From IMG/VR virus record IMGVR_UViG_3300000176_000001: DNA of 64,000 nucleotides; one strand, given 5' to 3'. A program made the position numbers and the translations under genes. The DNA comes from a virus. Below, in pieces: positions 1-64,000 of the stretch. Every line of letters starts with the position of its first letter. The stretch's first letter is position 1. The notes below the pieces were generated by a model. It saw only the letters and a list, made by a program, of their open reading frames with translations. It was not told the DNA's origin and made no database searches.

Positions 1-530
1 TTTTGAATCTCTTTTTGCATATTGCTATGCTGTGTATCTTTTTGCTTGTCAGCATTAACTTCTTTGTTAGAAACTCTAGCATTGGCTGCAGTCTGTAATG
101 CTCTGGCACTTGCTGGTGCGTTTCTAGCTATAGATCCAACAGGAGCCTTTTGTGTGACTTGCTTACCGCCTGCACTAATAGCTGCATTAACACCCTCGGT
201 GACTTTAGGAAGCTGGTATGGCCCAGGCTTCTTAACACCGGCTGCCTTGTCTACCGCGCGCTTTAGTGTGTGATATCCTGCCTCAGTCTTGTGTGGAACA
301 GGAGGTGTTCCTGTCTTAAGATCACCTAGTGCTCTCCTTCTATTCACTGCACCTACAATTTCTGGAGACAACTCGGCAATGTACTCATCACTGATTGTAT
401 AGTCAGTGACGTTGCTCTTGTCATTGTAACCGGACTGGTCGCCGTTTTGGCGACCAGTACCGTTACCGATTGTAGGCTTGTCCATGGGCTCTTTTTTCTT
501 TCTTCCCATGACTTTTTCAAATATATTCAT
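1..530 (-). CDS. Hypothetical protein, probable internal head protein (3' end runs off the window)
   Basis: Open frame read manually from ATG at 530 (MNIFEKVMGRKKKEPMDKP...), TAATG-coupled to the upstream ORF; contains IAE and VTE gp21-type motifs; not in the ORF track. Confidence 0.7.
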   Translation of the reverse strand, partial: MNIFEKVMGRKKKEPMDKPTIGNGTGRQNGDQSGYNDKSNVTDYTISDEYIAELSPEIVGAVNRRRALGDLKTGTPPVPHKTEAGYHTLKRAVDKAAGVKKPGPYQLPKVTEGVNAAISAGGKQVTQKAPVGSIARNAPASARALQTAANARVSNKEVNADKQKDTQHSNMQKEIQ

Positions 531-1567
531 TATTCTACTTCATGCTGTTGTGCAATTGATGCAATCATCTCTAACTCAGCATCAGAGAACTCAACTTCTT
601 CTTTAGCAAGTCTTGATTTAATTTCATTTTTCTTTGATGCAACGTCTTGCTTGTTGATCATACCAGATTTTGTAGTTCTCATCGCTGATGCTGGCTTTGC
701 ATCTTTTAGTTTATCTCTTTTAAAATAATCTGATGACGTTTTACCAGGCTCGTTGCGTCCATAAGCATCTGTGTGTGCTTTAGTGTCAGCGTGTTCACCG
801 GCTTTTTCGCCATGCTTCTTTACGATCGCGGCTTTGATTCTGTCGCCTTGGTCGTGAACTTTATCGCCGTAGTTGTAGTCGGCGTCGGGATGCTGAGTAG
901 CAGCGTACGCGTGTATCTTCTTCTTTAAGCTGATCTCGTCGATCTGTTCAACTTCTTCCTTCATTGCTTTATGGCGTGCCATTGCACGGTCAATTTCATC
1001 ATCGTCATATGAATAATTCTTCTTTGCGAGTTGCTTTTTAAAGTGACCATGTTCTTTATCTCCAAGGACATGTCTTATCTTTTCATGCGAGTCAGCGTCA
1101 CCGACTTGTGAATTATCAGCATGAACAGCTCCAGTAACACGATGATGAATAGCAGAAGCCACATCTTTACCATGGGAGGTTTCAATTTTAGACTTTATAT
1201 CGTCTGCTTTCTTTTTACTACTTTTGATACTAGCAGGACTAGCATCAGACTCATGTCCATAATGCGCATTACTAAGATGATGATACAAGTTAGCTGCCAT
1301 ATGACCTAAACTAGCTTCAGTGATATGCTCGACTTCTTCTTTCTTTACACTCTCACACATGCAAGGTGACTTACCGCATGATGGGCATTTAGCTTCCATC
1401 ATCTTCTTCTTTTTATGAAGAATATTAAAGTCACCCTTATCGATCTTACCATTATGGTTCTTATCGATATTCTTAGCTTGTGCAGGAGTTAGTTTCTTCT
1501 CAAGGATCTCTCTAGCAGCCGCAATCATGGCTTCCGATAGACCTAAGTTTCCATTTGATTTTAGCAT
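530..1567 (-). CDS. Modular Lys/His-rich putative internal head protein
   Basis: 345 aa; modules separated by KEEVE-x-I-x-E motifs; shares a 103-aa module with the gp22 N-terminus. Confidence 0.75.
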   Translation of the reverse strand: MLKSNGNLGLSEAMIAAAREILEKKLTPAQAKNIDKNHNGKIDKGDFNILHKKKKMMEAKCPSCGKSPCMCESVKKEEVEHITEASLGHMAANLYHHLSNAHYGHESDASPASIKSSKKKADDIKSKIETSHGKDVASAIHHRVTGAVHADNSQVGDADSHEKIRHVLGDKEHGHFKKQLAKKNYSYDDDEIDRAMARHKAMKEEVEQIDEISLKKKIHAYAATQHPDADYNYGDKVHDQGDRIKAAIVKKHGEKAGEHADTKAHTDAYGRNEPGKTSSDYFKRDKLKDAKPASAMRTTKSGMINKQDVASKKNEIKSRLAKEEVEFSDAELEMIASIAQQHEVE

Positions 1568-1568
1568 G

Positions 1569-2441
1569 TTAGTATCCTTCTACTTCTACTTGTTGACCGT
1601 GTTTCATGTGCTCAGGCATCTTGACAATATACTTTTTTCTATCTAGTGTCTTTATGACAGACGAACCTTTGTGCTTATCAGAGATCTTATCTGCCGTGTC
1701 ATAGTCTACTAGGTGGGTGTTACCATCCTTAGCTAAAACCTTACCAAATGTAGCATGATCCTTGACGTGATAACCCTCAAAGATAACCTCTTCCTTCATA
1801 GGCGCACCTTTCTGTCCGATCTCTTTATTGGCCTTCTTACGACCCTTCTTAGCAGAGTCGTCCTCATCTGTCTCTGAGTTAACCTTGTCATCTGTCTTTG
1901 GATTAAGCTCGACCTCAGTAGTTCCACCTTTGACCTTCTTGGCGTCATCAAGATCATGGTCTTCGCTGTCGGTTGGCTTTGTCTTCTTTGAGCTAGGTGA
2001 CGGTGAATTCTTTTTGTCAGTAACCTCTACATCATCAAAGTTTTTATCTTTTGCCTCTGTGATCTTAGGCATTTTAGGTTGAAACATACTAGGAGTATTA
2101 TTCCAAACATTAGGCATCTTTGGAGTACTGCCTGTAGTAGTTACCGGAGTCTGAGAATTAGCAGGCGATGACATATTGTCAGGAGGACCCTTACCAAACA
2201 TAATGTCCTCTTTCTCGACTTTTTTCTTCTCGTCGATAATCTTAGTCTTAATCTCGCCTTGCTTTGCTAGCTCTGACTTAGGAGACATAACATTGTCATC
2301 CATGTGCTTTGGATTACGCTTATTAAATGTCTCGCGATCAACATTCTCGACATCCTTCATGCGGATCTTCGAGTTGCGATTCATGGCCATCTCTCTGATG
2401 ACGGACTCTAGAGACTTAAACTTGTTTTCCATCTTAGACAA
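1569..2441 (-). CDS. Hypothetical low-complexity charged protein, probable internal head protein
   Basis: 290 aa ORF in operon; IDE/ITE/IFE motifs. Confidence 0.7.
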   Translation of the reverse strand: MSKMENKFKSLESVIREMAMNRNSKIRMKDVENVDRETFNKRNPKHMDDNVMSPKSELAKQGEIKTKIIDEKKKVEKEDIMFGKGPPDNMSSPANSQTPVTTTGSTPKMPNVWNNTPSMFQPKMPKITEAKDKNFDDVEVTDKKNSPSPSSKKTKPTDSEDHDLDDAKKVKGGTTEVELNPKTDDKVNSETDEDDSAKKGRKKANKEIGQKGAPMKEEVIFEGYHVKDHATFGKVLAKDGNTHLVDYDTADKISDKHKGSSVIKTLDRKKYIVKMPEHMKHGQQVEVEGY

Positions 2442-2874
2442 CCTTTGTTATGGATCTTAGCATCCAATGATGCTTATAGTGTACATCTATTCTATCTTGT
2501 AGAAAGTTAGAATAGCCTACAGAGTTTTGTGCATCTGCGAGCTTTTGTGTATCTTTTAATAACTTAATAACGTTAAGGTTATCATCCATCAGTTTTGTCA
2601 TCATCGACAGAGGAGGTGGAATATTAGTTTCATCCTTAACGATAGATAGCTCGCTGAATCTAATAAAAGATCCAGGAGCATATCCATTCGATGTTCTAAT
2701 CTCTTCGGCGTGTCTGTCGACTGAATCGAAGATATCTTCATACATCTTTTGAAGGAACTTATGATTGCTATAAAAGTTTGGACCCTCCACATTCCAATGG
2801 AAATAGTGTGTCTTTAGGTACAGCGCGAAAACGCTGGCCAAGCAAACTTTCATCTGTTCAATCAGTTCATCCAT
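2434..2874 (-). CDS. dps: Dps/ferritin-like DNA-protection protein
   Basis: HYFHWNVEGPNFYSNH, D-x3-E ferroxidase motif and C-terminal KHHWML. Confidence 0.9.
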   Translation of the reverse strand: MDELIEQMKVCLASVFALYLKTHYFHWNVEGPNFYSNHKFLQKMYEDIFDSVDRHAEEIRTSNGYAPGSFIRFSELSIVKDETNIPPPLSMMTKLMDDNLNVIKLLKDTQKLADAQNSVGYSNFLQDRIDVHYKHHWMLRSITKVV

Positions 2875-3137
2875 TACTTTGTTACCTTCTTCTTCGTAAC
2901 TCTCTTAGGCTTAACAGGAGTAGGAGAGGCTTGTACAGCTTTCTTTCTGCCTCTCTTAGGCTTAACTGGCTCTTCTACGGCTTCAATAACAGGCTCAGGC
3001 GCAGGTGCAACTTCAGGTTCCTTAGGTTGCTCTGGCTCAGCCTTTACAGTCTCTTTAACACTCATTAGACGAGTTAGACCCCATCCAGCTAGTGCTATAA
3101 ATGCTATAACTAACAGTATTTCAAAGTTCTCGTTCAT
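2874..3137 (-). CDS. Small membrane-anchored protein with basic tail
   Basis: Likely start MNENFEIL; one TM helix followed by Pro/Glu and Lys/Arg-rich segments. Confidence 0.6.
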   Translation of the reverse strand: MNENFEILLVIAFIALAGWGLTRLMSVKETVKAEPEQPKEPEVAPAPEPVIEAVEEPVKPKRGRKKAVQASPTPVKPKRVTKKKVTK

Positions 3138-3138
3138 T

Positions 3139-3765
3139 TCAATCTCCATCTTTAAATATTTTAATAGAACCATCTGGTTGGGCATGATATGCCACAAACT
3201 TAACACCAGGGTGTTCCTTCTTCATTGCTAGCAAGGCTCTCAAATTAGTCTTACTATCGTCATACATCATCACTTTTTTATATCCATGTTTCTGTATGTA
3301 GTCTTTGATTATTCTTGTCTTTGCTACTGCCGGTGACTCATTAGATTTTTGAATGTTACCAGCGCGATGGACATGAATGTCATCAATATCAATTCCTTGA
3401 TTCTTAAATGTCTTTAAGAACTTATCTTTATCATCAAAGTCAGATCTTGCAGTATTTATAATTACTTTGCTGTGTGGATTCTTCTTCACTGTACCATGTA
3501 TTCTCTTAACTTTGCTTATCATCTTGTGTATAGGATGTGACTCATCATGAAACTTTTTTGCAGACTTAAACTCTTTAAAGTCATACTTTTCACCTGGTTT
3601 TAATTTATAGTCATTAAACTGAGAGTTACTGAGATACTTAACTATCTTACCACTACTATTTCTAACACGTACTTTAGCTGTAGTGTGAAACATCGTGTCA
3701 TCTATGTCAAATACATGCAACGCTGGTTTCTTCTCTTCATCTAAGAATTGTGTAAATCTAATCAT
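3139..3765 (-). CDS. HAD-superfamily (polynucleotide-phosphatase-like) protein with capsid-targeting-like N-terminus
   Basis: FDIDDT motif I, NTARS motif II, MYDDSKTNL motif IV; likely start MIRFTQFLDE at 3765. Confidence 0.75.
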   Translation of the reverse strand: MIRFTQFLDEEKKPALHVFDIDDTMFHTTAKVRVRNSSGKIVKYLSNSQFNDYKLKPGEKYDFKEFKSAKKFHDESHPIHKMISKVKRIHGTVKKNPHSKVIINTARSDFDDKDKFLKTFKNQGIDIDDIHVHRAGNIQKSNESPAVAKTRIIKDYIQKHGYKKVMMYDDSKTNLRALLAMKKEHPGVKFVAYHAQPDGSIKIFKDGD

Positions 3766-3766
3766 G

Positions 3767-4102
3767 TCAGCAATGCCACTTTCTAAGTGCCTTATTGATG
3801 CGTGAATCAGGATCATGAGCAGTCTTAGATCCCGTTAGTCTCTTCTTCATTCCACCCATTCTTGCACAGAATGACTTACGACGATTTGCAGCCTTACTAC
3901 CAGCCTTTAACTTAGAAGGCTCTGCAGTGACTGCAGTCTTAAGATGATGCCCTGGATTCTCTCTATTGTATCTATCAACACCAGCTTTAGACATACCGCC
4001 AGAAGGATTCTGATCCTTCTTGTTTAACTCTTCAAGATGCTTACCGCAAGTGCAGTTACCGTTACACTCAAATAAGTTTGAAAACTCTATAAAACTCTTC
4101 AT
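3767..4102 (-). CDS. Conserved basic T4-like phage protein (DUF6321-like) with capsid-targeting-like N-terminus
   Basis: MKSFIEF start; RRKSFCARMGGM...INKALRKWHC motif. Confidence 0.65.
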   Translation of the reverse strand: MKSFIEFSNLFECNGNCTCGKHLEELNKKDQNPSGGMSKAGVDRYNRENPGHHLKTAVTAEPSKLKAGSKAANRRKSFCARMGGMKKRLTGSKTAHDPDSRINKALRKWHC

Positions 4103-4764
4103 TCACCACCGTCACCCGAGCTTGAACTCTTACCTGGATAAGCAGAGTGCATCTTCATGTCAGAGCCTCTGAACTTCTTCTTTTCAACAGGAATCTTCTT
4201 GCCTGAAGCGTCTCTGACATACATCTCTTTGACAACTCTCTTAATTGTCGATAGGGTCTTACTATAACCTGGAGTCTGGCTTTTGTACACATCTGTTAGA
4301 GCAGTTGTGCCCATAAATCTGCTTGATGGATCATCAGAATTGTGTGATACTTTCTCAGCACCAGTATACTCTTCTTTTTTAGATTGAGAATCTATAAAGT
4401 CCTGCTTTGAAGGTGCACCCTTTGAACCGGGCTTACGCATATGCTCACCAGAGCCATGCTTGATTCTTTCTCTCTTTGCGTGAATGTTATCCCAAAGACC
4501 ACGCTTTTCTAATAGATCTTTATCGATTTCTGTTGCAGCTCCACCGGCTATAAATGAGTTGACCCTATTAAAAGCTAATTGCTCGTCTAGAGATGCGGCA
4601 AAGCCTCTCTTGTACACTTCTAAAAGTGTATCAAAAGAAATGCCACTCTGCTCTGACTTCTTATATAGGGAGATAATTTGCTTATGCGAAGGGGCTACGG
4701 CAACCCCCTGTTGCTCTACGAAAACTAGCTGAGGACTAGATTGGAGACTTATTTCTTTCGACAT
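4099..4764 (-). CDS. Modular hypothetical head-associated protein
   Basis: 221 aa; KSGISFDTLLEVYKRG...AFNRVNSF and GLWDNIHAKRERIKHGSGE modules; late promoter at 4829-4836. Confidence 0.65.
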   Translation of the reverse strand: MSKEISLQSSPQLVFVEQQGVAVAPSHKQIISLYKKSEQSGISFDTLLEVYKRGFAASLDEQLAFNRVNSFIAGGAATEIDKDLLEKRGLWDNIHAKRERIKHGSGEHMRKPGSKGAPSKQDFIDSQSKKEEYTGAEKVSHNSDDPSSRFMGTTALTDVYKSQTPGYSKTLSTIKRVVKEMYVRDASGKKIPVEKKKFRGSDMKMHSAYPGKSSSSGDGGE

Positions 4765-4831
4765 TGGTGTTTCCCTTAGGCTTAACCAAACAACAACGCA
4801 GGATTGCCGTAGCTTTCTGCAGCATTTGTAT

Positions 4832-6865
4832 TTATATTTTAGTACGCTTTGGCTTAGGCGGTTTCTTTGTTGCTAATGGCTTTTTTGCTGGTAAAGTCTT
4901 CTGCGTTGTTGCAGCTGGCTTAGTAGCAGCCGGTGTACCCCTTAGTTTATTGTTTTTCTTTTCCATCTCTTTCATGATCTCTCTGCGCTGTTGCTCTTTT
5001 CTAGCTTTCACACCAATAACGTCATCACGCTTGGCATATTTTCCAAGTGATATAGGATTAGTATCTTGATCGATCTTAATGTCCATACCCTGCTTAATAT
5101 CATTAAACAATTCCTTAGCATGCTCATCTTGCATATCTTTAGGAAGACCTTTCTTAAACTCACCAAACTTATTATTGATGGCATGTGATCTCTGTCTGGT
5201 AGCTGATACACTTGATGGATCCTCGGCATCAGCGTCAGGGTCTCTTGTTCCTGCTGAGACGACATCGATTCTCTTAAAGTTATACTCTTTACCATTATAT
5301 GTATCGAGTAACTTCTTAAACTCATCGACACGATCTGATCCAGCAACCATTATGAGATGATCGATGCCCTTGGCAGCTAGCTTCTTTGCTTGCTCAATAA
5401 CAGTAGGTGCATCTTTACCAGCAGCCTCTACATTAACACCAGGGAACATGCGCTTAGCGTGCTTTACCTTTTGTTCCGGTGTAAGTGGATTTTTCTCTGG
5501 ATCTTGTGTTCCTGAAAGCACAACGGTGTGACCGGCTTTTCTGTCTTTAGCTAACTCAAGTACCTTATCTGTAAGTACTTTATGACCAGCAGTAGGTGGA
5601 TTCATACGGCCAAATGCCATGACATGCGGGTTCTTAGTATCTGACTCCTCTGCAGGAGTAGCATCAGGGTCACCCTTACCACGATTATTAGCAAAATTAT
5701 TCTTACTGAACTCTGCACGATCCACGAGTTTTGTAGGTCTACCATTACGTGTAGCAACAAATCCTTCTGGCTTAACTTCTTTACCGCCGACGGTGTGCTT
5801 ATATGGTGTAGGGTTTCCTATAGCCTTGACAAGGACATCTTTAGCCTTTTGTAGATGACTGTGCATCTCAAAGAGTTTCTTAAACTCATCTTTCTTTTCT
5901 TTGGCATGGTCTATGACCTCGTCTGCAGCTGCAGCTATCTTCTGCTTGCCCTTGTCAGACTTAGCCTTATCCACATCTTTCTTTTTCTTAGCTTCAAGGA
6001 ACTGTATGTATCCTCCAATAGAAGGAATGGTGTCATCACGAACTGTCGAGTTGATATATGTCTTCATTGTTATCTCATGCTTCTCTAGATCATCTAGAGT
6101 TGCAGGATCCATCTCAGAGTATACTTTTGCAGCTTCTTCTTTATGCTTCTCAAACTCTTTCTGCATCGAGGAAGAGTAGCGTGTCTTAGACTGGTCAATC
6201 TGTGGATTGATTATATTGACATCAGGATCTTTCTGGAAAGCGTCCTGATCCACATCAAAACCTGCTTTCATGTCATCCAAGCTTTTACCTTCATACTTCG
6301 TGTGTACGACAAACCCCATTTCAGACTTATTAATCTTACGACCTTCAGGACCGTTTTTAGGAATAGAGTAAGTGATCGTATTAGGCGTAAAGCTATAATC
6401 GCTTGAGTTCTCATCTCCTGATAGATCTCCTTTATCATACATGAAGTCGCCTTGGTAGACTCCCTCAGGTTTACCCTTCTCATTCTTTGGCATGATCTTT
6501 GGTAAATGTTCTAGCGCGGCTTTAAGCTTAGCTACTAGACCAGGAGAGTGGCCATGATTGTTCTCAATGTCTTTAACTGTATAGTTGATCTTAGGCTCCT
6601 TGTTAAACACAGACTTGGATCCTACGAAGAATTTACCATTCTCTGGATTAATACCAAATACAATTGATGGAGATCCATCATACTTTGTCGTTATCGTAGA
6701 TCCACCAGCACCTGTCTTAAGAAAGTTATCGATGTCATCGAGAGTATCTGCTGCGTGTCCTACGCCTTCATGGCCACCATGGATTATGTGATCCTCGGCG
6801 TGCTCAAGATGCTTGAGCTTATCAACGTCTAAAGATTCAACTAAGAATGTTTTAAATGTTATCAT
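4832..6865 (-). CDS. Fusion of a ligase-like (KxDG) domain and a cytidyltransferase-like (HIGH-type) nucleotidyltransferase
   Basis: TTKYDGSP, EGFV and KLV ligase-like motifs; FGRMNPPTAGH and VAGSDRV cytidyltransferase motifs; MITFKTFLVE start. Confidence 0.75.
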   Translation of the reverse strand: MITFKTFLVESLDVDKLKHLEHAEDHIIHGGHEGVGHAADTLDDIDNFLKTGAGGSTITTKYDGSPSIVFGINPENGKFFVGSKSVFNKEPKINYTVKDIENNHGHSPGLVAKLKAALEHLPKIMPKNEKGKPEGVYQGDFMYDKGDLSGDENSSDYSFTPNTITYSIPKNGPEGRKINKSEMGFVVHTKYEGKSLDDMKAGFDVDQDAFQKDPDVNIINPQIDQSKTRYSSSMQKEFEKHKEEAAKVYSEMDPATLDDLEKHEITMKTYINSTVRDDTIPSIGGYIQFLEAKKKKDVDKAKSDKGKQKIAAAADEVIDHAKEKKDEFKKLFEMHSHLQKAKDVLVKAIGNPTPYKHTVGGKEVKPEGFVATRNGRPTKLVDRAEFSKNNFANNRGKGDPDATPAEESDTKNPHVMAFGRMNPPTAGHKVLTDKVLELAKDRKAGHTVVLSGTQDPEKNPLTPEQKVKHAKRMFPGVNVEAAGKDAPTVIEQAKKLAAKGIDHLIMVAGSDRVDEFKKLLDTYNGKEYNFKRIDVVSAGTRDPDADAEDPSSVSATRQRSHAINNKFGEFKKGLPKDMQDEHAKELFNDIKQGMDIKIDQDTNPISLGKYAKRDDVIGVKARKEQQRREIMKEMEKKNNKLRGTPAATKPAATTQKTLPAKKPLATKKPPKPKRTKI

Positions 6866-8073
6866 TTTAGTAAATCTTTCTTTAGTTGATCAATTTTAGA
6901 TTTTGAATTAGATTTAGCAGCTTCAAGTGAATTCTTAAATTTCTCTGAATAACTTTTTACGACACTATTATTTGGCCAAATAACAGCGCGTGCATTAGAA
7001 AAACCACCTTGATTTAAACCTTGTGCTTCTGATTTAATTAAAAACATTGCTGGTGAATATATATCATCTTTATTAGAGACAAAAGCAGGACCACCTAATA
7101 ATGGATTTACAGTAGTGTGATAACTACCTTGTAATTTAAATACATTAAGTCCTTTTCCTGCAACTGGAATAAACTTTATATCTCCATCTATAAGAATTGA
7201 ACAATTATTTAAACCTATAACTCCTGTAGAATAGTCTTTACCAAACATAACTTTATAAGCTACAGAAGCATCGCTAATTAATTTAGCAAAATTAGATCCT
7301 TTTTTCAATTGATTAAAATCATATCTTCCATTAGAATCTTTACTAAGACCTAAAGCTTTAAATATAGTTTCTACTTCTGTAATAAAATTATCAATTTCTG
7401 GAAATGACTTAGCAGTAGATTTATCAGTAACACCTAAATCTGCGGAGAAACCCCCATATTGTTGGAAATCGCCAGCTTTAGATCCTTTTTTATGAGACAC
7501 AAATATTTTTGATATTGTTCCATCTTTAAATACCATATCCGCTTTAGGTCGACCAGATACTTGCTCAAATATATTAACATCATATGACTGGTTTCCAACA
7601 ACTAATTTAATTGAACCGTATTCATTAATTAAATTTTGAAGTTGGTATTGAGTACTAACAACTTGTTCAGACTCTACAGCTTCAGTTTTATCTGATTCTG
7701 TAAGAACTTTGCTAGGATCTTTAGATAAAAAATAAGCAGCAATTAAGATTACTCTATTTTGCTTTGACATAGACAATGTTGGATCTATATTTTCAAATAC
7801 AGTTTTTGATACACCTGAAACAGATGTTTTTAATCCATCAGGATAAGAACTAAAACTTTTTATTGAGCTTTTGCCGACACGAAAAGCTACGCTTTTAGAG
7901 AAAATATAACATTTCCAACTTAAAGATGATTTTGATAATTCTCTAACAATATCAGAAGCTTCTTTATCGGCTAATATTCGGCTATATAAGGCATCGCGAT
8001 TTTTATTAGCAGAAGCAATAGCTTTTTCCATATCTAGTTCATTTTGAAATTTAGTCATGTAAACCTCTGTCAT
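6862..8073 (-). CDS. AT-rich hypothetical protein, possible PD-(D/E)XK-like nuclease
   Basis: 403 aa; KADMVF...VSHK...QQYGG motif; own late promoter at 8083-8090. Confidence 0.5.
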   Translation of the reverse strand: MTEVYMTKFQNELDMEKAIASANKNRDALYSRILADKEASDIVRELSKSSLSWKCYIFSKSVAFRVGKSSIKSFSSYPDGLKTSVSGVSKTVFENIDPTLSMSKQNRVILIAAYFLSKDPSKVLTESDKTEAVESEQVVSTQYQLQNLINEYGSIKLVVGNQSYDVNIFEQVSGRPKADMVFKDGTISKIFVSHKKGSKAGDFQQYGGFSADLGVTDKSTAKSFPEIDNFITEVETIFKALGLSKDSNGRYDFNQLKKGSNFAKLISDASVAYKVMFGKDYSTGVIGLNNCSILIDGDIKFIPVAGKGLNVFKLQGSYHTTVNPLLGGPAFVSNKDDIYSPAMFLIKSEAQGLNQGGFSNARAVIWPNNSVVKSYSEKFKNSLEAAKSNSKSKIDQLKKDLLK

Positions 8074-8093
8074 GTTTTACTATATTTATAATG

Positions 8094-8124
8094 AAAAAGG
8101 GGTGGACCCTATGGATCCACCCCT
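8094..8124 (-). terminator. Intrinsic terminator after the gp41 operon
   Basis: AGGGGTGGA/TCCACCCCT stem followed by a T-run on the minus strand. Confidence 0.75.
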
Positions 8125-8241
8125 CTCAGTGTTCTAAAAATAGTATGGCCGGGCGGAACCCCACCGTTTTCTCCCAGCTTTTCCTCGATTTTACGACTTG
8201 CCTCTTTGCTGTGCACAAGCAAAACATACCATTCTTTGCAG

Positions 8242-8454
8242 TTATTTATCAGAAACCCTAGCAAAAATCTGATCCACATTCGCTTTTTTTGTAAAAAAGT
8301 TAGGTGTCCAGCCATCAAATGCTGCACCGAAGTTTAGCTTACGAGACATAGTCTTAGCCTTGTGCTCATCATTGCTCTCAAAGATGATATGGTTAGTCGC
8401 ACTCTCGACTACACCGTACAACGAATCAAACTTCTTTACTTTATAGGATGTCAT
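8242..8454 (-). CDS. Hypothetical protein downstream of gp41
   Basis: 70 aa, ATGA-coupled to the helicase gene. Confidence 0.65.
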   Translation of the reverse strand: MTSYKVKKFDSLYGVVESATNHIIFESNDEHKAKTMSRKLNFGAAFDGWTPNFFTKKANVDQIFARVSDK

Positions 8455-9836
8455 TTGAACCCCGCAAACTTTGATTTATCGAACTTAGGTTTAGATCTCT
8501 CATTGTCTTCATGGCCGAACTTAGTCGTATCCATGATAGGCACGTCAATATCTGCTTCGTCTGTATCAAATAATCTCATCTTACTCCTGTCAACTCCCAA
8601 CACAAACTTCTTTATGCTGTTAGGATCAGCATAACGATTCTTCAGCTGCTTAACCATGATCTGACTTGACTCTGCCAACTCATCGGTAGAGATGAGTGCA
8701 AACATCAGATCTGCGGTAGCAGGAAGACCAAACGACTCTGAGGTGTCCTCGAGTCCAACATCACTGTTAGAGTAGCCAGACCTGGTGGTCTGTGTGGCTG
8801 ATATAAGTGGAACGTTAAACTCAACTGCTAGTCCACGAAGCTCCTCGGCGATAGCCTTGACATACGTGTATGAGTTAACGTTAGCACCAGCCTTCAAGCG
8901 TGACGACATGCATATATTTAGATAATCGACATATATAACATCTGGAATAAAGTTGCGCTTGATCTTCAGCTCGTTGAGTAAGTGCCTAAAGTTACCAGAG
9001 CCGGCACACGCTGTAGGATATTCCTTGATGATAAGTTTGCCCTTAGTCTTCTCACGAAGCTTGACTACCTTACGATCGTACATATCTTTCGGCATGTCTT
9101 TAAGCTGTGCGATATCGATGTCAAGTAAGTTAGCATCAATACGCTCTGCGATCTTCTCTTCAGACATCTCTAGAGTGATGTATAGAACATTGAGACCAGC
9201 CATGAGGTTAGCCGATGCGCAATGACACATGAAGAGCGATTTACCGACACCTGTACCGGCGAGAGCAATGTTGAGTGTCTTTCGTGGAAGACCGCCCTGC
9301 GTAATCTTATTAAAGTAGTCGAGGTCGAACGGTATGCGGACTTCCTTTGAGTGGTAAAACTCAAAACGGCCATCCGCATCTTCAAGGAAGTCATGCCCGA
9401 TGTGAGTGTCAAATGATACAGCCAAGGAATCTGAGAGAATTTGGGGAATAGAACCCTTCGACTTAGCTCCTGTCTTGTCATCCAAGATCTGGATCGAGGA
9501 CATGATCGCGTTGTATACGGCCTTCTCTTGACAGAACTTTTCTGTCTGGTCGAGTAGCCAGTCGATCTTCGTTTTATCATCTGTCGATAAGCCATCGACT
9601 AACTCCTTAGACTTATCATACGTCTCTTGACTAATGTTATCTTGATTACGAAGGTCTACGAGTAGAGCCTCCTTAGTAGGAAAGGAGTTGTACTTGTCGA
9701 CATACGTGTTAATGAGTTTAAATACATTCTTGTCTGTGAAGTCAGAGAAGTACTCATCCTTCAAAAACGGTATTACCTTGCGGCCGTAATCCTGGTTCAA
9801 TATCAAGTTGCTGAATATTAACTTTTCGATACTCAT
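8451..9836 (-). CDS. 41: DnaB-like replicative helicase gp41
   Basis: LAGTGVGKS Walker A, YVDYL Walker B, ATQTTRSG, SESFGLPATAD. Confidence 0.97.
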   Translation of the reverse strand: MSIEKLIFSNLILNQDYGRKVIPFLKDEYFSDFTDKNVFKLINTYVDKYNSFPTKEALLVDLRNQDNISQETYDKSKELVDGLSTDDKTKIDWLLDQTEKFCQEKAVYNAIMSSIQILDDKTGAKSKGSIPQILSDSLAVSFDTHIGHDFLEDADGRFEFYHSKEVRIPFDLDYFNKITQGGLPRKTLNIALAGTGVGKSLFMCHCASANLMAGLNVLYITLEMSEEKIAERIDANLLDIDIAQLKDMPKDMYDRKVVKLREKTKGKLIIKEYPTACAGSGNFRHLLNELKIKRNFIPDVIYVDYLNICMSSRLKAGANVNSYTYVKAIAEELRGLAVEFNVPLISATQTTRSGYSNSDVGLEDTSESFGLPATADLMFALISTDELAESSQIMVKQLKNRYADPNSIKKFVLGVDRSKMRLFDTDEADIDVPIMDTTKFGHEDNERSKPKFDKSKFAGFK

Positions 9837-9990
9837 CTAATCTCCCTGCGGCCCGCTCTTTAATCTCTCTCTTCTGCTCTGTATTAGCAGTGTACCAGTC
9901 TGTAGCCTCCTGTGATGATCTACCACAAGAGCTACAGACATAGTCATTCATTCTAAAACAACAAGAACCCTTACAGATGCCGTCTGACAT
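9754..9990 (-). CDS. Small Cys-rich DUF1289-like protein
   Basis: CxxxC...CxxCGRxxxExxxW pattern. Confidence 0.55.
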   Translation of the reverse strand: MSDGICKGSCCFRMNDYVCSSCGRSSQEATDWYTANTEQKREIKERAAGRLDEYRKVNIQQLDIEPGLRPQGNTVFEG

Positions 9991-10186
9991 CTTCTACCTT
10001 AAACACACCATCGGCAAAATTACGAGCAGCACTCTCTACGTAGTGCATACTCTTGTCAGGATACTCGATGTCACCAATATTCACATCGTTATCAATGAAC
10101 TCAATAGATAGTGTTTCTTTGTTTAGGTGTATCTTGGCTACTCGCGTCTTATCGCTATTTGTGTACTCAGTTATCTTCATCGTCAT
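9971..10186 (-). CDS. Hypothetical protein
   Basis: 71 aa ORF overlapping both neighbours between uvsX and 41. Confidence 0.6.
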   Translation of the reverse strand: MTMKITEYTNSDKTRVAKIHLNKETLSIEFIDNDVNIGDIEYPDKSMHYVESAARNFADGVFKVEDVRRHL

Positions 10187-11216
10187 CTCCTAAGATTGCT
10201 CCTCCTGAACCCATCATGTAGCGGTTCTCAATATACTTAGCAAAGTCAGTGTCCTTAAAGAGCTTCATCCAAAACTCTTTATTATCGACGATGTCACCAG
10301 CACGCATACTAGGCGTGTGTACCTCGCCAGTCTCTTTGTCTACTGTAGCATACCAGCCAACTTTTGGCTTAATAATATACCCACCATCAACAGCGATGTC
10401 AAGAAGGCCAGACCATCGATTGATACCGCCCTCATAAGAGATAGTAATTGGAATCTTAGACTTTTCCTTAACATAGCGAGACTTCTCCACATTGATGACG
10501 AAGTGATATCCCTTGATCTCCTTGTCGTCCTTGTCTTGCTGACGACCAAGGATCCAGATATTATCAGATCCATAATAAGAACCTGTACCACCACCGACAA
10601 CATCCTTCGAGTACATCTCAATAGTCTTATAGGTGTGGTTGATGACTACCATAGGAATATCCTTGAGAGTCAAGTGAGGTGTGATCATGCGGAACAGAGA
10701 CTTAAGCTGTTTAGCGCGTGACATATCAGCTACAGACTTACCGTCCATAGCATCATCAACTTCTTTCTTAGAAGCAAGATTGCCAATAGAGTCAATAACG
10801 ATCATGACATGCTCATCGCGTGTCAACTCTTTCATCTGCTGCATGATGTCAAACTTTAACTCCTCGATATCGGTGATAGGAGTATGTACTACAGAGTCAA
10901 ACGGAATACCAAACGTGTTAAAGTATGATTGAGGAGTGCCGAACTCTGAGTCATAGAATAGTACTATACCATCTTTATACTTTTTTAGGAATGCTGACAC
11001 CATTAATAGGGCGAACCCCGTCTTGAAGTGTTTCGATGGACCAGCTAACATCGTAAGGCCTGGTGTTAACCCACCGTCCACTGTCCCAGATAAAGCTACG
11101 TTTATCATTGGCACCGGCGTCGGTATTATGTCTTTCTTTGTGAATATCTTGCTGTCTGTCAGAGTCGACGTCATGTCGATCGTCGAGTTCTTTATTAACT
11201 TGTCTCGTAGTAACAT
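10167..11216 (-). CDS. uvsX: RecA-like recombinase UvsX
   Basis: AGPSKHFKT P-loop, YDSEFG, IDSIGNLASKKE. Confidence 0.97.
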   Translation of the reverse strand: MLLRDKLIKNSTIDMTSTLTDSKIFTKKDIIPTPVPMINVALSGTVDGGLTPGLTMLAGPSKHFKTGFALLMVSAFLKKYKDGIVLFYDSEFGTPQSYFNTFGIPFDSVVHTPITDIEELKFDIMQQMKELTRDEHVMIVIDSIGNLASKKEVDDAMDGKSVADMSRAKQLKSLFRMITPHLTLKDIPMVVINHTYKTIEMYSKDVVGGGTGSYYGSDNIWILGRQQDKDDKEIKGYHFVINVEKSRYVKEKSKIPITISYEGGINRWSGLLDIAVDGGYIIKPKVGWYATVDKETGEVHTPSMRAGDIVDNKEFWMKLFKDTDFAKYIENRYMMGSGGAILGDDDEDN

Positions 11217-12018
11217 TTATATCTCCAAATACATTACTGTCAATATTCAATATACCATTTTCATCTATATTTGTAAACCTTTTTATTTGTGTTAATCCAT
11301 GATTGGCTGCCAATAAAAGAACCACAGCAAGCGGATCAAAAACAATAACAAGGAGAATAATAACCCACCTAACAGCCAATTCAAGATTTTCAGGTCCAGA
11401 GGTTCCATATAATGCCGCTGCGATATATTTAATCGGTCCAACTTCTGCCTCGAGTTTCTTAATGCCCGAGTCAAGTTTAACTTTTTGTGACTTGAGATTT
11501 GCAATAATCTCTGTATGTTGATTCTTTTGTTTTGTAAGGTCATCACGGATCTTTCTTTGTTTTTCAGCAGCCTGAAGAGAACTAGCGGCTTGACCTTTAT
11601 CAGTCATTTTTGTAACTGCAGCATCAATCTGAGATATTTGTTTATTTAAGTCGTCAATAGTCGCTTGCTCTACATCTATCTTAGTCTGTACTATCTGAGC
11701 ATCATCTGCATTACCAGTAGTTATGTTTATATTCTGCTCTATATGTGCTTTAGACAAGAAGCCAAAAGTACCCATGCTAGTTATAAGCATCAAGACTATA
11801 ACAGCTAATATAAGATATATCTTTAATAATAAAGGGCATTGCTTCCAATTATGGAATAGCCAGGTTGATCCTATAAGTTTACCAACCTCTAAAGCTGTAC
11901 CCATTACTATCACTGGATAGTAGGATGCAGAGAAAATAGCAGTTAGTCCTATGATGCTAAAGTATGCTGATACTCCTGATATGCAGAATGATACCAGCAA
12001 TGCTACGATATTAATCAT
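10975..12018 (-). CDS. Membrane protein with coiled coil
   Basis: Several TM helices flanking a long coiled coil; C-terminus overlaps uvsX by 242 nt. Confidence 0.7.
   Translation of the reverse strand: MINIVALLVSFCISGVSAYFSIIGLTAIFSASYYPVIVMGTALEVGKLIGSTWLFHNWKQCPLLLKIYLILAVIVLMLITSMGTFGFLSKAHIEQNINITTGNADDAQIVQTKIDVEQATIDDLNKQISQIDAAVTKMTDKGQAASSLQAAEKQRKIRDDLTKQKNQHTEIIANLKSQKVKLDSGIKKLEAEVGPIKYIAAALYGTSGPENLELAVRWVIILLVIVFDPLAVVLLLAANHGLTQIKRFTNIDENGILNIDSNVFGDINVTTRQVNKELDDRHDVDSDRQQDIHKERHNTDAGANDKRSFIWDSGRWVNTRPYDVSWSIETLQDGVRPINGVSIPKKV
11249..11277 (-). promoter_or_regulatory. Early-type promoter for uvsX (TTTACA-N17-TATATT)
   Basis: Variant of the recurrent TGTACA-N17-TAnnnT motif. 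Confidence 0.6.
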
Positions 12019-12286
12019 TGTCTACGTAGTCGTTTACTTTCTTAATGAATGCCTTTATTTTTTCAGATCTATCAGGCCACAGAATATATGTCTTATCTGG
12101 ATCTTTTGAGAGATTATTAAGCAGCGGCATTATCATATCGCGTAAGCCATGTAGTTTGTCTGTTAAGTCTGATGTAGTCTGTATTACTACCTTAGACTGC
12201 TCCTCAACTTTCTTTTTAAGCATTTCCTCGTGTGCTCGAAGCTCTTGCTCTGATACTAAACTAAAACCAAAATCATCTTCACTCAT
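12011..12286 (-). CDS. Conserved hypothetical protein downstream of gp43
   Basis: Likely start MSEDDFGFS; C-terminal PDKTYILWPDR motif. Confidence 0.7.
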   Translation of the reverse strand: MSEDDFGFSLVSEQELRAHEEMLKKKVEEQSKVVIQTTSDLTDKLHGLRDMIMPLLNNLSKDPDKTYILWPDRSEKIKAFIKKVNDYVDND

Positions 12287-12299
12287 TGTGTTACCTTTC

Positions 12300-14801
12300 T
12301 TAGCCAAAGAAGCTCTCCAAGTTTGCGACCTTCTCGGTCTGCCAACCGATGATGTTAGTGATAGACTTGAGCGGGTCGAGGAAGGCCTTCTCGAACTGCA
12401 TGTTACGATCAATGTACTTATCAATATTTAACTCAGGTGGAAGAGTGTCAGGTGCAGAGATCACGCTATCTCCAATAGGATTAGGGAACTTAAGATACGC
12501 AAATTTAATCTTGTCGCCGTTCTTGATAGGAGCGACATTCTTAACCTGATTGCGTTGTATAGCATGGTTAAACAGTAGTGCACCTTTGACTTGAATAGGT
12601 GTACCCTTCTCGTAGATAGTCCTAGAGTTGCGGTACTTCTCCATACCCTTAATACCACGAGGGAATGCCACCTGCTCAAATGGAAACTCCATAAACTTAG
12701 CACGGAAATCTTCAATGAACAGCTGAAGATCGTCTTCAGACTTATTCATGATGATAGTGAGTGCCTTCTTAATGTTCTCACGGCAAGAGTAAGGAGTAGA
12801 AGACCGCACAGCCGATAGCCCCGAAATCTTTAGCTTAGGCTCATCGTACTGTACACCCTCGATGTTCCATGCATTGAGCATGTACATCTTCTTGGCAATC
12901 CATATACCCTTGCTGGCGATCGTCTCACGCTTCATCTGCATCTTCTGCTGACGAGCATTCATCATGTCAGCGAGCTGCTGATAGCACTCGTTCATGTAAG
13001 GCTGAATGCGAGCCTCGATGAACTCATCTAGCATCTGAACGATCTTTAGCTCATCAGTCTCACCAGCCCAGCATACAAGACCGTCAAGCTCGATATAGAT
13101 GGAGTCAGTGTCAGAGGCGATGATGTAGTCCTTATTAGTCTTGAGCATCTTGTTTAAGAACTCATTCATCTTCTTCTCAATCCAGCGAATAGACAGCTGG
13201 CCAGATGTAGTTATGGCCTCCGCGTTGTTGAAGCTAAACCACCTGAAGTATTCATTCCCCAGTGCACCATAAGCAGAGTTGAGCTGAATCTTTTTTGCAA
13301 GTTGCATATTGTGGTAACGCGCGACGAGTTTGGCATCTTCACTAGACTTGGTTTTTTCGTATTTCTTTTTTGCCTCAAGCATCTTTTTCTTATACATCGA
13401 GCGGTCATTATACATCTTCTCCATTAGTGCAGGAAGGAACCCTTGTTTGTCTCTCTTGTATGCACAACCATTAGCAGCCCAAGAGAAACCCTCACCATTA
13501 CCTTCTGCGTAGTTATACTCACCAGACAAGAGTTGATCGATAGATGGGAATGATCCGGCACGAGCGTATAATGTTTCCGGACTAATATTGTACTGCATGA
13601 TAAGGTGAGGGTACAGCGAGTTTAAGTCAAACGACACGACCCACTTGCTAAGACCGACCTTAGGATCCTTAACATGACCACCGACTAAAGCCATAGGCAT
13701 AGCGTGTTTTGTAGATTGAGGGATGACAATATTCTGATCTAACAGATAGTTGTGTATGATAATATCCCATGGCTTGACAGTCGCCATAGTGTCATTGTAG
13801 TTGACCTTAGCATCGTACGCTAGAGCCATGACCTGCTCGATGAGTTTAAGTTTGTCCTCTAGTTTGTCTACGAGTACGCAGTCGTGTATATTATACTCGA
13901 TGAACTTTTGAAAGTCGTTCTTATATAACTCGAGCAGCGACCCGTGCTCAGAGTAGTCTATCTTCTTCTCACCGAGTTCCACTTGTGCGATATAGTCAAG
14001 CTTATACGACTCTTGATTTGAGAATGAAAACTTCTTATAGAGTTCTAGATAATCGAGTGAGGCGATACCGGCAATATCATACACGATATCTTTTTTACCA
14101 GATCCATTAGCGACTGACTGACCACGTGTAATCTCACGCTCCTGTACAAAACCCCATGGCGATAGCTTGTTAACATCCTTATCGCCTAATAGACGCCGAA
14201 TACGATTGACAAGATAGGGAATATCAAAGAACTCAGTATTCCATCCAGTTAAGATGTCAGGCATCCATGCATCAGACTGCCACACTTGCAGAAACTTCTG
14301 CAAGAGATCATACTCGTCCTCACACTTGAGATAGGAGATCTTAGAGTCATTGGTGTAGAAGTCGCCACAACCAAACACGGCTGACTGACCCTTGCTGCGA
14401 AGAGTGATTGCAGTGATAGCCTTGTCAGCTACTTGAATATTAGGGAAACCATCGTCAGATGCACACTCGATATCGAGTGATACAATATTAATAGTCGAAG
14501 GATCGTATTGTATCTCACCTTTATAGGTGTCATATATGTAAAGATACTGATAGTTAGTGAGGCCATAATACTCAAAATTGTCTACACCCTCATAGCGCTT
14601 GACAAAGTCGCGGGCCTCATACGCGCTATCAAAGTTTAACTTATCAACAGACTTACCATCTAGTGTCCTGTACTTACCCTTCTCAGATGGAAGGAATAGA
14701 TATGGCTTATACTTTATGACTTCTTTAGTTCGGATACCCATATCGTATCCGCGGCAGTACACTTTACCACCGCGGAGAAATACGTCTGTGTAAAACTTCA
14801 T
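12300..14801 (-). CDS. 43: Family B DNA polymerase gp43
   Basis: DIE exonuclease motif, SFDLNSLYPH, KIQLNSAYG, SDTDS. Confidence 0.98.
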   Translation of the reverse strand: MKFYTDVFLRGGKVYCRGYDMGIRTKEVIKYKPYLFLPSEKGKYRTLDGKSVDKLNFDSAYEARDFVKRYEGVDNFEYYGLTNYQYLYIYDTYKGEIQYDPSTINIVSLDIECASDDGFPNIQVADKAITAITLRSKGQSAVFGCGDFYTNDSKISYLKCEDEYDLLQKFLQVWQSDAWMPDILTGWNTEFFDIPYLVNRIRRLLGDKDVNKLSPWGFVQEREITRGQSVANGSGKKDIVYDIAGIASLDYLELYKKFSFSNQESYKLDYIAQVELGEKKIDYSEHGSLLELYKNDFQKFIEYNIHDCVLVDKLEDKLKLIEQVMALAYDAKVNYNDTMATVKPWDIIIHNYLLDQNIVIPQSTKHAMPMALVGGHVKDPKVGLSKWVVSFDLNSLYPHLIMQYNISPETLYARAGSFPSIDQLLSGEYNYAEGNGEGFSWAANGCAYKRDKQGFLPALMEKMYNDRSMYKKKMLEAKKKYEKTKSSEDAKLVARYHNMQLAKKIQLNSAYGALGNEYFRWFSFNNAEAITTSGQLSIRWIEKKMNEFLNKMLKTNKDYIIASDTDSIYIELDGLVCWAGETDELKIVQMLDEFIEARIQPYMNECYQQLADMMNARQQKMQMKRETIASKGIWIAKKMYMLNAWNIEGVQYDEPKLKISGLSAVRSSTPYSCRENIKKALTIIMNKSEDDLQLFIEDFRAKFMEFPFEQVAFPRGIKGMEKYRNSRTIYEKGTPIQVKGALLFNHAIQRNQVKNVAPIKNGDKIKFAYLKFPNPIGDSVISAPDTLPPELNIDKYIDRNMQFEKAFLDPLKSITNIIGWQTEKVANLESFFG

Positions 14802-14816
14802 AACAACTCCAATTAA

Positions 14817-15428
14817 TCAACTGAAGAGTTTAAGTGCCTCTTCATATAGAGCAGTGCGCTCTTCAAGTCCTATAGTACCACCATTGATACGTTTTGTACA
14901 ATGAATAATATCACCCGAGTCAGCTAATTCATTTAAATTATTTACACTCCAAAACCAACCCGCAGACATAGCTGCTCCTTCTTGTGTTTCTAGATACTCT
15001 ACAGCGTCATCAGGAACCATTCCCATGTCTTTTGCAAAATGAGAATAATTTGCTCTTCCTGTAAGTTGTATAAGACCACGGCCCCTAAACTTATATCCAT
15101 CACCAGAATCTTCATCACCATTTCCCATACGATTAGCATAGACACGATTAGCTATTTTCTCCGGATTATGGGCATAATCATCAGGATCTACATCATGAAA
15201 ATATTTTGGAAATGTACGTGTTAATCCTTCTGACTTATAATTTAAATTCTCTTGTGTGTGATTAAGTCCACCAGACTCATGGCCAACTTGTGCAAGAAAC
15301 ATAGCAATTCTTTGTGGTGTATTAATTTCAAATTTATCACATGCCTTGTTAAGTGGCTCAACGAATGAATCTATAATAGATTCTTTTGTGTCCTCAAAGA
15401 AGGACTCTAGATGATCTTTTGTAATCAT
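14817..15428 (-). CDS. Glycoside hydrolase family 19 endolysin
   Basis: FLAQVGHESGG, GDGYKFRGRGLIQLTGRANY, TKRINGG; likely start MITKDH after GGAG. Confidence 0.9.
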   Translation of the reverse strand: MITKDHLESFFEDTKESIIDSFVEPLNKACDKFEINTPQRIAMFLAQVGHESGGLNHTQENLNYKSEGLTRTFPKYFHDVDPDDYAHNPEKIANRVYANRMGNGDEDSGDGYKFRGRGLIQLTGRANYSHFAKDMGMVPDDAVEYLETQEGAAMSAGWFWSVNNLNELADSGDIIHCTKRINGGTIGLEERTALYEEALKLFS

Positions 15429-15440
15429 AATAATTCTCCA

Positions 15441-15476
15441 AAAATGATAATGGGGCATTGCGCCCCATTATTTATT
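15441..15476 (-). terminator. Terminator-like hairpin overlapping a late-type promoter (AATAAATA) upstream of the endolysin
   Basis: ATAATGGGGC/GCCCCATTAT stem followed by CATTTTT. Confidence 0.6.
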
Positions 15477-15528
15477 ACTTGCATCCCTCATTGATGATTA
15501 CGAGTTCATCTTCATTATAGGGCCACAT
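15475..15528 (-). CDS. Candidate 17-aa micropeptide MWPYNEDELVIINEGCK
   Basis: GAGG 6 nt upstream of the ATG; overlaps the end of the DUF1127 ORF. Confidence 0.4.
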   Translation of the reverse strand: MWPYNEDELVIINEGCK

Positions 15529-15682
15529 TGATAGCCTCACGAGAAATTCTGTTGATATCACAACGGTTAATACCAATATCAGCAAGATCTCTATCTGTTA
15601 GCTGATTAAGTTCTATGCGCGTGCGTCTTATTCTCTCCTCGCGCTTAAGCCAGGAGTTTATCTTTTCTAGTATCTGTGTCAT
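15515..15682 (-). CDS. DUF1127 family small protein (55 aa)
   Basis: Manual translation MTQILEKINSWLKREERIRRTRIELNQLTDRDLADIGINRCDI...; LxxLTDRDLADIGI signature; below the ORF-track size cutoff. Confidence 0.85.
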   Translation of the reverse strand: MTQILEKINSWLKREERIRRTRIELNQLTDRDLADIGINRCDINRISREAINVAL

Positions 15683-15684
15683 TT

Positions 15685-16182
15685 TTAGTCCTTAGTTTTA
15701 ATTTTATCTGTAGAAGTGACTTCTGTGATGTCGATCTTCTTGGGTTTCTTGTCCTCTGGAATGATGTGCTCAAGCCAAATCTTCAATAGACCATTAACTA
15801 AGGCAGCATTATTAACAACAACATTATCGGCTAGTGTGAACGAGCGAGTAAATGGGCGATCAGAGATGCCCTTGTGCAAGAAAGATTGATTAATACCATC
15901 TTCAACTAGTGTATCGACTGTAGTAGAACCCTTAACAATAAGCTTGTTATCTTCAAGAGTCATCTCTAGGTCTTGCTTGCCGAAGCCAGCAACAGCCATC
16001 TCGATAACATAAACATTATCGTCTGTCTTTTTTAAGTTGAATGGTGGATATGTAGCCATAGATGAGTTAGCTAGGTAGTTCGCTGTCTCTGTGAGACGGT
16101 CGGCAAACTTATCTGCGCCGACAAAGAACTTATTGAACTTATCGAGTTCTGCGAAAGTGTGATCGAATAGAAATTTAGTCAT
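15685..16182 (-). CDS. Small heat-shock protein Hsp20 (IbpA-like)
   Basis: YPPFNL, IEMAVAGF, FLHKGISDRPFTRSFTL, NGLLKI. Confidence 0.95.
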   Translation of the reverse strand: MTKFLFDHTFAELDKFNKFFVGADKFADRLTETANYLANSSMATYPPFNLKKTDDNVYVIEMAVAGFGKQDLEMTLEDNKLIVKGSTTVDTLVEDGINQSFLHKGISDRPFTRSFTLADNVVVNNAALVNGLLKIWLEHIIPEDKKPKKIDITEVTSTDKIKTKD

Positions 16183-16239
16183 GTAGACCTCCTGTTAGGC
16201 AAGGTTAATAATACAACGGAACCCGAAGCGATCCGTCAT
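16183..16239 (-). promoter_or_regulatory. ROSE-like RNA thermometer in the Hsp20 5' UTR
   Basis: A 5' hairpin with TTCG in its loop, then CCTTGCCT-aac-AGGAGG hairpin masking the SD with a bulged G. Confidence 0.6.
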
Positions 16240-16277
16240 ATACTATATATGTATCCAGAGTGAGTTTGTTAACCCCC

Positions 16278-16511
16278 TCAGTGATATTTTTTTCTAAGTT
16301 TTTCTTCAGTAGTAACCATTAGATTTTGCATGTTTGTATCACACAGAAATACCGGTGTTAAACCGACCATCCTAAAACTCTGTGCACCCTTAAGTAGCAT
16401 AGAAAAATTATTATCAGGATCTTCTTTCTCCATGTCTTTGGCGGCTTTAATCACCATCTCCTCAGGCATGACCATTAAGTTACTTACTCGTAATCCATAG
16501 ACTGTGTCCAT
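16278..16511 (-). CDS. Hypothetical protein
   Basis: 77 aa ORF with GGAG RBS. Confidence 0.65.
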   Translation of the reverse strand: MDTVYGLRVSNLMVMPEEMVIKAAKDMEKEDPDNNFSMLLKGAQSFRMVGLTPVFLCDTNMQNLMVTTEEKLRKKYH

Positions 16512-16535
16512 TGGAACTCCTTATTATTATTATTT

Positions 16536-17207
16536 TTAGTCCCACAACCCTCTATAGTATTTACCAAAAAGGATAAGTCCATTGGAGATACGAGCATTCC
16601 ACTTATCGTATCCCTCTCTGTCAAACTCGTGTGTATTGTTTGGTCCGTGGACCATCTCATACATCTTCTTACCGTTGATCTCAGTCTCTTCCCACCTAAT
16701 ATCATAGTTACCAGTATGGAATTGTGAGTCGGCATTTTCATCGAGAATCTGAGAGAATGCCCAGATCATCTCGTCGAGTACCCACTTCCATCTGTCGTGA
16801 TGATTGTCATCTGTGTCATACTCATTCTCTTTTGGAGGAGCAGCGGTTGACTTTAAATAATCGGGAACATCCTCGTCATCAACGAGCGGGGATCCATGCA
16901 TTACTTCTCTTAACTTGACAAGAGTAGGATGGATTATATAGGCAAGAGTATGATCCGCAGACCATACATCATATCCATCAATATGAACTTTAATCTTACG
17001 GTTCTTCCATGCAAAGAACTTATTGATTGTGATATTTAGTACGTCTTGCCACTTATCGATCAGCCAGATAACTGTCTTGTCCAGCTTAGTGTACTCTTCC
17101 TCCTCGACTTGCCAGCCGTACTCAACCTTGTGCATCATAGCCAAGTATGATTTTTCAAATTCGTGTGTTGACCAGTGAGGAACGTAGGGTCCAAGATATA
17201 CTTTCAT
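16536..17207 (-). CDS. Conserved hypothetical phage protein
   Basis: 223 aa; YDVWSADHTLA...HGSP...WVLDEMIWAF...FGKYYRGLWD. Confidence 0.75.
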   Translation of the reverse strand: MKVYLGPYVPHWSTHEFEKSYLAMMHKVEYGWQVEEEEYTKLDKTVIWLIDKWQDVLNITINKFFAWKNRKIKVHIDGYDVWSADHTLAYIIHPTLVKLREVMHGSPLVDDEDVPDYLKSTAAPPKENEYDTDDNHHDRWKWVLDEMIWAFSQILDENADSQFHTGNYDIRWEETEINGKKMYEMVHGPNNTHEFDREGYDKWNARISNGLILFGKYYRGLWD

Positions 17208-17217
17208 GTCGATATCC

Positions 17218-17225
17218 TATAAATA
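17218..17225 (+). promoter_or_regulatory. T4-type late promoter TATAAATA
   Basis: Exact gp55 consensus 21 nt upstream of the spanin gene. Confidence 0.8.
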
Positions 17226-17246
17226 CAAAAAAATGGGAGGTTCATT

Positions 17247-17588
17247 ATGGTTGCAAGACTACAGTTTTATATATTCATATTTGTCATACTATCGAGCGGA
17301 TTTGCTTATTGGAAAACCCAAATAGAAAAGCAAGCTTTAATGGCATATAACCAGAAGCAGCTTGAGCAGGTCATGAAAGACCAGCAGGCTTTCCAGGCCA
17401 AGATGGACGAGTTAAATTCCAAACAAAAAGATATTGAGAAAGATCTAACTGCGCAAAATCAAGAGATCGATACAAAGATGAAGAGTCTCGAAGATTATTT
17501 ATACTCAGCAGAGACAAAGCTGCTTGAGAAGCCAGCTACGATAATCTTAAAGAATACTATGTCCCAAATGAAGGGAAATACGAAATGA
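17247..17588 (+). CDS. Putative inner-membrane spanin (Rz-like)
   Basis: N-terminal TM helix plus coiled coil; ATGA overlap with a lipoprotein gene. Confidence 0.7.
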   Translation: MVARLQFYIFIFVILSSGFAYWKTQIEKQALMAYNQKQLEQVMKDQQAFQAKMDELNSKQKDIEKDLTAQNQEIDTKMKSLEDYLYSAETKLLEKPATIILKNTMSQMKGNTK

Positions 17589-17863
17589 AGAAGTTAATCC
17601 CACTCGTAGCAATAGTTCTTTCAGGCTGCCAGACTGCTGATGTACAGATGTTGACTACTAAGGAGCAAGTCGTCATAACACCCAGTGAGTCTATGTATAA
17701 CTGCCCAACAATTAGTAGTCTACCGGATCCCAAGACACTTACTGATCTTCAAGTAGCAAAGGTATTATTTGAGTTAAACAAGAATAACAGTGTCTGTAAA
17801 AATAGTATCACCTCCATCAAGAAATATCTTGAGGAGGCTAAGAAGACTGTTGAGAAGAAGTAA
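17585..17863 (+). CDS. Putative outer-membrane spanin lipoprotein (Rz1-like)
   Basis: Signal peptide with LSGC lipobox; Pro/Cys-containing periplasmic part. Confidence 0.7.
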   Translation: MKKLIPLVAIVLSGCQTADVQMLTTKEQVVITPSESMYNCPTISSLPDPKTLTDLQVAKVLFELNKNNSVCKNSITSIKKYLEEAKKTVEKK

Positions 17864-17981
17864 CGTAGCTATTTGCTACCGTTAACGAATTGGTTATGAT
17901 TACAACTCGATTGTTACGTGTTATGATGTATTGTCTCTTCCCCCGAGAAGATATACGAACACACACGTTGTACATCTCTCA

Positions 17982-18272
17982 TTAGTTACAAAATACACGA
18001 AAGACTGGCCGACCATAAAAGTCGTAGCCAACTAAAGCACGACGACATACAGGTTCATAATCAAAATACTGTTGCTGATATGGTTGTGCATACCTAGGTT
18101 GGCTCATGCCCTCGAGGATCCCACCAAGTATCATTCCGCCAACCAAGGGTGCAACCCAGTTGCCACCTCCACCACCACGATTGTAGTGATAGTGGTCATG
18201 GCGGTAGTAGCCATCAGCCATAGCTGGTGTGGCTAGTAGGGCAACGGCAGCGATGATCGCTAGCTTACGCAT
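17982..18272 (-). CDS. Secreted Gly/Tyr-rich protein of alphaproteobacterial type
   Basis: Signal peptide MRKLAIIAAVALLATPAMA; WVAPLVGGMILGG glycine zipper; C-terminal Cys pair. Confidence 0.6.
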   Translation of the reverse strand: MRKLAIIAAVALLATPAMADGYYRHDHYHYNRGGGGGNWVAPLVGGMILGGILEGMSQPRYAQPYQQQYFDYEPVCRRALVGYDFYGRPVFRVFCN

Positions 18273-18273
18273 G

Positions 18274-18498
18274 TTAGACTCCAAATGTATCAAGGGGGAT
18301 ACGGGCCGGTTGGGTAGTCATATTAAAGACAGACTCTATGTAGTCCAAGTCGAAGTCGTTGGTGTGAGAAGCTACAAATGTAACTACGTCACGAACGTCT
18401 CCAAGGCCTTCTTCCAAGATGGCACGCAGCACCAAAGTCTCCTGCAATTCCAGCTGGGCAGAGTAACGGTTCATATCTTCTTCGTTCCACATGATCAA
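18274..18498 (-). CDS. Hypothetical early protein
   Basis: ORF with GGAG RBS directly behind an early promoter. Confidence 0.6.
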   Translation of the reverse strand: MIMWNEEDMNRYSAQLELQETLVLRAILEEGLGDVRDVVTFVASHTNDFDLDYIESVFNMTTQPARIPLDTFGV

Positions 18499-18520
18499 TC
18501 TCCATATTGGCTATATTCTC

Positions 18521-18549
18521 AGTGTACACCATATTTAGATTAATGTACA
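18521..18549 (-). promoter_or_regulatory. Early promoter TGTACA-N17-TACACT
   Basis: Recurrent motif. Confidence 0.75.
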
Positions 18550-18550
18550 T

Positions 18551-18590
18551 AAAAAAATAGCGCCAGGACGGATCCCAGCGCTATTTTTTT
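18551..18590. terminator. Bidirectional intrinsic terminator
   Basis: AAAAAAATAGCGC...GCGCTATTTTTTT. Confidence 0.8.
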
Positions 18591-18603
18591 AATGTCAGAA
18601 GTA

Positions 18604-19254
18604 TTAGAACTTGACAGTCAGACCGAGCATAAATTGGTCGCCGGTAGCATTAAAGTTCGATGACGTATCAAAGTTTCGGTAGTACTTAGCACTGACGGCA
18701 TAGGCTGGAGTGACTTCATAGGTCACACCGGTACCTAGCTGGTTGCTCTGATAGCCATAGGTACCGGTATCAAAGGCAGTACGGTAACGATAGCTGACTG
18801 CATTCCATGTAAGCTTATCCATGACCTTGTAGTCTGCGCTTCCGTAGACTGCAACGTATGGGAAGTTAGCAGTAGTGAACTTCTCACCGACACCAACCTT
18901 ACCAGTTACCGAGAGTCCGGTCATTACTGGAAGGGTGTAGCTAGCCTGTGCCTCAAGGTTCTGGTTAAGCTGAGAACCAGGAACCTGGGTTGTCTGTGCC
19001 ATACCACCGATGGCAAAGCCATTACCCAGCTTGTGAGCATAGGTTAGCTGATAGATGTCATCAGTCTTGGAACCTAAGTTGCCAACAGCCGTATCCTGGC
19101 CATAAGCAGCTGTCAAACTATCGGTGCTCTCTGCTGGAACAGCAGCAGCTGCGACTGGGGTAGGCAATGGTGCCTTCTTCTTGTTAGGAAGATCAGTAGC
19201 ATATGCGGATGTTGCTGCAACAAGAGCAGCAATAGTCAATAGGGTCTTCTTCAT
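18604..19254 (-). CDS. Outer-membrane beta-barrel protein (Omp25/RopB-like N-terminus)
   Basis: Signal peptide, ATDLP motif, amphipathic beta strands, C-terminal Phe. Confidence 0.7.
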   Translation of the reverse strand: MKKTLLTIAALVAATSAYATDLPNKKKAPLPTPVAAAAVPAESTDSLTAAYGQDTAVGNLGSKTDDIYQLTYAHKLGNGFAIGGMAQTTQVPGSQLNQNLEAQASYTLPVMTGLSVTGKVGVGEKFTTANFPYVAVYGSADYKVMDKLTWNAVSYRYRTAFDTGTYGYQSNQLGTGVTYEVTPAYAVSAKYYRNFDTSSNFNATGDQFMLGLTVKF

Positions 19255-19277
19255 TTAGTACTCCTTGGTTATAATAA

Positions 19278-19353
19278 TGGTGCCCACGGTCAGACTCGAA
19301 CTGACACTTTGGAGATTTTAAGTCTCCTACCTCTGCCGTTGGGTTACGTGGGC
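19278..19353 (-). tRNA. tRNA-Leu(TAA), short variable arm
   Basis: Cloverleaf; GGAGA-CTTAAAA-TCTCC; encoded CCA. Confidence 0.9.
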
Positions 19354-19356
19354 TTG

Positions 19357-19575
19357 TTAGAGCCCGAGAATGTTAGACTTATATGTCAGTTTACCTCCTT
19401 GGTAACCAGTACGAAGATACTCCTCTAACATCTCAAATCGGAAGGCAGCGTCTTGGTCGCCTTCCTTCTCTAAGTCCTCTTTAGCGGACTTACAGAAATC
19501 TACTAGATCACGTAGTGCAATGCGGTCTCCGTCACGGAGAACCGCTGAGTGTGTCTTACCTGGTCTCTGGTTCAT
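19357..19575 (-). CDS. Hypothetical early protein
   Basis: Likely start MNQRPGKTH with GAGG RBS, behind an early promoter. Confidence 0.65.
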   Translation of the reverse strand: MNQRPGKTHSAVLRDGDRIALRDLVDFCKSAKEDLEKEGDQDAAFRFEMLEEYLRTGYQGGKLTYKSNILGL

Positions 19576-19603
19576 ATTTATATCCCTCGTTAACCATTTA
19601 GAT

Positions 19604-19632
19604 ATAATAAACCAGTTTTCAGATAATGTACA
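19604..19632 (-). promoter_or_regulatory. Early promoter TGTACA-N17-TATTAT
   Basis: Recurrent motif. Confidence 0.75.
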
Positions 19633-19642
19633 CAACTATTTT

Positions 19643-19717
19643 TGGCTGAGGGACTAGGATTCGAACCTAGGTTGACGGAGTCAAAGTCCGCTGTCCTACC
19701 TGTTAGACGACCCCTCA
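19643..19717 (-). tRNA. tRNA-Gln(TTG)
   Basis: Cloverleaf; GCGGA-CTTTGAC-TCCGT; CCA. Confidence 0.93.
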
Positions 19718-19722
19718 AGAAA

Positions 19723-19798
19723 TGGCTGGGGGTCAAGGACTCGAACCTCGGACATGCAGAGTCAGAGTCTGCCGTTCTACCAACTGAACTAACCCCCA
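19723..19798 (-). tRNA. tRNA-Gln(CTG)
   Basis: Cloverleaf; GCAGA-CTCTGAC-TCTGC; CCA. Confidence 0.93.
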
Positions 19799-19799
19799 A

Positions 19800-19874
19800 T
19801 GGTGGAATGCCAGGGAATCGAACCCTGTCTTTCTGCGTGCAAGGCAGATGTGCTCCCGTTATCACTAGCACCCC
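19800..19874 (-). tRNA. tRNA-Ala(TGC)
   Basis: Cloverleaf; G3:U70; CCA. Confidence 0.92.
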
Positions 19875-19880
19875 ATATTA

Positions 19881-19944
19881 ATAAGTGGCAGATTCTGAGT
19901 TTCTCTTACGTGTGTTTCTTCTCAGCAAAAACACAACCACTTAT
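19881..19944 (-). ncRNA. Small structured RNA with possible pseudoknot
   Basis: Closing stem AAGTGGT/GCCACTT, inner stem TGTGTTT/AAACACA, loop CTGAG complementary to downstream CTCAG. Confidence 0.45.
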
Positions 19945-19946
19945 AT

Positions 19947-20021
19947 TGGAGCGGACGATGGGATTCGAACCCACGACATTTTGCTTGGCAAGCAAAAACT
20001 CTACCCCTGAGTTACGTCCGC
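19947..20021 (-). tRNA. tRNA-Gly(GCC)
   Basis: Cloverleaf; U73; CCA. Confidence 0.93.
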
Positions 20022-20053
20022 GTATAGAGGGTGAAGGGATTCCCCTCTATTTA

Positions 20054-21490
20054 TTAGTAATTATAACGCTCAGACATGATTGTCTTGAGCATAATAGCTT
20101 CTGGTGTAAAGTTATCCAGATCTGCTGCCAGAACTGACTTAACAATTGCTGGAGAGAAACCAGATATCAAAGCAGCACCACGCACATCATACTTGACAGG
20201 AACATTGTCTTGAGCATTTAGGTTCCAAAACACAATGTTAGGAATTGTGTAGCCGGCCTCTGCATACTTACGCGCAATCATCTGCATTGCTGAGTCGTCG
20301 AAACGAGCGCATTGGTCAAATTGCATGTCAGACAGAATCAACAGAGCTGCTGGCATCTCTTCGTGAGGAACATTATTCTCAATAGCAACATCTAAGATCT
20401 TTTGAATAGCTGCATTAAGGTTAGTGTTCATTTCCCATTCAGATGATACCATCTGCTTCATCTTATCAAGGATATTACCAGTGAGATTAAGAAGCTTAGG
20501 TTTTTCAGAGAAAGTCAAGAAGGTATCCTTGAACTTACCCTTGTTCTTATCTGCAAGGTAAAGACCTAGAGACACAGATACATCCAAGCAAGTAACAGAA
20601 GACTTAGAGTTATAGCCACCTGCCTTAGATATCATAGAACCTGAAACGTCAACTAGTGGAAGAATATTAGCATCACCAACATAGTTAGGCAATGCTTCCC
20701 ACTGAGCCAAGATGTGGTTCATGTTAGACTGATCATAGTTATTACGATAACCAGAAGGCCAAACACCTTTAATAACATCGTAAGGATAAACTGCACCAGC
20801 ATTAACCTTAACCTCTGCACGATCTTCAGGCTTATCAGAGACAAGCTTTGCAGCCCATTCCTTATACTTCTCAGTGTGACGTGAGAATGCCTTCTTATAA
20901 CGTGAAGAAGCAACAGAAGGAACGTGGTTGAAGTTAATGTTATCCCAGTCCTTTGCACACATCTGAGTCTCAACAACTTGTGTCAATTCAACCAGACGCT
21001 TACGATAGAACTTAGGAGTCCAACCAAGGTGCTTACGAAGCTTTGCAGCTACTTCACCCTGACGAGGCATCCACTTTGCACAAAGACCATTGCCCTGCAT
21101 AAGAGCAGCATAGATGAATGAGAAAGCAAAGCCTTCTAACTCAGTATCAACTAGGACGAGCAAGTCATCCCAACGACCAAGTTCTGGTACCTTCATGATC
21201 ATTGCACGTGCACGATCCTGATCTGTCTTAGCAAGATCCAAAAGGATGTCACGGAAGATCTTACGCTCACCAGCACCACCACGGATGTCACGAGCCCACA
21301 ATGCAATACGACCAGCGATATCTGCATCTTGAACACGAGCTGCTGTGAAAGCAGGAATTACGTTTTGCCCACGCATAGCACCAATCTTGAAGAACAAGTC
21401 AGTAAGAGCGTTAGCAGTAGATGCACGAGCCTTCATGCCATTTGTAGTTCTATCAGATTGATTTTGAACAGCGCTTGCAAATGTAGTCAT
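20054..21490 (-). CDS. DUF2828-family protein (helical domain + vWA; TROVE/Ro60-like architecture)
   Basis: RDIRGGAGER, GRWDDL, AKWMPR, VDVSGSM (MIDAS), ILSDMQFD, IVFWNL, ISGFSP; likely start MTTFASAV with GGAG. Confidence 0.85.
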   Translation of the reverse strand: MTTFASAVQNQSDRTTNGMKARASTANALTDLFFKIGAMRGQNVIPAFTAARVQDADIAGRIALWARDIRGGAGERKIFRDILLDLAKTDQDRARAMIMKVPELGRWDDLLVLVDTELEGFAFSFIYAALMQGNGLCAKWMPRQGEVAAKLRKHLGWTPKFYRKRLVELTQVVETQMCAKDWDNINFNHVPSVASSRYKKAFSRHTEKYKEWAAKLVSDKPEDRAEVKVNAGAVYPYDVIKGVWPSGYRNNYDQSNMNHILAQWEALPNYVGDANILPLVDVSGSMISKAGGYNSKSSVTCLDVSVSLGLYLADKNKGKFKDTFLTFSEKPKLLNLTGNILDKMKQMVSSEWEMNTNLNAAIQKILDVAIENNVPHEEMPAALLILSDMQFDQCARFDDSAMQMIARKYAEAGYTIPNIVFWNLNAQDNVPVKYDVRGAALISGFSPAIVKSVLAADLDNFTPEAIMLKTIMSERYNY

Positions 21491-21510
21491 ATCACTTCTC
21501 CATTTTACTA

Positions 21511-21752
21511 CAGATTCAACTTTTGTTTGTTTCGATACAAATTTTGAGGGTTGCGGAACTGAATCTAAATCGACAGGATCTATTCTGCTTTTTCCATAAA
21601 AAAGTGCCTTACGGCAATTGTGCTGTAAAGATCCTAAAATCAACAGAGTGAATTTTGTTTGCCTCACCACGAGGCGGACTCGTCAGATGTGACGAATATT
21701 GGAGTCGAACCAATCATAGGCTTTTAGGCCATTTATTTGCTGAACTCACTCT
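21511..21752 (-). ncRNA. Three tandem Y-RNA-like units (21644-21752, 21574-21635, 21511-21566)
   Basis: Each has TTT + a covarying 7-bp terminal stem + a conserved C(A/C)GCA motif; the first contains a T-arm-like TTGG-TTCGACT-CCAA. Confidence 0.65.
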
Positions 21753-21758
21753 AAAACT

Positions 21759-21834
21759 TGGTAGTCGGTGACGGGCTTGAACCGCCGACATTCTCGGTGT
21801 AAGCGAGATGCTCTACCAACTGAGCTAACCGACC
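21759..21834 (-). tRNA. tRNA-Val(TAC)
   Basis: Cloverleaf; TCTCG-CTTACAC-CGAGA; CCA. Confidence 0.94.
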
Positions 21835-21876
21835 GTATAAATATGCTTTATTATATATCTTTATTGGAGCAACACT

Positions 21877-22623
21877 ATGATAAATGATTTAAGTTTCCTA
21901 GAGAAAGCCTATCAATTTGCAGTATTAGCTGGTGCTGCCTATAAGGATGATTGTAGTAAAGAATTTAATGACCTAGGTTTAGGTAACTATGTATTCTTTG
22001 ATAATGCAGGAGCACAGGGTCATGCAGCTTGCAATGACACAGACTTAATCCTGACATGCAGAGGCACACAACCAACCTCCGTTAATGACTTACTAGCAGA
22101 TCTAGACACTATTCCAAAAACACATGGCTTTGGCTTTGTACACTCTGGCTTTAGAAAAGAAGCCCGTAAGATCATGCCAATGATGTTTAACTATGTTAAG
22201 AGATATCCTGGTCGCAACATATGGATTACCGGTCATAGCCTAGGGGCTGCAATGGCAACCTATATAGCCCAAGAACTTGAGTTCGCAAATCTAACTCCTA
22301 AGATGTTATTCACATACGGAAGTCCTAGAGTTGGAAGCCAAAAGTATGTCGACTATTTTCCAGTAGAGCATCATCGCTTTGTTAACTGCAATGATGGTGT
22401 CACAAATGTTCCACCTGTATTTTTAGGATTTAGACATCATGGAAGTCTTCACTATATCAACTTCTATGGAAACATACGCGAGTTGACACAGTGGCAGAGA
22501 ATTAAGGATAAGTGGAGAGCCCACATAAGATCTTGGAAACAGGGTAAATGGGTTGACGCTATAGAAGATCACAGCATCAGTCTATACGCTGAGAAGATCA
22601 AGAACATAGACCCATCAAAGTAA
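21877..22623 (+). CDS. Lipase class 3 (alpha/beta hydrolase)
   Basis: RGT, VHSGF, GHSLG nucleophile elbow, YGSPRVG, D-x-V-x-x-VPP; late promoter at 21836-21843. Confidence 0.9.
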   Translation: MINDLSFLEKAYQFAVLAGAAYKDDCSKEFNDLGLGNYVFFDNAGAQGHAACNDTDLILTCRGTQPTSVNDLLADLDTIPKTHGFGFVHSGFRKEARKIMPMMFNYVKRYPGRNIWITGHSLGAAMATYIAQELEFANLTPKMLFTYGSPRVGSQKYVDYFPVEHHRFVNCNDGVTNVPPVFLGFRHHGSLHYINFYGNIRELTQWQRIKDKWRAHIRSWKQGKWVDAIEDHSISLYAEKIKNIDPSK

Positions 22624-22660
22624 TTGGTGTCCCGTTTTAAGCGACGGGACCAGCGCTAAC

Positions 22661-22750
22661 TGGCGGAGTGATGGCGGAATCGAACCCCTGGCCTTTCGGC
22701 TCCTACCGCTTTCAAGGCGGTGCTAGCATCCCCGGCTAGACATGCACTCC
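22661..22750 (-). tRNA. tRNA-Ser(TGA) with non-canonical Sec/allo-tRNA-like fold
   Basis: ACCGC-CTTGAAA-GCGGT; long variable arm; G73; extended acceptor and D stems. Confidence 0.8.
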
Positions 22751-23185
22751 TTATAATCTTTTCATTATCTCCTTATAATATCTAGTGTTCTTAGATATTC
22801 CTGCTACGCCACTCGCGTAGTAATTAACGGCTTGTCTTATATCGCCGTTAGAGATATCTAAGCCCTCTTTGAGATAACTCATGGAGTATTCCAGATTAGT
22901 CTCAGGATCGTTAAGCTTATCACACTTTCCGACCATGCCTAGCATCTTGGCTGTTGAGCATCTAATCTGTCCGAGACCATATTCCCCCCGAACTCCTGTG
23001 ACGTGTGTACTGTAGTTTGACTCCAGGCTAATAACGGCCTGCGCTAACGCTACAGGTACGTTATGTTCTGTTGCTTTCTTACTGACTAATTCAATTATGC
23101 CCGATTTGTCTTGAGCATATCCAGTCGAATTCAATGAAAACAACGTAAGTAGTCCTATAGCTAGGACTAAATGCGGTTTCTTCAT
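22751..23185 (-). CDS. Lytic transglycosylase (SLT domain)
   Basis: Signal peptide; AVISLES, GLGQI, DPETNLEYSMSYL, YASG. Confidence 0.88.
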   Translation of the reverse strand: MKKPHLVLAIGLLTLFSLNSTGYAQDKSGIIELVSKKATEHNVPVALAQAVISLESNYSTHVTGVRGEYGLGQIRCSTAKMLGMVGKCDKLNDPETNLEYSMSYLKEGLDISNGDIRQAVNYYASGVAGISKNTRYYKEIMKRL

Positions 23186-23200
23186 GTTTTGTCCTTCTGT

Positions 23201-23274
23201 TGGTTGCGCAGCTAGGAGTTGCACCTAGAACTGGGGATTATGACTCCACTGTGATACTGTTTCACTACCGCGCT
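23201..23274 (-). tRNA. tRNA-Met(CAT), initiator-like
   Basis: 1:72 mismatch, CAT anticodon, T-loop TGCAACT, CCA; imperfect G-C run in the anticodon stem. Confidence 0.75.
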
Positions 23275-23308
23275 CCGGTTTTAACCTGTCCTGAATTGAA
23301 CAGGTCTA

Positions 23309-23731
23309 TTATATATCCGTCTTAGAAAGTCCAGCCCTCTGCCTCAGCTCAGTGGTAGAGAACCTATGTTTACGGGAATTGTATTCTATATCAATACCAG
23401 CATCAATACAGTACTGTTTTCCTGTAAAATCTTTGCCAATATAGTCTTCCCCGATAAATCTAATATTAATATCAGCTGTCTGTAATATATCCATAAGATC
23501 CTGCTCGGTCTCATACACTATAATCTCATCGATATATTTGACTGCTTGTAGTTGCAATTGTCTCTCTACAATAGATTGTACGGGTTTATTCTTAGTATCG
23601 GGCCTATCTATTGTAGGGTCTGTCTGTAATCCTACAATAAGATAGTCGCAATTATTTTTTGCCTCCATGAGCATAAGGACATGACCGGCATGAAGAAGAT
23701 CAAAGGTACTACAAGTAAATCCAGTTTTCAT
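23309..23731 (-). CDS. Glycerol-3-phosphate cytidylyltransferase-like (TagD family)
   Basis: TFDLLHAGH, VGLQTD, RFSTTELR. Confidence 0.9.
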   Translation of the reverse strand: MKTGFTCSTFDLLHAGHVLMLMEAKNNCDYLIVGLQTDPTIDRPDTKNKPVQSIVERQLQLQAVKYIDEIIVYETEQDLMDILQTADINIRFIGEDYIGKDFTGKQYCIDAGIDIEYNSRKHRFSTTELRQRAGLSKTDI

Positions 23732-23761
23732 TATACACCCCATTTTATAAATAAGTACACA

Positions 23762-23797
23762 TGAATTTTAGTTATTTACTGTGAATTTTAGTTATTT
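23762..23797. repeat. 16-nt direct repeat TGAATTTTAGTTATTT (20-nt period)
   Basis: Copies at 23762-23777 and 23782-23797, in the divergent intergenic region just after the late promoter at 23746-23753. Confidence 0.8.
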
Positions 23798-23826
23798 TTT
23801 TACATAAAATTACCAGGAGATAACTA

Positions 23827-24324
23827 ATGCTCGATCCAAAGTCCGCAGCAAAGCTGGGCAGTTCTCTAGGAAAGGGTCTTAGCGACCAAGTATTCGGCAT
23901 CGTAGACGATGTCAGAAACGCTAAAAATATTAAGGCTGCTAATAATCAAAGAATTATTAATCAGAATAAGATCACTGACATCAACAATCAAGTAACGCGC
24001 AATAATAACAGACTGCGCGAGCAAGCTATGCGAGAGATCGCTGCAGAGCAAGAAGCTACGATGATAGCCAAGATGTCTCCGGCTCAGCGCCAGCAGTACT
24101 ATAAAGATAAAGCAGATGCTGCAAAAGAAGCACATAGAGCTAAGGTAGCTGCAGAGAGAGCACATGAGGAAATGATGGAGCTCGTGTGGGTAGGTGTTAT
24201 ATTATTTATCGTTGTTCCATTCATGGTATGGATTGGACTACTTATATGGGGTATGTCTGATGTATTGGCTTGCTATAATATGAAGGGTATTATTCCTCTC
24301 ATGAAAGCACTATGTGGTCACTAA
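23827..24324 (+). CDS. Membrane-anchored coiled-coil protein
   Basis: AGGAG RBS; C-terminal TM segment. Confidence 0.7.
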   Translation: MLDPKSAAKLGSSLGKGLSDQVFGIVDDVRNAKNIKAANNQRIINQNKITDINNQVTRNNNRLREQAMREIAAEQEATMIAKMSPAQRQQYYKDKADAAKEAHRAKVAAERAHEEMMELVWVGVILFIVVPFMVWIGLLIWGMSDVLACYNMKGIIPLMKALCGH

Positions 24325-24590
24325 TGGTTGAGCCTGTTTCTAAAGAAGATATCGACACTCATCCATGGTTAGCCTCATGGAATAAGATCGATAATGATGC
24401 ACGCATGGACATTATACGATCTAAGTTGATGGAGTTAGAAGATAATTTAGGAATCGCCTCTATAATCTTGTTAACACTAATTAGCATATTAGTAATAGGT
24501 GTTGGATATGTCCTTGTGAATGAATTATCAAGTGGATCAGTATCCATAAGCCAAGTTGGTGGATTAGTCAAACAATTTACGGGGAAGTAA
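24312..24590 (+). CDS. Small membrane protein
   Basis: One TM helix; in operon. Confidence 0.6.
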   Translation: MWSLMVEPVSKEDIDTHPWLASWNKIDNDARMDIIRSKLMELEDNLGIASIILLTLISILVIGVGYVLVNELSSGSVSISQVGGLVKQFTGK

Positions 24591-24591
24591 T

Positions 24592-25179
24592 ATGTCTACA
24601 GTATCAGATAAAACAGCTCAGATGAGCGAGACGCTAGCAGCGAGTGCTAGCAAGAGTGCATTGGTAGAGAAGATCGTATTTGCAGCAGTTCCGATCTTAT
24701 TCTCTTGTGTAGTATACTTATTCACCGCTCTTAGTTCTTCTAATCATGCTATCACGGTTCTTGAGAGTAAAATTGCAGTTGTAGTCAATAACGACAACAA
24801 GGCAATCCCTCCACAAGGTACCACGATCGACATGGCTCAAATTCGTGAGAATCTTAACACGAAGATCGATAAACAAACAGGTGAGCTCGGTGATAAGATC
24901 GACAAGGTAGAAAAAGACGCTGCTCTCGCTCGTGCTAATATGACTCTTGAACGCGAGAAGCAACTTGCGGCTTTAGAGAAGCAGCGTATGGACATGACGG
25001 CTGAGGCAGCAACCGCTCGTGCAAATATAAGAGCAGACGCGTCCATGGCAACTCAGCAACTTAAAGAAGCTCTAAATGATAGAGTAGACGGTGTCGAGAA
25101 GAACTCTGCTCTTGCTAGAGCAGAACTTGATAAGAGAATAGCTTTAATAGAGCAACTCATTAAAATGGGAAAGAAGTAA
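24592..25179 (+). CDS. Membrane-anchored coiled-coil protein with internal repeats
   Basis: N-terminal TM; repeated VEKxxALARA motif. Confidence 0.7.
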   Translation: MSTVSDKTAQMSETLAASASKSALVEKIVFAAVPILFSCVVYLFTALSSSNHAITVLESKIAVVVNNDNKAIPPQGTTIDMAQIRENLNTKIDKQTGELGDKIDKVEKDAALARANMTLEREKQLAALEKQRMDMTAEAATARANIRADASMATQQLKEALNDRVDGVEKNSALARAELDKRIALIEQLIKMGKK

Positions 25180-25180
25180 T

Positions 25181-25714
25181 ATGGTTATGAAAGACAAGAC
25201 AGGTAAGATACTGTCTCGCTCGGAGGGTGAGGCGATCATGAAGAGCCGTGGTGCTATCACTATATCTATATATGCAGCGCTACTTGCTATATGCACACTT
25301 ATCGGTGGTAGCTTGAGCGGTAAGATATTATCAAATAATATCGCAGCTTCTGACACGTGGGCATTCTATCAAGCTAAGTCAATTAAGCAAGACCTTTATG
25401 AGGTAGCTAATAATATGATTACTGATATGAGTCTGCATGAGTCTTATATTAGAAATATAAACAAGCTCGCCGATGATCGTATGGAGATATACGATAAAGC
25501 TAAGAAGCTTGAAGCTGAGCGTGATGAGGCAAAGAAGAGAAGTCCATATATGAACTTTGCGTCTGCATTCTTGCAGATAGCTATTGTGCTAAGCTCGACA
25601 TCTATTCTTGCAGTAAGCATGGAGCTTCTTTTTGCTTCTATATTAATAGGTGTATTAGGAGGATTATTCCTAGCAAATGGTATATGGTATTTCTTCACTA
25701 TACCTTGGCTATAA
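25181..25714 (+). CDS. DUF4337-like membrane protein
   Basis: ASDTWAFYQAKSIKQ and LQIAIVLSS motifs. Confidence 0.7.
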   Translation: MVMKDKTGKILSRSEGEAIMKSRGAITISIYAALLAICTLIGGSLSGKILSNNIAASDTWAFYQAKSIKQDLYEVANNMITDMSLHESYIRNINKLADDRMEIYDKAKKLEAERDEAKKRSPYMNFASAFLQIAIVLSSTSILAVSMELLFASILIGVLGGLFLANGIWYFFTIPWL

Positions 25715-25789
25715 TGGTGCAGGTAATTGGAATCGAACCAATCTTATGCGCCTTATGAGAGCGGTTCGACACCTTGCCGACCTACCTGC
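25715..25789 (-). tRNA. tRNA with CAT anticodon (elongator Met or Ile2)
   Basis: Cloverleaf; CTCATAA loop; fully paired acceptor; CCA. Confidence 0.82.
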
Positions 25790-26095
25790 TTAACTAGGAT
25801 CTTCTTTTTTCTTTGGCGGTGTAGTCTCAAATCTTTTAGTTGCAGGAATCATTCCTTTACCAGAAGATATACCACACATTGTACCCTGCTCAGTAAGCTG
25901 TACTACTGTCCAGCTACCGTTATCGGGATTTACGTACATAATAAATTGTCTATCATGTTCATCTTTCATCTCAATGAATGGTTTTTCACTATAATTGTTT
26001 GAAATAAAATCATGTACTGTTTGTGCTGTTCCACATGGTTGTTGTTGTGCTAGTGCCGATGTTGATATCAATAGTAGGGGTATTAGGTATCTCAT
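25790..26095 (-). CDS. Secreted hypothetical protein
   Basis: Signal peptide; Cys pair; late promoter at 26118-26125. Confidence 0.7.
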   Translation of the reverse strand: MRYLIPLLLISTSALAQQQPCGTAQTVHDFISNNYSEKPFIEMKDEHDRQFIMYVNPDNGSWTVVQLTEQGTMCGISSGKGMIPATKRFETTPPKKKEDPS

Positions 26096-26125
26096 GCTTA
26101 CCTCCCTGTTAAACTATTATTTATA

Positions 26126-26200
26126 TGGTGCTGCCTGACAGGATTGAACTGTCGACCTCATCATTACCAATGATGTGCACTACCACTGTGCTAAGGCAGC
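26126..26200 (-). tRNA. tRNA-Thr(GGT)
   Basis: Cloverleaf; CATCA-TTGGTAA-TGATG; CCA. Confidence 0.94.
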
Positions 26201-26201
26201 A

Positions 26202-26278
26202 TGGCGATCACGGAGAGACTCGAACTCCCAACCTTATCCTTAGGACGGATCAGCTCTGTCCAGTTGAGCTACGTGACC
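26202..26278 (-). tRNA. tRNA-Arg(CCT)
   Basis: Cloverleaf; ATCC-GTCCTAA-GGAT; CCA. Confidence 0.88.
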
Positions 26279-26423
26279 TCTTGACCCAATACTTATTGTA
26301 AAAGTATATCTTAGCCATATCGGCTCCGTAGTTCCAGAACCTCTCTTTCTCTACACGAGCCAGGGAATCAAACCATTCCCAGAATGCAATAGAGAAGTCT
26401 TCTTTCTCCATCTCCTCATCCAT
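26250..26423 (-). CDS. 57-aa aromatic-rich hypothetical protein running into tRNA-Arg
   Basis: AGGAG RBS; MDEEMEKEDFSIAFWEWFDSL...; stop lies inside the tRNA; not in the ORF track. Confidence 0.65.
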   Translation of the reverse strand: MDEEMEKEDFSIAFWEWFDSLARVEKERFWNYGADMAKIYFYNKYWVKRSRSSTGQS

Positions 26424-26439
26424 ATGGTTCTCCTAAATT

Positions 26440-26516
26440 TGGTGCGCATGGAGGGACTTGAACCCCCAGAACCTAGTTTCTAAGACTAGTACGTATACCA
26501 ATTCCGTCACACGCGC
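26440..26516 (-). tRNA. tRNA-Leu(TAG), short variable arm
   Basis: Cloverleaf; CTAGT-CTTAGAA-ACTAG; CCA. Confidence 0.9.
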
Positions 26517-26525
26517 TAATTAAGT

Positions 26526-26650
26526 TCGGTAGGAACGAGTATGCATCCTCTTTTCAGTGCACGGGTTTCCAAGGTTATGAGGCACTGCCTCCCCGACCTC
26601 GCCATGAGAGCGACCCATGACCGACCATATGTTCTACACTGCCTACCGAA
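26526..26650 (-). ncRNA. Structured ncRNA candidate (~125 nt)
   Basis: 9-bp closing stem TTCGGTAGG/CCTACCGAA; GC-rich inner hairpins; lies between tRNAs. Confidence 0.55.
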
Positions 26651-26653
26651 TTC

Positions 26654-26728
26654 TGGAGCGGGCGATGGGATTCGAACCCACGACATTCTGCTTGGAAGGC
26701 AGAAGCTCTACCACTGAGCTACACCCGC
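26654..26728 (-). tRNA. tRNA-Gly(TCC)
   Basis: Cloverleaf; U73; CCA. Confidence 0.94.
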
Positions 26729-26743
26729 ATATCTCTATATATC

Positions 26744-27214
26744 TTAAGCTGCTAGTATCTCTTTAAGCCTATCTGCTGCGTAGCTGGCTGCCCAAGCATT
26801 TGGTTTTACCATAGGAATTACATTACACATACCTCTAATATACCCTGTTGCCTCATTAATTACACATGATGAACCATGATGTTCATCAGGATTAATGTCA
26901 AGGTGTACTTCCACAAGACGATCTTCTAAAACTTCAGCCAACTTCATATAAAGTTCGGCAATCTTAAAAGTTTCATTCATAAGTCTAAGGCGTGGCTTGT
27001 CTTTCTGCTGGTCAAAGTCACGCTCGCGCTGTACCTCACCAAATATCTTACAGCCACGATTACCATTATAGTGCACGACTACAGCAAGGGTATAGTCGGC
27101 GTACCATAATCCCTTCATATTAAATCTCTCGGAGTCACCACCAATATAGATCTTGGTCTCTGGAGACTGAGCTGCGATGAACTCTTTTACCTCTTCTATA
27201 TTAATTTTCTTCAT
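26744..27214 (-). CDS. RNase H-like protein (YkuK/DUF458 family)
   Basis: IYIGGDS, RLMNE, EVHLDIN, KPNAWAASYAAD; likely start MKKINIEE. Confidence 0.85.
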   Translation of the reverse strand: MKKINIEEVKEFIAAQSPETKIYIGGDSERFNMKGLWYADYTLAVVVHYNGNRGCKIFGEVQRERDFDQQKDKPRLRLMNETFKIAELYMKLAEVLEDRLVEVHLDINPDEHHGSSCVINEATGYIRGMCNVIPMVKPNAWAASYAADRLKEILAA

Positions 27215-27231
27215 GGTATACTCCTTTATTA

Positions 27232-27308
27232 TGGAGGACCCGAGAGGACTCAAACCCCTAACCTCCGCGTTCGTAGCGCGGCGCTCTATTCAGTTGAGCT
27301 ACGGATCC
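27232..27308 (-). tRNA. tRNA-Arg(ACG)
   Basis: Cloverleaf; CCGCG-CTACGAA-CGCGG; CCA. Confidence 0.92.
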
Positions 27309-27509
27309 TTAGTGAACTACACAGTGTTTTATTCTATCTGGACTAAACAATATCACAGCTTTAGGATTAGTTACTTTTATATCGTCTACTTTAACTGATC
27401 CTTGATCAATCATACGGCGAGCTTCTGACTTAGTCTTTGCTAAGCCGGTCAACACCATACTCTCTGCTACAGTGATTCCATCCCAGGCTAGTAGATCTTC
27501 AAAGGTCAT
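27309..27509 (-). CDS. Stand-alone S4-like RNA-binding domain (TyrRS C-terminal type)
   Basis: GLAKTKSEARRMIDQGSVKVD motif. Confidence 0.8.
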   Translation of the reverse strand: MTFEDLLAWDGITVAESMVLTGLAKTKSEARRMIDQGSVKVDDIKVTNPKAVILFSPDRIKHCVVH

Positions 27510-27523
27510 AGTGTTCTCCTATA

Positions 27524-27599
27524 TGGTGCTTGGAGACGGGATCGAACCGCCGACACCCTGCTCTTCAGGCAGGTGCTCTACCAGCTGAGCTACCCAAGC
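27524..27599 (-). tRNA. tRNA-Phe(GAA)
   Basis: Cloverleaf; CCA. Confidence 0.94.
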
Positions 27600-28256
27600 T
27601 TATCTTCTCATTAGTTCGTCTACAAACTCTAACAATAATTTGTGATTGTGTTTGGCAACATTCTCATCCCAGACTTTATTCATCCAGCTATATTCTGTGT
27701 ACCAGTGTCTCTCAGCTTCTGGGTGAGAACCTATTAGACCGATGTTCCTTTGGAAACCTGCCATAATATCACCATTTGTATAAGTTGCTACAGTATTGAA
27801 TTTACCATCCCCGATAATACTGCAGCCATCATACCAGAACATCTTCTCTTTTTGACCGTTCCACGTGACTTCTAAGTTCTTAGCGTGTGGTCTTCTGGTG
27901 TCTGTGCCGGGTCTTGCTAGATACTGCACACAGTCTTTGTTCTCTAATATGTTTAGATATTCTTTTCCTGCCCAATAAGCACCCATGCATATACCAAGAT
28001 ACTTACCACCTTGATTTAATACAAAGTCTCTTATAACAGGTATATGTGGTCTCATGATACGATTAAAGGTATCAGCATCGCCAATACCTCCAGGCACAGC
28101 TATCATATCTACGTCATCGAACCAATCGTCGTAGAGTATCTCGTGCTTGGTAAAGATCTTAAATTTGTAATATGGTTGCAGGATATTCATGATGCCATTC
28201 ACACCATGAATGGAGCACCTTGGGTGATCTATGAATAGAGCTATTTTTCCTGCCAA
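27600..28256 (-). CDS. Glutamine-amidotransferase-like protein (BPL_N type)
   Basis: VPGGIGD, YLGICMGAYWA, SHPE triad motifs. Confidence 0.82.
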   Translation of the reverse strand: MAGKIALFIDHPRCSIHGVNGIMNILQPYYKFKIFTKHEILYDDWFDDVDMIAVPGGIGDADTFNRIMRPHIPVIRDFVLNQGGKYLGICMGAYWAGKEYLNILENKDCVQYLARPGTDTRRPHAKNLEVTWNGQKEKMFWYDGCSIIGDGKFNTVATYTNGDIMAGFQRNIGLIGSHPEAERHWYTEYSWMNKVWDENVAKHNHKLLLEFVDELMRR

Positions 28257-28275
28257 TCATATCCCCCTATTAAAG

Positions 28276-28349
28276 TGGCGAAGGTGCAAGGATTTGAACC
28301 TTGACTAACAGTTTTGGAGACCGTTGTGCTACCGTTACACTACACCGAC
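28276..28349 (-). tRNA. tRNA-Trp(CCA), with two acceptor-stem mismatches
   Basis: ACGGT-CTCCAAA-ACTGT; acceptor GTCGGTG/CACCTTC; CCA. Confidence 0.75.
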
Positions 28350-28702
28350 AATTTTTTTTTTATATTTTTCGCTGCATACGTATCTTGTTGTGTATGACAG
28401 TTTGGACATAAAAATCTTAAATTACTAATTTTATTGTCATTATTTACACCATTGATATGATCAAGCTGTAATACTAATTTTTTGTTATTATAATTTCCAT
28501 CATTATAACACTCTTGACATTCATATTTGATTAAATTTTGTTTAATCAAACGTTCTTTAAGACGATGTCTTGGATAACTAGAATTTTCAATAAATATTTC
28601 ATCATTACTGAATATTTTTCTAGAATTCGCGCAAGAATATGAACAATAAACACCATTTTTATTATGACTGTTATTGCATTTCGGGCAAAGTTTCATAAGC
28701 AA
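28340..28702 (-). mobile_element. Free-standing HNH homing endonuclease gene
   Basis: LQLDHINGVNNDNKISNLRFLCPNCH; AT-rich; late promoter at 28726-28733. Confidence 0.88.
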
Positions 28703-28786
28703 TCCTCTCTATAAACATTTTTTTATATTTATAAATTATAGGTTCTAAGAACCTGCGGATTACCATCTTCCCCGACCGACACTTTA

Positions 28787-29179
28787 TTAAATTAAAAACT
28801 TAATTGCAGTTACTATACCAATAATAAAGACTGCTGCGACAATAACTGCTTCAATCTTATGAGCTGTTGTCATCGAGTACCACTTTTTCTTTTCAGCCTG
28901 AACGACACTAACAACATTCTTATTACTAAGAATTGAGTGACTCTCATTTAACTTGGCATTAAAAGACTCAAGTATATTTAACAGTTGCTTATGTTTTGCA
29001 ACCTCTGTACTGACATAGTCAACGATATTAGAAACATTTCCAATGAGCTCTAGATGATGCTCAGGTGGAATTGGATCTGTGCTTAGTGGTTGTGCTTGTG
29101 CAGCTGGATTAATAGGTGACTTAGATAATGTATCTAAGACCGATTTAAGGGCTGCTTCAACATCTGTATTATCTGTCAT
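28787..29179 (-). CDS. Hypothetical protein with C-terminal TM anchor
   Basis: 130 aa; late promoter at 29206-29213. Confidence 0.7.
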   Translation of the reverse strand: MTDNTDVEAALKSVLDTLSKSPINPAAQAQPLSTDPIPPEHHLELIGNVSNIVDYVSTEVAKHKQLLNILESFNAKLNESHSILSNKNVVSVVQAEKKKWYSMTTAHKIEAVIVAAVFIIGIVTAIKFLI

Positions 29180-29213
29180 GTTATATCTCCAATTATTTCA
29201 TAATCTATTTATA

Positions 29214-29288
29214 TGGCGACCTGTAGGGGTTTCGAACCCCTCTAACTCGTTAGACAGACGAGTATCTACACCAGCTGATTCACAGGCC
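29214..29288 (-). tRNA. tRNA-Asp(GTC)
   Basis: Cloverleaf; G73; CCA. Confidence 0.9.
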
Positions 29289-29292
29289 GTAT

Positions 29293-29393
29293 TGGCGCCG
29301 CCGAAACATTCGTCTAACCTCATGTCTTCACGGTAGCTAACTCCGTTACTAGATAGGTAGGACTTCAGAGGTCCGTGTCTCGAATGTTCCAGC
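29293..29393 (-). ncRNA. Structured ncRNA candidate ending in CCA
   Basis: 13-bp closing stem GCTGGAACATTCG/CGAATGTTTCGGC with a 3' tail GGCGCCA. Confidence 0.55.
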
Positions 29394-29400
29394 TATTAGT

Positions 29401-29474
29401 TGGAGGCTTGACCGAGAATCAAACTCGGATAGAAGGTTTTGCAGACCTTTGCATCATCATTCTGCCATCAAGCC
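29401..29474 (-). tRNA. tRNA-Cys(GCA)
   Basis: Cloverleaf; U73; CCA. Confidence 0.88.
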
Positions 29475-29499
29475 GTATAACGTATTAAATTTTAAAACT

Positions 29500-29625
29500 C
29501 CGCAGTAACCATTCCTACGCACTACCTCAATTAAGCTGAGCCTCACGTGTTGGCTCGAATGTTGTCTAGGATTGCGACAAGCTCCACCAAACACGGTCGA
29601 CACTGGGTGGGCTAATGGTACCTAG
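29500..29625 (-). ncRNA. Structured ncRNA candidate
   Basis: GC-rich spacer with several hairpins (CCACC/GGTGG, TTGTC/GACAA, GAGCC/GGCTC) closed by ACCATT/AATGGT. Confidence 0.4.
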
Positions 29626-29632
29626 ATCAAAG

Positions 29633-29706
29633 TGGTGCCCAAAGAGAGGATTGAACTGCCAATAAATGATTACTAATCAATTGTTATACCATTTAACTAC
29701 AGGAGC
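29633..29706 (-). pseudogene. Chimeric/degenerate tRNA-Thr (AGT anticodon)
   Basis: Acceptor GCTCCTG/TTTGGGC and T-stem are mispaired; the 3' strand matches the orphan 5' half at 30843-30876. Confidence 0.7.
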
Positions 29707-30065
29707 ATAGATGATTCTTTGGTTAACCAATATTTGGTTTCATTATATTCTTCCCATTTATCACAAAAATTTATATACAATTTGAGATCATGGAAAACTA
29801 ACATGTTTGCAAATTCATTTGGTCCATCTATTGCAAGAAGCATATGCAAATCATAAATGAAATCCAACGTGAAATCTTCTTCACTAAAGCCTGTATTAGG
29901 CCAATGAAATGCTAATTGTTCAATTCCCATGCATACCTCAATGAACTGGGCGGGAGTCCAGAAATGGTCCAGATTACAGTCGAGCATTTCTGCAAGACCC
30001 TCCCGATATATGTAGTGGCTCTTTTCTCTAATCACTCCCGATAGATGCTGGCCAGCATAGGGCAT
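29697..30065 (-). CDS. Hypothetical protein
   Basis: ORF between two Thr tRNAs; start uncertain (MPYAGQH); stop is U8A9G10 of the downstream tRNA. Confidence 0.55.
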   Translation of the reverse strand: MPYAGQHLSGVIREKSHYIYREGLAEMLDCNLDHFWTPAQFIEVCMGIEQLAFHWPNTGFSEEDFTLDFIYDLHMLLAIDGPNEFANMLVFHDLKLYINFCDKWEEYNETKYWLTKESSMLL

Positions 30066-30104
30066 AGAGGTCTGAACGGTGGACGCCACCTTTTCACTAC
30101 AAAC

Positions 30105-30178
30105 TGGTGCTCCCACTTAGAATCGAACTAAGAACTGATGCTTACAAGGCAACTATTATTCCATTTAACTATAAGAGC
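30105..30178 (-). tRNA. tRNA-Thr(TGT)
   Basis: Cloverleaf; CTTGTAA loop; CCA. Confidence 0.85.
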
Positions 30179-30801
30179 TTATCTTTTACTTTATCCCAAC
30201 TTAATTCATTTTTATTTAAAATAATAATATTAATATTATTTTGTTCACATACTTTTTTTATTTTTTCTTTATCAGAAAATCCTAATGATGGATTAATATT
30301 TTCTATTAGAAAGTCGTTTTTAGGGTCAAGATACACATCATAATCAATTAAATATATATCCGGTGTGTATGTTCTTGATTTACCATTAGGGTCAATATAA
30401 TTGAATCTCTTACATGTATCCCATTTTATATTATTTTCATCTAATGATTTTGCTAATATCAGTTCATATGTAGAACCTAACGTTTTACCTTTATATTTTA
30501 TCCACTTAGATTGTCTGACACCACCTAAATTTCTTTCTTTAGCAAGTTTTGATAATTTTTCAATTGTTTCTTTTGATTTAGGAGGTTGCATTTTTGATTT
30601 TTCTGACATTTTTTTTCGTGTATTGTCAGAAATAACATAATTACCCTTTGTCCATTGATTAGCTTTTTTCTTATTTTTTTGAATCTTTAAATCTTGAAAT
30701 GGTGTGTGTTGTTTTTCAGGATTAAGTTTACATAATCGTTCATGATTTCTCAAAGAGTTATCATTTTTTCTTTCTTGTTTACAAAATTTACATATGTTCA
30801 T
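30169..30801 (-). mobile_element. Putative homing endonuclease (Zn finger + NUMOD-like + PD-(D/E)XK domain)
   Basis: CxxC...HERLC; STYE...YTPDIYL...YLDPK; very AT-rich; late promoter at 30835-30842. Confidence 0.75.
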
Positions 30802-30842
30802 ATCATTAGCTTTCGGTAGAGCAATCTTATATTTTATTTATA

Positions 30843-30876
30843 TAAAACCGTTGCACTACCGCTGTGCTATTTGGGC
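30843..30876 (-). pseudogene. Orphan 5' half of a tRNA, truncated at the anticodon loop
   Basis: GCCCAAA-TA-GCAC-AGCGGTA-GTGC-A-ACGGT-TT-TA followed directly by TATAAATA. Confidence 0.75.
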
Positions 30877-31181
30877 TAAAAGGGTGGAAAGAAGTCTCTG
30901 TCGTTAACTGCCTTGTCGTCAATCCAAACATCATAGTCTGGTTTACCAACTCTTGCGGTTGTGAACTTACAACCCCAAGCGTTCAGCTGATACATGGTCA
31001 AGTGATTCCAGTCCTTGCCGCTAGAGCTTCCCCTAGCAGTCCAGTAATGGATCTCATGACCTTCGTCAAAGAGTTGATTAAGATAGTCGATACGGGACTG
31101 GATCGGAATTGAATTCTCATAGTCACGATTAGTCGTGACGCAGATAGTTCCATCGATGTCAACCATATACTTCATCAACAA
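30876..31181 (-). CDS. Small HAD-like phosphatase (BcbF/EcbF type)
   Basis: VDIDGTIC, WTARG, GKPDYDVWIDDKA. Confidence 0.85.
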   Translation of the reverse strand: MLMKYMVDIDGTICVTTNRDYENSIPIQSRIDYLNQLFDEGHEIHYWTARGSSSGKDWNHLTMYQLNAWGCKFTTARVGKPDYDVWIDDKAVNDRDFFPPF

Positions 31182-31190
31182 CTCCTAAAC

Positions 31191-31254
31191 TGGGCGGGAG
31201 GCTGGCTAGAACGCCAGCAGATTACGATCCGGTGTTTCCATCCAGACCCTCCCG
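31191..31254 (-). ncRNA. 64-nt tRNA-like RNA lacking an anticodon arm
   Basis: 7-bp acceptor CGGGAGG/CCTCCCG + C-CCA; T-arm-like CTGGC-GTTCTA-GCCAG; one further hairpin. Confidence 0.55.
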
Positions 31255-31274
31255 ATATTGGCTATAAGCCAAAA

Positions 31275-31351
31275 TGGCTCCTGGAGTAGGAATCGAACCT
31301 ACCTGATGAACAGATTAACAGTCTGCTGTCCCACCTTGTGACCGTCCAGGA
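31275..31351 (-). tRNA. tRNA-Asn(GTT)
   Basis: Cloverleaf; G73; CCA. Confidence 0.88.
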
Positions 31352-31368
31352 ATAAACTCTATAAGCTT

Positions 31369-31397
31369 ACTATATATCATTCTTGCATATATGTACA
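31369..31397 (-). promoter_or_regulatory. Early promoter TGTACA-N17-TATAGT
   Basis: Recurrent motif. Confidence 0.75.
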
Positions 31398-31406
31398 CAA
31401 ATATTT

Positions 31407-31482
31407 TGGTGCTCCCAACCGGATTCGAACCGGTGTGATCCACGTGAGAGGCGGGTATCCTAGGCCGCTAGATGATGGGAGC
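31407..31482 (-). tRNA. tRNA-Glu(CTC)
   Basis: Cloverleaf; CTCTCAC loop; CCA. Confidence 0.9.
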
Positions 31483-31490
31483 AAATTAGT

Positions 31491-31597
31491 GTTAGTTTTT
31501 TGTGTGTCAGGAAAACTAACAAACCCCGCGGCAGCAGCCCATCTCACCATTTCGCTCCGGCGGTGGCGGGTACATTTTCCACAGGTGAGCCCGCCAT
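31491..31597 (-). ncRNA. Structured RNA candidate with pseudoknot
   Basis: TGGCGGG/CCCGCCA stem; loop CTCACC pairs with downstream GGTGAG; 3' hairpin GTTAGTTTT/AAAACTAAC. Confidence 0.45.
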
Positions 31598-31606
31598 ATG
31601 TATTTA

Positions 31607-31682
31607 TGGTCCGAGTGGTGTGATTCGAACCGGTGTGATCCGCGTGAGAGGCGGGTATCCTAGGCCGCTAGATGATGGGAGC
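31607..31682 (-). pseudogene. Chimeric tRNA: Glu(CTC) 5' part joined to a foreign (Pro-like) 3' end
   Basis: Near-identical to 31407-31482 up to GTTCGAATC, then ACACCACTCGGACCA, which cannot pair with the 5' acceptor strand. Confidence 0.75.
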
Positions 31683-31688
31683 GGATAT

Positions 31689-31765
31689 TGGTCAGGGAAA
31701 CAGGAATCGAACCTGCAACCTTTGCGTCCCAAACGCAACGCTCTACCAGATTGAGCTATTCCCTG
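31689..31765 (-). tRNA. tRNA-Pro(TGG)
   Basis: Cloverleaf; C1-G72, A73; CCA. Confidence 0.93.
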
Positions 31766-31773
31766 ATATATAT

Positions 31774-31851
31774 TGGTCCCGTGTATCGGATTTGAACCGA
31801 CGATCTCCACGCTTGAAAGGCGGGTATGTTAGACCGCTACACCAACACGGG
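31774..31851 (-). tRNA. tRNA-Glu(TTC)
   Basis: Cloverleaf with a bulged anticodon stem; CCA. Confidence 0.85.
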
Positions 31852-31852
31852 T

Positions 31853-31929
31853 TGGTTGGCACAGATGGATTCAAACCATCGACCTCACGATTATCAGTCG
31901 TGTGCTCTAATCATCTGAGCTATGCGCCA
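31853..31929 (-). tRNA. tRNA-Ile(GAT)
   Basis: Cloverleaf; CACGA-CTGATAA-TCGTG; CCA. Confidence 0.92.
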
Positions 31930-31937
31930 GTAAACTT

Positions 31938-32013
31938 TGGTAGACCCTGCAAGGATCGAACTTGCGACAAAGAGATTAAGAGTCTCCTGCTCTACCAACT
32001 GAGCTAAGGGTCC
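31938..32013 (-). tRNA. tRNA-Lys(CTT)
   Basis: Cloverleaf; CCA. Confidence 0.93.
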
Positions 32014-32023
32014 ATATAAATCA

Positions 32024-32130
32024 ATGGCTTGTGACATTAGGGCTCTTACCTCTGCGCTTTCGCTAAAACACCCCGCCATCGCCTAAGGGGTGTGCAGTTT
32101 CTCCTACAAGACGTTACGTACCATCTTGCT
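32024..32130 (-). ncRNA. Structured ncRNA candidate
   Basis: Hairpins GCAAGATG/CGTCTTGT, ACACCCC/GGGGTGT and GC-GAAA-GC, between two Lys tRNAs. Confidence 0.45.
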
Positions 32131-32142
32131 TCGTTTATTATT

Positions 32143-32218
32143 TGGTGAACGCTGTGGGGTTCGAACCCACGACCTCTGGTTTAAAAGACCTTTACTCTAC
32201 CTACTGAGCTAAGCGTTC
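32143..32218 (-). tRNA. tRNA-Lys(TTT)
   Basis: Cloverleaf; weak top of the anticodon stem; CCA. Confidence 0.87.
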
Positions 32219-32223
32219 GTCTG

Positions 32224-32310
32224 CTTCTAAAAGGATACACCGGACCGGTGTCACTCTCGATTACACAACACTCTTGGACACGTGCTGCAACCGATGCATC
32301 CATTTAGAAA
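32224..32310 (-). ncRNA. Long-stem RNA element, paralogous to the 33076-33210 stem
   Basis: 20-position stem TTTCTAAA-T-GGATGCATCGG / CCGGTGTATCC-T-TTTAGAAG with a single U-U mismatch. Confidence 0.6.
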
Positions 32311-32311
32311 C

Positions 32312-32341
32312 AAAAACAGGGGGGCCGCTAAGCCCCCCTGT
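32312..32341 (-). terminator. Intrinsic terminator
   Basis: CAGGGGGGC-TTAGCG-GCCCCCCTG followed by TTTTT. Confidence 0.85.
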
Positions 32342-32365
32342 ACATCCGAGGTAGAGCTTAACGTA

Positions 32366-32560
32366 TTAGACTGCGATTGAATACTTGAATGAAGTACCAG
32401 AAGAAGTCTTTTGTTTATTCAAAGAAACATCGTATCCCCAGTTGCGGATCTTGTAGATCACGTCTGCTGGATTAGCTGCCTTATAACGGGTCGAGATCTG
32501 CTTTGTTGAGAGTTGCTGACCATTTAAGAGGGCATTAAGTACACGTTCTGCTTTAGACAT
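32366..32560 (-). CDS. Small winged-HTH-like DNA-binding protein
   Basis: Likely start MSKAERVLNALLNGQQLSTKQI after GGAG; behind an early promoter. Confidence 0.65.
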   Translation of the reverse strand: MSKAERVLNALLNGQQLSTKQISTRYKAANPADVIYKIRNWGYDVSLNKQKTSSGTSFKYSIAV

Positions 32561-32601
32561 TTCACTTTCTCCATAATAAAGGCACCATGCCTTACTTTTA
32601 T

Positions 32602-32630
32602 AATATAGCATGTACGTCGATATATGTACA
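32602..32630 (-). promoter_or_regulatory. Early promoter TGTACA-N17-TATATT
   Basis: Recurrent motif. Confidence 0.75.
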
Positions 32631-32641
32631 CAACTATTTTT

Positions 32642-32729
32642 TGGTGGGGCGGGTTGGATTCGAACCAACTCCGTTTCTATGTGCCGGATTTACAGTCCGG
32701 TGCCCATCCGCCATCTGAGCAGCCACCCC
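32642..32729 (-). tRNA. tRNA-Tyr(GTA)
   Basis: Class II cloverleaf; CCGGA-CTGTAAA-TCCGG; CCA. Confidence 0.92.
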
Positions 32730-32740
32730 AAAAATTCATT

Positions 32741-32893
32741 GCTGGTTACTCCTTCCAGCGTCGATCCGCGTGCCGACAGGTTTAGGACAAAGGGTAACGT
32801 CCGTATAAGAGGAACCCCAGTCGCCCTCAGACTATATCCTTCCCCAAGCTATACGGACAACTGGGAAGGTGATATACAGGCTTCCACACCTGC
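32741..32893 (-). ncRNA. Pseudoknotted ncRNA candidate (~150 nt)
   Basis: Hairpin loop GTCCGTATA (32850-32858) is perfectly complementary to TATACGGAC (32799-32807). Confidence 0.6.
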
Positions 32894-32900
32894 AATTCTT

Positions 32901-32974
32901 TGGTACTGCCTAGTGGTATCGAACCACTGTCTCCGGAGCCACAATCCAGTACTCTACCATTGAGCTAAGGCAGC
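32901..32974 (-). tRNA. tRNA-His(GTG), alphaproteobacterial type
   Basis: No encoded G-1; G1:U72; A73; CCA. Confidence 0.92.
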
Positions 32975-32983
32975 AAAATAGTT

Positions 32984-33299
32984 TGGCATTTGTTTTGTTA
33001 GACCGGCATGAAGCCCGTCTGCTCCCCTACCATCTCCGTAGGTGCTTCACCAGCAGTGCCATACTGCCACAATTGTCTCTTCAAGGATACACCAGCTGTC
33101 TAACCTACACCGCACCTGCGACATTCGAAATAGCAGTATTTCCTTGGTGGGCCTACCTCTGTGCTTAGAATTGCGCGCACACTTCGGGCTCTGGTGTATC
33201 CATGAAGAGATAACTCTCTTCTGCCCTGCTGGAAACCACCTGCGTTTTTCGCCAGTACCAGCCAGGGGCTCCTCTTATACTCAGGGAGGAGCTGCCTGA
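32984..33299 (-). ncRNA. Large structured ncRNA candidate (~315 nt)
   Basis: Starts just behind an early promoter; nested long stems (GGTGGTTTCCAGCAG/CTGCTGGTGAAGCACC; 20-position stem 33076-33095/33191-33210); ends in CCA; no credible ORF. Confidence 0.65.
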
Positions 33300-33305
33300 A
33301 TTCTT

Positions 33306-33334
33306 AATATAAACCACTATCGAGGTTATGTACA
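33306..33334 (-). promoter_or_regulatory. Early promoter TGTACA-N17-TATATT
   Basis: Recurrent motif. Confidence 0.75.
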
Positions 33335-33337
33335 CAT

Positions 33338-33371
33338 AAAAAATAAGGGCAGGAATCTTTTTTCCTGCCCT
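33338..33371 (-). terminator. Intrinsic terminator of the putative attenuator
   Basis: AGGGCAGGAA-AAAAGA-TTCCTGCCCT followed by TATTTTTT. Confidence 0.85.
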
Positions 33372-33398
33372 AGTCAAACCCAACAATGTGAGATGTGA

Positions 33399-33506
33399 CT
33401 AGGCGGTACTACCCCATGAGCGTGCGTATTCGGTATTTCCGAATGTGCAGACTGTAATGAGTTTCGGTTGGTGTACCATGTGTAGTTCCTGAGTATAGTG
33501 TTTCAT
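33399..33506 (-). CDS. Putative leaderless leader peptide MKHYTQELHMVHQPKLITVCTFGNTEYARSWGSTA
   Basis: ATG 5 nt downstream of TATAAATA (33512-33519); stop codon lies in the CCTAGTCA/TGACTAGG antiterminator; not in the ORF track. Confidence 0.65.
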   Translation of the reverse strand: MKHYTQELHMVHQPKLITVCTFGNTEYARSWGSTA

Positions 33507-33524
33507 AGTTTTATTTATATAACT

Positions 33525-33713
33525 TTAACCTAAAATATCGACAATACGGCCATTTTTATCTACGGCACGCACACGAAATTCAGGTAAGTTACGCTTCAGA
33601 GACTGCATCTCTGACAGGATCCGCTGGGAGTTATTCTGGGTGGTGTGATACGTACGCCATACCCCAGACTTGTCCTGGGCTTGGATATCAACTTGGTCCA
33701 TGGTCATCTCCAT
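33525..33713 (-). CDS. Small hypothetical early protein
   Basis: GGAG RBS; early promoter at 33727-33755. Confidence 0.7.
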   Translation of the reverse strand: MEMTMDQVDIQAQDKSGVWRTYHTTQNNSQRILSEMQSLKRNLPEFRVRAVDKNGRIVDILG

Positions 33714-33726
33714 TGCTTATATTCTT

Positions 33727-33755
33727 AATATAGCATGGTTCTGACATTATGTACA
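33727..33755 (-). promoter_or_regulatory. Early promoter TGTACA-N17-TATATT
   Basis: Recurrent motif. Confidence 0.75.
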
Positions 33756-33764
33756 CAACTATTT

Positions 33765-33986
33765 TCACAAATTATGGCGGATCCGGTTCTTGAACATATC
33801 CCTGACAGTGTCCTTTATGACAGCCTCCAGTAGATCTCGGACTTCCTTTTTGGAAGGATTATATCTTTCTTCTCTTATCTTAAGAACTTCCCGGTAGTTG
33901 GAGTATTTGTCCTCCTCGTACATGTCATCCCTGGCATCAATCATCTGTTCAAGAGACTTAATCAGTTTATCAAGATTGTCCATCAT
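33765..33986 (-). CDS. Hypothetical protein
   Basis: 73 aa ORF in operon. Confidence 0.65.
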   Translation of the reverse strand: MMDNLDKLIKSLEQMIDARDDMYEEDKYSNYREVLKIREERYNPSKKEVRDLLEAVIKDTVRDMFKNRIRHNL

Positions 33987-34302
33987 CCATAGCCCTCACG
34001 TCGTCTACTATAACATACTTAATATTCTTATCCAGCTTGTGGGTATAGGCATCCATGAGTAGTCTAATATCGTAGAGCTTCTTGGCTACCTTGCGTATCG
34101 TGTTTCTGCAGGCCTCGTCATTGTGACCCTCTTCCAGATCGACGAGTGCTGCCTCAAGATTTTGGTCAACAGAGTAGTCGACAAGATACTTGATGCCGTC
34201 CATCTCTCCCTCCTCCATAGGAGGATATAGCAGGTCTTTAATCTGCTGGAGTTGTATCTCGGCCTCGGTCTTTGGTTTCTTTTGGAAGAATTTAAACATC
34301 AT
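33970..34302 (-). CDS. Hypothetical protein
   Basis: 110 aa ORF in operon. Confidence 0.65.
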   Translation of the reverse strand: MMFKFFQKKPKTEAEIQLQQIKDLLYPPMEEGEMDGIKYLVDYSVDQNLEAALVDLEEGHNDEACRNTIRKVAKKLYDIRLLMDAYTHKLDKNIKYVIVDDVRAMDDGQS

Positions 34303-34316
34303 ATAGAAGTCCTAGC

Positions 34317-34715
34317 TTAGGTCTTCTTACGACCTATGTTATACTTGGTTACTAATTCCCACTCATTCTTCTCTTTGTAAGGAAGAATCTTGATCTGACT
34401 TAATGAGGTCTTAGGCTCACTGCACTTTTTAGGCTCTACGATCATTATCAGTTCCCACTCGGCGAGCAGCTGAACGATCGTGTTTCGCCTGCCGAGATCC
34501 TCGTCACTTATGTTTGTTGGCTTACCGTCAAGAGCAAACAGCTCCTTGAAGTGTACGATATAGTACTTGCCTTGCTTGTGTAGGATATGGCAGGATTGAT
34601 AGAGCTTTTTCTCTTTACGCGAGGCTACGCCAATACGAGTTAGAGTCTCTTTGATCTTTAGGAAGTCTTCCTCTTCACCAATTCTCACTTCCACTAATGA
34701 TTCTAATATCGACAT
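34317..34715 (-). CDS. regA: Translational repressor RegA
   Basis: FLKIKETLTRIGVAS...LYQSCHILHKQGKYYIVHFKELFALDG. Confidence 0.97.
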   Translation of the reverse strand: MSILESLVEVRIGEEEDFLKIKETLTRIGVASRKEKKLYQSCHILHKQGKYYIVHFKELFALDGKPTNISDEDLGRRNTIVQLLAEWELIMIVEPKKCSEPKTSLSQIKILPYKEKNEWELVTKYNIGRKKT

Positions 34716-34757
34716 AGCAACCTCATTATTATTGTTATTATGTCGATATTTATTCTT

Positions 34758-35132
34758 TCAGAATTCTTTAGCTACTTTAAGCTCCCTTTTTATAGCTTTT
34801 AGCTGGTCTTTAGACAAGATCGTTAACGCTGTCTTGGCCTTCTCCCTATTGTAGCTAAAGAACTCCTGAACAGCCAGAGTGTCTTCATCCTTATCCTTCT
34901 TAGCCCACTTTGTAAACCTCTTGCCCTTGCGGACTGCACCCATGAGATAGTCATGCTGCATCTTGTTGTCTAGGTGTGCTTTAGTGTTCATCTCCTGAGC
35001 GTGAAGGATAGTGTCAGGAAAGTACGAGAAGGCCTTATTAACGATCCACGCGTTATAGTCCTTCTCGTTAGTCTCATTGATTAACCCCTTCTTATTAGAG
35101 TTAATGTCACCTACGATATCGAATGGGTTCAT
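34758..35132 (-). CDS. 62: Clamp loader small subunit gp62
   Basis: YNAWIVNKAFSYFPDT...RKGKRFTKWAK; synteny 45-44-62-regA. Confidence 0.92.
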   Translation of the reverse strand: MNPFDIVGDINSNKKGLINETNEKDYNAWIVNKAFSYFPDTILHAQEMNTKAHLDNKMQHDYLMGAVRKGKRFTKWAKKDKDEDTLAVQEFFSYNREKAKTALTILSKDQLKAIKRELKVAKEF

Positions 35133-36070
35133 TTGTTGAACTCACAGTCGATCATGATCTCAGTCAGACAAGCCATAAGGTTAATCTCAGGATCTGCTGC
35201 GAATGCAGCCTGATACTGATACTTACCAAGAATCACGACTGCGATTGCCATGCCGCGTGCTGTCAAGAAGTTAGCAGCAGTGTCATAGATCTTGCGGAAG
35301 ATAGCTCCCTGATCATTGTCGATATTCTCACCAACCCACTTGCGTATGGCAGTAAAGTTCTTGTCAGACAATAGTGTGATAAGCTCATCAAGTGATAGCT
35401 GACCAAAGTTATTTAGAAGCCCTGAGTCGATAGAACCAGTAGCCGAGTAGCGTTGTAGTTCATTAAGTACGCGACGCCAGTCAGGGAAGTGCTTCTTGAT
35501 TACCTCTGCCACAACTGCCTGATCGAATGTCACGCTCTCAGTCGTGAGTATGTTCTCTACACGCTTGAAGAACTGACCAGCTAACTTAGCCATGTCAGAC
35601 TTACTGATCTTAAAGTCTACAACGGAACACCGAGAGTGAAGCGGTTCAATGATCCTGTTTTTGAAATTACACGTGAGGATAAAGCCACAGTTCCTTGAAA
35701 ACTCTTCCATGAAGTTACGTAGAGCAGGCTGAGTCGAGTTTGCGTTGAGATAGTCAGCTTCGTCGAGGATGACATACTTTCTGCCTCCGCTAAGTGATAC
35801 AGAGGACGCGAAGTTAAGGATGTCATTTCTGAGTGTGTCAATGTTGCCATTCATACTCCCATTGATGATGATGTAGTCGCAGCCTAGTTGCTCGAGCATA
35901 GCCCGAGCAACCGTTGTCTTGCCGACGCCGGCACTACCAGCAAGAATGAGGTTAGGGATATTACCCTGATCCACAAACTGCTGGAAAGTTGCCTTTAGTC
36001 CTGCTGGAAGAATAGTGTCAGCGATGGTCTTAGGACGATACTTCTCTGTCCATAGAAAATCTTCTCTCAT
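35129..36070 (-). CDS. 44: Clamp loader AAA+ subunit gp44
   Basis: LWTEKYRP, GVGKTT, ILDEAD, SRC. Confidence 0.96.
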   Translation of the reverse strand: MREDFLWTEKYRPKTIADTILPAGLKATFQQFVDQGNIPNLILAGSAGVGKTTVARAMLEQLGCDYIIINGSMNGNIDTLRNDILNFASSVSLSGGRKYVILDEADYLNANSTQPALRNFMEEFSRNCGFILTCNFKNRIIEPLHSRCSVVDFKISKSDMAKLAGQFFKRVENILTTESVTFDQAVVAEVIKKHFPDWRRVLNELQRYSATGSIDSGLLNNFGQLSLDELITLLSDKNFTAIRKWVGENIDNDQGAIFRKIYDTAANFLTARGMAIAVVILGKYQYQAAFAADPEINLMACLTEIMIDCEFNK

Positions 36071-36081
36071 CTAAAGTCCAA

Positions 36082-36768
36082 TCAGTTGAATGTTGATACT
36101 GCCTCAGTAGCAATCCAGTACTCTAGCTCTGGTGACTTAAAGTGTGCAAAGCCACGAGTAGAGAGATCTACCTCATAGTAGCCATTAGTAATGTTCTTAG
36201 AGAGAACGCCAAAGTTCTCTGGCTTGAACACTGCGTTGAAGGTACGATCTGTCTGACCTAGTGTGACGGTATATGTGTCACCCGATGGATTAGACACGTC
36301 GATTGCCTTCATAGTTAGATTAGCACCGTCACCACTGATAGCAATCTCGGAGAGATTTAAGATACCAAGCGCACGCTCGATGTCTTTAATGCTATCGATA
36401 GTCAAGCTAAACTTAACTTCACCCTCAGGGAAGTTAGGCTCTTTAGTTGAAGGCATAGGAATCGTAGACTCCTCTGCTATGGTGTAGTTTACGTTCTTAG
36501 TGTTAGACCCATCAGTGATAGTGACAAAGCGATCTGTCACAGTGATAGTTGGCTCATTGAATAGTGACATAGTATTAAGGAAACGACTCAAGCTATAGAC
36601 AGCAAACCTCTTTGTGAAGTTAACTGGCACAGTAGCGCGAGCAAAGATGTTCTTGAGTGGAGACACCGTAGTGATGGTGTCTCCCTCTTTGAACAACATG
36701 GACGGGTTGATCTGCGAGAAACTCTTTAGAACATTAACCGTCTTAGTATCAAACTTCACGTTATTCAT
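36082..36768 (-). CDS. 45: Sliding clamp gp45
   Basis: LKSFSQINPS start, YWIATE end; synteny. Confidence 0.9.
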   Translation of the reverse strand: MNNVKFDTKTVNVLKSFSQINPSMLFKEGDTITTVSPLKNIFARATVPVNFTKRFAVYSLSRFLNTMSLFNEPTITVTDRFVTITDGSNTKNVNYTIAEESTIPMPSTKEPNFPEGEVKFSLTIDSIKDIERALGILNLSEIAISGDGANLTMKAIDVSNPSGDTYTVTLGQTDRTFNAVFKPENFGVLSKNITNGYYEVDLSTRGFAHFKSPELEYWIATEAVSTFN

Positions 36769-36783
36769 AATATAGTATACTCC

Positions 36784-37635
36784 TTACTTCTTTTTCTTTT
36801 TCAGTGCTTCAGGGTCAGCAGTAGCGGACGCACCGATCTGTGCAAGATCTGCGAGTGATCCACCAAAAATGTATGAGCCGACATGTTGTAGTTTCATCCA
36901 TGGACAGAACCAAGTAGAGAGTCCAATATCTTGAACCTTCTGACAGAACCAATAGTCTTCAGAGAGATAGCGCTTCGACTTAGGATCGATCTCAGCCTGG
37001 AAGAACTGCATGATCTCACGAGAGCCGTCAAACGCCTCAGTGCGAACATGGTCAGGACGATAGCTATACTGAGGATATGCCTCAACAAACTTTTTGCAAG
37101 CATCCTTAGTGATCATCATAAAACCAGTACCAATCTCAAGAACCTCACAAGGCTCACCGATAGCGATCGATCCAGTGTTTTGCTTAGGATTAAACACGTA
37201 GTCGCCTACATAGCGATCGAGTTGTCCTGGATCCTCATCAGCAAGTCCCTTATCGACTGCGAGCTTGATCTTCTCCCAGCTGATGCACTTCTTAGGGTAA
37301 GGTCCACCGATGATGTTATACTTCTCTGGCTCTTGAGCTTGAAGTGCCATAAGAGCGATAACATCGTGTGGATTAAATCCGATGTCAGAGTCGATGAACA
37401 TAAGGTGCTCTGCCTCAGAGCGCATGAACTCATCGACGCAGTAGTTACGCGCGCGAGTGATCAACGACTCATTAAAGAGGAAGTAGAGCTGAAGTGGGAT
37501 ACCATAGTTGGTGCAGAGTGCAGAGAGGTCGGCGATCGACTTCGTGAACATGCCAGCACACTGGCCACCATACATAGGTGTTGCGAGGAATAGCTTGCGC
37601 TTACGAAGATCCTCGATCGGAATATTAATTTCCAT
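36784..37635 (-). CDS. GT-A-fold glycosyltransferase-like protein
   Basis: ATPMYGG, ESLITRARN, FIDSD (DxD), GTGFMMI, LSEDYWFC. Confidence 0.75.
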   Translation of the reverse strand: MEINIPIEDLRKRKLFLATPMYGGQCAGMFTKSIADLSALCTNYGIPLQLYFLFNESLITRARNYCVDEFMRSEAEHLMFIDSDIGFNPHDVIALMALQAQEPEKYNIIGGPYPKKCISWEKIKLAVDKGLADEDPGQLDRYVGDYVFNPKQNTGSIAIGEPCEVLEIGTGFMMITKDACKKFVEAYPQYSYRPDHVRTEAFDGSREIMQFFQAEIDPKSKRYLSEDYWFCQKVQDIGLSTWFCPWMKLQHVGSYIFGGSLADLAQIGASATADPEALKKKKK

Positions 37636-38111
37636 TATTTAGTCTCCTTGTCATGTACATGCAATTGCATAATAGCATAGTGAATCACTTTCATTAGATC
37701 TTTTCTCCAGTCGGCTGGAGAACCCTTCTTACCATAACGTTGGGCATACTTCATGACGTTGCCCATACAGAAGCCTGTACCGTGGCCAGAATCAATAATA
37801 AACTCTGTGGCTTGAAACTTGTTCTGCGAGTAATGCTCGCCGTATGTATTATTAATATACTCTAAAATCTCAGTTATGTACACACTTTCGTTGTACTTAT
37901 ATTGAATAGTTTTAGATATATCTACCTTTGTTATATTAAAAGCCATGTTGATATCTGTCTCAACAAATCTGCCTGTAGGATCAGTAGTACCTGTATAATA
38001 CATGTTACCACCTGTAGATCCAAACATTGGCGTGCCAAGCATATTAATATCATCAGCTGTTAGTGCGCCTATAGCACCATCTTTAAAATAATCCATATCA
38101 TTCTCCATCAT
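37635..38111 (-). CDS. DUF3310 (T7 gp1.7-like nucleotide kinase) domain protein
   Basis: HYS...GFCMGNVMKYAQRYGKKG...DLMKVIHY. Confidence 0.75.
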   Translation of the reverse strand: MMENDMDYFKDGAIGALTADDINMLGTPMFGSTGGNMYYTGTTDPTGRFVETDINMAFNITKVDISKTIQYKYNESVYITEILEYINNTYGEHYSQNKFQATEFIIDSGHGTGFCMGNVMKYAQRYGKKGSPADWRKDLMKVIHYAIMQLHVHDKETK

Positions 38112-39142
38112 ATAAACTCACTCAATCCATTCACAACTATATTGTTATACTCTAAGCCCTGCCAGTGTGGATAGTGCTCACGCGATAAGTGAACTGACTT
38201 AGGCTTCTCCATAAACTTAAAGTCTAACTCACCCTTGCTATTCAGCATATGGCGGTTCCAACGATATAGTTTAACTCTATCAGTCTCTTGTCTCTCACAC
38301 TCAGTGATAAAGATCTTACGCACGGCAGTTCTCTCTTCCCATGTGCCATAGTAAGGAGTTCCCTTATAGTATCCAGTCTTTGGTAGTTTGCGAGATACAT
38401 CCTCAATAGGAAGCGGCTCATAGATCTTTACATTAGTATTAAGCTCTTTTGCCTGCTCAAAGTACTTACGAACCAACTCTATAGTCGCAGTGGCAGGATC
38501 AGCCTGTCTCATTAGATGATGACGTATATCGATATTGCCGAAATAGAATTCTAGCTCGTCATACTCAATATTTGGTATTGGTAAGAATGACTTGAGGCCT
38601 TGCTTAAGGGCACCGTGTAGTGTCTTAAATGGAACTGAGTTTACCATCCAACCTGGACGATACATACAGATAGCATGACTATCACCGATAGCAGCATTGC
38701 GATAGATCGACAACTTATTAGGATCAACAACCGGTGCATTGACCATACGCTTGATATTATCCCAGTCGACTTCATGCCACTTAGGATTGACACTGTCATT
38801 ACCTTCCATGCGCTTAGCTACCATTTGATAGTAGTCGGGGAATGGAATGATTAGTGAGAAGACCGTTCCACGAAACTTAGATAGATTAATAAGGTTATCG
38901 ACAACAGGAGTATCAGAAAGCCCACCGAATAGATTAAGAGTGCCACCCCAATCGTTACCGTGATAAACGTAAAGAACGTCGAACTTATTGAAGTCATCAT
39001 GGTAATTGGTGCCTCCCATATTGACAGTGATATCTATACCAGATTGTTTAATCTGGTCTGCATAGATTACTGCCTGAGCTGCACGGTGTGAAGCTGTATT
39101 ATTTGATATAGTCGCGAACGGTGATGCTAGAAGAGCTCTCAT
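38108..39142 (-). CDS. Hypothetical protein of the DNA-modification cluster (SGNH-like C-terminal motifs)
   Basis: IGDSHA, FGNIDIRHH, SVHLS motifs. Confidence 0.55.
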   Translation of the reverse strand: MRALLASPFATISNNTASHRAAQAVIYADQIKQSGIDITVNMGGTNYHDDFNKFDVLYVYHGNDWGGTLNLFGGLSDTPVVDNLINLSKFRGTVFSLIIPFPDYYQMVAKRMEGNDSVNPKWHEVDWDNIKRMVNAPVVDPNKLSIYRNAAIGDSHAICMYRPGWMVNSVPFKTLHGALKQGLKSFLPIPNIEYDELEFYFGNIDIRHHLMRQADPATATIELVRKYFEQAKELNTNVKIYEPLPIEDVSRKLPKTGYYKGTPYYGTWEERTAVRKIFITECERQETDRVKLYRWNRHMLNSKGELDFKFMEKPKSVHLSREHYPHWQGLEYNNIVVNGLSEFI

Positions 39143-40026
39143 TGTATATTTTTATCCCAATCACGATACGAGTCAACTGTATTATATATACAAGGATTTT
39201 GTAAAACAGGGTCCGGTCCGACATTCCACATTAAAATATTCTCACCGGTATTCTTAGGAATATACTTCCAGACTTTTGCATCATACGTAGAGATAGCAGG
39301 AAACGGTGGCATGTTCTCTGGCTTCTCTGGAGCATTAAAGTCTAATGGCTCAGATATCACCTGTGCTCTTCCTAGCTCACCTTCTTTGAGATTGCGGGCG
39401 ACAGCGATAGAAGTAAACTTAGCTTTTGGCCATGCAATTTGAAGTGCTCGTGAGAGTACACCTGTTGATGTTGCAACATAGACGTGATCAGGTGGCTCAA
39501 TAGTAGAAGCGGCGTGAACAATACCGGCAGTAGCCAACTCATGTCTAAGACCGAGTGGAACGAAGAAAGCATTATTATCATCAGCCCATTCCTTTGCATA
39601 CTTATTTAGATTAGGCATTGCAGCGATGCGCTTAAAGATAGGTATTGCTCCCTGCTCGATGCAGCATGCTTGATGAAGAGATATCTGCTTAGCTGCTGGC
39701 ATAAACAAGACTACTCTCTTGTTATGACGACGAGCTGCATCTAAAATAGAAACACCAGCAAGACCAGTACGGGGCTGCGAGTATACGATCGTATTATAGT
39801 TTGTCTTTGACATAAGAAGATCGCCAGCACGTGTCTTAGTGCCTACGATCATGTCATCACGTACTACACGAACACCATCATGAACGACAACTACAGGATC
39901 AGGATTGTAAGGTGTCCATCCCTCGGCTAAAGAGAGATAATAGTCTCTAGCCTCTTCAATAGTGCAACCAGGATATAGTCTAGCATCTTTGTTAATGCCA
40001 TCAATGACGTGTGTATCATGAGACAT
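39139..40026 (-). CDS. Fold-type II PLP-dependent enzyme
   Basis: VRDD...GTKTR (Schiff-base Lys), ATSTG loop, YDAKVW, LMWNVG. Confidence 0.75.
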   Translation of the reverse strand: MSHDTHVIDGINKDARLYPGCTIEEARDYYLSLAEGWTPYNPDPVVVVHDGVRVVRDDMIVGTKTRAGDLLMSKTNYNTIVYSQPRTGLAGVSILDAARRHNKRVVLFMPAAKQISLHQACCIEQGAIPIFKRIAAMPNLNKYAKEWADDNNAFFVPLGLRHELATAGIVHAASTIEPPDHVYVATSTGVLSRALQIAWPKAKFTSIAVARNLKEGELGRAQVISEPLDFNAPEKPENMPPFPAISTYDAKVWKYIPKNTGENILMWNVGPDPVLQNPCIYNTVDSYRDWDKNIQ

Positions 40027-41200
40027 AGTTTAATCCCTTCACCATCTCTTTATACTGCTCTACTGATAGACCTGCTTTCTTGATTATATAGTCATCAGAT
40101 GGGTGTGCAGTCATTCCGTTAAAGGTACTGACGAGATTAAGGTCGAGCATAGCTTTTTGTCTTCCGTACGGGTGATCCTTAATCCTACACGATGACCAGA
40201 CCCCGTCGAAGTCCAGATGGTCGTAGTGCGCCCCTGGGCGGACGTAGTTTTCGACCCATCTGATGAAGTCGCAGCAGACGTCTTCCGCATTGTACGGAAG
40301 AGAGGACGTATCGTCATATATCTTCTCCATTACTTTATCTAGGAATTCCATCTGGTTCATCTTCTTAGTTGGAACTGCCAGATAGTTAATACACTCTACG
40401 GCGTTTGTGCCATAATAAAACATTGAGTCTAGGTTAACATATTGAGGGTACCAATCAGCAATGTCTGCTAGTACAGCTGCGTATTGGAATTGATAGACAC
40501 GTAAACCGTTGCGCCTATTCCAATCAAACATGAACTCACCAATCTCGCGCAGATCCTTCTTAGCATTTGATCTTTGAAGCCACTCTGCCAACTCACGAGC
40601 TAGACGTGGTGCATACTCTGAGAGGTAATAATCTCCACCACGCTTATACTTAGAGCCAGCAGGTGGTTTAGGAAATGCAGGAAACTGATAACCAACTGAT
40701 GTATAGAATGAGCGGTCATAGTTATTCAGCATCTTAACCATGTCCTCGATGCTCTTAGCATTACATAAGACAGGAAGAATCGTGTTGTGATAGCCAGATG
40801 GCTGAGTAGCGTAGTTAATAGCAGAACCAGTGACACGATGTAAGATAAAGATATAAAGCCACTCAGGTAGTGAGAAGTCAGAGTGCTTACCAGTCCATGC
40901 CTTTGCTACAGCATCACGCTGTTTAGTTACCATCCCTGCTTCCATCTTCTTCCAGTATGGATGCTCTTCAGTCCATCCATAGAAGCAGTCGTTCATTATC
41001 TGTGAGAAGCCTGCTAGCTTACGCTCTACTACGTCATACAGAGTCACATAGTGAAGTAAGTCATCACCCATGTCAGAGTCTGCATGTTCAATCATTCCGT
41101 AAGGTGGCTTTGTAGATGTATTACACTTCTCTTGCTGCTCAGCCGCGAGATGAAAGTAACGAATGAACTCATCATAATACTGAGTCGTCTCAATGCTCAT
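40016..41200 (-). CDS. Putative amino acid:DNA transferase (aGPT-Pplase-like, DNA-glycosylase fold)
   Basis: LHRVTGS, SGYHNT, ADIAD...YGTNA, AEDVCCDFIRW motifs; adjacent PLP enzyme. Confidence 0.65.
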   Translation of the reverse strand: MSIETTQYYDEFIRYFHLAAEQQEKCNTSTKPPYGMIEHADSDMGDDLLHYVTLYDVVERKLAGFSQIMNDCFYGWTEEHPYWKKMEAGMVTKQRDAVAKAWTGKHSDFSLPEWLYIFILHRVTGSAINYATQPSGYHNTILPVLCNAKSIEDMVKMLNNYDRSFYTSVGYQFPAFPKPPAGSKYKRGGDYYLSEYAPRLARELAEWLQRSNAKKDLREIGEFMFDWNRRNGLRVYQFQYAAVLADIADWYPQYVNLDSMFYYGTNAVECINYLAVPTKKMNQMEFLDKVMEKIYDDTSSLPYNAEDVCCDFIRWVENYVRPGAHYDHLDFDGVWSSCRIKDHPYGRQKAMLDLNLVSTFNGMTAHPSDDYIIKKAGLSVEQYKEMVKGLNYVS

Positions 41201-41546
41201 TAAGATATTCCTTCAATTGCTCTAACATAGAGAGCTCATATTGTTTGTCATTAAGCTTTCTATTTAGTCCTGATGGATGAGGCATAACAAAATGCTTTAT
41301 TCCGAGCTTATTTAGCGCGCGAGAAGGAAATGCACCCAGAGATATTATCTTGTCATATCCCTGAGTACATGTTGATAAGAATTCATAGTCTATGTCTTTG
41401 TATGTATAAGGACCAGGTTTACTAATACAATTCACAAAAGAAAAGAACTGCAGCCCTAGGCTGTCAGTCCATTGATATAGTCTCTTTAGTGTTATTGTTG
41501 GATCCGCTTTCTTAGACGAAGAGGGATTTATCCCCACAATCAGCAC
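41190..41546 (-). CDS. Uracil-DNA-glycosylase-superfamily protein
   Basis: IVGINPS, FVNC, ISLG, MPHPSGLN; probable GTG start (the open frame extends to 41720). Confidence 0.7.
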   Translation of the reverse strand: MLIVGINPSSSKKADPTITLKRLYQWTDSLGLQFFSFVNCISKPGPYTYKDIDYEFLSTCTQGYDKIISLGAFPSRALNKLGIKHFVMPHPSGLNRKLNDKQYELSMLEQLKEYLNEH

Positions 41547-42003
41547 GCGCGGACACTCCAGCTTCTTGGAAGATGGCTGATGTGACTTTGAACGAATCAT
41601 TCCACTTCTCTCCAATCTCTGCCGGGTAACACATGAAGACACGTTTAATTCCAACTTGCACAACTCCCTTAGCACACTCAGAACAGACCGGTAGACCATA
41701 CACATATAGGTCTGCATCACGAAGACTTATACCATTTAGTGTTGCATTGTAGATGCAGTTCATCTCAGCATGAACAACAAACTTATACTTCTCCTCGCGA
41801 TTAATAAGACGCTCATATGAGTCCTTAATACCACGAGGGAAACCATTATAACCCTGTGATAGGATCTGACCATCACGACCGACAGCAACAGCACCGACTT
41901 TAGTGCTCGGGTCCTTAGACCAGCCGGCAATATGACCGGCTAGATCCAAGTACTTCTTCATCCAACTCTCAGAGAACGAGGTCAAAGTGTCGCTCATATA
42001 CAT
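41512..42003 (-). CDS. cd: dCMP deaminase
   Basis: SKDPSTKVGA, GYNGFPRG, HAEMN, VCSECAK. Confidence 0.93.
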   Translation of the reverse strand: MYMSDTLTSFSESWMKKYLDLAGHIAGWSKDPSTKVGAVAVGRDGQILSQGYNGFPRGIKDSYERLINREEKYKFVVHAEMNCIYNATLNGISLRDADLYVYGLPVCSECAKGVVQVGIKRVFMCYPAEIGEKWNDSFKVTSAIFQEAGVSARADCGDKSLFV

Positions 42004-42625
42004 GAAGAGATCCTACATTCCAGTGAATGTCACCGATCTCAATACCTAAGTCAGTAGACAACTTTCCTAGTACGGTCTGCTGCCAAGCATAATCGTTCTT
42101 ATATCCATATACTACATCATTTGAACGCATTTGTACAACACTATGTAGCTTGTTATTACGTATTAGATACTGAACGGTATTAGTGCACATAAAGTCAGAC
42201 ATACCGTTTTTGTTATAGTCTGACCACATGCTAGGTCTTGTATAGATCATTGTAGCACGACGAGAGTCAGGATTACGCTTAAGCTCATCGAGAACATTAT
42301 GATACTGCTCACCATTATCTGGTGAAAAGATACACCAACCATAGTTAGAGTTGATCCAGCCTTCAGGATCAGATACCTGTTGCCAGATAGCAGGAGCACC
42401 ACCAGGAATATCATTGACATTTAGTGACTGTGACTCATACCATTGTATCTCACGCATCACATAGTCATAGTTGACTTTGCCAAAGATACTAGGCTCGTCC
42501 GCAATGAATGATGCATTGATGATCTCTAACATCTTGACGCCAGTCTTATCTGTTACAAACATCTCATGTTTTTTTAATGACCAAAAAGACCTGCGTATAT
42601 CACCTACGTAGTTACGAGTGTGCAT
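41969..42625 (-). CDS. 42: dCMP hydroxymethylase (thymidylate-synthase fold, T4 gp42-like)
   Basis: DFMCT catalytic Cys; MRSNDVVYGYKNDYAWQ with Asp at the specificity position; GSLHVYERHF. Confidence 0.85.
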   Translation of the reverse strand: MHTRNYVGDIRRSFWSLKKHEMFVTDKTGVKMLEIINASFIADEPSIFGKVNYDYVMREIQWYESQSLNVNDIPGGAPAIWQQVSDPEGWINSNYGWCIFSPDNGEQYHNVLDELKRNPDSRRATMIYTRPSMWSDYNKNGMSDFMCTNTVQYLIRNNKLHSVVQMRSNDVVYGYKNDYAWQQTVLGKLSTDLGIEIGDIHWNVGSLHVYERHFDLVL

Positions 42626-42956
42626 CAGTGACTACCTTGTTATTGAACATGTCACGATTAAGATCTTGGCCAGGAATACCACCACGAAGCCAAGCTACTG
42701 CAAACGATGCATAGTTGATCAGGTCTTTATAGGTATCCTCAAGAGACTCAAAGTTAGCAGAGTCTGCACGGCCAGACTCAAGAAGAGACTGTGCACGGTA
42801 GAGCTTGCCTTGCATGATGTCATGAATAGAGTCTATGCCACGTCGATAGTGCATAGCCTGAACTACATTAGAGTTAGGATTTTGATAGTCTTGAGACTTA
42901 GCTTGCTGAAGGGCAATGCACTCTTGAAGGATGATAACTGATTCACGATCTGACAT
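42612..42956 (-). CDS. Nucleotide-modification-associated domain protein (DUF1599/Nmad1-like)
   Basis: KSQDY...K-x2-R...ESLEDTYKDLINYA. Confidence 0.7.
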   Translation of the reverse strand: MSDRESVIILQECIALQQAKSQDYQNPNSNVVQAMHYRRGIDSIHDIMQGKLYRAQSLLESGRADSANFESLEDTYKDLINYASFAVAWLRGGIPGQDLNRDMFNNKVVTDAHS

Positions 42957-42964
42957 GTTGACTC

Positions 42965-43537
42965 CTAGATGTTGAATACACAGTCGCCATTTTTGGCGGC
43001 ATTATAATGACTATAAATTATATCTTCACTTTTGTACACAGATGTTTTCATATATTTTTTAAAAGACTTAGCATCTGCTACCAACATAAACTTTACTGCA
43101 TAGCTATTGTTATCTTTGTTTTCCTTAAGTTTTCCACAAATAAGGACATCTATTATGTCAAGATTTTTTAAGAAAGTATTTAAAGCTTTCTTAGGATAGG
43201 AAAACCATTTAAAATTATCAGACTCTCCAAATCTTTTTACCTCAATAGTTATTCCGCTAGGAGCATGAGTAAGATCATATGCATACGTGTCTGGATCGAA
43301 CTTATTATGCTCTTTAGTGTTTAAGATAAAGTTTGCATCATACTTTGCTAAAGCATACTCAATCAGCATTTTTTTAGTAGAATTATAGACTTCTTCGTAT
43401 TCTCTTCCATGACGTGTTACTGGATTATTAAAAATATCATCAGTTTTCTTTTTAATAAAGTTCTCAGTTTCTTCAGTCTTTTCTAGATAGATCCATTTAC
43501 CCAATGGAATCTCTTTAGCAAAGTCATTAATAGTCAT
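42965..43537 (-). CDS. AT-rich hypothetical protein, possible PD-(D/E)XK nuclease
   Basis: IEYAL...YDL...IEVK motif spacing; composition differs from the flanks. Confidence 0.5.
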   Translation of the reverse strand: MTINDFAKEIPLGKWIYLEKTEETENFIKKKTDDIFNNPVTRHGREYEEVYNSTKKMLIEYALAKYDANFILNTKEHNKFDPDTYAYDLTHAPSGITIEVKRFGESDNFKWFSYPKKALNTFLKNLDIIDVLICGKLKENKDNNSYAVKFMLVADAKSFKKYMKTSVYKSEDIIYSHYNAAKNGDCVFNI

Positions 43538-43538
43538 C

Positions 43539-43937
43539 TTAGTAGACCTTTTTAAAGTACCCTAGATTGTTCTCATGCGAAGGTGCAACCCAACCCTCAG
43601 GCTTAATAAGATCCGGAAGACCTAATGGATTAGGACGCGACTCCTTGATGCCGACTTGCTTATTCATGTTTGCCTGGTGAACTGCATCCCATGCTGCATG
43701 GGCATCTACGTTCATGGCATCCAGCGTTCCAATAGCCACAACACAGAGATCGATCAAGGCGTCTACTGCATCGTCAGCATTCTCTGCTGAGCGAAGTTCC
43801 TTCATCTCCTCATCGAGGAAACTATAGCGAAACTCTAGAAACTTATGAAGCATCTCATTATCCAGAGAGTCAACTACTTTATGCACACCATAGTGCTTAT
43901 GCATTCGAAATATATCTGCAACCCAATCTTTAGACAT
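43539..43937 (-). CDS. MazG-like all-alpha dNTP pyrophosphatase
   Basis: EEMKEL...DALID...VHQANMNK...KPEGW. Confidence 0.85.
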   Translation of the reverse strand: MSKDWVADIFRMHKHYGVHKVVDSLDNEMLHKFLEFRYSFLDEEMKELRSAENADDAVDALIDLCVVAIGTLDAMNVDAHAAWDAVHQANMNKQVGIKESRPNPLGLPDLIKPEGWVAPSHENNLGYFKKVY

Positions 43938-43939
43938 TC

Positions 43940-44146
43940 TTACCCCACTTTCATCATTGATTGTAATAAAGCATTTCTAGCTTCAAATCCATAGTGTTGA
44001 TCCAGTATATGGATCGAGAAACTAAGCATTGCAGAAGCTAGTAACACCACATCTTGTTCGTTATCACACATCATAATCTGCTGGTGTATAGGTTGTGATA
44101 ACTCCCTAGACCTAGCGTGTAGTTCTTCCTCTCGGGTCATAGCCAT
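43940..44146 (-). CDS. Hypothetical protein
   Basis: 68 aa ORF in operon. Confidence 0.6.
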   Translation of the reverse strand: MAMTREEELHARSRELSQPIHQQIMMCDNEQDVVLLASAMLSFSIHILDQHYGFEARNALLQSMMKVG

Positions 44147-44688
44147 TCAGGTTTATCCCTCTTAGTCCACTTATGTAAGCTTGACTTTCCCATCTTATAA
44201 TAGTTTCTATAATTTGTACATGGGTCATTGCTAATTTTATACTCGTCAGCCATAGCTGACGGCATAGGTGTCCAGTCCCAGGCTTTTAGATTAAAGGGGG
44301 GAGACTGCAGGTCTATGGCCATTTCTGAGCACTTATGCTTCTTGCCATACCGGTAGGTGTACTCATCTAGTAGACCAAATAAATGGTCAGACAACCACGT
44401 GTAGTTCTCTACCGACTCACGGCACCAGACAGCTGATGGGTGGTTGACGTGTGTTGACTTATACATGACAGCTTCCCGGTTGTCTGGTAGTGTCCACTGC
44501 TTTGTCTTACGATAGCGTGGCGGGAAAGAGCCGGCAACATACTTGTCAACGACTTTCATCTCACCGTCGAGTACACGATGGGCTGTAGATAACAACTGGG
44601 CAGACTCCAGTATCATCTTGACGACATGTTTGTCTACCAGACTCTGGGCTGCCTTGACTGGATCATGGTCCACGTAAAAGATATTAAT
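44137..44688 (-). CDS. Pyrimidine-dimer-glycosylase-like (DenV-related) protein, probable ATT start
   Basis: (M)NIFYVDHDP...DKHVVKMILESAQLLSTAH...HVNHPSAVW...EYTYRYGKKH. Confidence 0.78.
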   Translation of the reverse strand: MNIFYVDHDPVKAAQSLVDKHVVKMILESAQLLSTAHRVLDGEMKVVDKYVAGSFPPRYRKTKQWTLPDNREAVMYKSTHVNHPSAVWCRESVENYTWLSDHLFGLLDEYTYRYGKKHKCSEMAIDLQSPPFNLKAWDWTPMPSAMADEYKISNDPCTNYRNYYKMGKSSLHKWTKRDKPEWL

Positions 44689-44713
44689 GGCCGCCTCCTG
44701 TGCTCCATTATCT

Positions 44714-44742
44714 ATGGTATCACATGATCCAGTATTTGTACA
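44714..44742 (-). promoter_or_regulatory. Early promoter TGTACA-N17-TACCAT
   Basis: Recurrent motif. Confidence 0.72.
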
Positions 44743-44745
44743 CAG

Positions 44746-45219
44746 TTATTTTCGGCGCTTGAAGGCTAGATCCCGGTGGTACTTATTTGCCCGGTTATAG
44801 AAGATAATACCATCCAGATGGTCCATCTCGTGCTGGAATGCCCTAGCAGACATGCCCACAAATGTCTCGGTCCTAGTATCACCATTAGGAGTCTGGAACC
44901 TGACCTTGATGTGTCTCGGTCTCTTTATCTTTACAAAGAGACCGGGATATGTCAGACAACCCTCCTCTAAAAGATTCGTCTCAGAAGAAACATCCACTAT
45001 CCTAGGATTAAAGCAGACAAAGTTTTCAGGAGAACCGCGTAGTGCAAACACACGATACGGAAGACCGACCTGATTAGCAGACACACCTATACCATTTCTC
45101 TCATGCAAGAGTCTAACAAGATCTTGTGCAAGTTCTATTGGATCCACCGGTGGATTCTCAAAGTCAAACTTCTCACACACCTTAGTAAGAATAGGATCAT
45201 TCTCATCAACCAATTTCAT
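44746..45219 (-). CDS. def: Peptide deformylase
   Basis: GIGVSANQVG, EGCLT, QHEMDHLDG. Confidence 0.95.
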   Translation of the reverse strand: MKLVDENDPILTKVCEKFDFENPPVDPIELAQDLVRLLHERNGIGVSANQVGLPYRVFALRGSPENFVCFNPRIVDVSSETNLLEEGCLTYPGLFVKIKRPRHIKVRFQTPNGDTRTETFVGMSARAFQHEMDHLDGIIFYNRANKYHRDLAFKRRK

Positions 45220-45388
45220 CTTCAGGATCCTTTGCGCTTAGAGTAACTGTATTCTTAATCTCGTCAACTTCCCACCATAGTGCTGTGTTCTCACCCCATC
45301 CCATCTCTTTCAAGAGATCTTCAGGTAGCTCGATAAACAACTCACCATTTTCATCTTCTTTCACGTCTGTAAACCATGTCTTCTTCAT
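45206..45388 (-). CDS. AbrB/MazE-like small DNA-binding protein
   Basis: GELFIELPEDLLKEMGWGEN pattern. Confidence 0.6.
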   Translation of the reverse strand: MKKTWFTDVKEDENGELFIELPEDLLKEMGWGENTALWWEVDEIKNTVTLSAKDPEDEIG

Positions 45389-47094
45389 TTTGCAATCCTA
45401 CTAAAGTTTTGGTTCTTCTCAAACTTAATTACATTCTCAAACTTATCACCAATCTGATCTGATTTATGACTGATGATAAACGTGTTTGTATCGACTGTTA
45501 GTTGATTTAATATCTTCATAAACTCCTCAATGCCTGTAGAGTCAAGCGAGCTGTCAAAGACTTCATCCATGATTAGGATATTCGTGTTGATAGAGTTGCG
45601 AAGTTTAGCTACAGCTCTCCATGTAAACAAGATAGCAAGATTGATACGCATCTTCTCACCCTCTGAGAAAGAGGCATAGCTAAACTCATCACGGAATCTT
45701 GACTTAATAGTCTCATTAAACTCCTCATCTAGTTCAAACTGAACGACAAACTCTAGAGCCGCAAGATACTTGTTGATAAGCTTATTGATGACAGGGATAT
45801 ACTGCTTGATAATACGCGACTTAATACCACCATCCTTTAACAGTGATGCTGCAGCATTGAGTGTGATCTTCTCTTCCTCTTTATCCTTCAAGTCATTAAT
45901 GACAGACGTTAAGGATGCCTGTAACTCAACAAGCTTGCTATCATCGATCTCCTCATTAGTCTTCTCAATAGACTCAATCTCTGTCTGAAGCTCTTTACGA
46001 TAAGCAGCTAGTGACTCCATCTTTGTCTTGATGCGATGACACTCTAGATTCTTATCGCTAATACTAGCATGCACCTCGGAAACCTCTGATATTCTCGTAC
46101 TAACTTTATCATACTCCAATGATAACTGCACGAGTCCTTCTTTGATATCACCAATCTTTGCCTGCTTAGTATCGATAGCCTCAGCCTTAAAGACTGAGTT
46201 GATCTGCTGAGTACATGTAGGGCAATTGTCATACTCATGGAAGAACTTAACATCCTTGTTGAGGATATCTAAGTTAGCCTCAATACGCTGCTTTAGTGTC
46301 GACAGTTGATTTATCTTCTTAGACACAGATGGCTCATCAGCTATACTGTCCTGAAGAGTCTTGATGCCAGCTGTTACAGTCCAGTACTCTTTATCAAGAG
46401 TTTCAATACTCTCATTTGTCGTTGCAATACGATCCATCTTATCCTTAATGATGGCTTCATTACTGTTCTGTATCTGCCTAAGATGCTCGCTGATAAGACT
46501 CATCTTCTCGTTGATAAGTCTCTTCTGACTATTAGCCTCGACTATGGCATCCTTGTTAGTTGTTATCTTATCCTTAAGAAGTGTATTCATAGTCGTAAAG
46601 ATCTGGAGATCCAATAGATCCTCAATGATCTCTCGGCGTTGTCCACCAGGCAACTGCATGAATGGCTGGAATGTTGCAGACCCAAGAACAACTACTTGGC
46701 AGAATGACTTATGATTGATCTTGAGAATGTGCTTCTCTAAGATCTCTTGATAGTCCTTCATCTCTGCAGACTGGTTGATGAGGTTATCATTCTGATAGAC
46801 CTCAAAGACTCCTGGCTTTAGTCCACGAACGATCTTATAGCTGTGAGGATGAATATCAAACTCTACCTCGACAACTGCTTCCTTCTTAGTGATCGAGTTG
46901 ACTAGTTGTGGCTTATTGACTTTACGAAATGGCTTACTAAAGAGAGAAAACGACAGCGCGTCGAGAATGGTGGATTTACCTGCACCATTCTCTCCGATGA
47001 TTAATGTCGTGTTACTCTTATTAAATTCTATCTCACTAAAGACATTACCTGTTGAAAGAAAGTTCTTCCAACGGATCTTCTTAAAAACTATCAT
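45385..47094 (-). CDS. 46: Rad50/SbcC-like recombination ATPase gp46
   Basis: GENGAGKS, CPTC zinc hook, FSEGE signature, IMDEVFD. Confidence 0.96.
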   Translation of the reverse strand: MIVFKKIRWKNFLSTGNVFSEIEFNKSNTTLIIGENGAGKSTILDALSFSLFSKPFRKVNKPQLVNSITKKEAVVEVEFDIHPHSYKIVRGLKPGVFEVYQNDNLINQSAEMKDYQEILEKHILKINHKSFCQVVVLGSATFQPFMQLPGGQRREIIEDLLDLQIFTTMNTLLKDKITTNKDAIVEANSQKRLINEKMSLISEHLRQIQNSNEAIIKDKMDRIATTNESIETLDKEYWTVTAGIKTLQDSIADEPSVSKKINQLSTLKQRIEANLDILNKDVKFFHEYDNCPTCTQQINSVFKAEAIDTKQAKIGDIKEGLVQLSLEYDKVSTRISEVSEVHASISDKNLECHRIKTKMESLAAYRKELQTEIESIEKTNEEIDDSKLVELQASLTSVINDLKDKEEEKITLNAAASLLKDGGIKSRIIKQYIPVINKLINKYLAALEFVVQFELDEEFNETIKSRFRDEFSYASFSEGEKMRINLAILFTWRAVAKLRNSINTNILIMDEVFDSSLDSTGIEEFMKILNQLTVDTNTFIISHKSDQIGDKFENVIKFEKNQNFSRIAK

Positions 47095-48146
47095 GCTATA
47101 TTCAATGCCTCATTGTATAGATTAACAATTGTTGTCTCTAGTCTAGCCTTATTTACACCGGCAGAATTTATCTGGTCAATATACTTTTTAAAGATATCAA
47201 TAGTAGACTCAGCCTCATTGACGATATTGTCGTCAGTCTCAAGATTAAGATTTAAGTTATCCTCTACGATCTGAAGATTAAGAGGATGAGCTGCCTCGAT
47301 CTTAGATATCAATACATCGAATAGGTATGGATTAGTCTTATTCTTTACAATGACCTTAATAATCTTATCTTTAATCATATCGGGATCAATAATAGGCTTA
47401 AAGTCTTTACTATCGTCATACCAAATCTTCTCAAACATTGTATATGGATTTTTGACGAATGTCAACTCCTTCGTCTCTGTATCAAAGATGTGAAACCCTC
47501 GAGGATCATCGTAATCGCTCCAAGTAAACTGTCCATGACTGCCCAGATAGCGAATATTACCAGCACTAGACCTATGATGATAATGCCCAGAACATACGAG
47601 ATCAAAGCGACCAAAGAGATCAGGGCTGTCGCCGTGTGAGACGGGGCTTCCGCGATACATATGGAAGCCCGATAGCTCCAGGTGTCCCATGACGACAGCA
47701 GCCTTTGTATTATTGATCGCATATAGTGACTCCTCGCGGTTCTCATCGTTTATCCACGGCAGGAACAGAACCTTGGTGCCGTCGGCGTCTATCTCAGCTG
47801 GTCTCGTGTGTATCTCGATGTCGTACTTGCGATCGACGATCTCATCGAGTGCGTTGACGCTATTGGTGTTCTTGTAGAAGACGTCGTGGTTGCCCGCGAT
47901 GATCTTCATCTCAATGTCGTTGTGCCACAGCCGCTCTAGGAAGTCTTCCCTGAGGCGTTTAGCTGTGAGAAAGTTGATGTACTTACGGCGATCAACCAAG
48001 TCGCCCAGATGCCACACATCGCTGATCCCATCACGAAGTAGGGTAGGGAAGAATATATCATCGAGGAAACGCTTGGTGTTGTCGATGAAGGCGATGTTGT
48101 CATTGCGAATCCCCCAGTGAGTGTCCGTTATCAGTGCTACCTTCAT
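47091..48146 (-). CDS. 47: Mre11/SbcD-like nuclease gp47
   Basis: DTHWG, GDLVD, GNHD, GHYH; likely start MKVALITD. Confidence 0.95.
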   Translation of the reverse strand: MKVALITDTHWGIRNDNIAFIDNTKRFLDDIFFPTLLRDGISDVWHLGDLVDRRKYINFLTAKRLREDFLERLWHNDIEMKIIAGNHDVFYKNTNSVNALDEIVDRKYDIEIHTRPAEIDADGTKVLFLPWINDENREESLYAINNTKAAVVMGHLELSGFHMYRGSPVSHGDSPDLFGRFDLVCSGHYHHRSSAGNIRYLGSHGQFTWSDYDDPRGFHIFDTETKELTFVKNPYTMFEKIWYDDSKDFKPIIDPDMIKDKIIKVIVKNKTNPYLFDVLISKIEAAHPLNLQIVEDNLNLNLETDDNIVNEAESTIDIFKKYIDQINSAGVNKARLETTIVNLYNEALNIA

Positions 48147-48660
48147 TAACCATCTCCAACTTCTTTTTCTTTTCAAGTTTCGCAGCCGCGATCTTATCCT
48201 CAAAAGCTTTAATCACGTTATCAGTATGCTCGTTTGTATTCATGACAGCACCGTCCATATGGTCTTCCATAAGGAATGTATTCTGATAGTTCTTGTGCTT
48301 AATATATGACTGCTTCTTCTCCATCGTGATCCTTCGAATGAAAGCATTCCAAGCAATCTGTGTAAAATAAGCAAATGGATTTTGTGTTCTTGTCGGGTCA
48401 AAGTTACTAACCGATGCCACACAGTTCTCGATGCCGTCAGATATCATGTCGTCTCTATAAGAGTAGTTCATGAAGTTAGGCTTAGTGGATAGCTTCTTAC
48501 ATATGAGCATTAAACACTCACCTATATATCTTGGAATCTGCGGTCTATTTCGACCCTCTGCTTCTGCCAACTTACAAGCTTCCTTGTACTTAACCATCTC
48601 CTCGTACATCGTCTTGTTATTGACATAGTGTTTTCTCGGTTTAGCTACTTTAACTGACAT
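48100..48660 (-). CDS. 55: Late sigma factor gp55
   Basis: HYVNNK, PNFMNYSYRDDMISDGIENC, NPFAYFTQI. Confidence 0.95.
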   Translation of the reverse strand: MSVKVAKPRKHYVNNKTMYEEMVKYKEACKLAEAEGRNRPQIPRYIGECLMLICKKLSTKPNFMNYSYRDDMISDGIENCVASVSNFDPTRTQNPFAYFTQIAWNAFIRRITMEKKQSYIKHKNYQNTFLMEDHMDGAVMNTNEHTDNVIKAFEDKIAAAKLEKKKKLEMVNEGSTDNGHSLGDSQ

Positions 48661-48663
48661 TTA

Positions 48664-50106
48664 TTATACCTCTAATTTTACTGTGTATGTCTTGTACTTA
48701 AACTGCTCCTCGTTATAGATCTTAATTCTCTCGGCAAAGTGCTTCAATGTGGTGTTCTGCTTCTTCTTATATGTCAAGTCATCGGCTATGTCATATAGAG
48801 TAGCTATGTCTTTATCCTCAGCAGTTCTCAATGCTCTGCCTATAGACTGAAGGTTTCTAACCCTAGACTTAGACGGTGATCCAAAGATGATGTTATGTAG
48901 TCTCTTGATATTGACACCAGTAGAGAACGTGCCATAACTTGCCACGATGATGCAGTTGTCCTCGGACTCTACAAGCTTTCTAATAGCTTCTCTGTCCTCG
49001 CCCTCGACACTTCCGGCAACATAGAATACTTTACGGCCGGTCTTGGCTAAGTCATCATATAGTATCTTACCATGCTTCTCGACATATTGAAACAGTAAAA
49101 GTGTGTTGCCCTTCAATGAAAGTGCAAGGTTCTTGATAAATGTATTTCTCTGCTCACACTTGACAAGCCAGTCCATTTCAGTCTGGTAGTCGGCGTTGCT
49201 TAGTATCTGCCTAGCTGTTGGTGGATATTGTAGTAAGATTGCCTTTATTCGAAAGTTTGATAAATGCTTGTTCTCAATAAGTTCAGCAGTTGTAGTAACC
49301 TTCTTGACTGGACCAAAGAGTCCCTCGAGCACGTACCTGTGTGTCTTTGTACCATCTAGTGTTCCTGTCAGGCCAAAGCGATACTTACAGTGATCTAGCT
49401 TTGCCATGATGGATTGAAGGGACTTAGCAGTGAATAGATGAACCTCGTCTCCAATCACTAAGTCATATTGACCAAAGAAGTTCTTATCTAGCTTATAGAT
49501 GGATTGCCATGTCGAGATGGTTACCCACTTGTCTGTTTGCTTGCTCTCGCCTGCATAGATCTTATGAACATCTTCCTCTGCGTCAAATCCATAGTCTTTA
49601 AAGTCTGTCGCTAGCTGGCTGACAAGAGAGGTAGTCGGCACAATGATGAGTGTCTTTAAGTTATAGTATCTCAGCATTAGATAGATTATGAGAGACTTAC
49701 CGGATCCAGTAGGCGATAGCAGAATAGATCTACTATTTCTTACGGCGTGTGCAAATGCACTGAGCTGATAGTCTCTAGGCTCCATGGTAAGACCATAGTG
49801 TTTCGTATCTGCCTGCGCGTCGACTATAGAGAAGTTCTTTGCAGCGAAGTCATCTAAGAACTCCAGCTCATACCCACGCTCACGACAAAACTTCTCAAGA
49901 TAGATCGTCAGGCCACCATAGAGTTGGCAGGACATATGGTTGAATAGTCTGATCTTCCCATCCCACATTTTGTTGCGGAATGTAGGCATAAACTTAGCAC
50001 CAGGAACGTCAAATGTAAAGTGCTCTCGCAGCTCATATGCTACTCCTGGATCACAGATAACCTTGTTGTAAGTCTCATTAATCTTCTTTAACTGTATTAA
50101 TTCCAT
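48664..50106 (-). CDS. uvsW: UvsW helicase
   Basis: PRDYQ, SPTGSGKS, DEVH, GLTGT, QSIGR. Confidence 0.95.
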   Translation of the reverse strand: MELIQLKKINETYNKVICDPGVAYELREHFTFDVPGAKFMPTFRNKMWDGKIRLFNHMSCQLYGGLTIYLEKFCRERGYELEFLDDFAAKNFSIVDAQADTKHYGLTMEPRDYQLSAFAHAVRNSRSILLSPTGSGKSLIIYLMLRYYNLKTLIIVPTTSLVSQLATDFKDYGFDAEEDVHKIYAGESKQTDKWVTISTWQSIYKLDKNFFGQYDLVIGDEVHLFTAKSLQSIMAKLDHCKYRFGLTGTLDGTKTHRYVLEGLFGPVKKVTTTAELIENKHLSNFRIKAILLQYPPTARQILSNADYQTEMDWLVKCEQRNTFIKNLALSLKGNTLLLFQYVEKHGKILYDDLAKTGRKVFYVAGSVEGEDREAIRKLVESEDNCIIVASYGTFSTGVNIKRLHNIIFGSPSKSRVRNLQSIGRALRTAEDKDIATLYDIADDLTYKKKQNTTLKHFAERIKIYNEEQFKYKTYTVKLEV

Positions 50107-50540
50107 TATCCGCCCTGAATAAATTTGTTCCAATCAATTGCATTTTTAATCTGGAATCCACGATTTGAAATAGTCTTAATAATATTCTCTAACAATTCTA
50201 TCTTCTCTAACTGATAGCCGATCTTGAGGTTAAGCTCAATGATCTCTTTATCAGACTCCATATACATTGGAAGGTCTGCTTTAAGGATCATTCCTCTTGA
50301 AGGAAGTTCCCATCCTTTGTCCTGTGTCTCTTTTGTGTGTCCTTGTGTATAGAACTCATACTTCTCTAACTTTAAGATCTTTGCATCAGCCTCAAGCTTC
50401 CTTAATAGGAGTCTCTCATTTGTAAAGATCTTATAATACTTATGATGCAGCTGGGGTATCTTTAGTGACTCATCCGACAACTCAGTACGGTCAATCTTGC
50501 TATCAGTCTCCCATAGTGCAAATATATCTTCAATCTTCAC
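50106..50540 (-). CDS. uvsY: Recombination mediator UvsY
   Basis: ESLKIPQLHHKY...RGFQIKNAIDW. Confidence 0.92.
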   Translation of the reverse strand: MKIEDIFALWETDSKIDRTELSDESLKIPQLHHKYYKIFTNERLLLRKLEADAKILKLEKYEFYTQGHTKETQDKGWELPSRGMILKADLPMYMESDKEIIELNLKIGYQLEKIELLENIIKTISNRGFQIKNAIDWNKFIQGG

Positions 50541-50580
50541 GTGATACTACTCCAGGACAACTATAACACAATTATAGTTT

Positions 50581-50609
50581 ACTATATCATAGAATTTAAT
50601 TAATGTACA
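50581..50609 (-). promoter_or_regulatory. Early promoter TGTACA-N17-TATAGT
   Basis: Recurrent motif upstream of uvsY. Confidence 0.75.
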
Positions 50610-50610
50610 A

Positions 50611-51138
50611 CTATATTTTTTCTATCTCAAAGAAAATATATCTAAATGTAGCACTACATGTCATGTAATTAATACTATCGTCTGTAGTAGCGAACTGTAA
50701 TGGTCCTATAGCAACAGGAATACACTCTCTAAAATTAACCTGAAAGTTAGCAACTTTTATTCCATTTGATATTAAAAGAGTTATATCTGATCTTAATCCA
50801 TTACCGGCAGTTATTGGCATAGATGATATCTGTTGATATTGGTTAAAGTCTGCAGGAAAACCAAGCTCAGATAGCCATGTATATATCTCGAGATAATTCT
50901 GTAAGTCCTCATCGACCTTAAAGACTATATTTAAATCATCATAGTAAAGACGATCTCCTGTCATAGGAATATTAGAGAACGGTGTCGGCTGCAAAGGATT
51001 CATAAACGATACACCAGGAAGATTAATAGATTGTATAAAGAAGTTAAGGTGTGGTGCCCTTTGAAGTGAGAAGTCAAAGTTAAGTGGACTTAAAAAGTTC
51101 TTGTTTAAAGGCGTTGTTGTATCCGCAACCATATTCAT
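50611..51138 (-). CDS. 3: Tail tube terminator/completion protein gp3
   Basis: NFLSPLNF...NLPG...FKVDEDLQNYLEIYTW; synteny 23-3-uvsY. Confidence 0.85.
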   Translation of the reverse strand: MNMVADTTTPLNKNFLSPLNFDFSLQRAPHLNFFIQSINLPGVSFMNPLQPTPFSNIPMTGDRLYYDDLNIVFKVDEDLQNYLEIYTWLSELGFPADFNQYQQISSMPITAGNGLRSDITLLISNGIKVANFQVNFRECIPVAIGPLQFATTDDSINYMTCSATFRYIFFEIEKI

Positions 51139-51210
51139 CTCCGGTCATTGTATACCTATTTATCACAGAGGCTTAATACCTATTATACACACTATTACGG
51201 TAATGTACAT

Positions 51211-51236
51211 AAAAAAAGGCGGCCCGTAGGCCGCCT
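51211..51236 (-). terminator. Intrinsic terminator after gp23
   Basis: AGGCGGCC-TACG-GGCCGCCT followed by a T-run. Confidence 0.88.
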
Positions 51237-51291
51237 AGTTTCTGTCTGGTTAACCCAGATCTTTTTTGTCACTACTGTGACAATATTGTCA

Positions 51292-52692
51292 CTACATAAG
51301 ATTGTTAACAACGATACGGCGATAATACTTGTTAGTATTGAAAGCAAGTTCGCCAGCACCCTTTGTAAGACCCTCAGCGAATGGATTTGCAACCATTCCG
51401 TAACGAGTCTTGAAGCCAATCTTTGGCTGGAAGGTTGACTGATCAACCGCACGAACCATCTGTAGAGGAACGTATGGGCAGTAGAATAGACCGGCATCGA
51501 ATGCCGAAGAACCCTTATAACCAACGGTGAGGTAGTTACCACCGATTGCATATGGATCAATGTAAACACGTAGGCGACCGTTTAGAACACCTGCGAAGGT
51601 GTTGCCCGTGTCGTCAACTTGTAGGTTGTTGCTGTTAAGAGCAGGTGTGTAGTCAAGAACACCAGCCATCTGAAGTGCCGAAGCAACGTCCGACGAGCAG
51701 ATGACGATGTTACCCTTGCCACGACGTGTCTGCTTGGCAATTTGGTTAGCTTCGCGCTCGAGCTGGAACATAAGACCCTTGAACTTCTCAACTGACCAAC
51801 GACCGTTAGAGTCGGTATCAAGATCGAACACGCCAGCAGTTGTTGTGTTTTCCTGAGCACCAGCAACAGCAGTGATGTTGATTGTACGAACAACTTCACG
51901 ATTGATTTCCGCAAGGATTTCAGACGAGAGGATGTTTGTTAGCTCTGTCTCAGCGTCAAGGCCGTGAATTGCCTTAAGATCCTGAGCAAGCTCCATGGTG
52001 TATTCAGCCTTGAGGGCACGTGTCTTAGCAGTGACAGTTACCTTCTCAATTGTGAATGCCATCTGGTTGAAGTTGTTACCAGAGTCAACACCAAGCGACT
52101 CAGCAAGAGCTGTTGGGATAGCCGAACCAGTGTTGTAGGTAGCAGTGTTCACCATTGGGCTGGTGTTTGTCTGACCTGGGATTGTACCGAATGCACCCTG
52201 ACCGAAGGTCGAGTTACCCGATAGAGCGTTTGTACCGGTAGCGAATGCTGTATTAACTTCGTTGTAGAAGGTTTCGTTATCCTGCATCTGACCGTTTGAA
52301 TAGCCGTTTGCACCAGTCTGGTTAGCATAGCGCGAGCGCATTGCGAAGATAAGGCCGGTTGGACCAGTCATTGGCTGAACGCCGCAGATGTCATAAGCAA
52401 TGAGGTTAGGCATTGCACGACGTACGAGCGAGATCAATACTGGGTCGAAGGTGTCAATACCACCAGCGCCAGCCGCCGAGCTCGATGTACCCATGAAGTT
52501 AACAGGGGTAGCCGAAACGGTTTCGTTAAGAGTTGAATAACCACCGTGAGCACTTGCTTCACGGACGGCTAGCTCGGTATTCTCGAGCATTACTGCAGTT
52601 ACAGAGCGGCGGGTCTGGTCTTGGATCTTTGGTAGATCCGCGTGCTCCAGAATTGGCTGCCACTTTCTTTGGATTTCCTCAGCTAGATACAT
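51292..52692 (-). CDS. 23: Major capsid protein gp23
   Basis: VRRAMPNLIAYDICGVQPMTGPTG, ELAQDLKAIHGLDAE, GFKTRYG; late promoter at 52725-52732. Confidence 0.98.
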   Translation of the reverse strand: MYLAEEIQRKWQPILEHADLPKIQDQTRRSVTAVMLENTELAVREASAHGGYSTLNETVSATPVNFMGTSSSAAGAGGIDTFDPVLISLVRRAMPNLIAYDICGVQPMTGPTGLIFAMRSRYANQTGANGYSNGQMQDNETFYNEVNTAFATGTNALSGNSTFGQGAFGTIPGQTNTSPMVNTATYNTGSAIPTALAESLGVDSGNNFNQMAFTIEKVTVTAKTRALKAEYTMELAQDLKAIHGLDAETELTNILSSEILAEINREVVRTINITAVAGAQENTTTAGVFDLDTDSNGRWSVEKFKGLMFQLEREANQIAKQTRRGKGNIVICSSDVASALQMAGVLDYTPALNSNNLQVDDTGNTFAGVLNGRLRVYIDPYAIGGNYLTVGYKGSSAFDAGLFYCPYVPLQMVRAVDQSTFQPKIGFKTRYGMVANPFAEGLTKGAGELAFNTNKYYRRIVVNNLM

Positions 52693-52738
52693 TAGTGTCT
52701 CCTTTTCTTATCTAGGACGTATTTTATTTATATAAGTG

Positions 52739-54112
52739 TTACTTTTTAATTGATCTTGAGATAGCTTGAACGTACTTGCTGACTGTTGGGTCTAAGTGCA
52801 CGGTCTCAGTTGATGTCTCACCTTCAAATGACTCTTCTATAATATTTGTAGAAGCAGGCGCTTTCTTGTCAGATCCGAAATAGTTCTCCTTGATGATGGA
52901 GAGCTTCTTCTGATATGTACCTAAGTCACCATCAAAGTCGATACCCTCTGAAAGAGCGGCAAACTTCTCTTGCTGCGAGAGAGCTAGGTCTTCCATCATG
53001 GAATCCAATAGTCTCTCTTTTTCTACCTCAACGAAAGCCTTCTTAAGCTCTACGTTTTCGGAGATCAATGCGTCGTGCTTGCCCTCGAGCTCTTCGACCT
53101 TCTCGGCCATTGTCTCGAGAACATCTACCTTGTCTTGTGGGACATCGATATAGTGTTCTGCAAATAGACCCTTCATACCTTCGATAAAGTCAGCAACAAG
53201 TTCATTGCGGAGTGTTGACTCAACAGCGACTTCATTTTCCTTCATCCAGTTCTCAACTACGTAGTCGAGATAGGTGTCTACCTTGTTTGTTACTTCTTCC
53301 ATGATGCTCTCAACAGCTTCATTGAGGCTGAGCTCATACTCTTCCTCAAGACGTGCAATCTCGAGAGTTGCGCGTGCATTAACAGCAGCTTCGAAGATTG
53401 TCGTAGCCTTTTCCTTGAACTCTTCTGAGAGATCATCTTGGCCAGCAAACATCTCTTCGACATCTTCCTTAACGCCAAGCTTTGGCATAGGCATCTTTGT
53501 CTTAGGACCTGTTGCACCCTTCATATCGATAGAAGACATGTTCTTAGCAGAGTTATCACCAACACCGTAATCCTTACCAGGACCGAACTGAGCCATTGTC
53601 TCGTGATACCACTTGACAAGGTCTTCCTTCTTCATGGCGTGCATGTGACCGATAGCATGTTGGATCACTTCAATCTTCGACTTAGGGTCGGCGACTGAGC
53701 GGGCACCAGGCTTAAGAGATTCTGCAGCGGATGTTGCTTCATCAACCTGTTGAGTATAATACTCAACTTCTTCTGAATAATTCTTCTTAGAGAGTCCTTT
53801 TTTAAAATTAGAATGCTCTTTATCTCCAAGAACATGTTTTATCTTTTGATGTGAATCAGAATCTCCAGTTTGTGAGTTGTCAGCATGAACAGCTGATTGA
53901 ATATGGCTATGAATAGCATCAGCAGTATCTTTACCATGAGAAGTTTCAATTTTAGACTTTATATCACTTGCTCTCTTTTTACTACTTCTGATAGTAGCAG
54001 GACTTAGATCACTTTCATGACCATAGTGCACATTACCAAGATGGTGATACATACTAGCTGCCATATGACCTAAACTAGCTTCTGAGATATCTTCTATATT
54101 TTCGTTAGACAT
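52739..54112 (-). CDS. 22: Prohead scaffold gp22 with an extra N-terminal His-rich module
   Basis: LSEEFKEKATTIFEAAV, YLDYVVENW, LFAEHYIDVP; late promoter at 54140-54147. Confidence 0.92.
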   Translation of the reverse strand: MSNENIEDISEASLGHMAASMYHHLGNVHYGHESDLSPATIRSSKKRASDIKSKIETSHGKDTADAIHSHIQSAVHADNSQTGDSDSHQKIKHVLGDKEHSNFKKGLSKKNYSEEVEYYTQQVDEATSAAESLKPGARSVADPKSKIEVIQHAIGHMHAMKKEDLVKWYHETMAQFGPGKDYGVGDNSAKNMSSIDMKGATGPKTKMPMPKLGVKEDVEEMFAGQDDLSEEFKEKATTIFEAAVNARATLEIARLEEEYELSLNEAVESIMEEVTNKVDTYLDYVVENWMKENEVAVESTLRNELVADFIEGMKGLFAEHYIDVPQDKVDVLETMAEKVEELEGKHDALISENVELKKAFVEVEKERLLDSMMEDLALSQQEKFAALSEGIDFDGDLGTYQKKLSIIKENYFGSDKKAPASTNIIEESFEGETSTETVHLDPTVSKYVQAISRSIKK

Positions 54113-54151
54113 TTAAGGTCTCCTTCTAGAATTTGTAATTATTTATAAAAA

Positions 54152-54820
54152 TTATCTCTTAAACGCCAAAGAATTCAGATAGTCCTCGAAGATCGCCATC
54201 TTACTCTCATCGAGTTTTGATTTACTCATCTTATGAATCATCTTCTTCGTGTTGTCTAATTTCTCTTCTAACCATGTATCCTTTACAGGATCATAGAGCC
54301 ACTCTACATTCTCCATGATACCCTTAACATAGGCATCAGGAGCAGATGGATCAGCGACAATGTCAGCTGCAGTAGCAAGACGAAAATCATCTTGTACTTC
54401 CATCACACCATCCTTAGATGGCTTTAGTGATCCAAGTCCACGAGATGAGACGCCGAGATTTGCGCCTGACTTCATTAGACCTTTGGCTATGTTACCCATC
54501 GGTGTGTCGGTCAACTTGGCCTTACCGATCCAATTATCGCCGTCTCTTTGTAAATCAACAACTATATGAGACACGCGATCTAGATTAATGCTGGGACCCT
54601 GTGGGTGACCCAGCTCACCATATGCACGTGACTTCTTTACGACATCATTCATATAGCGATTAACTTCATTTTCCATAATGTGTGCAGGATAGCGACGTCC
54701 ATTACGATTCTTAACATTTGCCTGAAGGAACACGCCATGTATATAGTGTTCTTTCTCACCAGACTCTCTAGCCTCAGTGATATACTCTAGTTGCTCAAAT
54801 AACTCCGTGATTAACTTCAT
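54152..54820 (-). CDS. 21: Prohead protease gp21
   Basis: NRNGRRYP, GELGHP, GVSSRGLGS, DIVADPSAP. Confidence 0.96.
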   Translation of the reverse strand: MKLITELFEQLEYITEARESGEKEHYIHGVFLQANVKNRNGRRYPAHIMENEVNRYMNDVVKKSRAYGELGHPQGPSINLDRVSHIVVDLQRDGDNWIGKAKLTDTPMGNIAKGLMKSGANLGVSSRGLGSLKPSKDGVMEVQDDFRLATAADIVADPSAPDAYVKGIMENVEWLYDPVKDTWLEEKLDNTKKMIHKMSKSKLDESKMAIFEDYLNSLAFKR

Positions 54821-54821
54821 C

Positions 54822-55100
54822 TTATGCTCCAGTAAATGCTACAGGGACAACTTGAACAGACGAGTCAGTTGCATTAGATGAAAGATAATCTGTTGGATTC
54901 TTTACTAGTAAAACTTCTTGACCACCAACAACGCTGATGCTATATTTAGCCGAGTTGTTTGCATAGTAGCATGTGACAAGGTGACCACCAGTTGATGATC
55001 CAATTGTTGTGACTCTAACTAGAGTAGCAGCATTATATGTATTGGTAGTAACAGTATTACATACTGCTTCTAATGCTAATGGCTTTAAAATGTGAGTCAT
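54822..55100 (-). CDS. Hypothetical beta-rich structural protein
   Basis: 92 aa ORF in the head operon. Confidence 0.6.
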   Translation of the reverse strand: MTHILKPLALEAVCNTVTTNTYNAATLVRVTTIGSSTGGHLVTCYYANNSAKYSISVVGGQEVLLVKNPTDYLSSNATDSSVQVVPVAFTGA

Positions 55101-55102
55101 GC

Positions 55103-56107
55103 TTATATCCTACCTGTGTCTACAGTTGACGACGGAAATGTCATTGGTGTGTCAGCTGGTGCTTGCTCATCTTCCTCATCAGGGTGATCACCAAAGATCA
55201 TATAGTCGTGCACATCAGACACGTAACTCTTTGCTTGAGCAATCTTGGCTTGTACCCAAGGCTCAACGTGCATTCCTTGTGGCATAGCCATCGCGAGGTG
55301 CATTGCCTTATTAGCAAGTGCCTTTAGCTCTGACTTAACCATCTCCTCGGCTCCGTCAGTGTCACCGCGAGGAACAGCCTCTTGAATTGTCTCTTCATTC
55401 TGCTTCTTGTAGTAAGCAGCTAGAGCCATCTGCTTGCGCTTCTCTTTTGACTTACCGGCAAACTTAGGATTATCAGAGTGAACGAAGTCATGAATAGTCT
55501 CACCAGCAGAGGTTGACTTAGTTAAGACTTCATCAAGCTCTACATCTTCACCCATTTCTTTCTTAGACATACCAGCAGCTTTTACTTTTGGTTTATTACC
55601 GAGTTCATCACCGCCTAGAATTTTCTTTAGAGCAAGATTCATTCCAGCTTTACGCTTTTCACCTTTTTCAGGATCACGTCTCTCAGGAGCAGCTGCGTGT
55701 CTATAACGCATAAGAGAGTCAGAAGACACTTCATCTAGTTCATCTTCTTTAATAGTCTTCATATCATAGCACTCTGCCATGCCGTGTACTGGACACGCAA
55801 CACCTTTAGCAGAGTGGTTGCACTGCATGTCCTCAGCTTTTTTTGCTTCGTAGACCTTCTTGTCATCACCCTTCTTGTGGCCATGGCGCTTCTCATCAGA
55901 GAAGTTTAAGTCATACTTTGTCTTAGCACCTGCATTAGGCTCATTACCTACACGATCCTCATGGTCCTCAATCTCGTGCTTAGCAACGAATCTGTCTTCG
56001 TCTCCAGCCTTTGGCTTATAGTCGACACCTGGATCTTTACCTATTGATAAAGGTCCTTTCTTAGATGACTTAACACCCTGTAAGATGTCTTTAAGCTGCT
56101 TCGGCAT
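55103..56107 (-). CDS. Modular prohead-core-region protein
   Basis: Lies between gp20 and gp21; repeated LDE/IQE motifs; DFVHSDNPKFAGKSKEKRKQMALAAYY module. Confidence 0.65.
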   Translation of the reverse strand: MPKQLKDILQGVKSSKKGPLSIGKDPGVDYKPKAGDEDRFVAKHEIEDHEDRVGNEPNAGAKTKYDLNFSDEKRHGHKKGDDKKVYEAKKAEDMQCNHSAKGVACPVHGMAECYDMKTIKEDELDEVSSDSLMRYRHAAAPERRDPEKGEKRKAGMNLALKKILGGDELGNKPKVKAAGMSKKEMGEDVELDEVLTKSTSAGETIHDFVHSDNPKFAGKSKEKRKQMALAAYYKKQNEETIQEAVPRGDTDGAEEMVKSELKALANKAMHLAMAMPQGMHVEPWVQAKIAQAKSYVSDVHDYMIFGDHPDEEDEQAPADTPMTFPSSTVDTGRI

Positions 56108-56291
56108 CGGCTGTGTCCTCTTCTTGTCCGCTAAAAACTGTTCTAGCCATCTCTATTTTTTTATCGTCGATGGCTAATGCTATTCTATCTGTTATAAGAG
56201 ACTTAAATGCATCCTCGAACTCGATAGGCTTTTGATCGAGTGAGAATTTTACTAAGTCGCTAGTTGTATATTCTGTCATCATAATCTCCAA
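56091..56291 (-). CDS. Small acidic prohead core protein (gp67 position)
   Basis: Immediately downstream of the portal gene. Confidence 0.6.
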   Translation of the reverse strand: MEIMMTEYTTSDLVKFSLDQKPIEFEDAFKSLITDRIALAIDDKKIEMARTVFSGQEEDTADAEAA

Positions 56292-58028
56292 CTATTTATT
56301 TTTTGCTAAGATTTGAACTGCTGATTTATATTTAGCTTGATCTTGAAGTGATCTTCCACCCTTCTTAGCTCCTAGGAGTTTAACGGTGGCTTCAGCATCT
56401 CTTATCTTTTGATTTTGCTGGTCAGTCTCTGGAGTAGCATCAGTCGCTTCATCATCTGCAAGAGGATTCATATCTTGACCTTGATCACCCATTCCCTGCA
56501 TCTGCATTTCTTGCTGCATAGGAGACAACCAGCGTTCATCACCAGAGTTAGCCTCCTCGTCAATCTGCTCATCCATCTCCTCGATGTCCTCGTCAGACTG
56601 CTGCAAGATATTCTTACGTGCCCACTCATGTGACCAGTACTTACCTAGGAACTCTTGAACGTTGCGAACTAGGTTCACACGGTTCTCGATCATCTCGCCA
56701 TCCTTGAGCTCGGCGAAGTAATTGTCCTTAGAGAAGTCATACTTAATATCCTGTTGGATATTATCAAAGTCCTCAATAGACATGACCTGCTTAAGCACTA
56801 GTTGCTTCTCGAGCATTCTGGTAAATAGGACTGCAAACTTATTACGAAGGCGTGATATGAATCTATCAAACTTAAGCTCGTCTCTAGTCACCTCTGTAGC
56901 ACGACCAAGTGAGAACAAGGCATCTGAATTGAGGCGATTAATAGGAACGTTAAGTGTCTGATATAGTTTCTTTTGGAAGTATAGAACATCATCCATCTGT
57001 CCGAGTGTCTGACCACCAGGAAGTGTTGTCACCTCTGTACCTCTACCACCCTCGCGGCGTGGTAGCCAGTAATCTTCCAACATAGTCATAAACTTACGAT
57101 CGTCGCGAACCTCGCCGGTCGCGCCGTCATAGATAAGACGATTCTTATGCTTTGTCATGATGTCTTTAAGGTACTGCTCAGCCTTCATCTTAGGAAGGTT
57201 ACCAACGTCAATGTACCAAACGCGACGCTCAGGCGCTCTTGCCAGTCTGTAGATGACAAGTGCATCTTCCAGAGTCCTCAGCTGGTTTAGCGCCTTGATA
57301 GCTTTATGCATGTAAGAGAGAACCATAGTTCCCTGGGTATCAGTAAGACCAGATGTAACATGTAGAATTGCATCCTTAGCAATCTTTAGACCCGATGTTG
57401 CAGGTCCAACTGTCTTATTACCGTAGTTAAATCCCTTGTCATTGAATACATAGTACTCGTTCTGTACTTTTTGTATGTATGACTCATTGGTGACGTCACC
57501 TTTAACTTTTTGCTTCTGAATCTCGCGTACCTTGCGGATCTTACGTGGATCAATATATCTTACTTCCTTGATTCCCATTGTAGGGTCATTCTTGTCAATA
57601 AGAACATGGTAGTATAATCTACCATCTACATACCAGCGACGATAGATCTCATACGCGTGCTTTTGGAAGTCTAAGATATTAAGGATGTTTTTAAATTCTT
57701 CTCTGATAGCTTTCTTCAGAGCGTCGCTGATATCAATATTGTCTAGATTAATAGCTACGATATCATCTTCATCTACAGCCATCGTCTCATTAACGATCTC
57801 ATCGACTGCTGCGTCGACTTCTGGCTGCAGAGACATTTCTCTATATTTTGTAACTAGTTCTGCTTCTGTTCTTACTGTACCATCTAGATCGATGTACGTG
57901 CCGAAGCTTGCACCTGCCGCAACTACTACGGCCCCATCGTCTTGTTCTTTCGGAGCGAACGTAGCGATGGGGTCGTTAGGTAATTTTCTCTTAAACTCGA
58001 AACCGAATAATTCCATATTGCTCTCCAA
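56292..58028 (-). CDS. 20: Portal protein gp20
   Basis: RRWYVDGRLYYH, IYRLARAPERRVWYIDVGNLP, EDYWLPRREGGRGTE. Confidence 0.97.
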   Translation of the reverse strand: MESNMELFGFEFKRKLPNDPIATFAPKEQDDGAVVVAAGASFGTYIDLDGTVRTEAELVTKYREMSLQPEVDAAVDEIVNETMAVDEDDIVAINLDNIDISDALKKAIREEFKNILNILDFQKHAYEIYRRWYVDGRLYYHVLIDKNDPTMGIKEVRYIDPRKIRKVREIQKQKVKGDVTNESYIQKVQNEYYVFNDKGFNYGNKTVGPATSGLKIAKDAILHVTSGLTDTQGTMVLSYMHKAIKALNQLRTLEDALVIYRLARAPERRVWYIDVGNLPKMKAEQYLKDIMTKHKNRLIYDGATGEVRDDRKFMTMLEDYWLPRREGGRGTEVTTLPGGQTLGQMDDVLYFQKKLYQTLNVPINRLNSDALFSLGRATEVTRDELKFDRFISRLRNKFAVLFTRMLEKQLVLKQVMSIEDFDNIQQDIKYDFSKDNYFAELKDGEMIENRVNLVRNVQEFLGKYWSHEWARKNILQQSDEDIEEMDEQIDEEANSGDERWLSPMQQEMQMQGMGDQGQDMNPLADDEATDATPETDQQNQKIRDAEATVKLLGAKKGGRSLQDQAKYKSAVQILAKNK

Positions 58029-58096
58029 AAAGGAAGTGGCTAGTTATACAAGCCCCTTCCTGAAATAATATATCAAGAGGCTAACCTACTCTACTA

Positions 58097-58693
58097 TTAC
58101 GTAGAGATAGGAGATACAGCCTGTCCTAGGTAAGGATTAACGGTCTCACCGGCTGGTAACCAGTAGTCGTATGTAAATGTTGTAGTAAATGTTTCAATTT
58201 GGTTTTGCGAGTCCCAATCAAGAGCAATAGCATCTACAGTTGTAGGAAATGCTCCAATGATATCATATTGGCGAATTGTAGAACCATCTTTAGCATATTG
58301 TATAACACTTAGATCTGATTTATAAGAATTTTCATTTCCAGAATATGCAATGTCACGAACATTTGACTCTAGACGGTTTAGAGAGTTAGACCACTTCTCA
58401 AACATTGAGCGAACAAGGAAGTCCTCGTCGTTCATGATTGTGACTGTCCAGTCTGCAAATGTTCTATCACCAGCAACCTTGACCCTGCGTCCGAAGTAAG
58501 GAATCTCTACGTTACCGATAGTAGCTGCAGGGAGCTGAGCTGCCCTGCAGGTAAATCTAAACTTATCAGCAGATGTTTGATCTGCCCCGACCCCATCCGG
58601 AATTCTAAGATAAACTTCGAAAAGAGCCGGACGAGTTCCACCAAATGTTAGCCCTCTTGACTTAAAGGTACTAATATTGAAACCTGATGCCAT
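58097..58693 (-). CDS. 19: Tail tube protein gp19
   Basis: AAQLPA, GRRVKVAGDRTFADWTVTIMNDEDF. Confidence 0.95.
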   Translation of the reverse strand: MASGFNISTFKSRGLTFGGTRPALFEVYLRIPDGVGADQTSADKFRFTCRAAQLPAATIGNVEIPYFGRRVKVAGDRTFADWTVTIMNDEDFLVRSMFEKWSNSLNRLESNVRDIAYSGNENSYKSDLSVIQYAKDGSTIRQYDIIGAFPTTVDAIALDWDSQNQIETFTTTFTYDYWLPAGETVNPYLGQAVSPIST

Positions 58694-58721
58694 TTTTTGT
58701 TCTCCTTGTTATTCTTATTTA

Positions 58722-60839
58722 TCAGAACTGGCCGACGATTTCAGAGAACTGAACACCAGTGCGAACAGCAACAAAATTAAGCTGTATGTAGTTGATAGAA
58801 CGAGCTGGCTTGATGTAGATATCACCAATGAACTTGTTACCATCAATAACCTCAGCGGTATTGTTTGTTCCATCGCAGACGACTGTATAGTCGGTTATAC
58901 CGCGACGACCTTGAATATCTCTTAGATAAGGGTTAACTAAGGCTTTAAATTGAGCTCTTGTGAAGTCATCATTAAACTCGAATAAGAAGAATTTAGCCGC
59001 AGTAGCAATCGACTTTTCCAACACAATAAACAGACGACGCACGTTAATATGATCAAACGCTGAAGCCTTAGATTGAAGTGTCTTATCGCCGAATAGGATA
59101 GTTCCTTGACCAGGGAATGTAACAACTGGGTTAACATTGTTAGAGTAAAGAAGATCTCTATCTGCCTTTGAAGGGTTATAGCGAAGCTTTACAATGTTTT
59201 TAATCTGGCCACGATTAAATCCAGCAGGAGACCACCATGGATCGCGCGTATTATCAGTGCGAACACATAGGCCTGCTATATCACCGTTTACTGGAACATA
59301 ACGATATACATCATTGTAACGATCGTACATGTACTTATATCCAGAATCCATGACTGCATATGAGCTATCGTGTACAGCACCACGCCAGTTGACTAATGAT
59401 GTTGCCTCGGCTCCTGGATTAGATCTTATTAATGTATCATCTGGAGATATAACAACAACACAATCTTTTCTAACTTCAGCAATATTATCGATAAGATAGT
59501 TGGCTAGTTGGAAGTTATTTACTGTTTGTCCGCCAACCGTAGTTGTTCCACCAATTGGTTTACCTTGAAGAACAAGAGCAACGTCTACGTCTTCTGACGA
59601 TGCAAATTTATCATATCCTGCAGCAATAACGGAAAGTGAAGCTGTACTTTCGGTATAACCAGCAGTTCCACCAGTGAATGATAGTGTTAGTGGTCCTTGA
59701 TTACTTGAATTTGTAAGAGCGCTAGCTAAAGCAGATGTAGCACCTGATCTATCAGCTAGTGCCCAGATATACTTAGATGAGTTCTTAATAACAGCTTGAT
59801 AATAGTTGTCGGCTCCACCCTGTGCTGTAGCATCTGTAGCTCTTGACACATTGACATATGACTCTAGAACAATTCCAGGGGTTCCCGTAAACATTCCTTG
59901 GGAGTCAATCACAACAATATGCATACCGTCGACTATGTTTGGATTAGAAGATGCAGCTTGCCATGCAGTAGTAGTAGGAGGTGTTCCAACAACAGGAGAG
60001 TACTGCCATGAACGCTTAATTAGATTATTAGTAGCAGTGTCAGTATTATATGCTGTTGACAGCTTATAAGTTGATGTAAAAGATACATTAACCGAAGCAG
60101 TTGTATTACCAACGACGAATGCTGGAGTACCAATTGCAGACACTTGGAGCTGTTGGGTTCCAATAGTTGAGTTACCGATTGTTATAAAATCTCCAATTGC
60201 GAGATTGGCAACAAAAGATGCTGCATAACCATTTGCTTGTGTCTGAGTAACAGAAGCACTAGTGTTTGGTGTCACTATAATGACAGCTGTATTTGATCCG
60301 ATGGATATTGAGACATTTGCAGAAACATCAATAGCAGACTGGCTAGCTAGACCATTTGCGTATAGGTTGGATGAATAAGCATTAATGCTATCGCAGACGG
60401 AGACGGTTAGAGAGTTACCTATATCTCCAGGATATCTTGCTAAATATGCAACGTTGGCGTCAAATGTTCCAGCCTTTAACTCAAAATCTGAAGTATTTAA
60501 GACAACTGGATTAGCTGCTACTGTTCCAACGTTTGCGTAAGAGTTTCTTGCTGCAATACTACCAGATGCCGAAGCAGAAGTATTAGCTGCACGCACTACA
60601 TATAGACTATTTCCATATGATAAGAAATTAGATGCAGTGTACCATGTCTCGTAGTTATTTGCATTTGGAGAACCAAATTGTGATACTAATTTTGTCTCGG
60701 TATCTATGAGTATGCGCTGGTTAACTGGACCCCAACTAAAAATACCAGCAATAGCACCTGTAGATGTTGCAACTGCCGGAACAATAGATGTTAGGTCAAC
60801 CTCGGTAACGTTTACTCCAGGGCTAAGCTGAAATGCCAT
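58722..60839 (-). CDS. 18: Tail sheath protein gp18
   Basis: QLSPGVNVTEVDL, PWWSPAGFNRG, INVRRLF, KPARSINYIQLNF; late promoter at 60882-60889. Confidence 0.97.
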   Translation of the reverse strand: MAFQLSPGVNVTEVDLTSIVPAVATSTGAIAGIFSWGPVNQRILIDTETKLVSQFGSPNANNYETWYTASNFLSYGNSLYVVRAANTSASASGSIAARNSYANVGTVAANPVVLNTSDFELKAGTFDANVAYLARYPGDIGNSLTVSVCDSINAYSSNLYANGLASQSAIDVSANVSISIGSNTAVIIVTPNTSASVTQTQANGYAASFVANLAIGDFITIGNSTIGTQQLQVSAIGTPAFVVGNTTASVNVSFTSTYKLSTAYNTDTATNNLIKRSWQYSPVVGTPPTTTAWQAASSNPNIVDGMHIVVIDSQGMFTGTPGIVLESYVNVSRATDATAQGGADNYYQAVIKNSSKYIWALADRSGATSALASALTNSSNQGPLTLSFTGGTAGYTESTASLSVIAAGYDKFASSEDVDVALVLQGKPIGGTTTVGGQTVNNFQLANYLIDNIAEVRKDCVVVISPDDTLIRSNPGAEATSLVNWRGAVHDSSYAVMDSGYKYMYDRYNDVYRYVPVNGDIAGLCVRTDNTRDPWWSPAGFNRGQIKNIVKLRYNPSKADRDLLYSNNVNPVVTFPGQGTILFGDKTLQSKASAFDHINVRRLFIVLEKSIATAAKFFLFEFNDDFTRAQFKALVNPYLRDIQGRRGITDYTVVCDGTNNTAEVIDGNKFIGDIYIKPARSINYIQLNFVAVRTGVQFSEIVGQF

Positions 60840-60884
60840 CTTTATCTCCTTCCATGGAAAAGGCTTTGAGTTTATTTGTTATAT

Positions 60885-62516
60885 TTATAAAAATTGGTTT
60901 TCATCACTCATAAGCCAATTCCTTACAGGACCATCAACAATGACCTCTAGTGAGTCCCCATCGTCGACGAACCCAAAAGGAGTTAGATCATTCATTATAT
61001 CATCTTCTGTTCTGTCTCTAAGCTTCATAAGGGTATTTATGTTGGTGTATTCTTTGAAATACTGCTGCTCGGTCATCCAGGCAAATAGGACTAGACCCAT
61101 AGTCAGGTCATCGTGGTTTCCAGGCTCAGCCTCATAACTGTTAAGATGCTTGGAGAATGTACCAAATTCCTTGATAGTATTAAAGTCGTTTATGATAAGC
61201 TGATTCTGCTCGACTAAAAGCTTAAGAAGTGAGCAGCCGACTGACTTGACTGGCTTTGTTGTACGGACACCCTTATCGATATTTGCACCAAAGCCTGCAG
61301 TGATTCTTTTTCCAGCCCTGCCGGCATTCTCAGTAAAGACTAGGTTATCATACTCAAAGTCGGAGTGAAGCGAGTGTGCAACCTGCTCTCCGATATCATT
61401 GATCTCGACTAAGACTGATGCTTGGTTATATCTCTTGGCTATCTGGAATATAAACTCAGCATAGTCAGCAGGTGTTATGAAGTTATTCCTAAACACACAT
61501 ACTTGCTCGTATGGCATCTTGGTCACATCTATCACACTAAATGCCGAGTAGTCAAGACCCTTTCCTCTGGACACGTCTGCTACTATAGAGTATATGTGAC
61601 CCTCTTCTGGCATAGTATATACAGTTAGACCTTCTTTGTCATAGATATGATTCTTAGCCACGAGCTCCTTTAGTTTCCAACCAGCAATCAGCGTGCCAGA
61701 ACTTCCCATAAACTCTACACAGTACTCTTGCTCAAATTTCTCTGAGTCGAAGTTCATTGAGGATAGTGTTTGCTGCTTCCACTTCTCATCTCGGCCAGGG
61801 ACATCATACCACATCACGCGAATAGGATTATAACCATTCTTTCCATTCTGGGCATTTTCCCAGGTTGCATAGAAGTGATTTAGTCCATTCGGCGTAGATA
61901 CTAGTACGATCTTAGATTCTTTGCCCGACGAGATTGTAGGATAAACCGATGTGAAGAACTCATCCCAGTTCTCAATAAAGGCAGCCTCATCGATAAAGAG
62001 TAGATTGATAGAATAACCACGGATAGCGTCTGCAGACGTAGCTGAGGCGATAACTCTTGAGTTATTCTCGAGAACGAATGATCCCTTATTCCACTCGATC
62101 ACACCCTGCTGTAACCACTTAGGAAGATGCTGATATGCGAGCTGAACACGGCCAAGAATCTCTCTGGCCGTGTCACCTTTATTAGCGAGAAGGGCAACTG
62201 TCTTATCACCATGAAATATAATATACCAAAGGATAAACGCGCAAGTAGTTGTGGACTTACCAGCCTGGCGCGCTGTAGCTATAACAGTAAATCTGTTGTC
62301 CTTCATTGACCTCAGCATCTCTTTCTGATAGTCATATAGTATAAAGTTTATAAGACCAACATCAACGTTGATGATCTTCATATATGTTTCAGTAAAATAT
62401 ATAGGGTCTTGAGCACACTTAATGTACTCAGTGATCATAGCCTCATCAAATTGTATCTTTTGATTGGAACGCTTTATGAGAGCATTGCCATTATAGCTCT
62501 TAACTTGCGGTTCCAT
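60885..62516 (-). CDS. 17: Terminase large subunit gp17
   Basis: RQAGKST, FIDEAAF, STPNGLNHFY, DVSRG, HDDL. Confidence 0.97.
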   Translation of the reverse strand: MEPQVKSYNGNALIKRSNQKIQFDEAMITEYIKCAQDPIYFTETYMKIINVDVGLINFILYDYQKEMLRSMKDNRFTVIATARQAGKSTTTCAFILWYIIFHGDKTVALLANKGDTAREILGRVQLAYQHLPKWLQQGVIEWNKGSFVLENNSRVIASATSADAIRGYSINLLFIDEAAFIENWDEFFTSVYPTISSGKESKIVLVSTPNGLNHFYATWENAQNGKNGYNPIRVMWYDVPGRDEKWKQQTLSSMNFDSEKFEQEYCVEFMGSSGTLIAGWKLKELVAKNHIYDKEGLTVYTMPEEGHIYSIVADVSRGKGLDYSAFSVIDVTKMPYEQVCVFRNNFITPADYAEFIFQIAKRYNQASVLVEINDIGEQVAHSLHSDFEYDNLVFTENAGRAGKRITAGFGANIDKGVRTTKPVKSVGCSLLKLLVEQNQLIINDFNTIKEFGTFSKHLNSYEAEPGNHDDLTMGLVLFAWMTEQQYFKEYTNINTLMKLRDRTEDDIMNDLTPFGFVDDGDSLEVIVDGPVRNWLMSDENQFL

Positions 62517-62919
62517 TTTTCATATTCTCTATGGCTTTTTGAAGCTCGGCTGTTGAGCCTACAAATAAGTTATTTGTTATATTCTTGGCTTCTTCATTGT
62601 TTGGAATATCAGCACCCTGAATATCCTTGATTTTCTTATGGAGCTCTATGAGATCCTTGTTAGCATCTAGCATGGTCTTAAAGAGGCCACCTAGGACTTC
62701 AAAGGCTCTAGGGTGCTGGCTCTGATCTGCTATCTGAGATAGTTTCTCAATAGCATAGGTTCCATTCTGCATGATCTCATGAATGTTAGTTCTAGCTATA
62801 TTGAAGTCTGCCATGGCACTATCGTCTTGTGCCTTGGCTACTATCTGCCTCACTTGATCATTCATTGGTGTTAAATTTAGTGCTTTGCCAATCGAATCAT
62901 TATTACTTGAGTCTGTCAT
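62500..62919 (-). CDS. 16: Terminase small subunit gp16
   Basis: HPRAFEV, NNLFVGSTAELQK. Confidence 0.93.
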   Translation of the reverse strand: MTDSSNNDSIGKALNLTPMNDQVRQIVAKAQDDSAMADFNIARTNIHEIMQNGTYAIEKLSQIADQSQHPRAFEVLGGLFKTMLDANKDLIELHKKIKDIQGADIPNNEEAKNITNNLFVGSTAELQKAIENMKNGTAS

Positions 62920-63746
62920 GTTGTTGTATCTACTGTTGATGTTATATAACCAAAATCGCTTGTAGCAGTGATTAAGTTAGGATCTATAGAATTTGCAATA
63001 TTAGATGTAGGTTGCCCATTCGCTGTAAGTCCAGGTTGTACTGCTGTAAACTCTGATGGAGAAGTATTTCCTATAGCTGTTGCCACGTTTCCTGATGGAA
63101 CATAAACAACAGTATTAGCAAATTTAATAATTGCACCAGACTTAACTGGTCCGTATATATATCCTTTTAGAGTAAAGTCTAGTGTCCACACCATTTGTTG
63201 TCTTTCAGTAAAAGAACCATCATATGTGTCCTCGTGTGAAACTGAATTAAGAACAACAGGTATATCCATAGTTATGTCCATCTCCGGTATAAGATGAACT
63301 GAAGTTGTCCAGTCAGGAGTGAAGAATGGAAGTATTTGTTCTAATATCTTAGTTCCGTCTTCAGCGTTCTTCACTGCAATATATAACCTAAATCCAAAAT
63401 TATATGGAACAGGACTATATTGATACTTCATATTATTAGGGTTTAAAGCATCTGAAGCTATAGTTTTTCTAATAGTATTAAGTTTTCTACTACTATCATA
63501 TATTAAACTAGTCATCTCAAATGACATAAGGGGTAATGTTATTACTGCCGTTTGTCTATTGATATTAGGATCCTGTTGGGATCTTGCTATCATTTTATCT
63601 TTAGGTGCATATGTTATAGGAACTTTAATAAATTCTGTAATAGTACCATTACTATCATTTCTTGTAATAGCTATATCATCAAACAGCGTTCCAAACAGAG
63701 TAACATATTTTCTTATTAGAGAAAAATAAAAAGTCTGCTTAAACAT
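62916..63746 (-). CDS. 15: Tail sheath stabilizer gp15
   Basis: FGTLFDDI, KVPITYAPKDK, PVPYN, ILEQILPFFTP. Confidence 0.93.
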   Translation of the reverse strand: MFKQTFYFSLIRKYVTLFGTLFDDIAITRNDSNGTITEFIKVPITYAPKDKMIARSQQDPNINRQTAVITLPLMSFEMTSLIYDSSRKLNTIRKTIASDALNPNNMKYQYSPVPYNFGFRLYIAVKNAEDGTKILEQILPFFTPDWTTSVHLIPEMDITMDIPVVLNSVSHEDTYDGSFTERQQMVWTLDFTLKGYIYGPVKSGAIIKFANTVVYVPSGNVATAIGNTSPSEFTAVQPGLTANGQPTSNIANSIDPNLITATSDFGYITSTVDTTT

Positions 63747-64000
63747 CAGACGCTCCCCTCACTAAATGGATCAACAGAGCTAAAGTCTATGAATGAGCTA
63801 GATCCCATTGGATAATTATTTGAACCGTCCTTTAATGTCTGATTGACTTCACCTGGAACAGCAAAGTCGGCATAACTTTCCATGACGAGATAGTTGTTAT
63901 CGCCCTCATCGATAAGGTGATTTCCCTGCTCATCAATGATTGACCAATTAAGTATATTAGTGCTGAAGTTTGTTTGCAGAGAATCAATAGCATCAATACC
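63746..64000 (-). CDS. 14: Neck protein gp14, C-terminal part (partial)
   Basis: Frame ends ...FIDFSSVDPFSEGSV*, TGATG-coupled to gp15; synteny. Confidence 0.75.
   Translation of the reverse strand, partial: GIDAIDSLQTNFSTNILNWSIIDEQGNHLIDEGDNNYLVMESYADFAVPGEVNQTLKDGSNNYPMGSSSFIDFSSVDPFSEGSV

Follow-up and report, generated by a model that had tools for sequence, protein, structure and literature searches.

A free-standing homing-endonuclease cassette with a spare tRNA gene has probably invaded a resident tRNA-Thr gene of a T4-like lake phage

In the phage DNA studied here (the window, a 64,000-nt stretch of IMG/VR virus record IMGVR_UViG_3300000176_000001), the middle 24 nt of a resident tRNA-Thr(UGU) gene are replaced by approximately 1.2 kb of other DNA, and both native ends of the gene are left as scars. 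We consider it likely that a free-standing homing-endonuclease cassette, moving without an intron and bringing a spare tRNA with it, entered this gene in a T4-like lake phage. The conclusion is carried by empty and occupied alleles, an intact nuclease gene, the coupling of nuclease to tRNA, a split-tRNA layout that recurs elsewhere and the transfer of the cassette.

The window holds 28 tRNA genes, all on the minus strand (ARAGORN), and the features of the split locus all lie on that strand as well (Table 1). An HNH endonuclease gene is also found in this tRNA island (28702-28340). The first 26 nt and the last 25 nt of the native tRNA-Thr(UGU) gene now stand 1.2 kb apart, with ~1,193 nt in place of the 24 nt that would form the anticodon arm, the variable region and the 5' strand of the T stem. 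The initial annotation of this DNA had described an orphan tRNA 5' half with the acceptor strand GCCCAAA and an intact D arm, and this element is real; our model of tRNA 5' halves (R1) matches 30876-30845 with 25 bits (E ~0.001). The TATAAATA motif that was reported beside it is present, and the perfect complementarity of GCCCAAA to TTTGGGC-ACCA (29643-29633) was confirmed, as was the intact tRNA-Thr(TGT) gene between the two halves.

Table 1. Features of the split tRNA-Thr(UGU) locus, in window coordinates.
Feature	Position	Strand	Comment
Orphan 5' remnant of the resident tRNA-Thr(UGU): acceptor strand and D arm (nt 1-26)	30851..30876	-	Identical to the intact tRNA in G001/L008 and L007
Left end of the cassette, 8 nt mimicking an anticodon-stem strand and loop start	30843..30850	-	Same string at the L004 and L193 junctions
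TATAAATA, T4-type late-promoter motif at the junction	30835..30842	-	Motif enriched in the window; (T)ATAAATA in other cassettes too
Inverted D-arm string with GCTCTACC in the promoter-to-start-codon interval; possible operator or hairpin strand	30814..30824	-	
Endonuclease gene, 210 aa	30169..30801	-	~25% G+C; its TAG stop falls on nt 8-10 of the following tRNA
Imported complete tRNA-Thr(UGU), the replacement	30105..30178	-	ARAGORN; Rfam 58 bits
tRNA-like element, part of the imported DNA	29946..30005	-	Closing stem, two hairpins, C-CCA end
ORF77, small gene of 77 codons	29697..29930	-	Its stop falls on nt 8-10 of the chimeric tRNA
Imported nt 1-49 of a tRNA-Thr(AGU)-type gene	29658..29706	-	Aligns to the intact tRNA-Thr(AGT) of L193
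Last 25 nt of the resident tRNA-Thr(UGU)	29633..29657	-	T loop, T-stem 3' strand, acceptor 3' strand, ACCA

Two relatives carry an intact tRNA joining both outer ends, as the initial annotation had expected of viruses devoid of the endonuclease. Among virus records, G001 (164 kb, 99% complete) is the nearest; it aligns with the window on both sides of the region and spans the region itself with only ~21 nt; a homologue of the 210-aa enzyme is absent from this near-complete genome. Both G001 (loci L001 and L008) and the second relative, L007, which comes from a different metagenome, have one unbroken 75-nt tRNA-Thr(TGT) gene (70.8 bits), whose nucleotides 1-26 and last 25 nt are identical to the two pieces in the window. 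The intact and window alleles share the upstream gene (88-89% amino acid identity), and in G001 the downstream spacer, with 96% nucleotide identity to the window (to ~29504), is followed by tRNA-Cys and tRNA-Asp. The same locus is therefore found in close relatives in both states, intact in G001/L008 and L007 and occupied in the window, and the pairing of the two outer tRNA ends is not a product of chance. Because the occupied allele is devoid of 24 nt that a deletion cannot regenerate, it must have arisen from an intact gene that received the insert. The alleles in G001 and L007 thus support the earlier proposal that an ancestral tRNA-Thr was invaded by an endonuclease cassette. The imported tRNA-Thr(UGU) and the native one differ widely in the D arm, the anticodon stem and the T arm.

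The 210-aa enzyme is composed of an N-terminal C2H2-type zinc finger, a linker and a C-terminal PD-(D/E)xK nuclease domain. It has more than 450 homologues in a large protein collection, some of them annotated as NUMOD3 or C2H2 zinc finger. In an alignment of 32 homologues, the zinc-finger residues C4, C7 and H20 are invariant and C24 is nearly so, and the nuclease residues E113, D148 (within a TPD motif), D159 and K161 are likewise invariant. Structural comparison of residues 95-210 by VIA-align, from an AlphaFold2 model with a mean pLDDT of 87, gave matches to TnsA (Z 8.2), VRR-NUC (Z 7.5), I-Bth0305I (Z 7.5) and Vsr (Z 7.0), followed by Hjc (Z 5.5) and I-Ssp6803I (Z 4.5). Foldseek returned no match from the PDB at E <= 0.001, and its list of weak matches agrees with a PD-(D/E)xK fold. 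A profile search of PDB sequences retrieved T7 endonuclease I only (E ~0.7-0.9), a weak match that aligns the E and TPD region, and the PHROGs collection yielded an "endonuclease" match (1.2e-7). The predicted core fold, together with the E...PD...(D/E)xK motif, places the enzyme in the PD-(D/E)xK superfamily.

Other domain assignments were less informative for the window protein itself, which had a sub-threshold Pfam match only and fell below the Pfam threshold for every domain. NUMOD3 was detected by Pfam in 6 of the 32 relatives (best E 7e-6) but not in the window protein, and no GIY-YIG match was obtained in the window protein (Pfam, PHROGs) or in the 32 relatives (Pfam). The ORF is free-standing, with its own start codon and promoter motif, and does not reside in an intron or intein, Rfam giving no intron family (E up to 10) in 28500-32000. 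Cultured phages scarcely harbor this family: against 50,697 phage records, megablast of the region gave no match and blastn gave tRNA-sized matches only, and tblastn of the enzyme found two weak matches.

The junctions define what was inserted more closely. The 5' half had been thought to break at the anticodon, which proved incorrect: native identity stops after nt 26, at the border of the D arm and the anticodon stem, and the following 8 nt (30850-30843) differ from the native allele. Because these 8 nt recur at the L004 junction, before a related enzyme gene, and match the anticodon arm of the intact tRNA-Thr(TGT) in L189, they belong to the cassette and are presumably the relic of an earlier target that it carried along. 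At the opposite end, the tRNA-Thr previously described as mispaired does possess the native 3' end, identical to that of the intact tRNA in G001 and L007, but it is not a single tRNA. It is a chimera, formed by nt 1-49 of a tRNA-Thr(AGU)-type gene, a 5-nt T-loop string (AGTTC) that is common to the imported and native tRNAs and marks the crossover, and a native segment of 20 nt at the end. ARAGORN and Rfam both report a weak tRNA-Thr(AGT) here (29706-29633), scoring 38 bits vs 57.7 and 66.4 bits for the intact AGT genes of L193 and L189, respectively; two mismatches and two G-U pairs lie in its acceptor stem, and one mismatch in its T stem. Since the sequence ceases to be native after nt 26 and becomes native again in the T loop, the break point can be placed only within nt 27-50.

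The insert itself is a mosaic of at least three modules with different nearest relatives rather than one simple cassette. A 4-kb contig from a JGI metagenome, L193, is 98.07% identical over 933 nt to window positions 30876-29944, a stretch that comprises the tRNA remnant, the promoter, the enzyme gene, the imported tRNA and the tRNA-like element; the enzyme is 100% identical, as is the imported tRNA. Identity to L193 starts exactly at nt 1 of the remnant, with an unrelated gene upstream, and an intact tRNA-Thr(AGT) lies downstream, followed by tRNA-Met, tRNA-Cys and tRNA-Asp. One and the same cassette, bounded by tRNA, has evidently moved between different genomic contexts. ORF77 is missing from L193. 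The window segment that contains it (29956-29712) is instead 96% identical at the nucleotide level to L189, where a tRNA-like element precedes ORF77 and an intact tRNA-Thr(AGT) follows it; the L189 contig has no enzyme gene of this kind. Relatives of ORF77 in L190 and L191 (70-74% amino acid identity) precede tRNA-Phe, and a scan of the enclosing 139-aa ORF (30116-29697) gave no Pfam or PHROG match.

The end of the 98% identity to L193 and the start of the 96% identity to L189 overlap in the tRNA-like element, for which folds were computed in the window, L189 and L193 versions and whose 3' string occurs in two places only, the element itself and 31200-31190. A donor with the order enzyme, tRNA-Thr(UGU), element, ORF77 and tRNA-Thr(AGU) would explain the insert as a single repair event. 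Such a donor was not found among the loci compared, L193 being without ORF77 and L189 without the enzyme, and it is thus possible that several recombination events took part. All three crossovers lie in short tRNA or tRNA-like strings, namely GCAA, the 3' string of the tRNA-like element and AGTTC. Such strings are shared among tRNA or tRNA-like sequences, and this, along with the differing nearest relatives of the modules and the occurrence of other endonuclease genes in tRNA islands (for instance the HNH gene mentioned above), is also what one might see if ordinary recombination between similar tRNA genes had built the locus, with the endonuclease a passenger or directed at some other site.

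The distribution of the enzyme family bears directly on this question. We collected 80 loci by a profile scan of IMG/VR and 12 by a metagenome scan, and compared the layout in 59 non-redundant loci. Nearly all genes of the family are situated in phage tRNA clusters, and the enzyme clades correspond to types of tRNA (Thr, Gly or Ile). Members of the Thr branch have an ORF that stops within a tRNA-Thr(TGT) or a few nucleotides short of one, which bears out at the family level the earlier suggestion that the cassette would supply its own tRNA-Thr; the other branches precede tRNA-Ile(TAT) or tRNA-Gly(TCC). The stop codon falls inside the next tRNA (nt 5-14) in half of the non-redundant loci for which this was scored (24/48). 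Many loci also have an orphan tRNA 5' half upstream that reaches the anticodon loop and is followed by (T)ATAAATA. An HMM of tRNA 5' halves found 36 matches outside called tRNAs in 333 kb, and 14 of these were located no more than 150 nt upstream of an enzyme start, a zone making up 2.7% of the DNA; two more orphan halves precede shorter variants of the enzyme. A covariance model of 5' halves recovered the same sites, and these two models replaced a hand-written rule that had been too noisy.

In 6 of 19 loci with such a 5' half, an orphan or chimeric 3' half was found within 1.5 kb downstream that has a canonical T loop and can pair through its acceptor strand with the 5' half, vs a mean of 1.35 in permutations, none of which reached 6 (0/1000). 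This T-loop rule took the place of a looser scan, which did no better than chance pairing (6 vs 4.1 by permutation). The cleanest case is L114, where acceptor stem and anticodon stem alike are perfectly paired between the outer halves and the cassette interrupts the anticodon. L004 contains two paralogous enzyme genes within one split tRNA, and the contig bearing it was the sole real instance among 25 stretches returned by a scan of IMG/VR for the junction pattern. In L204, the last 75 enzyme codons alone remain between the scar and the imported tRNA; this is a copy in decay. Some family members have no called tRNA downstream or no orphan half upstream. A proposed immunity signature, in which canonical D arms would mark targets and odd D arms replacements, was dropped because L154 shows the opposite.

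On this evidence the split-tRNA layout appears to recur in dozens of uncultured phages. Recombination with the nuclease as a passenger is consequently unlikely in our judgement: 5' halves ending in the anticodon loop are concentrated just upstream of this enzyme family in many unrelated contigs and have matching 3' halves downstream, neither of which random recombination between tRNAs predicts, and the enzyme clades track the tRNA type welded to them. An assembly artefact, in which the junctions would be chimeric joins of reads from co-occurring related phages, is highly improbable, most of all for the 5' junction. The DNA does come from an uncultured phage, and the 3' junction of imported tRNA and native 3' end was found in this window only; against this, an independent metagenome contig has the same 5' junction and matches 933 nt of the cassette with 98% identity, the exact enzyme sequence is recorded on seven contigs (the longest of 160 kb), and the same layout is seen in many independent contigs. 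Finally, bacterial group I introns occur in tRNA anticodon loops, the outer acceptor strands pair perfectly and L114 keeps both outer anticodon-stem strands, but removal or bypass of the 1.2 kb in the RNA to join the outer halves into a working tRNA-Thr, which the initial annotation already held to be less likely, is scarcely credible and not viable here, because the window has lost the 24 nt that held the native anticodon arm and variable region, so that the joined halves cannot form a tRNA, no intron ribozyme was detected in 28500-32000 (Rfam, E up to 10) and a complete tRNA with the same anticodon sits inside the insert. A group I intron in the anticodon loop was rejected on the lack of an Rfam intron in that interval and the 24 nt by which the native tRNA falls short, and a split tRNA of the Nanoarchaeum type on the lack of an anticodon arm and variable region in the outer pieces.

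With invasion by a homing cassette as the preferred reading, the signals between the left junction and the enzyme gene can be considered. The TATAAATA motif occurs 16 times in the window vs 5 expected, with 13 copies on the coding strand, and (T)ATAAATA stands at the same position, directly after the orphan 5' half, in other cassettes; late expression of the enzyme from this putative promoter is what we infer. The inverted D-arm string downstream of the motif pairs with the D arm of the remnant in a predicted hairpin (-21.4 kcal/mol, z -3.3) that spans the promoter. Masking of the ribosome-binding site by this hairpin is a weak idea, because the hairpin stops 8 nt before the AUG. Among the family loci, 5 of 14 GCTCTAC sites outside tRNAs lie within 100 nt upstream of an enzyme gene start, and one could conjecture that the D-arm string near the promoter is an operator bound by the enzyme itself.

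Taken together, the invasion could have proceeded as follows. The enzyme would be made late in infection from the TATAAATA promoter and, in a mixed infection, would cut the intact tRNA-Thr gene of a cassette-free phage in or near the anticodon arm. The positions of the junctions, along with the family-wide ending of 5' halves in the anticodon loop, suggest cleavage at or near the insertion point. After resection, the break would be repaired by copying from the genome that carries the cassette, and the two outer stretches of the tRNA gene would act as homology arms. The right-hand crossover may have occurred in the T loop of the donor's next tRNA gene, tRNA-Thr(AGU), and such a crossover would thereby have co-converted the tRNA-like element and ORF77 and created the crippled chimeric tRNA. 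ACA codons would still be decoded, because a complete though diverged tRNA-Thr(UGU) is part of the cassette and joined to the end of its enzyme gene. This imported copy presumably resists the enzyme and is not cut.

We lean towards a broader view, in which the enzyme family represents a widespread and undescribed class of mobile elements. These would be compact cassettes of promoter, endonuclease and tRNA that home into the anticodon region of tRNA genes, bring a spare of the same isoacceptor instead of splicing, use orphan halves as portable homology arms, switch among Thr, Ile and Gly, and drive turnover and mosaicism of phage tRNA sets. Our literature search found no paper on a cassette lying inside its target tRNA gene with a same-anticodon spare, nor on the family-wide tRNA-scar pattern or this zinc-finger/PD-(D/E)xK family. 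Self-splicing introns, inteins and a place beside the target are the usual explanations for how homing endonucleases survive in essential genes. If our view is correct, these cassettes would exemplify a third route to colonize essential genes, one inside an RNA gene and without splicing, where the damage is paid for by a replacement gene. It could further explain why phage tRNA islands are mosaic, contain odd, diverged or crippled tRNAs and are crowded with endonuclease genes. The family is also a candidate source of nucleases with long DNA target sites. Because phage tRNAs counter host defences that cleave tRNAs (PMC13096335), the exchange of tRNA alleles among phages by such elements may influence the arms race over tRNA cleavage.

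That endonuclease genes reside in phage tRNA clusters and can home without introns is already known. Among homing endonucleases, T4 SegB and the T5 enzymes F-TflI, F-TflII and F-TflIV reside in tRNA clusters and cut tRNA genes (PMC2330249). Experiments showed that SegB cuts T2L tRNA genes and that SegB and neighboring tRNA genes are co-inherited at nearly 100%; the SegB ORF ends at the processing site of a tRNA-Arg (PMC2330249). The cassette enzyme resembles SegB in being free-standing in a phage tRNA cluster and in its probable intronless spread with adjacent tRNAs (PMC2330249, PMC13096335). SegB cuts the tRNA genes of related phages that are free of it, as the window enzyme would, and spreads through break repair, its ORF runs up to the point where the following tRNA is processed, and it contains the NUMOD3 motif found in part of the window enzyme's family. 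However, SegB is a GIY-YIG enzyme that recognizes a T-psi-C motif at the 3' end of tRNA genes, whereas the window enzyme joins a zinc finger to a PD-(D/E)xK domain. SegB also lies between tRNA genes, whereas the window cassette lies inside one with its insertion point in the anticodon region, and a split target tRNA with a same-anticodon replacement has not been described for SegB.

The T5 enzymes F-TflI, F-TflII and F-TflIV probably belong to nuclease families other than that of the window enzyme. They resemble it as endonuclease ORFs embedded among phage tRNA genes, and their expression is thought to be limited by processing of the tRNA precursor (both as cited in PMC2330249). Unlike for the window cassette, a nested tRNA-in-tRNA layout is not reported for them. 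I-Ssp6803I (PDB 2OST) offers a further parallel as a PD-(D/E)xK homing endonuclease whose element lies in a tRNA anticodon loop and whose fold is a distant match (Z 4.5, as above). It rides on a group I intron in a cyanobacterial tRNA-fMet gene, where self-splicing restores the tRNA. The two solutions differ in that a ribozyme is used there and a spare tRNA gene here, with a different domain make-up, and by fold TnsA, I-Bth0305I and Vsr are closer to the window enzyme than I-Ssp6803I.

With respect to regulation, T4 I-TevI is expressed from a late promoter, has an inhibitory hairpin in early transcripts and represses itself at an operator that resembles its target. The window shows a comparable arrangement, with a late-promoter motif directly upstream, a predicted hairpin spanning the promoter and a target-like string near the promoter, although the window hairpin leaves the start codon uncovered and binding of an operator is conjecture. 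Finally, integrative elements such as prophages and islands insert into tRNA genes and carry a copy of the segment that they displace. They share with the window cassette the use of a tRNA gene as landing site and the preservation of its function by a replacement sequence brought in with the element. These elements rely on integrases and replace the 3' segment only, in register, whereas the window cassette supplies an entire tRNA gene of its own, and the old gene persists as two scar halves.

The island may hold a second endonuclease cassette at its tRNA-Trp gene (positions 28276-28790 of the window), with an AT-rich HNH gene preceded by the late-promoter motif TATAAATA. This gene is absent from G001, a near-complete relative, where the upstream ORF continues directly into tRNA-Trp. 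The window tRNA-Trp has acceptor-stem mismatches at the adjacent positions 2-71 and 3-70, which suggests that it is another chimera.

Variants of the split tRNA-Thr cassette were found at other loci. In L004 (the same locus as L090), a single split tRNA-Thr (464-2252) encloses two paralogous endonuclease genes of the same family as the window enzyme, and complementarity between the acceptor strands of its outer halves is limited to 5 of the 7 positions. The L204 cassette (about 100-480) is decaying: all that remains of its endonuclease gene is the final ~75 codons, joined without a gap to the orphan 5' half of a tRNA and followed by an intact tRNA-Thr(TGT).

An inverted copy of a tRNA D-arm string, GCTCTACC, lies in the promoter-to-start interval of five cassettes from several branches (the window, L112, L139, L142 and L149). 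In the window it can form a hairpin with the D arm of the orphan tRNA-Thr remnant (-21.4 kcal/mol), the loop of which contains TATAAATA. The inverted string could serve as an operator for the enzyme or form a hairpin for translational control.

In bacterial systems, a tRNA-Thr with A34 is an unusual isoacceptor. In these phages tRNA-Thr(AGT) is recurrent, often adjoining a gene of the enzyme family; in L152 it lies upstream of the enzyme gene and is similar to the imported TGT tRNA.

Across the island, late promoters seem to be sited immediately after tRNA genes, since TATAAATA directly abuts the 3' ends of both tRNA-Thr(GGT) and tRNA-Asp. A 218-aa ORF for which PHROG comparison gave no match is a candidate for a further mobile gene within the island.

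Features of the island and of related loci (L-numbers; L193 has the same cassette in another context, L189 an ORF77 relative without the enzyme)
Feature	Position	Strand	Context
HNH gene	28702-28340	-	within 28276-28790
TATAAATA	28733-28726	-	ahead of HNH gene
tRNA-Trp	28349-28276	-	nt 8-10 hold end of HNH gene
L004 endonuclease genes	496-1197; 2058-1294	+; -	opposite orientation, flanking imported tRNA-Thr
Inverted GCTCTACC	30824-30814	-	between promoter and enzyme start
tRNA-Thr(AGT) (A34)	window 29706-29633; L193 2990-3063; L189 2760-2835; also L142, L149, L152		
TATAAATA motifs	26118-26125; 29206-29213	-	abut tRNA-Thr(GGT) and tRNA-Asp
218-aa ORF	27600-28256	-	end directly at tRNA-Phe (27599-27524)
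tRNA-like elements	30005-29946; about 31255-31190	-	immediately 5' of protein genes
Counterparts	L189 2423-2482; L193 2927-2985		immediately 5' of protein genes

Every copy of the small tRNA-like elements is built of a closing stem, two hairpins and a 3' C-CCA, and one hairpin of the L189 copy is a canonical T arm. The two window elements share the 3' string CTCCCGCCCAG, which occurs only at these two places within the window. These elements may act as signals for processing by RNase P/Z, or else be small stable RNAs resembling species 1 and 2 of T4.

Follow-up and report, generated by a model that had tools for sequence, protein, structure and literature searches.

In current discussions, the tRNA genes of phages are seen as a means to offset codon mismatch or to withstand host nucleases that cleave tRNA, and little has been described of how phages regulate them. 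The locus described here raises the question whether a short translated frame at the head of a tRNA island may control the transcription of that island. The initial annotation of this DNA proposed precisely this, in the form of a pan-tRNA-sensing attenuator. We analyzed the locus in a window of 64,000 nucleotides (IMG/VR record IMGVR_UViG_3300000176_000001), which is part of an uncultured T4-like phage whose relatives are mostly contigs from freshwater lakes and come from samples of the Trout Bog type. Our comparison favors a different account, to which we assign a probability of roughly 0.45: the stretch would be the last micro-gene and the insulating terminator of the upstream transcription unit, that is, an ordinary operon end.

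All features of the locus lie on the minus strand. The upstream genes encode the sliding clamp (gp45, 36768-36082), the clamp loader (gp44, 36070-35129), a 124-aa ORF at the position of gp62 (35132-34758), and RegA (34715-34317; Pfam Translat_reg, 4.5e-43). They are followed by three small ORFs, the last of which encodes 62 aa (33713-33525). Then comes the micro-ORF module and, 3' of it, the island, made up of structured non-coding DNA and 28 tRNA genes detected by ARAGORN (32974-19278), with a winged-helix (wHTH, HTH_39) gene behind tRNA-Tyr. A 164-kb IMG/VR contig (G001) is 96% identical to the window across the region. In the collection searched, the best match to a cultured phage in the clamp loader reaches only 62% identity, and nucleotide and protein searches of cultured phages gave no useful match to the region, to the 62-aa neighbor, or to the peptides. 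No Rfam family, leader families included, was matched in 33338-33527 at E-values up to 1.

For comparison, 72 loci anchored on the conserved 62-aa neighbor were fetched from viral and metagenome contigs, mostly of freshwater lakes. In 33 of them the wHTH gene directly follows the 62-aa gene, and there is neither a tRNA island nor a micro-ORF. Seven loci, belonging to two lineages, have the island, and the late-promoter motif runs straight into the first ncRNA; the micro-ORF, the terminator, and the extra promoter are all missing there. Another 14 loci (eight distinct sequences) carry the full module ahead of the island: short ORF, hairpin, terminator, and promoter. These loci fall into three lineages, namely the window with L001, L002, and L014; L017-L026, hereafter the L017 group; and L039. 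The remaining 19 loci were organized otherwise or had too little downstream sequence. The module is thus present in 14 of the 21 island-bearing loci versus none of the 33 where the wHTH gene directly follows, a co-occurrence for which shared ancestry could be the explanation. The combination of ORF, stop-codon hairpin, and terminator at the island head, which was expected to recur in related phages, is indeed kept in three diverged lineages: the 62-aa neighbor is only 63-81% identical between the lineages that retain the frame, the Shine-Dalgarno (SD) sequence, and the stop position. No such module was found in Stenotrophomonas phage DLP_6, the best match among cultured phages, whose island head has a tmRNA-like gene.

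T4-type late promoters are recognized by TATAAATA about 6 nt upstream of the transcript start. An exact copy of this motif at 33519-33512, 5 nt ahead of an ATG at 33506, was correctly identified in the initial annotation and is a putative late promoter. With about 5 copies expected, the window contains 16, of which 13 are on the minus strand; five copies lie inside the tRNA island on the coding strand. Either TATAAATA or CTAAATA lies at this position behind the 62-aa gene in most relatives, whether the micro-ORF is present or absent, and the L017 group has only CTAAATA and no exact TATAAATA. The frame that opens at the first ATG (33506-33399) has 35 codons, comprising 28 distinct sense codons for 19 of the 20 amino acids (Asp is absent), in full agreement with the earlier description. 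This first ATG is missing in L039 and in L017-19, where ATA takes its place; in the remaining relatives it lies 4 to 6 nt from the promoter motif. The suggestion that the transcript is leaderless and the ORF has no SD sequence holds for the first ATG only: the SD-like CAGGAA (33491-33486) lies 6 nt before a conserved second ATG at 33479, and AGG(A/T/C) is found about 6-10 nt upstream of the homologous start in all three lineages. The second ATG is the conserved start and is led by an SD sequence; the real frame therefore probably has 26-28 codons and is not leaderless.

In the window the conserved micro-ORF (33479-33399) consists of 26 codons and a TAG stop and encodes 19 different amino acids. 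Homologues of 26-28 codons with alignable peptides are found in L017, L020, L025, L026, and L039, and the frame is open in all eight distinct sequences. Four residues never vary, namely Met1, an Asn, a Tyr, and the Trp located five codons ahead of the stop; Lys6 and Cys11 are retained in most sequences. Within the L017 group, a small data set, pN/pS is 0.35-0.6; the sites that vary there are evenly spread over the three codon positions in codons 2-10 (6/4/5) and lean toward the third position in codons 11-28 (5/6/10), which places the constraint mainly in the latter part. With a ribosome-binding site, a conserved frame, and apparent purifying selection, the micro-ORF looks like a small gene, although the gene callers gave it no name. 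Judged by its sequence, it is a previously unannotated conserved family of genes with 26-28 codons and an unusual composition. The family is single-copy in the nearest complete relative and has no relatives among cultured phages. An exhaustive HMM profile search of 1.8 billion proteins found no relatives beyond the family save for one collagen/CBM5_12 repeat protein (P0004), a match that rests on five near-identical 17-residue repeats and is probably due to chance. Derivation of the micro-ORF from the 5' end of the wHTH gene was rejected, the local alignment scores being equal to those of shuffles.

In amino-acid diversity, the 35-codon frame falls in the top 1.2% of in-frame windows, but the best of the 146 short ORFs in the window is expected to reach its diversity, and two of the 146 short ATG ORFs have 19 amino acids. 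The 26-codon frame with its 19 amino acids is rare (P about 6e-4 for windows and 8e-4 for stop-free nucleotide shuffles) and in the homologues 17-19 amino acids occur within 26-28 codons (P 0.0015-0.066); against in-frame windows, P is 6e-4 to 0.024 per lineage. High diversity is therefore a real trait of the micro-ORF family. Much of it belongs to the shared core, which has 11-13 different residues over 12-14 shared positions. With the core fixed, the lineage-specific positions add diversity weakly above random (P 0.02, 0.26, 0.06, 0.09, 0.24). The initial annotation anticipated that codon diversity and stem covariation would be conserved and the peptide would not. The first part stands, with amino-acid diversity above background in all three lineages and covariation in the stem, whereas the second does not, since the peptide core is kept and pN/pS is 0.35-0.6.

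Matching of the ORF to the tRNAs of the phage is a separate matter. As counted previously, 23 of the 28 tRNAs have a cognate codon in the 35-codon frame under wobble rules; under strict pairing the number is 18. The 26-codon frame samples 21 of the 28 phage tRNAs (P 0.005), and does so because of its residue diversity: codons read by phage tRNAs are not enriched in it (21 of 26 versus 77% genome-wide, P 0.43). Moreover, Asp is absent from five of the seven variants of the micro-ORF, and the phage encodes a tRNA-Asp.

The stop codon lies in the 5' arm of a hairpin (33403-33369), hereafter hairpin 1, which has an 8-bp stem and an inner helix. Consistent with the earlier observation, CCTAGTCA (33403-33396), which contains the TAG, is the exact complement of TGACTAGG (33376-33369). 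Hairpins of 8 bp are common in this DNA, with 100 in the window versus 25-47 in shuffles. Hairpin 1 shares 3 nt (AGG, the first nucleotides of the terminator) with an intrinsic terminator at 33371-33346. The latter has a 10-bp stem with six G-C pairs, a 6-nt loop, a predicted energy of -17.3 kcal/mol, and a core pair probability of 1.0; followed by the U-tract TATTTTTT (33345-33338), the 10-bp stem noted in the initial annotation has the makeup of an intrinsic terminator. A two-bulge extension of hairpin 1 into eight of the ten bases of the terminator 5' arm, also described there, is present when the 3' part is folded alone, and contributes no more than about 1.2 kcal/mol beyond the 8-bp helix.

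Compared with shuffles, the late transcript as a whole folds more stably (z -4.7), and so does its 3' part of 83 nt (z -3.6). In the best fold hairpin 1, with 6 bp and the inner helix, stands side by side with a terminator of 9 bp. This form and the one with 8 + 7 bp are nearly equal in energy (-49.5 versus -49.2 kcal/mol), and the contested pairs are only the two or three at the base of the terminator, with probabilities of 0.19, 0.53, and 0.76. Thus the mutual exclusion of antiterminator and terminator assumed in the attenuator proposal is not predicted by the folding model, in which both helices coexist at minimum energy.

In the L017 group the counterpart of hairpin 1 is a stem of 13 bp, and in L039 one of 11 bp. 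The hairpin always shares G residues with the base of the terminator, at a CAGGG junction; the overlap is 3 nt in the window, 1 nt in the L017 group, and 4-7 nt in L039, where the hairpin covers 4-7 of the nine terminator-arm bases, worth -11 kcal/mol. Stem positions 4-7 differ on both sides between lineages with the pairing retained, and one swap of A-U to U-A has occurred within the L017 group, in L026. The type of the stop codon varies (TAG, TGA, TAA), and the stop itself stays in or at the 5' arm or base of hairpin 1, with a spacer from the stop codon to the terminator of 27 nt in the window and 27-35 nt across the lineages. MAFFT sets the 3' arms of two lineages one column out of register, so that the RNAalifold pair counts understate covariation and miss the terminator; in place of these counts, the stems were compared rank by rank from single folds. 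As to an upstream 1:2 helix, which in leader attenuators restores termination when there is no translation, the SD region pairs with codons 23-25 in the window, and codons 2-4 pair with the 5' arm of the hairpin in L039. The start-proximal helix of L039 completes a four-segment layout. The L017 group has no equivalent, and the feature is therefore not conserved across lineages.

Directly behind the terminator is a sigma70-type (early) promoter, TGTACA-17-TATATT (33334-33306), the presence of which the initial annotation had rightly listed among its caveats. Comparable promoters (TTGACT-17-TATACT, TTGACA-17-TATTCT) lie at most 20 nt behind the terminator in most of the relatives checked, in all three lineages; the scan found none in L026 or in L025, a short locus. 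Next, in nearly every relative, the first ncRNA begins with the same UUCG-loop hairpin. The other caveat, a second terminator about 1 kb further on that may limit read-through, was borne out as well: it lies at 32341-32316 and is the predicted end of any read-through. The promoter directly behind the first terminator and the five copies of TATAAATA inside the island speak against a dependence of the island genes on read-through.

These data are best accounted for by an ordinary operon end. The upstream unit, with gp45, gp44, gp62, RegA, and the three small genes, would end with the 26-codon gene. Transcription of this gene would start at the late promoter (33519-33512) as well as at promoters further upstream, and its translation at the SD-led ATG at 33479. 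Hairpin 1 would act as a spacer that holds the stop codon 27 nt from the terminator, and as a stabilizer of the 3' end. The strong intrinsic terminator would then halt transcription, and the island would restart from its own early promoter 12 nt on and from its internal late promoters. A ribosome that finishes the ORF would at most tighten two or three basal pairs of the terminator, and we infer that no regulatory switch operates at hairpin 1 and the terminator.

Several lines of evidence favor this organization. Three lineages conserve the SD sequence and the second ATG but not the first; eight sequences have an open frame, with a pN/pS of 0.35-0.6; hairpin 1 and the terminator coexist, the terminator core having a probability of 1.0; the stop-to-terminator spacer is 27-35 nt; an early promoter follows, five copies of TATAAATA lie inside the island, and the codons are not enriched for those read by phage tRNAs. 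In addition, the 13-bp hairpin of the L017 group shares only 1 nt with the terminator, and hence the hairpin is conserved even where it is unable to sequester the terminator arm. In E. coli, a terminating ribosome ceases to repress a terminator at spacings in the range of 27-35 nt (PMC4824070), and ordinary operon ends have the terminator about 30 nt or more behind the last stop (PMC4824070), compared with 27-35 nt here, where a new promoter comes next. However, in contrast to ordinary operon ends, the spacer here is a conserved stop-codon hairpin that shares bases with the terminator, and the last gene is a near-pangram of 26 codons. Further observations speak against the operon-end reading. 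An ordinary small protein does not predict 19 amino acids in 26 residues; the stop stays at hairpin 1 despite changes in stop type and stem; hairpin and terminator share G residues in every case, and the antiterminator of L039 is worth -11 kcal/mol; the module occurs only where a tRNA island is present; and the peptide has neither a nameable function nor homologues outside the family.

A whiB7-like ribosome-dependent attenuator, which would gauge translation capacity by means of the SD-led 26-codon leader, is the main, if less probable, alternative. Transcripts from the late promoter and from upstream would carry the leader. A ribosome at the last codons or the stop would melt hairpin 1, so that the full 10-bp terminator would form and transcription would end, whereas a stall at almost any earlier codon would leave hairpin 1 and its weak extension holding the basal terminator bases. 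Some polymerases would then continue through the ncRNAs, tRNA-His, tRNA-Tyr, and the wHTH gene until the second terminator at 32341-32316. Since it contains nearly every amino acid, such a leader would respond to a shortage of many charged tRNAs. This mechanism is consistent with the finding that three lineages keep the ORF, the stop-codon hairpin, and the terminator together, the hairpin still pairing after changes on both sides, and with the count of 17-19 amino acids, which is above background and, with the core fixed, marginally high (P 0.02-0.26). The four-segment layout of L039, with its antiterminator of -11 kcal/mol, points in the same direction.

Folding with a modeled ribosome gives a mixed answer. 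With the ribosome on the last five codons, the basal pairs of the terminator become more probable (0.8/1.0/1.0, compared with about 0.2/0.5/0.8 in its absence), as would be expected of an attenuator. The energy holding the terminator arm elsewhere in the nascent RNA changes from -7.8 to -0.6 kcal/mol, a quantity used for comparison within the family only, since it is poorly calibrated on E. coli trpL (no more than -1.9 kcal/mol, with values between -1.2 and -1.4 at codons 11-12, which adjoin the Trp codons). The expected effect of a ribosome footprint on the fold was thus recovered in the firming of the basal pairs, but there is no codon-specific switch, and three of the ten arm bases are held at most ribosome positions. 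In the same footprint model the trpL control has five or six of its seven arm bases sequestered only with the A site at codons 11-12. The equilibrium probability of the terminator is uninformative in this respect, being about 1.0 for E. coli trpL too.

The module was originally likened to attenuators of the trp/his type. The enterobacterial leaders trpL, hisL, pheL, leuL, and thrL likewise have a short ORF with its stop beside RNA that pairs with the terminator 5' arm, and the logic by which a ribosome at the stop favors the terminator would be the same in the window. The likeness holds for the short ORF placed directly before a terminator and fails in other respects: these leaders have tandem regulatory codons, of which the micro-ORF has none; a promoter separates the module of the window from the downstream genes; and the overlap, 6-11 nt in enterobacterial and other known ribosome-mediated leader attenuators and about 7 in T-boxes, is 1-3 nt in the micro-ORF family (4-7 in L039) (PMC3064811). 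As for the codon-specific switch given by the footprint model for trpL, the window shows none. A precedent for a small overlap is the TRAP attenuator of the B. subtilis trp operon, which functions with 3 nt, three bases being common to the antiterminator and the terminator base as in the window (PMC3064811). However, the terminator regulated by TRAP is weak and needs TRAP, whereas strong terminators require more overlap (PMC3064811), and the terminator of the window is a strong 10-bp one with a good U-tract and no known protein factor.

The initial annotation also took it as established that leader peptides sense one amino acid. This premise is outdated given the uORF of whiB7 in M. smegmatis, in which 19 of the 20 amino acids are represented and individual codons suffice to sense starvation; removal of its single Trp codon or of its three His codons abolishes the response to the respective starvation (PMC10274678). 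The objection that single codons cannot sense is thereby removed, and the whiB7/wblC uORFs of mycobacteria, with a near-complete repertoire like that of the micro-ORF and terminator read-through as the output (PMC10274678), are a published precedent for such an attenuator. They differ in being sequence-variable and alanine-rich and in controlling a transcription factor (PMC10274678), whereas the micro-ORF has a conserved peptide core, a weak or absent antiterminator, and a cargo of ncRNA and tRNA genes with its own promoter. The uORFs toiL of E. coli topAI-yjhQ (PMC12121999) and bmrB of bmrB-bmrCD (PMC4191407) sense stalls at multiple positions or general translation stress. The former works via occlusion of the ribosome-binding site and Rho (PMC12121999); both control bacterial protein genes, and neither relies on amino-acid diversity.

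We found no published attenuator ahead of phage tRNA genes. A layout that also supports the attenuator alternative occurs in Caulobacter phage phiCbK, where, as in the window, a short ORF and a terminator lie directly ahead of tRNA genes. The phiCbK ORF is leaderless, has 32 codons rich in Phe, Val, Ile, and Gln, starts a few nucleotides beyond a -10 box of the sigma70 type, and carries within it a copy of the terminator 3' arm; it precedes the terminator and a block of Phe, Val, Ile, and Gln tRNA genes, with no promoter between. This is a more canonical attenuator layout than that of the window, and no sequence similarity to the family described here was seen.

Overall, the proposal of a pan-tRNA-sensing attenuator keeps partial support from the conserved anatomy, the amino-acid diversity, and the whiB7 precedent. 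Against it stand the small overlap (3 nt here and 1 nt in the L017 group versus 6-11 nt known; PMC3064811), the strength of the terminator (-17.3 kcal/mol), and the promoter between the module and its would-be targets. Regulation would extend over only about 1 kb, and late promoters lie within the island itself. The peptide core is conserved, there is no codon bias to phage tRNAs, and Asp is missing from most variants despite the tRNA-Asp gene; finally, the upstream 1:2 helix is not conserved, and two island-bearing lineages dispense with the module.

It is improbable that the functional product is the short late RNA of about 165 nt between the late promoter and the terminator, acting as a regulatory or dual-function sRNA in which the frame is secondary. 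The layout of promoter, RNA, and terminator would suit an sRNA, as would the z-scores (-4.7 overall, -3.6 in the 3' 83 nt). The comparison of the window with L002, with zero changes in the 70-nt part with hairpin and terminator as well as in the 27 nt before the second ATG, and six in the 78-nt body of the ORF, is also in agreement with a constrained RNA. Nevertheless, the structure upstream of hairpin 1 differs in each lineage, no Rfam family matches at E-values up to 1, and the L017 group is devoid of an exact TATAAATA, whereas conservation extends to the SD sequence, the start, the frame length, and the Trp, with a pN/pS below 1.

The conservation of the C-terminal core (Asn-Gly-x-Tyr ... 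Trp) might also be that of an arrest peptide, which would hold the ribosome at the stop upon some signal, the stalled ribosome deciding how hairpin 1 folds and what becomes of the transcript. The register between the Trp and the stop is invariant in three lineages, the conserved core lies beside a variable N-terminus, and the stop codon is inside hairpin 1. However, the core does not resemble known arrest peptides, and a functional small protein would be conserved in the same way; we regard arrest as quite improbable. Least credible of all is a chance open frame in an intergenic spacer before an ordinary terminator, for although two of 146 short ORFs reach 19 amino acids, 8-bp hairpins are common, and the gene callers left the frame unnamed, a homologous frame with its SD sequence and stop position is kept where the neighboring protein is only 63-81% identical, and pN/pS is below 1.

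If the module is not a sensor, as the operon-end reading implies, it still defines a conserved gene family of 26-28 codons, corrects the start codon, and shows that a hairpin may hold a stop codon and touch a terminator without being a switch. It may, however, be that the micro-ORF serves as a near-pangram "test message", an idea we put forward tentatively and consider rather unlikely: ribosomes slowed at almost any codon, by starvation or by a tRNA-cutting nuclease, would leave the stop-codon hairpin folded, and the weakened terminator would let late and upstream transcripts extend into the first kilobase of the island. If true, the phage would encode its own gauge of decoding capacity, controlling tRNA genes by a whiB7-like logic, and the module would offer a compact, portable means to sense general translation stress. 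Phages with such a module would monitor decoding capacity and adjust their own supply of tRNAs and ncRNAs.

The micro-ORF, the stop-codon hairpin, the intrinsic terminator and the following promoter are all missing as one block from the island-bearing relatives L003, L004, L005, L015 and L016, as well as L046 and L047 (loci fetched via the conserved 62-aa neighbour gene). In relatives lacking the module, the T4-type late promoter motif TATAAATA is located approximately 30-60 nt upstream of the ncRNA hairpin. Since the block is absent whole and the late promoter motif is left at this distance, the module comes or goes in one piece of about 230 nt.

The first ncRNA of the island starts with a UUCG-loop hairpin followed by TTCATGGATAC (window 33190-33215, minus strand), seen in nearly every island-bearing relative; in L003, L017, L020, L026, L039 and L046 the same element sits behind the promoters. 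In the approximately 100 nt located 3' of the hairpin, the window lineage and the L003-type phages hardly differ, whereas their neighbouring protein is just 81% identical. No Rfam family was matched to this RNA, which is probably a conserved and previously undescribed phage ncRNA.

Elsewhere in the window (8083-8230, minus strand), a small hairpin abuts the stem of a second terminator (about -22.7 kcal/mol). The TGA of a 33-codon ORF (8227-8126, minus strand) adjoins the hairpin/terminator junction (CTGAGAGGGG), and TATAAATA lies directly behind the terminator, at 8090-8083. In phage phiCbK (JX100813.1, 46500-52800, L089; locus positions 1582-1667, 3041-3270 and 4840-5003), all annotated terminators ahead of tRNA blocks have a short ORF before them. 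In the clearest case, the ORF is leaderless, spans 32 codons with a high share of Phe, Val, Ile and Gln, and stands ahead of the Phe/Val/Ile/Gln tRNA block; the sequence of the terminator's 3' arm is repeated within this ORF. Stenotrophomonas phage DLP_6 (KU682439.2, L091) carries a tmRNA-like sequence (locus positions ~1045-1260) immediately ahead of its 37-tRNA island, at a place where the record has no feature annotated; the reading frame of this sequence closes with ...ANDDSFAPMAIAA.

P0004 is a 1161-aa collagen/CBM5_12 repeat protein with four near-identical repeats (residues ~350-760), which end in a stretch resembling the core of the micro-ORF peptide (Gly-Glu-Tyr-x-Pro ... Trp-Glu), with an hhalign probability of 87% across 17 columns. 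The likeness is either fortuitous or a clue to where the peptide came from.

Within the island, Rfam gave a sub-threshold tRNA-Sec-type match at window 22665-22750, minus strand (35 bits against a cut-off of 47), where ARAGORN called no tRNA. Given this match and that tRNA-Ser was not found among the 28 ARAGORN tRNAs of the window, the region may encode a long-arm tRNA such as tRNA-Ser. Finally, five TATAAATA motif matches occur inside the island on the coding (minus) strand, at window positions 19575, 26118, 28726, 29206 and 30835, suggesting that late transcription of most tRNAs is independent of the island head.
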